From Myxococcota bacterium (lineage in GTDB: Bacteria; Myxococcota; Kuafuiibacteriia; Kuafuiibacteriales; Kuafuiibacteriaceae), in NCBI GenBank assembly GCA_028289325.1, contig JANQQN010000221.1, positions 1 through 17,672 on the forward strand: a stretch of 17,672 bases of DNA, written 5' to 3'. The translations under genes and the position numbers were made by a program. Below the pieces are notes generated by a model. It was not told the origin of the DNA, made no database searches, and saw only the letters and a program-made list of their open reading frames with translations. Of the stretch, positions 1-17,672 are shown in pieces (positions within the stretch are counted from its first letter, which is position 1; the number at the start of each line of letters is the position of its first letter).

Positions 1-7952: not shown

Positions 7953-8540
7953 ATGGCTTTTCAGATTCACGCGCTGCCCATCGACGACTTTCGGCCCCTG
8001 TTCTCCCTGTCGGACGCAAGGCTCGCCCAGCGGCGGGCGCGGCGCGTGCGGGTCACCAGCCGCCCCGGAATCCCGTGTCGGGTGAGCCTCATCGACGCCG
8101 CGGTCGGCGAGGACGTTATCTTGACCCACTTCGTGCATCAGCCGGCGTCCGGACCCTACCGGGCCAGCCACGCGATATTCGTGCGGGTGCACGCGGTCCA
8201 GGCCCGACCTGACGTCGACGAGATCCCCGCGTTATTTCATCATCGTTTGATCTCCGTGCGTGCGTTCGACGCCGCGCACGACATGGTGGCGGCGGATATC
8301 GCGCCTGCAGGCGATCTCAGGGGGGCGATCGAGGAGCTGCTCGAGCCGGATCGCGTCGACTACCTCCATCTTTCACAACGCGAAGCCCGGTTGTTACGCG
8401 GCCCGAGTGACCCGGGTCAGGTGAAGGCCTCGTCTGCCCGCAGATCAGGTCAACGGTCGGAGAGGCGGTCGACCCACGCCCGCACGTGGTCGTCGAGGAT
8501 CTCGATAGGGACCGGACCCACCCGAAGGACCTCCCGGTGA
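7953..8540 (+). CDS. DUF1203 family protein; ORF as sequenced carries an out-of-frame Arg/Ser-rich tail and likely needs a 1-nt frame correction at the TTT run 8371-8373 (true end probably TGA 8422-8424)
   Basis: MAFQIHALPIDDFRPLFSLSDARLAQRRARRVRVTSRPGIPCRVSLIDAAVGEDVILTHFVHQPASGPYRASHAIFVR matches my recollection of DUF1203 proteins (M.F.I.ALP...PGFPCRVSL.DAE.GE.V.LL.Y.H.P...PYRASHAI.VR). After DYLH the frame leaves the family consensus. The +1 frame reads (L)HNAKPGCYAARVTRVR*, which matches the conserved C-terminus H.H.A[KR].GC[YF].[AC]RVDR. Confidence 0.6.
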   Translation: MAFQIHALPIDDFRPLFSLSDARLAQRRARRVRVTSRPGIPCRVSLIDAAVGEDVILTHFVHQPASGPYRASHAIFVRVHAVQARPDVDEIPALFHHRLISVRAFDAAHDMVAADIAPAGDLRGAIEELLEPDRVDYLHLSQREARLLRGPSDPGQVKASSARRSGQRSERRSTHARTWSSRISIGTGPTRRTSR

Positions 8541-10264
8541 AAGGCGACCAGGTCGAAGTCCGGCCCGAGCTCGGCTTCTGCGTATCGCCGGAGCGCCTGC
8601 AGCCGGAGCATGCCGGCCTTGTAGGCGAGAGCCTGGCCCGGCCGGGCGGCGTAGCGCCGGACTTGTCCACGGGAACTGAGGACGTTGGGATCGAAACCGA
8701 GGTTGTCGTCGAGGTACGCCACCGCTTGGCCTTCGGTCCAACCGAAGGCGTGAATGCCGGTGTCGACGACCAGCCGCGCCGCCCGCAGCGCCTCCCATTG
8801 CAGCCGGCCGAGGTCGCCGTAGGGATCGTCGTCGTACCAGCCGAGTTCGGCGGCCAGGGCCTCGGCGTACAGCGCCCAACCCTCGCGGTAAGCGGTGAAA
8901 CCGTACATTCGCTGCGCGATCGGAAGCCGGAGGTCGGACTCCAGACCGACCTGCAGGTGATGACCAGGGAGCGCTTCGTGGTACGTGAGCGACGGCATGG
9001 CGAACCGAGGTTGATCCACGTTGGTCTGGGCGAAGAATCGTCCGGGCTCCGGGTGGAGCAGGCTCGCGCCGACGTAGTAGCCCCCGCTCGGTCCTCCGAC
9101 CACGTGGACCGGTTCACTCGGCAGAAGATCGAATGCGGCGGGCAAGCGGGCGTCGGCGTCTTCTACCAGCCGCACGTAGGTATCATAGACCTCGTCGGCG
9201 GGGATCACGCCGCTGTCTTGCGCGACCTGGGCGAAGGCTTGTCGCAACGACAGGTCGGGCGAGTAACCGAGGTCGGCGAACCGGGCCCTCATCTCGGCCT
9301 GGATGCGGGCCAGGTCCGTCTCACCGGCGGCGAACAGCATCTCCGCCGAGCTTGCGGTGGTCGTGTGGTGTTGGATGAGCTGCTGATAAAACGCCTCTCC
9401 GTTGGGGATCGAGCCGACGCCGAGCGATGACGGGGCTCGGATTCGGATGTCTTCGAGGGTCGCGTACAGGTCCTGGTAGGCGGGCAGGATCTGGGACTCG
9501 ATGATGAATCGGGCGTCGGCGACGGCCGGGTTGCGCGCATAAGGGATCGCGCCCGGCGTTCGGCTGACCATGCCGAGTAGGCTCTCGTAGAAGAGGTTCT
9601 GCTGGGGCGAGGCGAACGCGATCGCGCCCACCGCGCTCAGCGCCCAGTCGAGGACGAATGTCGGCGGCCGAATCAGCTGGGCGTCGCACTGACGCAGCCG
9701 ATCTTGCAGCTCGAGAACCCGCTCGTCGACCTGCCACAACCGCCGGACGTAGTCCTCGGTGTCTTCCTCGGTCGGATTCGCGGGCGTGTTTTGAAAGATC
9801 GCTTGCATCTGGCCTAGCTCGCTGTCCACGAAACCAGTGACCGGATAGTCGTGATCCGTGAACGGCTGGTCGCGGATGAGATCGTCCAGGATCCACGCGT
9901 AGACGGCGTGAGTGAGCCGCTCTCCGCTGGACAGCTCGTCGAGGTCGAACTTGGTCAACAGGGCCCGGATTCGGCGCTGAACGTCGTGGGTCTCGGCGAC
10001 GAAGGTCGGGCGACGGTCGTCCAGGCGAGGATAGTCGGGGTCGAACAGCGGTTCGAGACGCCACCGACGGATCGTTTCGGGGCTGCGAACGAGGAGGAAC
10101 TCGAAGGATCGGTCGATGAATGGCCGCAGCTCGAGCCCGCCCAGGGCCGTCTCGACCTCGTCGGCGGAGGGCAGCGACGGGGCGGGGACGGAGGGGTCCG
10201 CGACGCGCAGCGTTTCGTCGCCGCAGGCCACCGCCGCGAGCAGGACCAGCGCGTAAAGACGCAT
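8450..10264 (-). CDS. DUF885 family lipoprotein (putative peptidase-like)
   Basis: 604 aa with an N-terminal lipoprotein signal MRLYALVLLAAVAC. The DUF885 hallmark YHEALPGHHLQ (HE..PGHH) is present and the architecture is typical of the family. Confidence 0.85.
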   Translation of the reverse strand: MRLYALVLLAAVACGDETLRVADPSVPAPSLPSADEVETALGGLELRPFIDRSFEFLLVRSPETIRRWRLEPLFDPDYPRLDDRRPTFVAETHDVQRRIRALLTKFDLDELSSGERLTHAVYAWILDDLIRDQPFTDHDYPVTGFVDSELGQMQAIFQNTPANPTEEDTEDYVRRLWQVDERVLELQDRLRQCDAQLIRPPTFVLDWALSAVGAIAFASPQQNLFYESLLGMVSRTPGAIPYARNPAVADARFIIESQILPAYQDLYATLEDIRIRAPSSLGVGSIPNGEAFYQQLIQHHTTTASSAEMLFAAGETDLARIQAEMRARFADLGYSPDLSLRQAFAQVAQDSGVIPADEVYDTYVRLVEDADARLPAAFDLLPSEPVHVVGGPSGGYYVGASLLHPEPGRFFAQTNVDQPRFAMPSLTYHEALPGHHLQVGLESDLRLPIAQRMYGFTAYREGWALYAEALAAELGWYDDDPYGDLGRLQWEALRAARLVVDTGIHAFGWTEGQAVAYLDDNLGFDPNVLSSRGQVRRYAARPGQALAYKAGMLRLQALRRYAEAELGPDFDLVAFHREVLRVGPVPIEILDDHVRAWVDRLSDR

Positions 10265-10350
10265 CCTCCGATCCTACGGTTCCTGGCCCGCGGACGCCAC
10301 CGGATACTTTGGCCGCGACCGGCGGCGATTGTGGTCACCGGTGTCCACGG

Positions 10351-10914
10351 TCAGCGGCGACTGAACCATTCGAGCTCTTCGTTGGCGCATCGGCGCGACT
10401 CGGCACACAGACCGATGCCCGACTCGGCGCGCCGTTGGAACCGCAGGAACCCGGACAGACTCGATTCCGGATAGCAGCAATCGCGCTTGACGACGTCTCG
10501 GCCCCGGGCCAGGGTGAGCAGAACCGGCTTATCGAGGGTCGTGACGTCGACCCGATAGCGGCCGGGACCTTCCGCGTCGACGGTCAAGTCGGCGCCGGAA
10601 ACCCGGGTGACGAACAGTTCGCCGCGGGCGAAGACGTGGTGACTAAAGACCGCGCCCGGCGCGTTCGTATCCCGGATGACGACGCACGTCCGCGTGTCAG
10701 GGCACGAGTCGGCGGCGCTCCGATCGGCGGTGAACATGCCGACGACACCTGCCCGCCCGTCCAGCAACAGTCGCACGCCCCCCGAGGGGTTCGGCGGAGC
10801 TTGAGGGGGATCGCTCGCCCCCCGGAACGGTGCAGGGTCCGCGGGGGTTTCGGCCCAACTCTGCGCCCCTGCGCTGAGTAAGCCGGCACCGATCAGCACT
10901 CCCTCCGCTCTCAT
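10351..10914 (-). CDS. Hypothetical secreted Cys-rich protein (187 aa), co-directional and 86 bp upstream of the DUF885 gene
   Basis: Start chosen at the internal Met preceding a signal-peptide-like segment, MRAEGVLIGAGLLSAGAQSWAETP. There are six Cys (SCPDTRTC, DCCY, LCAESRRC). No family recognised. The longer 214-aa ORF has an Arg-rich non-signal N-terminus. Confidence 0.5.
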   Translation of the reverse strand: MRAEGVLIGAGLLSAGAQSWAETPADPAPFRGASDPPQAPPNPSGGVRLLLDGRAGVVGMFTADRSAADSCPDTRTCVVIRDTNAPGAVFSHHVFARGELFVTRVSGADLTVDAEGPGRYRVDVTTLDKPVLLTLARGRDVVKRDCCYPESSLSGFLRFQRRAESGIGLCAESRRCANEELEWFSRR

Positions 10915-10985
10915 CTTCGCGCCGACATGTGTCACCGCCCCCTCGCTGTACGCCCTGCCGCGCAGTCGGTACAAGCGCCGGAGCA

Positions 10986-12398
10986 ATGCCGTCATCGACC
11001 GCGATATTGGTCACGCTCATCGTCTACAAGGCGATCCTGATTCTCGTCGGCCTGTGGGCGCAGCGTCGGACCCGGACCGGCGAAGACTTCTTCCTCGGCG
11101 GCCGGCAGCTCGGGCCCTGGGTGGCGGCGATCAGCGCCTCGGCCAGCTCGTCGTCGGCGTGGACGCTTCTCGGCGTGAGCGGCGCCGCCTACCAGTGGGG
11201 CTTGAGCGCCATATGGCTGTTCCCGGCGTGCGTGGGAGGCTTCGTCTTGAACTGGTTCGTGCTCGCGCCGGCGCTGCAGCGAGCCAGCCACCGCACCGGC
11301 GCCCTGACGGTGACCGAGCTTCTCGCGGGCAGGCACCGGGGCGTCGCCGCCGTGGCCTCCGCGATCATTCTGCTGTCGCTGTGCACGTACGTCGCGGCGC
11401 AGTTTCAGGGGGCTGGGAAGACCTTCAACGAGACCTTCGGCTGGTCCATCGAGAGCAGCATCCTGCTCGGCAGCGGCATCGTGATTCTGTACACCCTCGC
11501 CGGCGGATTCTGGGCCGTCAGCCTCACCGATACCCTTCAGGGGTTGTTGATGGCCGCCACCGCGGTGCTGCTGCCTGTCGCGGCCCTCGGTCAGGTCGGG
11601 CTCGACGGCCTGTTCGCCGACGCCCCAGAGGGGTATCTGAGCCTCACTCGGAATATGGCCGGGCCGGCCGGGCTGGGCTTCGTATCCGGCCTATTGGGCA
11701 TCGGGCTCGGTTATCCGGGCCAGCCCCACGTCGTGACTCGTTTCATGGCCCTTCGGGATGCTCGAGCCGTGGCTTCGGGTCGAACCATCGCCTTGTCGTG
11801 GGCGGTGCTCGTGTACACCGGCATGCTGATCTTGGGCTGGAGCGGCCGCGCGCTCCTGCCCGAACTGGCTGACAACGAGGTGGTGTTCGTAGCCGCGACT
11901 CAGGCCTTGTTCCCGCCCGTCGTGGCCGGGGTCATGCTCGCAGCGGTGCTGTCGGCGATCATGTCCACCGCCGACAGCCAGCTGTTGGTCGCGGCGTCGG
12001 CGGTCACCCATGACCTGGGCCTGGGCCGGGCGCGGCTGGTCCTCGCCGCTCGCCTGGTGATCGTGGGCCTGAGCGTGAGCGCGGTGCTCACCGCCCTGTA
12101 CGGACCGCGGGCCATCTTCGACCGGGTGCTGTTCGCGTGGAGCGCGATGGGGGCCGCGTTCGGGCCGCTGCTCCTGGTGACGGTGCTTCGGGGGCCCGTA
12201 CCGCCGGGGCGTACGCTGTTCGCGATGGTGGTCGGCTTTGTCTTGAGCGTCGCGGCCCACCTGTTCCCCGGCAACCACCTGTTCCCCGCCACCAAGGGTG
12301 GGTTCATGGAGCGGGTCTTTCCGTTTGTGGTGGCCCTGTTGATCGCGGGGTGGGGCCGCGTCGAGCTCAGTGGTGGGTCGTCACGAAGCCGTGAATGA
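10986..12398 (+). CDS. Sodium:solute symporter family transporter (PutP/PanF-like)
   Basis: MPSSTAILVTLIVYKAILILVGLWAQRR..GEDFFLGGRQLGPWVAAISASASSSSAWTLLGVSGAAYQWGLSAIW is the classic SSS N-terminus, and TM helices occur throughout. An upstream in-frame ATG at 10929 adds a non-hydrophobic 19 aa, so 10986 is preferred. Confidence 0.8.
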   Translation: MPSSTAILVTLIVYKAILILVGLWAQRRTRTGEDFFLGGRQLGPWVAAISASASSSSAWTLLGVSGAAYQWGLSAIWLFPACVGGFVLNWFVLAPALQRASHRTGALTVTELLAGRHRGVAAVASAIILLSLCTYVAAQFQGAGKTFNETFGWSIESSILLGSGIVILYTLAGGFWAVSLTDTLQGLLMAATAVLLPVAALGQVGLDGLFADAPEGYLSLTRNMAGPAGLGFVSGLLGIGLGYPGQPHVVTRFMALRDARAVASGRTIALSWAVLVYTGMLILGWSGRALLPELADNEVVFVAATQALFPPVVAGVMLAAVLSAIMSTADSQLLVAASAVTHDLGLGRARLVLAARLVIVGLSVSAVLTALYGPRAIFDRVLFAWSAMGAAFGPLLLVTVLRGPVPPGRTLFAMVVGFVLSVAAHLFPGNHLFPATKGGFMERVFPFVVALLIAGWGRVELSGGSSRSRE

Positions 12399-14538
12399 TC
12401 AATGCGAGAATGATGAGCCCGAACAGCCACGCGCTGACGCCGAACACCCGCATCGAAGTGCGGAAGATAGGATTGGGATCCTCCACGTAGCGGCCTTCGA
12501 CCCGGTTCTCATCCTCCATCCGGGCCCACTCTCGACCTCGTTCCTCTCGGTACTCTTCTTCGGGCACGCTTCCCGTGAAGATGACTTCATCCATCGGGAA
12601 CTTCGACCGCCGCAGATGGGAGTTGAAGAAGTGCACGCCGAAGATGAAGCCGATGGCCAGCAGTGCTTCGTCTGAATGGACGACGAGAGCAATGTTGATG
12701 ACCCACCCCGGCAACAGGTAGGTAAAAAACTCCGGGAACCACAGGATGAGGCCCGATGAGCCAATGATCGCCACCCCCCAGAAGACGGCCCAGTAGTCGA
12801 ACTTCTCCCAGTACGTCCACCGCTCCCAGGTCGGCTTCTTGCCCAGCCCCACGAACCACGCAAAGTGTTTGATGACGTCGGTGATGTCCGACAGCCGGGG
12901 GACCAAGGAGTCCGGGCCCAACAGCGTGCGGAACAACCGTCCTCGCATCAGCTCCGGGCCGAGATGGTAGATGAGCTGTCCGATGTGGGCGAAGAAGTAG
13001 CCGAACGTGATCACCGCGAAGATGCGGTGAAGAAGCCCGGCCATTTCGACCCCGCCCATGAGCCCCAAGACCGTAGACGCCCAGGACGCCTGGGCGAACT
13101 TCAGGGGGGCGCCGGTGGCGGCCAGCCCCAAGAACGAGATGATGACGAAGAAGTGGAGGATGCGGTCGAGCTTGCTGAACCGGCTCACTCGCGGTCCCTT
13201 GAAGATATGCCGGGGCTGGCCGCGATACCGGATGGCGTCGACCCCTTCCCGGATCGCCCACAGCAGCGTGTGCAGTCCGAAGAATGAGAATACCGATACC
13301 AGGAGCGTGGTCATGAACAGATAGATCCAGTACAGCGCCGGGTACTTCTCGCGATCCTTGTGATCGGCGTGGGCCCAAAAGCCGGCGAAGTTCTCCGGCG
13401 CGCCCTCGTGGCATTTCTGGCAGGTCTTCAGCTTGTTCGCCTCCGAGACCTCCGACTCCGGGTCGTCCGGCCCCAAGATGGCGTGAAATCCGTGGCAGTC
13501 GGAGCATTTGGCGACCGAGTCGGCGCCGAGCAAGCTGGCTTTACCGTGATAGCTCTCCACGTAGGTGCTCATCAGCGCCTCGTGGCACGTTCCGCATTCG
13601 TGGATGAGGTCGGCGCGAAAACGCGCCGACGTGGGGACCGCGCCCCCGTGCATCCGGTGACACGTCGTGCACACCGGGGGCGCTTGAGACCCGTCGAGGT
13701 CCTTGTCGGGGCCGCGGTGGTCGTCGGGACCGTGGCCGGGCGACGGCGAGTCCGCGAGGGCGTGGGCCCAGTCGAATCCGTCGCGACGGGCCGCCTCGTC
13801 GTGGGCGCTGCCCACGAAGGCGTCGGCCTGGCGGTCGTGGCATCCGCGGCACGTTTCGGTCACCCGGGCCGGGAACAGCTGTGAATCCGCGCTGGTCGAG
13901 GTCTGCGCGGCGTGGCTGTCGTGGCAGTCGCTACACGCGGCGGCGGTGGCGTCGGGATTCGCCTTCGGCGGCACATCGGGGTCGACCGTGGTCTCCACCA
14001 GCGGGGGCTCCCCCGGGAGCCGATGCCCCGCCGCGCGGCGGTCTTCCCCGTGACACCGTCCGCAGCTCTTGATCTGGGCGACGCCGTTGACCCGGGACCG
14101 AGGATCGTCGGCGGATCGAACGTCGTGATTGCCGTGGCAGCCGACGCAGGTCGCGGTGTCTTCGGCGTGGTCGGTCTTGCCGTGCCGGTCGGCGTGCACC
14201 GAGGTCGCGTACGCCTCTGCCGCCGTGCTGTGGCAGCGGCCGCAGTCGGGCGCGGCCAGGTCTTCGTCGGGCTCTTCGTGCCGGATCGAGGGGTCCTCGA
14301 CGTCGACGTGGCAGCCGATGCAGCCTTCCTTGCCGTGAGCCGTCGCGCGGTACAGGTCGACGTCCAGCTTCGGGGCGTCTTCTTCGCCGACGCCGGCGTG
14401 ACATACGAGGCAGTCCTCATCGCGGTCGGTACCGGGACCTCGATCGTACTCGGGCTCGCCGGCCCGAATGGTGGCCGCGGAGCCCGCGAGCAGTGAGAGC
14501 GCCGCACCGAGGCGGAGGTAGGTCGCGCCGCGTGTCAT
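12367..14538 (-). CDS. CbcL-like fusion: periplasmic 11-heme cytochrome c domain + C-terminal membrane dihaem cytochrome b (HydC/FdnI family); putative quinol oxidoreductase
   Basis: Signal peptide MTRGATYLRLGAALSLLAGSAATIRA. There are 11 CXXCH motifs (CLVCH, CIGCH, CGRCH, CVGCH, CGRCH, CSDCH, CRGCH, CTTCH, CGTCH, CSDCH, CQKCH). Four TM helices follow, with conserved His (FFGLHTLLW, RILHFFVIISF, HRIFAVITFGYFFAH, LVVHSDEALLAIGFIFGVHFF) typical of Ni/Fe-hydrogenase/formate dehydrogenase b-type cytochrome subunits. Its ATG overlaps the upstream gene stop (ATGA). Confidence 0.85.
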   Translation of the reverse strand: MTRGATYLRLGAALSLLAGSAATIRAGEPEYDRGPGTDRDEDCLVCHAGVGEEDAPKLDVDLYRATAHGKEGCIGCHVDVEDPSIRHEEPDEDLAAPDCGRCHSTAAEAYATSVHADRHGKTDHAEDTATCVGCHGNHDVRSADDPRSRVNGVAQIKSCGRCHGEDRRAAGHRLPGEPPLVETTVDPDVPPKANPDATAAACSDCHDSHAAQTSTSADSQLFPARVTETCRGCHDRQADAFVGSAHDEAARRDGFDWAHALADSPSPGHGPDDHRGPDKDLDGSQAPPVCTTCHRMHGGAVPTSARFRADLIHECGTCHEALMSTYVESYHGKASLLGADSVAKCSDCHGFHAILGPDDPESEVSEANKLKTCQKCHEGAPENFAGFWAHADHKDREKYPALYWIYLFMTTLLVSVFSFFGLHTLLWAIREGVDAIRYRGQPRHIFKGPRVSRFSKLDRILHFFVIISFLGLAATGAPLKFAQASWASTVLGLMGGVEMAGLLHRIFAVITFGYFFAHIGQLIYHLGPELMRGRLFRTLLGPDSLVPRLSDITDVIKHFAWFVGLGKKPTWERWTYWEKFDYWAVFWGVAIIGSSGLILWFPEFFTYLLPGWVINIALVVHSDEALLAIGFIFGVHFFNSHLRRSKFPMDEVIFTGSVPEEEYREERGREWARMEDENRVEGRYVEDPNPIFRTSMRVFGVSAWLFGLIILALIIHGFVTTHH

Positions 14539-16286
14539 CGCGGAGCCTCCTTCTTCTTCTTATTCTTGCTGCCGCCCCGTTCGAATGGGTGGCAGCCCAC
14601 GCAACGCTTCGCGGCCGACTCGTGGTCGGTCAGCGTCTCATGGCAGGCGTTGAGGCAGCTGGCCCGATCGCCGCCGAGGGTCTGTTGATGGAAAGTATGG
14701 CAGTCCGCGCACGTCTCGTGGCCTTCGTTTTGGTGAAGAAGGGGCAGCGGTGGCTCGTGGCACGAAATGCACGGCGGGGTCTCCACCGGTGGGTTGACGT
14801 GGATCGAATGGCAGGTGTCGCAGTCTTCTCGGTTCGGCTGATGTCGGCCCACGCCGGCCTTATCATCGTGACAGTCCAGACAGTCCTGCTGCACTGCGCC
14901 CTCGTGGGGGGCGTGGCAGTCCAAGCACTTCGAGTGGTTGCTCGACACGAGACGGCGCTGCTCCTCGTGGCATTTGCCACATGAGGACTTGGCGGCGTTC
15001 TTCGACGCTTCGGGCGCATGATCGGCACCGGCGTGACACTCTACGCACTGGTCGTGACCTTCGACCGGCGCCACGATCTTGGCCGGGGTGGCCTTCGTGT
15101 GCAGGGGGGCGGCGCCGACGTGGCACGACCCGCACAGCTTCGCGCCTTCGGCATCGAGGTCGAACAGATGCGGCTGGTGGCAGCTGATGCAGGTGCCCGA
15201 GTGGAGCGCGTCGTCGGTCTTCGCCTCCTCGTGACAGGTGGTGCAGGTGGTCACTCGGATCAACACCTCGGCGATCGGATGTTGGGGGTGGCACCCGGCG
15301 CAGGGGCCGCGGGTGTCGTCCGCCGGGTGAGCGCGGGCCTCAGGTACGGCGCGGTCTTCGTGGCACCCCAGACACTCCGCCTGGGCCGAGGCCACGACGG
15401 CGTGTGGCCGGTGGCAGCTCAGGCATCGGTCGTGCTCGGGGTGTTCGTCCGCGCCCACCGTCGGCTGAGGCGCGTGACACGAAATGCAGGCTTTCTTGCC
15501 CGACTTCGAGTGCGGCTGATGGCACTCGAGGCACGTGTCGTGACCTGAGAACGTCGTGGTCTTCGGGACGTCGGACGCGTGGCACGTCGCGCACTTCTGA
15601 CGCGCCAACCGGCTCGCTTCGTGTCCGCCGTGGCACTCCATACACTGCTTGGGTTCGGCGAGGGACGTTCGGCCCCTTTGGTCGGCCGACGCGTGGACCG
15701 CGGCCTGATCCTCGTGACACTCGAGGCACGATTTGGGGGCTAGAGCCTGTTCACCGTGGGGTACGTGACACGCCTGACAGTCCTTTTCGTGGACCGCGAC
15801 CGAAGGCGCGACGCCGAACAACGAGGTCAATACGGCTCTTCGGGCATCGCCGTCGTGAACGGCGCCGGGAGGCGGGGCTCGATCTCGACCGTTGGCCGAC
15901 ACCGGCTGGTGGCAGTCGACGCATCCCCAGGGCTCGACCCGGGCCTCGAAGAACTCGTGGCAGCTGAGGCACTCGCGGGCCGCGTCGTTGGCGACCTTGG
16001 CGTGCAGCGCCGAGCGCTGGTCTTCGTGACACCCGAGGCAGCGGTGTTTGACGGCGCGGGTCGGTTGCGTGCGCCCTTCGATGCGATGACACTCCCGGCA
16101 CTCGACCGGCTCGTCCGCCTCCATGTGGGCCTTGTGTAGGGCGTTGGCGAGCGCTTTCTTCTGCTTCTCCGTGGGTTCGCGCTCGACGGAAGCCACGGAC
16201 GCATCCGCCGAAACCGGTGTCGAGGGCTCGGGCGTTTCGCAACTCGTCGCGAGGAGCGCAGCGATGATCAACCGTCGAATCGACAT
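14535..16286 (-). CDS. Multiheme c-type cytochrome lipoprotein, ~25 haem-binding sites (24 CXXCH + 1 CX3CH)
   Basis: Lipoprotein signal MSIRRLIIAALLATSC, then Cys at +1. There are 24 CXXCH motifs plus CLNACH, which I verified at DNA level (tgc ctc aac gcc tgc cat). The gene sits 3 nt after the upstream gene stop and its own stop overlaps the downstream ATG. Confidence 0.85.
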   Translation of the reverse strand: MSIRRLIIAALLATSCETPEPSTPVSADASVASVEREPTEKQKKALANALHKAHMEADEPVECRECHRIEGRTQPTRAVKHRCLGCHEDQRSALHAKVANDAARECLSCHEFFEARVEPWGCVDCHQPVSANGRDRAPPPGAVHDGDARRAVLTSLFGVAPSVAVHEKDCQACHVPHGEQALAPKSCLECHEDQAAVHASADQRGRTSLAEPKQCMECHGGHEASRLARQKCATCHASDVPKTTTFSGHDTCLECHQPHSKSGKKACISCHAPQPTVGADEHPEHDRCLSCHRPHAVVASAQAECLGCHEDRAVPEARAHPADDTRGPCAGCHPQHPIAEVLIRVTTCTTCHEEAKTDDALHSGTCISCHQPHLFDLDAEGAKLCGSCHVGAAPLHTKATPAKIVAPVEGHDQCVECHAGADHAPEASKNAAKSSCGKCHEEQRRLVSSNHSKCLDCHAPHEGAVQQDCLDCHDDKAGVGRHQPNREDCDTCHSIHVNPPVETPPCISCHEPPLPLLHQNEGHETCADCHTFHQQTLGGDRASCLNACHETLTDHESAAKRCVGCHPFERGGSKNKKKKEAPR

Positions 16287-16289
16287 GAC

Positions 16290-17324
16290 TCACTCGTGGC
16301 ACAGCCGACACGGCAGGTCGGTTCGAGCATTGCGCGGGCTGGACCAGCCCGGTGGATGAACGCTGCCCCCGACGCCGCCGACGCGGTGGCAGTCGACGCA
16401 TAGCTGCTCTCCGGCCCCGCTGTGACAGCTTGCGCAGCTGACCGGGTCTCTTCGCGCCGCCGGGCCGTGGGCGTTGCCGCCGGGCGTCGCGCTGACCCAG
16501 CCCGGCGGATGAGGGTTGAACCTCGCGGTGGCGCCAGCGAGCCCGTTTTCGACGTGGCACTGCTGACAGCTCGCCTCGGAGTGGCAGGTGACGCACAGGC
16601 CGCGGTCCGCCGCCGCCTCTCGCGCGTGCCGGCTGCGGAAGCCGGCTCGATGCAGGCCGGACAGCGAGGGGGTCGCGAAGTCCCGTCGCTGGGGCAGGAT
16701 CGCGACGTTGACCCCATGGCAGCTCGCGCATTGCGCTTGGGTATGGCAGGTCTCGCACAGGGCGCGGCTGTTGGCGGCGTCGGTGCTGTGTCGCTGCACG
16801 TAGTCTTCCTCGTGGACGAGGTGAGAGACGGGACGGGTGTGCTCCGTTTCGAGGTTCTGGTGGCAATCGTCGCAGTCGGCGAGCTCGAAAGAGTCCTTGT
16901 GTTCGTGGCACGACAAACACGCGGCCATCCGGGGCAGGAGGGTGTGTTCGTCTTGTTTCACGTCTTGATGGCACCGCGCGCAGTTGCCCGATACCTCGGG
17001 CAGGTGGATGGCGTGTTGAAAGCGAAGGTAACGCTTGGCCATCGATAGGCGGGTGGGCGTGAAATCGAGGCCGTGACACCCACGGCAGGGTCGCTCATCG
17101 TGGGGCTCTTCGTGGCACTCCCGACAGCTATCGTTGTCGGGCATGTGTAGCGGACCGTCTTCGCCGGCCTCCAGGATGCCCTCGTGGCAGGTCGTGCACG
17201 CGATGCCCTCCAGGACGTGGGCGCGGTGCTCGAAGGGGTGGTCGGTGTCCGTGCGCAGACCGAGCACCCGCGCGCAAGCCACGACCAAGATCAGCGTCAG
17301 CGCGATGATGGTGAACCGAATCAT
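16290..17324 (-). CDS. Periplasmic multiheme c-type cytochrome, 13 CXXCH motifs
   Basis: Start chosen at Met preceding the signal peptide/anchor MIRFTIIALTLILVVACARV. Motifs are CTTCH, CRECH, CRGCH, CARCH, CLSCH, CDDCH, CETCH, CASCH, CVTCH, CQQCH, CASCH, CVDCH, CRLCH. The upstream in-frame extension is Arg/Gly-rich and overlapped by a protein-like frame. Confidence 0.8.
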   Translation of the reverse strand: MIRFTIIALTLILVVACARVLGLRTDTDHPFEHRAHVLEGIACTTCHEGILEAGEDGPLHMPDNDSCRECHEEPHDERPCRGCHGLDFTPTRLSMAKRYLRFQHAIHLPEVSGNCARCHQDVKQDEHTLLPRMAACLSCHEHKDSFELADCDDCHQNLETEHTRPVSHLVHEEDYVQRHSTDAANSRALCETCHTQAQCASCHGVNVAILPQRRDFATPSLSGLHRAGFRSRHAREAAADRGLCVTCHSEASCQQCHVENGLAGATARFNPHPPGWVSATPGGNAHGPAARRDPVSCASCHSGAGEQLCVDCHRVGGVGGSVHPPGWSSPRNARTDLPCRLCHE

Positions 17325-17672
17325 AACGCCCCCCACAGCCAGGTGACCCGGAGCAGACCGTCGAGCGCACCCTCGAGCTCCGAGGTCGCGCTCCCTTCGA
17401 TCGCCACCGCGATGATCCATGCTTCGCTCGGTCGGTAGTCGACGGCGATCAGGCCCCACGGCCACCACTCGCCCCGCTGGGGCGCCGGCGCCAGCGCGTT
17501 GGTGGTCTGGACGATGGTCGTCTCGTCGTCGAGGTCGTTGGCCTGATCTGGTCGGACGACCTCCGCCTCCGCCGATAGCGTCCACGCTTGGGTGACGCGC
17601 CACCGAAACGCGAGCCGGGCCCCGGTAAACGCGATGTCCGAGGGGCCCCCGTACCTCGACAGCTGGCCCGAC
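17321..17672 (-). CDS. C-terminal part of a probable outer-membrane beta-barrel (porin-like) protein, 5' end outside window
   Basis: Minus-strand frame ending at TGA 17323-17321 translates to ...IAFTGARLAFRWRVTQAWTLSAEAEVVRPDQANDLDDETTIVQTTNALAPAPQRGEWWPWGLIAVDYRPSEAWIIAVAIEGSATSELEGALDGLLRVTWLWGAL*. It shows alternating hydrophobic/polar beta-strand patterning with aromatic girdle residues (W/Y/F). Its stop overlaps the downstream cytochrome ATG (ATGA). Confidence 0.45.
   Translation of the reverse strand, partial: SGQLSRYGGPSDIAFTGARLAFRWRVTQAWTLSAEAEVVRPDQANDLDDETTIVQTTNALAPAPQRGEWWPWGLIAVDYRPSEAWIIAVAIEGSATSELEGALDGLLRVTWLWGAL

Follow-up and report, generated by a model that had tools for sequence, protein, structure and literature searches.

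A probable extracellular electron transfer operon with a CbcL/MtrH/MtoC-like cytochrome in an uncultured Myxococcota member

Introduction

CbcL, MtrH and MtoC belong to a family of inner-membrane quinol oxidases or quinone reductases that join a multihaem c-type cytochrome to a dihaem b-type cytochrome (Zhong & Shi 2018, PMC6295460). Between 2012 and 2018, genes of the CbcL type were described within porin-cytochrome clusters: mtrH and mtoC in the mtr/mto clusters of Rhodoferax ferrireducens, Dechloromonas aromatica and Gallionella capsiferriformans, and Dester_0351 and Theam_0871 in pcc clusters (PMC4245776, PMC6295460). These mtr/mto/pcc clusters hold a porin-cytochrome module and an inner-membrane c-/b-type protein of the quinone pool in one cluster, as does the locus described here.

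We analyzed contig JANQQN010000221.1 (17,672 bp, used in its entirety and called the window) from an uncultured Myxococcota member. Judged by its sequence, the region 12367-17672 is probably the promoter-distal two thirds of an extracellular electron transfer operon. A first-pass annotation had compared the locus with Geobacter only and regarded it as novel on that basis: in Geobacter, cbcL lies apart from the Pcc conduit genes, whereas here the c-b fusion gene is the last of a porin-cytochrome operon. The genes mtrH, mtoC, Dester_0351 and Theam_0871 precede it in this respect (PMC4245776, PMC6295460). The window represents a new arrangement of parts whose overall design is already known from metal-respiring bacteria.

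Results

Four minus-strand genes occupy positions 12367-17672, encoding an outer-membrane barrel, a 13-haem cytochrome, a 25-haem cytochrome and an 11-haem c-b fusion. Direct reading of the sequence bore out the junctions proposed earlier: the barrel and 13-haem genes share an ATGA stop/start overlap at 17321..17324 (GCGTTATGATTCGG), the 13-haem and 25-haem genes are separated by a 3-nt gap (TGAGTCATG), and the 25-haem and fusion genes share a second ATGA overlap at 14535..14538 (CGCGATGACACGC). The start codon of the fusion gene is preceded, 7 nt ahead, by a GGAGG Shine-Dalgarno sequence (14546-14550, minus strand). The overlapping stop and start codons suggest coupled translation. Within the four-gene run, no internal promoter-like site was found and terminator-like sites were not in excess. 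This tightly overlapped, single-strand organization differs from that of the mtr/mto/pcc clusters, as does the addition of a 25-haem cytochrome.

The three cytochrome genes encode 49 c-haem motifs in 1,650 residues, far above chance, since scanning the 3,926 residues of the other nine proteins in the window yielded none. The sum and its parts (13, 25 and 11, the 25 consisting of 24 CXXCH and one CX3CH) match the first-pass counts. The proteins contain 54, 31 and, in the c domain of the fusion, 29 His residues, sufficient for bis-His ligation.

The order barrel, 13-haem and ~25-haem gene was invariant across 80 related metagenome loci. In 59/59 loci, the barrel gene had the 13-haem gene as its immediate downstream neighbour, with a 4-nt overlap in the close relative L003 as in the window, and the ~25-haem gene came next in all 43 loci with room for it. 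Among the 29 loci with room on both sides, a number that includes near-duplicate contigs and so overstates the effective sample, 25 had a NapC/NirT-type cytochrome and no c-b fusion, four had a c-b fusion and no NapC/NirT gene, and none had both or neither. This either/or swap supports a role of the fusion as the quinol link, and comparative genomics ties the four genes to one another, as a conserved module, and to the quinone pool, in line with the earlier view of a single unit. The NapC/NirT-type variant occurs in other myxobacteria, e.g. in Haliangium sp. (WP_428266076.1, locus L086) and a Polyangiaceae MAG (locus L087), with an orthologous barrel (39-46% identity), 13-haem and ~25-haem proteins in the same order and a GSu-type cytochrome nearby. 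It differs from the window in that its small quinol dehydrogenase is usually divergent upstream rather than a downstream c-b fusion, and in that a signal-anchor for the inner membrane takes the place of the lipobox on its 25-haem protein.

The four close relatives with the architecture of the window (L003, L084, L085 and L088) share a conserved six-gene operon, in which two further lipoprotein cytochrome genes lie upstream. One encodes an OmcA/MtrC decahaem cytochrome borne on a collagen-like stalk, the other a Geobacter-type CxxxxCH/CxxCH cytochrome; the first gene of L003 matched the OmcA/MtrC family TIGR03507 with 414.5 bits (cut-off 209.3). The four genes had first been taken for a complete conduit, a claim that the window cannot support, since the contig breaks off within the barrel gene and two more cytochrome genes precede it in the relatives. 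As the window holds just 116 amino acids of the barrel and no presumed surface cytochromes, the surface end of the system rests on these relatives, at 59-79% identity.

The partial barrel ORF (17321..17672, minus strand; 116 codons and a stop) runs past the contig end and encodes no Cys, His or Met. The ORF belongs to a family predicted to form large outer-membrane β-barrels: for a full-length ortholog, the model shows a β-barrel of about 21 strands without a plug domain rather than a soluble fold, in line with the first-pass call. The barrel, of about 410 aa, fell into no Pfam or NCBIfam family and, unlike those of the mtr/mto clusters, carries no MtrB/PioB signature; in structure comparison, TonB-receptor and Occ-type barrels were closer to it than MtrB. 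In size it resembles the Geobacter/Anaeromyxobacter Pcc barrel (OmbB-OmaB-OmcB systems; about 20 strands, about 400 aa), which is likewise followed by a cytochrome. Its remote homologs in three other phyla (Calditrichia, Bacteroidota and Deferribacteres) adjoin genes for 12-14-haem cytochromes, near 19-haem c-b fusions.

The 13-haem protein (16290..17324, minus strand; 344 aa counted from MIRF, 13 CXXCH), the proposed barrel partner, begins with a lipoprotein signal (LILVVAC/ARVLGL), whose lipobox VVAC/ARVLGL is kept as [GAS]-C-x-x-[VIL]LG in 65/65 orthologs. Its earlier description as an OmaB-like periplasmic protein is for this reason probably wrong; the conserved lipobox also sets it apart from Pcc partners. 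MtrA and OmaB are described as soluble periplasmic proteins, and a lipoprotein as barrel partner is unlike both. The closest solved relatives are the c7-type polymers GSU1996 (3ov0, E 3e-11) and ACIII ActA. It is not of the MtrA/DmsE decahaem family, which supplies the barrel partner in mtr/mto clusters: the profile scored 18.8 bits where 192 is the cut-off.

The 25-haem protein (14535..16286, minus strand; 583 aa) contains 24 CXXCH motifs and one CX3CH (CLNACH), which stays CX3CH in L003 and in the MAG locus L001; the motifs lie about 19 residues apart (median). It matched the Pfam families Cytochrom_c3_2, Cytochrome_C7 and CIII and showed weak similarity to HmcA. HmcA likewise cooperates with a quinone-interacting complex in the membrane. 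As in HmcA (16-haem) and the 'nanowire' GSU1996 (12-haem), c3/c7-type units make up the 25-haem and 13-haem proteins, which differ in having more haems, a greater haem density (23 residues per haem), membrane tethering and genes that lie in a porin-cytochrome operon. N-termini of the 25-haem orthologs differ, being an uncleaved inner-membrane anchor in most, and a lipobox or a signal peptide in others. The window (LLATSC) and its three closest relatives have a true lipobox, and L085 a plain signal peptide. Because the protein is inner-membrane-anchored in most relatives, it is probably a periplasmic wire rather than a surface cytochrome, and the previous label of OmcB-like surface lipoprotein is probably wrong; in the window, the lipobox could nevertheless send it to the outer membrane, or as far as the cell surface. 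In L001, a 25-haem / c-b pair occurs without a barrel gene within 10 kb, indicating that the pair can work in another context.

The c-b fusion gene (12367-14538, minus strand) encodes 723 aa, with a signal peptide and a periplasmic 11-haem c domain in residues 1-395 (13354..14538) and a hydrophobic C-terminal domain in residues 396-723 (12367..13353), the latter with a proposed quinol/quinone site. The 11 CXXCH motifs of the c domain are invariant across 29 homologs, and a 30-residue low-confidence insert lies between haems 7 and 8. AF2 modelled the b domain with a pLDDT of about 90 and six helices (400-437, 456-480, 497-531, 576-600, 612-641 and 690-721), and Foldseek matched it to FdnI (1kqf_C, E 1.7e-4, TM 0.79). 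Residues H462, H504, H621 and H636 align with FdnI H18, H57, H155 and H169; H504, H621 and H636 are invariant among the homologs and H462 is at least 90% conserved. These data support the first-pass reading of an FdnI/HydC-type dihaem cytochrome b with its four haem ligands in transmembrane helices. The PF01292 profile suggested at the time did match this domain, at 28.9 bits, slightly below the 30.1 cut-off.

The predicted resemblance to CbcL (GSU0274) also held. A homolog of the fusion, P0069 (E 3.6e-160), is BAX79136.1; Table S2 of PMC6295460 includes it among the CbcL/MtrH/MtoC homologs, and the haem spacing of the fusion is the same as in the 11-haem members of that table (700-730 aa). 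Like the family, the fusion combines a signal peptide, a periplasmic multihaem c domain and six His-conserved transmembrane helices homologous to FdnI/HydC. The helices are spaced alike in the two proteins, at about 400, 456, 497, 576, 612 and 690 in the fusion and at 285, 351, 399, 477, 511 and 589 in GSU0274, and CbcL is smaller (9 haems, 619 aa). Sequence comparison supports placing the fusion in this published family.

Discussion

Taken together, our findings suggest that the operon probably encodes a haem-protein "wire" by which the quinone pool of the membrane is connected to the cell surface. At the inner membrane, the FdnI-like cytochrome b of the fusion would exchange electrons with menaquinol/menaquinone and pass them to the fusion's own 11 periplasmic c-haems. 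The 25-haem protein, a c3/c7-like chain whose N-terminus attaches it to a membrane, would ferry them across the periplasm, and the 13-haem lipoprotein, placed inside the barrel of roughly 21 strands, would carry them through the outer membrane. In the relatives, electrons would then reach the two surface lipoprotein cytochromes encoded upstream, whose counterparts in the window would fall past the contig end. Overlapping stop and start codons would couple translation of these parts. From this arrangement we infer the physical order of the proteins, an outward flow and a final electron acceptor, which would be an insoluble metal oxide, humics or a surface resembling an electrode.

It appears rather unlikely that the system runs the other way, as suggested for MtoAB-MtoC/CymA in iron oxidisers, and feeds the quinone pool with electrons drawn from extracellular Fe(II), reduced humics, a mineral or a partner cell. 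The fold template of the b domain, FdnI, acts as a quinone reductase, which would fit such a direction. Moreover, the CbcL/MtoC/MtrH family spans iron reducers and iron oxidisers, and no sequence feature separates its oxidising from its reducing homologs (PMC6295460). However, the relatives encode an OmcA/MtrC surface decahaem, a component that known oxidising systems lack (preprint 10.1101/2022.03.26.485925), and genes for carbon fixation or reverse electron flow were not seen in the window, which is, at 17.7 kb, a small sample.

It is also unlikely that the four genes are a complete counterpart of the Geobacter Pcc, with a periplasmic 13-haem protein in the barrel and the 25-haem protein as terminal reductase at the surface. 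As in ombB-omaB-omcB, the barrel gene is followed by that of the smaller cytochrome and then by that of the larger, lipoprotein one, and the Anaeromyxobacter two-gene pcc partner (338-344 aa, 12-14 haems) is close to the 13-haem protein (PMC4245776); the lipobox on the 25-haem protein of the window and its three closest relatives fits as well. Yet the 13-haem protein is itself a lipoprotein in every ortholog, and the third gene product, unlike the 12-haem surface lipoprotein of Pcc, would reside in the inner membrane in most loci and has a plain signal peptide in L085. Upstream, the relatives encode cytochromes dedicated to the surface, among them a full-length OmcA/MtrC member, and L001 keeps the 25-haem / c-b pair without the barrel gene.

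That the locus forms no conduit across the outer membrane, but a periplasmic electron store or soluble-substrate reductase beside an ordinary co-encoded solute porin, is very improbable: the barrel's unassigned family and its likeness to TonB-receptor and Occ-type barrels would allow it, whereas the unbroken pairing with the 13-haem gene, its 4-nt overlap in the window and L003, its recurrence among remote homologs in three other phyla, the plug-free barrel model and the lack of an encoded catalytic subunit in any locus examined argue against it.

Organization of the operon in the window and in related loci

We analyzed the minus-strand operon at the right end of the window, which is from an uncultured myxobacterium. 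In this operon, a barrel gene fragment (D, 17321-17672; 116 codons, cut by the contig end) is followed by genes encoding a 13-haem cytochrome (C, 16290-17324; 344 aa, starting at MIRF), a 25-haem cytochrome (B, 14535-16286; 583 aa), and a fusion of a multihaem cytochrome c domain with a cytochrome b, the c-b fusion (A, 12367-14538; 723 aa). The gene junctions reported in the first-pass annotation (ATGA, a 3-nt gap, and ATGA) were exact, and its haem counts were confirmed, with 13 motifs in C, 24 CXXCH and one conserved CX3CH in B, and 11 in A. Haem motifs were absent from the contig's other nine proteins (3,926 residues). A GGAGG sequence sits 7 nt ahead of the A start codon, and G+C content across the window is 62-71%. 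A promoter and terminator scan was uninformative, with no promoter-like sites and four terminator-like sites against 2.8 expected.

The same four genes are found in the related loci L003, L084, L085 (a Tara Oceans marine scaffold), and L088, where two lipoprotein cytochrome genes precede them on the same strand. L003 is syntenic with the window, sharing the convergent symporter gene and an A protein with 66% identity. Its first extra gene encodes a full-length OmcA/MtrC-family decahaem cytochrome (TIGR03507, 414.5 bits against a cut-off of 209.3), and tblastn identified this gene in L084, L085, and L088 as well. The second extra gene encodes a cytochrome with 11 CXXCH and two CX4CH-type motifs, of the Geobacter GSu_C4xC__C2xCH type (GSu-type). 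With these two cytochromes added, the complete operon in the relatives therefore encodes approximately 72 c-haem motifs. The two proteins are candidates for the surface lipoprotein of a porin-cytochrome (Pcc) conduit; they lie upstream in all four relatives, at a position past the end of the window, and the window's counterparts of both genes would lie beyond the contig end. The observation of the operon is confirmed and its interpretation partly supported, but the window by itself does not show a complete conduit: the contig ends inside the barrel gene, and the relatives have two further cytochromes upstream.

The OmcA/MtrC-family decahaem carries a lipobox and a collagen-like Gly-X-Y stretch. 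This stretch, of approximately 45 or more residues, directly follows the lipobox cysteine in L003 (2126-4333), L084 (6104-8308), L085 (6237-8405), and the Haliangium sp. locus L086 (2415-4586), and it could be a stalk that keeps the cytochrome off the membrane.

Exchange of the proposed quinone-pool link

We examined 80 metagenome loci recovered by a scan with the barrel alignment, tabulating their genes by tblastn. The 13-haem gene directly followed the barrel gene in all 59 loci with room for it, the ~25-haem gene came next in 43 of 43, and a GSu-type cytochrome gene was present in all 29 loci with room on both sides. The outer part of the module was accompanied by one of two quinol-linked genes. 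In 25 of these 29 loci, a NapC/NirT-type tetrahaem gene stood beside the barrel gene (22 divergent, 3 co-directional) and there was no c-b fusion, whereas in the other four a c-b fusion followed the 25-haem gene and there was no NapC/NirT gene. None of the 29 loci had both or neither, although near-duplicates among them bring the effective sample below 29. The NapC/NirT variant occurs in the Haliangium sp. assembly GCA_050304635.1. Proteins of the NapC/NirT type, CymA for example, act as quinol dehydrogenases. This either/or pattern, the strongest evidence at hand, supports the prediction that A links the module to the quinone pool. The replacement of NapC/NirT also lends indirect support to a putative menaquinol oxidase or quinone reductase activity of A.

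Protein A and its family

Behind a signal-peptide-like N-terminus, A carries its 11 CXXCH motifs within residues 43-373, all of them invariant across 29 homologs. Besides multihaem c domains, Pfam returned a PF01292 (Ni_hydr_CYTB) match of 28.9 bits, under the 30.1 gathering threshold, and NCBIfam gave weak matches to the formate dehydrogenase gamma-subunit; precomputed PF01292 matches are present in many A homologs. An AlphaFold2 model built with 29 homologs placed six long helices in the C-terminal domain (pLDDT ~90), five of which are backed by hydropathy peaks at KD > 1.5. The sole significant PDB match of the model was E. coli FdnI (1kqf_C; Foldseek, E 1.7e-4, target TM-score 0.79). In a phmmer alignment, the FdnI haem ligands H18, H57, H155, and H169 correspond to H462, H504, H621, and H636 of A; among homologs of 38-70% identity, the last three do not vary and H462 is retained in at least 90%. 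Helices 2-5 of A therefore correspond to the FdnI four-helix core, and helix 6 is an addition to it. In the model, helix 1 is predicted to run from the c domain in the periplasm across to the cytoplasmic side, and the loop after it is rich in Arg and Lys. The first-pass annotation had named the absence of cytochrome b histidine ligands from the transmembrane helices as evidence that would count against it; the ligands are present. With fold and ligands in agreement, the cytochrome b of A is a divergent relative of PF01292 rather than a clean Pfam member. Three further histidines, H423, H518, and H641, are also invariant and lie in or beside transmembrane helices 1, 3, and 5 (window 12367-13353); they may be ligands of a third haem or contribute to the quinone site.

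We compared A with the CbcL/MtrH/MtoC family, defined by a length of 416-1,034 aa, 3-23 CXXCH, conserved histidines and, in most members, six transmembrane helices (PMC6295460). A has the periplasmic domain with a CXXCH count in this range behind a signal peptide, the six C-terminal transmembrane helices (in the AlphaFold2 model), and the conserved transmembrane histidines with similarity to formate dehydrogenase cytochrome b. The database homolog P0069 aligned with A at 40% identity over 90% of the query (E 3.6e-160). P0069 is BAX79136.1, a CbcL/MtrH/MtoC homolog in Table S2 of Zhong & Shi 2018 (PMC6295460). That table includes 11-haem members of 700-730 aa, and the haem spacing of A equals theirs, bar one 30-residue insert. 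At the level of sequence, A shows every defining feature of the family, with the link made through BAX79136.1.

Relatives of A occur in at least 597 species-level genomes from many phyla, with at most 61% identity to the window protein. The prevailing architecture has 19 haems and ~925 aa (61 of 84 loci); a second, of 11 haems and ~700-740 aa, was found in 15 loci. An obligate pairing of the c-b fusion with the barrel was considered and dropped, since the c-b fusion does not generally lie beside the barrel family: even with an iterated HMM, only 3 of 80 species-level genome loci had a remote barrel homolog within 10 kb. An automated test also placed a multihaem gene directly upstream of the c-b fusion in 14 of 68 loci, a count that is unreliable because longest-ORF starts overlap the neighboring gene and that was set aside.

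The three loci with a nearby barrel homolog, from Calditrichia (L065, 5820-14049), Bacteroidota (L030, 7804-21514), and Deferribacteres (L052, 9905-17773) MAGs, encode a 19-haem c-b fusion. In each, a 12-14-haem gene and a GSu-type lipoprotein cytochrome accompany the barrel homolog, so the same module logic exists outside Myxococcota. No barrel gene lies within 10 kb of the paired 25-haem gene and c-b fusion in MAG GCA_016713425.1 (L001, 8262-15490); after this pair come an overlapping HisKA_3 sensor kinase gene and a response regulator gene. The c-b fusion gene of L084 (14028-16191) occupies two ORFs, of 636 aa and 96 aa; the contig is labelled 3.21x, presumably its read coverage, and the split is probably a sequencing frameshift, not a pseudogene.

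The barrel and its proposed 13-haem partner

Neither the window fragment nor its full-length ortholog matched any barrel or other family in Pfam or NCBIfam. This ortholog, P0121 from L003, has 412 aa and a signal peptide; the window fragment is 71% identical to it, and its predicted structure is a barrel of ~21 strands. [quoted passage not shown] The barrel family comprises 968 detectable members, every one annotated 'hypothetical', and the members that carry a taxon name belong to Polyangiaceae, Haliangium, Myxococcales, and soil MAGs. The best-conserved motif of the family, LPATSLFSVLGD (P0121 residues 230-241; L003 6676-6711), lies in a loop with pLDDT < 50. The motif may mark where a partner protein docks, a contact that a monomer model cannot place.

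The lipobox [GAS]-C-x-x-[VIL]LG was found in all 65 distinct 13-haem orthologs, and the 13-haem protein is therefore a predicted lipoprotein, not a soluble periplasmic one. A Pcc system is expected to have a soluble periplasmic partner of 8-14 haems, whereas here the adjacent gene encodes a 13-haem protein predicted to be a lipoprotein in 65/65 orthologs. The closest solved relatives of this protein are the c7-type polymers GSU1996 and ACIII ActA, and an MtrA-like identity was rejected. In Anaeromyxobacter, the porin of the pcc clusters comes with a 12-14-haem protein of 338-344 aa (PMC4245776), which protein C matches in size.

The 25-haem cytochrome

In most NapC/NirT-type loci, the 25-haem protein begins with an uncleaved hydrophobic anchor. 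A true lipobox was found in the window, L003, L084, L088, and two more loci, and L085 has a plain signal peptide. The first-pass annotation had mapped the 13-haem protein to OmaB and the 25-haem protein to OmcB. Given the lipobox in 65/65 13-haem orthologs and the mostly inner-membrane-anchored 25-haem protein, these roles would be reversed: the 25-haem protein would be a periplasmic wire near the inner membrane, the 13-haem lipoprotein would be the partner of the barrel, and the upstream lipoproteins would form the surface end of the path.

Relation to known electron-transfer systems

Extracellular electron transfer is known chiefly from Shewanella (Mtr) and Geobacter (Pcc, Cbc, Imc), where small diffusing cytochromes are thought to ferry electrons across the periplasm. 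Polyangia-like Myxococcota are commonly held to be aerobic predators. The operon family combines parts resembling those of Shewanella, Geobacter, and Anaeromyxobacter. Unlike Shewanella-type MtrCAB, it lacks the 26-strand MtrB/PioB-type porin with an MtrA/DmsE-family decahaem (TIGR03508); an OmcA/MtrC-family surface decahaem (TIGR03507) is encoded in the relatives L003, L084, L085, and L088 and does not appear within the window. The family recurs in many metagenome and MAG contigs assigned to Polyangiaceae, Haliangium, and other Myxococcota; one marine contig from Tara Oceans carries it too.

The co-encoding of an inner-membrane quinol protein with an outer-membrane conduit, put forward as new in the first-pass annotation, has already been published: Rhodoferax has mtrH together with cymA and mtrABC, Dechloromonas, Gallionella, and seven further species have mtoC with mtoAB (PMC6295460), and the c/b-type Dester_0351 and Theam_0871 lie within pcc clusters (PMC4245776). 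Myxococcota MAGs have been reported to carry many novel multihaem clusters beside MtrC and CbcL homologs (preprint 10.1101/2022.03.26.485925). In the literature covered, which was incomplete, we found no description of the six-gene architecture, the 25-haem component, or the NapC/CbcL swap; for Polyangia with multihaem cytochromes or extracellular electron transfer we found nothing specific, and Myxococcota appeared in passing mentions only.

The alternation between NapC/NirT-type and CbcL-type quinol dehydrogenases on the same outer module represents a natural swap experiment, and the membrane-tethered 25-haem protein is a candidate for a fixed trans-periplasmic wire. The operon family would also bring metal or humic respiration to bacteria usually thought aerobic. 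A tentative and rather doubtful extension is that the operon family is widespread in Polyangia-like Myxococcota and encodes a hard-wired chain of approximately 70 c-haems and two b-haems that works without diffusing periplasmic carriers. In such a chain, a tethered 25-haem cytochrome, in principle of sufficient length to span the periplasm, would join the inner-membrane quinol site directly to a barrel-embedded 13-haem lipoprotein and stalked MtrC-like surface reductases, with the quinol module as an exchangeable cassette of the NapC/NirT or CbcL type. If this were true, Polyangia-like Myxococcota would be unrecognized extracellular electron-transfer organisms. The operon family leaves the known principle unchanged.

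Gene neighborhood

The window contains two sodium:solute symporter family genes, at 2342-3919 and 10929-12398 (+). The second is convergent with the operon and shares 32 nt (12367-12398) with the 3' end of the c-b fusion gene; in L003, 18 nt separate the two genes. The contig also encodes an AraC-type regulator with DUF6597, a cupin, a DUF1203 protein, and a DUF885 protein, and no link of these or the symporter genes to the cytochrome operon was evident in the window. The window comprises one whole contig of 17,672 bp, and its RNase J (764-2146) is 100% identical to protein P0243; the nearest named relatives are 'Myxococcota bacterium' MAGs, with at most 73% identity. An 838-aa protein (4080-6596, +) has the Pfam domains MVP_shoulder and Vault_3 and therefore resembles a bacterial major-vault-protein homolog; phmmer found no match to it among PDB sequences at E <= 0.001. 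An 842-aa ortholog of this vault-like protein lies in the same neighborhood of L003, beside RNase J.
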